Shown here piece after piece: positions 1 to 20,506 of a DNA stretch of 20,506 nucleotides. The notes under the pieces are model-generated. The model was not told where the DNA came from and ran no database searches. It saw nothing but the letters and a program-made list of their open reading frames with translations. The DNA comes from a phage: assembly GCA_026165385.1 (NCBI GenBank), contig GCA_026165385.1_4524.3. One strand, written 5' to 3'. The stretch's first letter is position 1. Each line of letters begins with the position of its first letter. The position numbers and the translations under genes are program-made.

Positions 1-37
1 AAGAGCCCGAAGGCTCCTGCTAAGATTTTCTTAATCA

Positions 38-184
38 TTACTCGCCTTTTAACACGTTAAGAAGAGCTAAGACCGCTAAGGTACCTTGTGATACGGCCTG
101 TTGAAATACTGTTGTTTCGCCTGTAACTAAAGTGTTAACGAATAAAAACGACCAACATAGCAATGCAATAATCCATGCTACCAT
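38..184 (-). CDS. Small hydrophobic protein, 48 aa (MVAWIIALLCWSFLFVNTLV...), not in the ORF track
   Basis: My own translation of the minus strand; ATG at 184..182 preceded by TGAGGTAATTAAA (SD GAGGT, 8-nt spacing); a C(UUCG)G hairpin lies just downstream at 3..16. Confidence 0.3.
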   Translation of the reverse strand: MVAWIIALLCWSFLFVNTLVTGETTVFQQAVSQGTLAVLALLNVLKGE

Positions 185-200
185 TTTAATTACCTCAAAA

Positions 201-229
201 ATAAATTAAAGGCCTAACTTAATAGGCCT
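201..229 (-). terminator. Hairpin (AGGCCTA/TAGGCCT, 7-bp stem) followed by a U-rich tract on the minus-strand RNA, just downstream of the 148-aa gene
   Basis: Inverted repeat 210..216 / 223..229; minus-strand RNA continues UUAAUUUAUUUUU. Confidence 0.4.
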
Positions 230-236
230 ATATAAA

Positions 237-683
237 TTAGTAACTCTGCAGAATGAATTTGAAATTATCAGCCAGAAGACGGTTCATTTCAGTGAGTGTT
301 TGATATTCTGATGTATGGTTGCGAGTGAATGCTAGAGCCAATTGACCTTTACCATAACCGGTTGTCAGTGGTTTCATGTTCTTAGCTGCAACAAAGATTA
401 CATCATATTCAATATTGTTAGTGCCCATGGTACGGGCTAGTTGCGAACGGCCTTGACGAATGTGAGAAAGAATTGCATCCAACCCCTGTTTAGAACGTTG
501 ACGTCCTACAAAGAATCGTGCTGCTACTTGTCGCCAATCAGACGAACCTTTAACGAAGAAGTAAAAACCTTCACGAGAACGAAACTCTTTAGAAACTTCA
601 GAACCGTATTCGCCATTACGAACTACTGCAACAACTTCACCGCCAACTGCCAGAAGGTCTTTACGAGTTAAATATTTGGACAT
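237..683 (-). CDS. ndd: Ndd-like (nucleoid disruption) protein, 148 aa; name from size and synteny only
   Basis: ORF with SD (TTGAGGAAATTAGC-ATG) and its own early promoter; basic protein of about the size of T4 Ndd, on the rIIB/denB side of the rII locus. No alignment was run. Confidence 0.4.
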
Positions 684-727
684 GCTAATTTCCTCAATTG
701 ATTAATGTTTTTGTAATCCATGAGAGC

Positions 728-756
728 ATTATACTCTGCTCTCAAGAGTTTGTACA
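728..756 (-). promoter_or_regulatory. T4-type early promoter: TGTACA -35, 17-nt spacer, TATAAT -10, with a 7-bp inverted repeat (GAGAGCA/TGCTCTC) across the -10
   Basis: Read directly on the minus strand: TTGTACAAACTCTTGAGAGCAGAGTATAATGCTCTC. Confidence 0.55.
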
Positions 757-759
757 ATT

Positions 760-960
760 TTATTCGGCCATATCAGAACGTTCAAAAAGCTCTTCAACAG
801 TTAAACATTCAGTGTCATCTTCAATAAAGAATCGAGTCCAACACGTTGGGGCGATACAGTTATGAGTTTGTCCGGCGATAGAAGCTACACGAATAAGCTG
901 CTGACCATTATTCAGAACAAATTTTTCACCAATTTCAACATCTTTAAAAAGCTTAGCCAT
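760..960 (-). CDS. Hypothetical early protein, 66 aa
   Basis: ORF preceded by TGAGGAACACAAA-ATG and its own early promoter. Confidence 0.6.
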   Translation of the reverse strand: MAKLFKDVEIGEKFVLNNGQQLIRVASIAGQTHNCIAPTCWTRFFIEDDTECLTVEELFERSDMAE

Positions 961-988
961 TTTGTGTTCCTCATGTTTCAGTAGGACT

Positions 989-1018
989 ACTATACCATAA
1001 TCCTACCTTGTTGTAAAC
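989..1018 (-). promoter_or_regulatory. T4-type early promoter: GTTTACA -35, 17-nt spacer, TATAGT -10, inverted repeat across the -10
   Basis: Minus strand reads GTTTACAACAAGGTAGGATTATGGTATAGTAGTCCTAC; a near copy of the promoter at 1501..1530. Confidence 0.6.
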
Positions 1019-1020
1019 AA

Positions 1021-1131
1021 TTAAATTACATTAAAATATGTTAAAGCCAACCACGTTCCAGTGAACGAACATGCAATGTAAAAACCCGTATCACAAATTG
1101 TTCTTAGTACAATAAGAAGTGCATTTTTCAT
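1021..1131 (-). CDS. Possible small hydrophobic peptide, 36 aa (MKNALLIVLRTICDTGFYIACSFTGTWLALTYFNVI)
   Basis: My own translation; SD TGAGGT 5-6 nt before the ATG; too short to judge by composition. Confidence 0.2.
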   Translation of the reverse strand: MKNALLIVLRTICDTGFYIACSFTGTWLALTYFNVI

Positions 1132-1210
1132 AAGTACCTCAACACAATTGAAAATATTATACAAATCATTGGGATACTAAGCAACCATATTCCTATCCAC
1201 ATTTTAGAGC

Positions 1211-1474
1211 TCATATCTCAACTTCCACAAGTTCCATATATCCTTTGTTGATAACCTCTTTAAGGTCTTTAGAAAGAATAACACTAAAATGGTCGTTCAT
1301 ATGTCCATTAACTAAACGAGTTATTTCGGCTTCAGATGACATATAAGGCACGTCTGAGTCCCAATGAGATAGACCCAAATGGGTATAAATCATCCCTTCG
1401 TCATCTGCAGTGTTGTACATTGAAACAAACTCACCGGTCACTTTATGTTTTGCGTAGAAAAATTTAAATTTCAT
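1211..1474 (-). CDS. Hypothetical early protein, 87 aa
   Basis: ORF with SD (AAAGAGGATAACATC-ATG) and its own early promoter. Confidence 0.6.
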   Translation of the reverse strand: MKFKFFYAKHKVTGEFVSMYNTADDEGMIYTHLGLSHWDSDVPYMSSEAEITRLVNGHMNDHFSVILSKDLKEVINKGYMELVEVEI

Positions 1475-1500
1475 GATGTTATCCTCTTTTAGATAGGACT

Positions 1501-1530
1501 ACTATATCATAGTCCTACTTAGTTGTAAAC
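1501..1530 (-). promoter_or_regulatory. T4-type early promoter: GTTTACA -35, 17-nt spacer, TATAGT -10, with an 8-bp inverted repeat (TAGGACTA/TAGTCCTA) across the -10
   Basis: Minus strand reads GTTTACAACTAAGTAGGACTATGATATAGTAGTCCTAT. Confidence 0.6.
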
Positions 1531-1542
1531 ACTTTTATGAAA

Positions 1543-2100
1543 TTAAAGATGAAGATACCACCCGTTGTAGTTGCTCTTGCGGACGATTTTCTTTAGGTCT
1601 TCATGGTCTCCCACGAACTTTATAGAATAAGAGAAGACGTCAGGTGAGGTTTCTTTGACATCTAATATAATAATGCAATCTGCGACTCGATGATTCAAGA
1701 AGGGCCCTATATTGATTCCATTACCACCAGGATAATCACCACTGTATCCTGTGGTAACGGAAATCCATTTAGAATCTATCTGGTGCGTCTTGACTTCGAC
1801 ACGCAACCCGCAGTATTTAGGATGAGCTAACACGTCCCATGCATACGTGTACGGGTCTTCTACGTCTTCATTACCTTTATTAACGTATCCGTCTAGCCAA
1901 TTTGCTACTACATACTCTGCAAAGACCGCAACCTTACAACGTCGAACTACATCTTCTTTGTTTTGACCAGGATTTTGGCTCAGGGAATACCGAGCAGTGT
2001 CAGCAATCTTCACCTTCATTTCACTAGTCAAAAACTCATTCGACAGGATAAATGTCGGAAGACTCTTCAGCCTCAACAACCCCAAGTTCGTCTTTACCAT
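1543..2100 (-). CDS. denB: DenB-like protein (endonuclease IV position next to rIIB), 185 aa if started at the internal Met with the best SD
   Basis: The track ORF 1543..2163 has no SD at its first ATG; the ATG at 2100 is preceded by CAGAGGTATCT. Name is by synteny and size only. Confidence 0.4.
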   Translation of the reverse strand: MVKTNLGLLRLKSLPTFILSNEFLTSEMKVKIADTARYSLSQNPGQNKEDVVRRCKVAVFAEYVVANWLDGYVNKGNEDVEDPYTYAWDVLAHPKYCGLRVEVKTHQIDSKWISVTTGYSGDYPGGNGINIGPFLNHRVADCIIILDVKETSPDVFSYSIKFVGDHEDLKKIVRKSNYNGWYLHL

Positions 2101-2323
2101 AGATACCTCTGATGTGTAGTTCGCCAAAATAAATGCGGTCTCCTTCTTCAAGATATTCTGCATCTACCGGTGGGATTTCAATAACAACTTCGTCGCATTC
2201 TAACCAGCCGTAGTGTGCATCGCCAGGATGTTTTACCAATTTAGCGCAATAAACTGATTTACACTTATGATGACCACGAAGATTAGCAATTTTGGATTCT
2301 GATACGTCAAATGGATGAATCAT
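2036..2323 (-). CDS. Hypothetical protein, 95 aa, with a Cys/His cluster (HHKCKSVYCAKLVKHPGDAHYGWLEC)
   Basis: Strong SD (AGGGGTAATT-ATG) right after the rIIB terminator; its last 65 nt overlap the DenB-like gene start in another frame. Confidence 0.5.
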   Translation of the reverse strand: MIHPFDVSESKIANLRGHHKCKSVYCAKLVKHPGDAHYGWLECDEVVIEIPPVDAEYLEEGDRIYFGELHIRGIYGKDELGVVEAEESSDIYPVE

Positions 2324-2333
2324 AATTACCCCT

Positions 2334-2358
2334 AAAGAAAAAAAGGGACCGAAGTCCC
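2334..2358 (-). terminator. Intrinsic terminator downstream of rIIB: GGGAC-UUCG-GUCCC hairpin followed by UUUUUUUCUUU
   Basis: Plus strand 2345..2358 gggaccgaagtccc with the A-tract 2334..2344 (U-tract on the minus-strand RNA). Confidence 0.7.
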
Positions 2359-2364
2359 CAATTA

Positions 2365-3300
2365 TTATTCTGCAAATAATTCAGTAACGTCTGAAATTAC
2401 TTCGTAACGACAAGTACGCATCTTAGCATCACCATAGTCAACTGGGATGGATACAACATCACGTGGATGAACTTTAACCTTAACAACTTTATCTGAGCTT
2501 GAACCAAAGTGGCGAATATAAGATTTAGCACAAACGTGGAGACCGCGAGAACAGGTTTGAGTATCGTCGTCGTTAACTCTAGTACGAGGCATTGAAACAA
2601 CTTTACCTGGGGAGTTATCAAATGTACCACTATAGCAGTCTAAATAGTCCTTACGAACTACTTTCCATGCATAGAAATGTCCGTCTTCAGTGATTTCAAT
2701 ATCATTTGCAACCAAGAAGTCGAATAAACGTTGTACAGCTTTTTCGCTCGGGTTTTCTAACAGGTTTTCAAGGAACGGCAGATAGAATTTAAAGTCTTCA
2801 CCTTTTTCCATGGAATCAATAATACGGTTAACCAGTCCTGAACGAATCTCTATACCTTGATAAAATAAACTACCACCTTCAATAGTAACATTACCATCAA
2901 CAAACTTAGTAATAGCTTTCTTGACGTTAATAAGTTCGACAGCTTTACTAAGGTTTCCTGCGACCAGATTAGCTTTAATTTCTTCAAAATTTGCATGACT
3001 TGATGGGGTCGCATTGTATGCTACGCGTCCTTCAATAATTGAAATAAATTTAGATGACGCGTTCCATACGATTTCAGGACGGTGTCCGCCAATAATAGGT
3101 TCATCATTTTCTGGGATCTGTTCTTCGTCTTCAAATTCAGCTGCTTTCTCTTCAGCTTTAAAATTCTTAACAATCTTACGAAGAGTATCTGTTGAAATGT
3201 CGAAGTAATCGGCAATTTCTTTACGAGTCCATTTGCCTGATTCAACCAGGCCGTAAGCTTCTAACTGTTCTTCTTGGGACAAGCATTTAATATTGTACAT
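2365..3300 (-). CDS. rIIB: rIIB protein, 311 aa
   Basis: N-terminus MYNIKCLSQEEQ matches my memory of T4 rIIB; size about 312 aa; directly downstream of rIIA; SD AAGGAAACATT-ATG. Confidence 0.85.
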   Translation of the reverse strand: MYNIKCLSQEEQLEAYGLVESGKWTRKEIADYFDISTDTLRKIVKNFKAEEKAAEFEDEEQIPENDEPIIGGHRPEIVWNASSKFISIIEGRVAYNATPSSHANFEEIKANLVAGNLSKAVELINVKKAITKFVDGNVTIEGGSLFYQGIEIRSGLVNRIIDSMEKGEDFKFYLPFLENLLENPSEKAVQRLFDFLVANDIEITEDGHFYAWKVVRKDYLDCYSGTFDNSPGKVVSMPRTRVNDDDTQTCSRGLHVCAKSYIRHFGSSSDKVVKVKVHPRDVVSIPVDYGDAKMRTCRYEVISDVTELFAE

Positions 3301-3309
3301 AATGTTTCC

Positions 3310-5523
3310 TTATTTGGCCGCTTCCACGGCCTTCATGAATTTAACGATTTGAGCGACCTGTTCTTTGGAAAGAGTACCACGTCGTCCCATGTAGTCTGAC
3401 ACAATATGATAATTGGTTTCGAATTCAATAACCATTTTATCATCATTATCGTAAGCATTATCTTTAAGCTTATCGAAAATTTTAGCACACAATTCTAACT
3501 TCTTATTCAGGTCTGTATTAGTAGCACCTGCGAATCGATTCCATCCCCAACGATTATTTACTGTTGAGAGTTTTGCAAAGTCTTTACTGATTTCTTTGTT
3601 CTTAGAGCTAAAATACTTACTAAGGAAGTTAAGCTCTTCATTACGAGTAATATGATTCAAATAAGGCTGTGCTCTACGACTTGGTGATACATACTCATCA
3701 TAATCCACTTTATCGATTAGCGTAATATAGTCATTAATTGATTTTTCGAACAAGCATTCTACTTCACCAAGTTTACGAACTTTCTTAGCAATCTGTGGAC
3801 GAACTACAGTGAACTCTTTAATACCTGACAAATCAGCAATACGAGTCAAGAAATTGGAGTCATAGTTCAACCAACCTTTATCTGCGTCAAGACATTCAAC
3901 GTTAGAACGATTACGAACTATAGCATAACCTTGGATTTCATCAGCTTCACTCGCCGGAATAAAGAGATCTTCTGATACCCAAACATCGTTTTCATTCTTA
4001 AAGAACCGATGAGCACTTGGTGATTTAGGACGAGGCTCATTAGTCCGTTTCCTGACTTCAATCCATGGCTTAACGATTTGTAAAAGCTCTGAAGTCTTGT
4101 ACATGTTAATGTTGTCGCCATCAAAGATAACTTTAAGGCGTTCCAGAAGTTTCATTGCATCTTCGTCTGTAGGGTCAACGAATAGTACGCTTTTACCAAA
4201 ACCGCGTGGAACTTTACCAGTTAATTTAACCTCGTCTTTAGACATTTCAATTGAATTAAGAGCTCGCATTAATGGAACGCGTCCCTTAACGTCGTCAATA
4301 ACAATTTCAACGTTTTTAATGTTAATGCCAATCAAACTGTTAATTGAAATGGTTGCCGTTGAGCTACCGCTTTCACGAATACGACGAAGACGAGGGGATT
4401 CAACGATATCGTATACGACGCCAAGATTACACCATTCGGGTCCCATTTTAAAACGTTTGTACAACTCAGAATAAGTTAGTTGTTCTTTAGAGTATTTCAG
4501 TGATTCAATATTAGACCCGGCCTTTTCCATGTATTTACGAGCGGTATAGCCAAGAGAATCAATTTCACGGAACACATGATGTGGGTATTTACAATCAATC
4601 CATTTCTTAGAATCTTCAGCGAACAATTTAGCATCGATTTCTGCAACGCGTTTATGGATATTTGCTACTGTACGTTTATCAAATGACAATGCTTCGCGAG
4701 ACGGAGCTACATCTAGTTCACCCATAGGGAATTTAATATAAGCTGTAGTGCACCGCGTCATCATCCATGTTTGTTCTTTAATAACACTTCCGATTGGATA
4801 TACAATACCACCATAAACAGCCATGATATTACCACGTTCACCCCATGGAGCTTCCTTGGCCAAATATACATCGTCAAATTCTGGGAAGTATTTAATATCT
4901 TTAACACCGCGAACTTCTGCAATATCACCTAGAGGACGCATAACATATGCAATTTCGGATGCGAACTTTTCAAAATCTTCCGGGTTAACCGGTACAACTA
5001 CTTCTACACCCGTACGGTCATTAGGGCCCATCTTATCTACAAAGGTCGGCTTAATTTGTGGACCTGTGTCATCTTGGTAGATTACGTAACCACGAACTTC
5101 GCCATTGTGATAAGACGTAAGGTTAAACGTATCAGTATATGCTAGTGGAGCTTTAGAACCGAGTCCGAATCCACCAATGAAATCGTTACTCGATGTTTTA
5201 GTTGAAGCAAAATATGAGTTATAAATTCCTGGCTCTTCGTCATTACCTCGAATGGTGAAATCGCTCATACCAGGTCCAAAATCACGAACTACAAAACGTG
5301 GGTCTAAACGACCTGGTGCCTGAACAATAAACTTATCAGTGCAACCATTAAGAATTTGTCCATCGATACAGTTTGTGATTAATTCACGTACACAAGCCAA
5401 TTCTTTGTTTGTATAAAGGTCATTAGACAAAATCTTATAAACTTTACTATTGCCTTGAATAGTGAATGCTGTGCTCTTACCGCCTGAACCAATAATCGTT
5501 TCTTTAGCCGTTTCAATAATCAT
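3310..5523 (-). CDS. rIIA: rIIA protein, 737 aa
   Basis: Size and position match T4 rIIA (about 725 aa); followed by rIIB, preceded by a small rIIA.1-like ORF. Confidence 0.9.
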   Translation of the reverse strand: MIIETAKETIIGSGGKSTAFTIQGNSKVYKILSNDLYTNKELACVRELITNCIDGQILNGCTDKFIVQAPGRLDPRFVVRDFGPGMSDFTIRGNDEEPGIYNSYFASTKTSSNDFIGGFGLGSKAPLAYTDTFNLTSYHNGEVRGYVIYQDDTGPQIKPTFVDKMGPNDRTGVEVVVPVNPEDFEKFASEIAYVMRPLGDIAEVRGVKDIKYFPEFDDVYLAKEAPWGERGNIMAVYGGIVYPIGSVIKEQTWMMTRCTTAYIKFPMGELDVAPSREALSFDKRTVANIHKRVAEIDAKLFAEDSKKWIDCKYPHHVFREIDSLGYTARKYMEKAGSNIESLKYSKEQLTYSELYKRFKMGPEWCNLGVVYDIVESPRLRRIRESGSSTATISINSLIGINIKNVEIVIDDVKGRVPLMRALNSIEMSKDEVKLTGKVPRGFGKSVLFVDPTDEDAMKLLERLKVIFDGDNINMYKTSELLQIVKPWIEVRKRTNEPRPKSPSAHRFFKNENDVWVSEDLFIPASEADEIQGYAIVRNRSNVECLDADKGWLNYDSNFLTRIADLSGIKEFTVVRPQIAKKVRKLGEVECLFEKSINDYITLIDKVDYDEYVSPSRRAQPYLNHITRNEELNFLSKYFSSKNKEISKDFAKLSTVNNRWGWNRFAGATNTDLNKKLELCAKIFDKLKDNAYDNDDKMVIEFETNYHIVSDYMGRRGTLSKEQVAQIVKFMKAVEAAK

Positions 5524-5535
5524 ATTTTTCTCTCA

Positions 5536-5736
5536 TCACAAGTTACGTTTAAAAATTTCTGCTACTTCAAGAAGTTCTTCTTTAGTAGCTGTATCGGTTT
5601 GTATTTTATATCGAATTTCTTTAAAGCGTTCTTTAAAGGACTCGGCTGATTCGATATCAAAAAATCTTTGGATAAGCCGGAATTCCCGGAGCACTGCTTT
5701 ATCAAAAAGTTCCAAGTCCACGTTATATGTTCTCAT
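5536..5736 (-). CDS. rIIA.1-like small protein, 66 aa
   Basis: Small ORF immediately upstream of rIIA, as in T4; named by position only. Confidence 0.5.
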   Translation of the reverse strand: MRTYNVDLELFDKAVLREFRLIQRFFDIESAESFKERFKEIRYKIQTDTATKEELLEVAEIFKRNL

Positions 5737-5761
5737 AATATTCTCTTCAGTAGATTCCTAG

Positions 5762-5812
5762 GGCACTATTACTAAAGACCATATAATCTATCATCTTATG
5801 TGTAATAGTGCC
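5762..5812. repeat. Perfect 11-bp inverted repeat (GGCACTATTAC / GTAATAGTGCC) with a 29-nt AT-rich spacer, between the glycosyltransferase-like gene and rIIA.1
   Basis: Arms at 5762..5772 and 5802..5812, read directly; spacer contains a TATAAT/ATTATA element. Confidence 0.6.
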
Positions 5813-5828
5813 TCAGGCTATTCAGGAT

Positions 5829-6929
5829 TTACGCTGTGAAGATTTTATCCCACATCGCAACAACTGCATCTCGATTATACTTCTTCCATACTGCTTCAGC
5901 ACGTTTAACTCGAGCTTCGTATGTGTCAGTGAATTCTAATACAGCTTTTGTGTAAAGCGCAACTACTTCTTTCTTAGGAGTAGAGGAATCAATTTCTACA
6001 CGCACAGTATCTGGGTCGTATTCGAATGTCGCATGAGGATAATCCTTAAAAACTAACTGGATTACAGGGACACCTTTAGAGATGGCTTCAATAGAACTAT
6101 TCTCTACCGTACCTGTGTCAGGACACGTATTAATAAGTGCTTTAGCTGTTTTAAGACGTTCCATGATTTCACTGTGTGGAGCATCAATAATAACAGGATA
6201 CTTAGCCGGTGGTGCCCATTTGCTTGGACAGTATCCTGCACCATTTTCGCCTAGTGCTTTAATCGCTTCAAGAGCAACATCAGTACGACGCATTTTAGTG
6301 TCATAACGTTGTGCACTAATAATCAGATCAGTCGCCGGAAGAACTTCAGGTTTCTCATTCAAACAAATAACTGGATAATCTTCGGCTTCAAACAACGGAT
6401 TTGCTCGCCAATAATCATAATCAATTTTGTCAGTCAGACCTGAAGTCATATAACAATATTTGCGTTCAAATTCACGGAAGGCTTTAGTAGGAGCATAACT
6501 CTTACCACCATTCTTATGAATTTGAATAGTCTGGTCCCAAATTTGAACAATACCACGAGATACCGGTTCAAATGGTGTTGCCATAAAATTCTTATGAACT
6601 TTAGAGAGACCTGCGTCTTTAATTGCCTGAACGGTTAGTTTAGTCGGTTCCATAGTAACAACAAAATCGTATTCATTAATGCTGGCTAGTTCAACAATCT
6701 TACGAGCCATAGTATAACTCATACCTAGACTGAATTTAGTCAGATGACCAACAGGATGGTGATTAACTTTCCAGTCACCAAACGTGTCATTATCAAAGCC
6801 GATATAATCAATATCAGCACCGATGGACACAAGATATTTCAATACGTTCAAATGAACCGCTTCAAGACCACCTTGTACACGTTCTGGGTTAAATGGGACT
6901 GCACGAGATGGGATAAACATAACTTTCAT
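5829..6929 (-). CDS. GT-B fold (GT4-like) glycosyltransferase-like protein, 366 aa; candidate DNA-sugar transferase
   Basis: N-terminal MKVMFIPS...GGLEAVHLNVLKYL and C-terminal ENSSIEAISKGVPVI fit the GT4 GG-x-E and E-x7-E/PVI motifs; sits between rIIA.1 and gene 39 with its own SD, flanked by hairpins. Confidence 0.55.
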   Translation of the reverse strand: MKVMFIPSRAVPFNPERVQGGLEAVHLNVLKYLVSIGADIDYIGFDNDTFGDWKVNHHPVGHLTKFSLGMSYTMARKIVELASINEYDFVVTMEPTKLTVQAIKDAGLSKVHKNFMATPFEPVSRGIVQIWDQTIQIHKNGGKSYAPTKAFREFERKYCYMTSGLTDKIDYDYWRANPLFEAEDYPVICLNEKPEVLPATDLIISAQRYDTKMRRTDVALEAIKALGENGAGYCPSKWAPPAKYPVIIDAPHSEIMERLKTAKALINTCPDTGTVENSSIEAISKGVPVIQLVFKDYPHATFEYDPDTVRVEIDSSTPKKEVVALYTKAVLEFTDTYEARVKRAEAVWKKYNRDAVVAMWDKIFTA

Positions 6930-6939
6930 AATTAAGCCT

Positions 6940-6973
6940 TATTAAAATTAAAATGAAGCTCCCGAAGGAGCTT
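6940..6973 (-). terminator. Intrinsic terminator-like hairpin overlapping the gp39 stop codon: AGCUCC-UUCG-GGAGCU followed by CAUUUUAAUUUU
   Basis: Plus strand 6957..6972 agctcccgaaggagct, U-rich tail from 6940..6956. Confidence 0.6.

Positions 6974-20506: not shown

Follow-up and report, generated by a model that had tools for sequence, protein, structure and literature searches.

A 366-aa open reading frame with features of a glycosyltransferase (GT) lies between rIIA.1 and the topoisomerase II large-subunit gene in a 20,506-nt stretch of phage DNA (contig GCA_026165385.1_4524.3; hereafter, the window). The locus raises the question of which sugar this protein transfers, and onto what. An initial annotation of the window had proposed a sugar transferase for hydroxymethylcytosine (hmC), encoded at the locus that in T4 is occupied by gene 60 and mobA. 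The reading frame was found as described, with an ATG start, in the gene order rIIA, rIIA.1, GT, topoisomerase large subunit (Table 1). It is not a chance reading frame, as 212 phage records contain it conserved over the full length, and it has a crystallised, 98%-identical orthologue. The comparison with T4, where the order is rIIA - rIIA.1 - 60 - 60.1 - mobA - 39, is only loosely right, as the equivalent of gene 60 sits within the window's topoisomerase gene, forming its 3′ end. The GT gene is, thus, an extra gene and no replacement of gene 60. The fused (60+39) topoisomerase gene has neither the gene-60 translational bypass of T4 nor the 60.1 and mobA insertions; the same fusion is already annotated in RB69. 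The gp56-type dCTPase, on which the initial annotation had built its proposal, is indeed encoded in the window; in RB69 this enzyme is RB69p028 (Table 1 of PMC13326640). It shares the DNA-modification pathway with the GT gene, since it excludes unmodified dCTP from DNA.

Table 1. Positions, in the window, of the glycosyltransferase gene, its motifs and the features around it
Feature	Position	Strand	Basis or remark
rIIA	3310..5523		
rIIA.1	5536..5736		
Spacer between GT stop codon and rIIA.1, 92 nt	5737..5828		
Hairpin in the spacer	5762..5812	-	MFE -28.6 kcal/mol, z -4.4
GT CDS, 366 aa	5829..6929	-	ORF listing of the window; PHROG 8302; identity to RB69 and CAU_ECP01 proteins; Bas46 annotation; PDB 9IQZ/9IR0
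C-domain motif ENSSIEAISKGVPVI, residues 276-290	6060..6104	-	E281 invariant, E276 near-invariant
R208-x5-R214, start of C-domain	6288..6308	-	both Arg invariant in family alignment
N-terminal glycine loop and helix, GGLEAVHLNVLKYL, residues 20-33	6831..6872	-	position; G20 near-invariant in family
Shine-Dalgarno-like AAGG	6937..6940	-	7 nt upstream of GT ATG; sequence reading
UUCG-tetraloop hairpin AAGCUCC-UUCG-GGAGCUU	6956..6973	-	terminator-like scan and sequence
Topoisomerase II large subunit	6972..8789	-	unsplit, one 605-aa ORF
gp56-type dCTPase/dCDPase	18574..19095	-	Pfam dUTPase_2 E 1e-6; Bas46 annotation 'dCTPase / dCDPase enzyme'

We compared the window and its GT with known phages and proteins. 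Over its full 20.5 kb, the window shares 97.9% identity with Escherichia phage ChristianSchoenbein (Bas46, locus tags bas46_), a Mosigvirus, whose counterpart of the gene, bas46_0103, carries the GenBank label 'putative hmC-arabinosyltransferase'. The GT itself is 98.9% identical to RB69 ORF003c/gp3 (RB69p003, NP_861693), with identical synteny, and 99.7% identical to a protein of CAU_ECP01; identity was 95-99.7% in 154 records. It matches PHROG 8302 over residues 1-366 of 366 (E 4e-222). By its full-length match, high identity and synteny (the order rIIA.1 - GT - topoisomerase is common to RB69, HY126 and Bas46), the protein belongs to the RB69 ORF003c/PHROG 8302 orthologous group. A profile of the GT family found a single entry among PDB sequences, 9IQZ/9IR0 (E 7e-196), entitled 'Glycosyltransferase subfamily 4-like N-terminal domain-containing protein'. 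This crystallised HY126 protein is 98% identical to the window GT; 8 of 364 residues differ, none of them at a family-invariant position. The window GT is practically the same protein as RB69 gp3, bas46_0103 and the HY126 GT (98-99% identity, equal length, same locus), and differs from this group by a few conservative substitutions only. The two structures presumably come from He et al. 2026 (Nat Chem Biol).

The window gene is, therefore, the published RB69 ORF003c/gp3 glycosyltransferase, a known enzyme rediscovered: it has been described in the literature, annotated in GenBank and crystallised. Thomas et al. 2018 found arabinose in RB69 DNA, and proposed ORF003c as an arabinosyltransferase from HMM, HHpred and Phyre2 analysis (PMC6024577). 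The initial annotation had wondered whether the gene is a homologue of the RB69-group candidate next to rIIA, which it is; the idea it presented as untested had, however, been in print since 2018. What the present analysis contributes is corrected chemistry (5-hydroxycytosine rather than hmC and, probably, the second rather than the first sugar) and not a discovery.

We analysed the fold of the protein. A single-sequence AlphaFold model was unusable (pLDDT 37.7) and was replaced by an AF2 model built from a 12-sequence alignment of the family (pLDDT 92.7, pTM 0.88). The latter has two Rossmann-like beta/alpha domains, an intervening cleft and C-terminal helices returning to the N-domain, the architecture of GT-B enzymes. 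Foldseek against the PDB returned, at TM 0.95-0.97, two structures released on 2025-07-16: 9IQZ, and 9IR0 ('phage HY126 glycosyltransferase with UDP'). The next matches were BH4 glucosyltransferase, PimA, BshA, MshA and WaaG (E 1e-10 to 1e-12, 11-14% identity). The window protein thus has a GT-B, GT4-like fold, as the initial annotation had read from its motifs. It had also, rightly, set the protein apart from the T4 glucosyltransferases: no sequence homology was found to T4 alpha-glucosyltransferase (AGT, PDB 1Y6F/1XV5) or beta-glucosyltransferase (BGT). To our knowledge, the nearest structural neighbours are all retaining enzymes.

The kinship with cellular GT4 families was taken from structure, because a word-indexed protein search reached only 5 clusters, and a profile search run exhaustively against 1.84 billion representatives only 11 (clusters at 50% identity, E<=1e-3). 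The window GT matched no Pfam family even at E<=10 and no NCBIfam model, and so falls outside the CAZy GT4/Pfam Glycos_transf_1 (PF00534) profile; the PHROG label was uninformative about function as well. The 12 family members gave sub-threshold Pfam matches only (GT4-conflict 0.0028, Glyco_trans_1_4 0.013, Glycos_transf_1 0.048); published HHpred reaches GT4 structures (PMC6024577). In contrast to the cellular GT4-type GT-B enzymes (PimA, BshA, MshA, WaaG, sucrose-phosphate synthase, BH4 glucosyltransferase; 10-14% identity), the window GT has no Glycos_transf_1 or Glyco_trans_1_4 match at E<=10 and no strict EX7E motif, its predicted acceptor is a sugar on DNA, and its assigned linkage is beta.

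Both peptides on which the initial annotation relied, GGLEAVHLNVLKYL and ENSSIEAISKGVPVI, are present in the protein. The glycine-loop motif of the GT-B N-domain touches the donor phosphate in related enzymes. In the alignment of Thomas 2018, Gly-20 was paired with T4 AGT Gly-15, and the arginine numbered 207 there with T4 AGT Arg-204 (PMC6024577). R208 and R214 are candidate diphosphate-binding residues. E281, aligned with T4 AGT E311 in the same study (PMC6024577), is the counterpart of the Glu that binds the nucleotide ribose in GT-B enzymes. The second peptide had been described as an E-x7-E/PVI signature, of which the PVI half is GT4-like and the literal E-x7-E is missing. The motif reads E276-x4-E281 followed by A-x3-G-x-PVI, and only its second half (EA-x3-G-x-PVI) resembles GT4. 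The C-domain of the window GT has no strict EX7E, as G273 takes the place of the first Glu; the sole E-x7-E of the protein begins at residue 86. Binding of a nucleotide-sugar donor in the C-domain is supported by the UDP complex of the HY126 protein (9IR0) together with the invariant R208, R214 and E281. The donor sugar is predicted to be arabinofuranose (Araf), from the literature on homologues (PMC13326640).

The acceptor named by the initial annotation, hmC, does not agree with the published chemistry, as MS and NMR place the arabinose in ether linkage to 5-hydroxycytosine (5hoC; PMC13326640; PMC13390438). Lee et al. 2026 found cytosine wholly replaced by mono- and di-arabinosylated 5-hydroxycytosine (PMC13326640). 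In RB69 the modified base is beta-D-Araf-(1-3)-alpha-D-Araf-O-5-dC (MS/NMR; PMC13326640, NAR 2026), while Acinetobacter phage DLP3 carries a third Araf in beta-(1-5) linkage (PMC13326640). The Mosigvirus NP has a mono/di mixture of about 1:4 (PMC13390438); Bas46 and Bas47 are reported to be doubly arabinosylated, and Serratia/Prodigiosinella phage LC53 singly. A flavin-dependent homologue of ThyA produces the 5-hydroxy-dCMP (PMC13326640; PMC13390438). Two sequential transferases have been described, one of them encoded between rIIA and the topoisomerase gene (PMC13390438). The other GT of RB69 is gp46:47, split in the record by a sequencing error, and was proposed as the first (alpha) transferase, with RB69p003 labelled 'beta-arabinosyltransferase 2' (PMC13326640).

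We searched phage records with tblastn at E<=1e-5 for family distribution and copy number. The GT family was present in 212 records, 156 of them Mosigvirus-type coliphages and Shigella phages (90-99.7% identity). The other 56 were below 60% identity, nearly all being Acinetobacter T4-like phages with two copies each at about 43%. The same set of records was recovered with a divergent family member as the query, and no Klebsiella, Serratia, Proteus or Enterobacter phage was among the 212. The family of the first transferase, encoded in the modification cluster, was found in 349 records, in one copy per genome beside the ThyA homologue, in phages of Escherichia, Acinetobacter, Klebsiella, Shigella, Serratia, Enterobacter, Proteus, Yersinia and Erwinia, LC53 included. 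One record with the GT family bears the name 'Tegunavirus', and the record of Yersinia phage TG1 has the first-transferase family only. Tegunavirus is the genus of Yersinia phage TG1/R1-RT; the record of that name may carry a second transferase or may be mislabelled.

This distribution bears on the nature of the acceptor. The closest structural neighbours of the GT work on lipids, thiols, pterins and LPS, the Mosigvirus gene lies outside the modification cluster, and one metagenomic homologue adjoins dsbA and ligase genes. These facts would suit an enzyme acting on a host envelope glycan, a protein or a small molecule, whose link with DNA modification is a coincidence. However, among cultured phages the family occurs only in lineages known for poly-arabinosylated DNA, both Acinetobacter copies sit inside the modification cluster, and the DLP3 homologues are active on DNA in vitro. 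A non-DNA acceptor is, thus, highly improbable, and the window GT is very probably a DNA arabinosyltransferase of the arabinosyl-5hoC pathway.

We then considered which arabinose it adds. The window GT aligned at full length with two adjacent genes of the Acinetobacter phage Maestro, gp078 (43% identity, E 8e-111) and gp077 (41% identity, E 1e-100), and G20, R208, R214 and E281 are invariant and common to all three proteins. On gene order alone, Maestro gp078 and gp077 appear to be the equivalents of DLP3 gp77 and gp76, and through these genes the window GT is homologous to the chain-extending DLP3 enzymes. DLP3 gp76 and gp77 together with UDP-Araf converted RB69 DNA to the tri-arabinosyl form in vitro, were active only as a pair, and no single GT acted on bare 5hoC DNA (PMC13326640). 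In contrast, the window GT had no detectable similarity to the first transferase of Maestro, gp080 (BLASTP E 0.98). It does not belong to the first-transferase family (RB69 gp46:47, DLP3 gp79), and the Mosigvirus gene lies away from the ThyA-like 5hodCMP synthase. The first arabinosyltransferase works in the same pathway and is also a predicted GT-B enzyme, but is unrelated in sequence to the window GT and more widely spread (349 versus 212 records).

Copy number points in the same direction. Among the handful of chemically characterised phages that the comparison covers, the number of copies of the family equals the number of arabinoses minus one: none in LC53 (mono), one in RB69, NP and Bas46 (di), and two in Maestro-type phages, where Maestro and related Acinetobacter phages are counted as tri-arabinosylated because they share the gene layout of the tri-arabinosylated DLP3. 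Family kinship, distribution and copy number, all correlative, fit chain extension and argue against a role next to the base, as proposed in 2018 and in the initial annotation. The proposal that the sugar goes onto the base itself is, hence, most likely wrong, and the evidence favours transfer of the second arabinose onto the first, which we consider the probable function of the window GT as judged from sequence comparison.

The assignment of 2018 is different: there ORF003c was 'the' arabinosyltransferase, by HHpred and Phyre2 (PMC6024577), and would attach the first arabinose to the modified cytosine itself. In GenBank, Bas46 is annotated in line with this base-proximal assignment, and the HY126 orthologue was the GT picked for crystallography. 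The proposal, however, is older than the discovery of the second GT, gp46:47. Mono-arabinosylated phages such as LC53 keep the cluster GT and have no member of the window GT family, the cluster GT occurs in about 137 more records, and the DLP3 gp76 and gp77 homologues were inactive on 5hoC DNA (PMC13326640). Addition of the first arabinose by the window GT is, therefore, unlikely.

It could also be that the enzyme has no step specificity and adds either sugar, or that it works only in a complex with the cluster GT. The pair-only activity of DLP3 gp76/gp77 shows that cooperation exists within the family. But the mono/di mixture is explained equally by incomplete second-step transfer, nothing points to an interaction with gp46:47, and the Mosigvirus gene is unlinked from the cluster; we regard both versions as improbable. 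The joint activity of DLP3 gp76 and gp77 does make the lone action of a single-copy GT an extrapolation. DLP3 gp77/gp76, as seen in Maestro gp078/gp077, belong to the same narrow family as the window GT; they are, however, two paralogues in the modification cluster that act jointly and add the third (1-5) arabinose, whereas the Mosigvirus GT occurs once, away from the cluster, and the second (1-3) arabinose is the one assigned to it. RB69 gp3 is not among the enzymes marked as experimentally confirmed in PMC13326640, and in the literature covered, which is without Mahler et al. 2025 (Cell Host Microbe) and He et al. 2026, neither RB69 gp3 nor an orthologue from Mosigvirus is assayed directly.

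Assuming addition of the second arabinose, the reaction may proceed as follows. The soluble GT-B (GT4-like) enzyme would bind UDP-D-arabinofuranose, which the phage makes itself through a pathway whose genes lie in another part of its genome. Its acceptor would be replicated phage DNA, in which cytosines are replaced by 5-hydroxycytosine bearing one alpha-D-arabinofuranose. Addition of the second arabinose would then give the beta-D-Araf-(1-3)-alpha-D-Araf-O-5-dC that is the major modified base of RB69-group phages. We infer that the longer sugar chain may increase protection from host nucleases and from defences recognising the mono-arabinosylated base, and the second step in particular is deduced in the same way. 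According to a secondary source, Bas46 became sensitive to a plasmid-borne defence when an arabinosyltransferase, 'Aat', was deleted.

As the first sugar is alpha and the second beta, one of the two transferases must invert if both use a single donor anomer; the anomer in which the phage makes its UDP-Araf decides which one. It is conceivable, though rather doubtful, that the window GT is an inverting beta-D-arabinofuranosyltransferase, built on a scaffold that is closest in structure to GT4-type enzymes, all of them retaining. In that case it would represent a mechanistically distinct new GT family, recognising a sugar displayed on double-stranded DNA.

Arabinosylated 5-hydroxycytosine, a hypermodification of phage DNA characterised only recently, stops many restriction enzymes and has an effect on CRISPR and type IV defences. 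Knowledge of the gene that sets the length of the sugar chain aids prediction of defence sensitivity and the engineering of therapeutic Mosigvirus phages. Public annotations trail the 2025-2026 literature and would mislead automated hmC calls. In the Maestro cluster (MT949699.1, locus 3765-10300) all products are annotated as hypothetical proteins, apart from the ThyA homologue, labelled 'dCMP hydroxymethylase', and many Mosigvirus records are annotated likewise.

The genomic location of the gene varies. Acinetobacter phages carry both copies within the modification cluster, where the ThyA homologue, the first GT and the kinase are their neighbours; the Mosigvirus gene is not linked to that cluster. 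A third location was found in a metagenome, and together the three suggest that the GT gene is a mobile accessory module of T4-like phages. The metagenomic member (Ga0489998_000752, 3040-4224) is divergent (35% identity) and, at 394 aa, extended at its C-terminus; it lies downstream of DNA ligase and Phage_DsbA genes on a short T4-like contig.

Two hairpins flank the GT gene (Table 1), neither of which matched a known RNA family in Rfam. The one in the spacer has perfect 11-bp arms (5812-5802 and 5772-5762) and no trailing U-run. It is nearly invariant in RB69, HY126 and JK45; the stem differences are confined to one base pair, which is A-U in the window, A.C in RB69 and G.U in HY126. The UUCG hairpin lies a short way upstream of the GT start codon, where it overlaps with the stop codon of the topoisomerase gene, and a U-rich tract comes after it. 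Its folding is unexceptional (z -1.0), and it resembles an intercistronic hairpin of the T4 type or a weak terminator.

In Shigella phage JK45 (NC_054940.1 2129-4520), locus 1499-2093, the full 366-aa gene is followed by a 136-aa ORF repeating its C-terminal part, and the 92-nt hairpin spacer is present in two identical copies. An intron or disruption behind the apparent 1.6-kb 'split' of the gene was considered and rejected in favour of a partial tandem duplication. About 500 bp (3′ end and spacer) are duplicated in tandem at the JK45 locus, unless this is an assembly artefact. The JK45 record is classed as Tequatrovirus, and its GT region is Mosigvirus-like.
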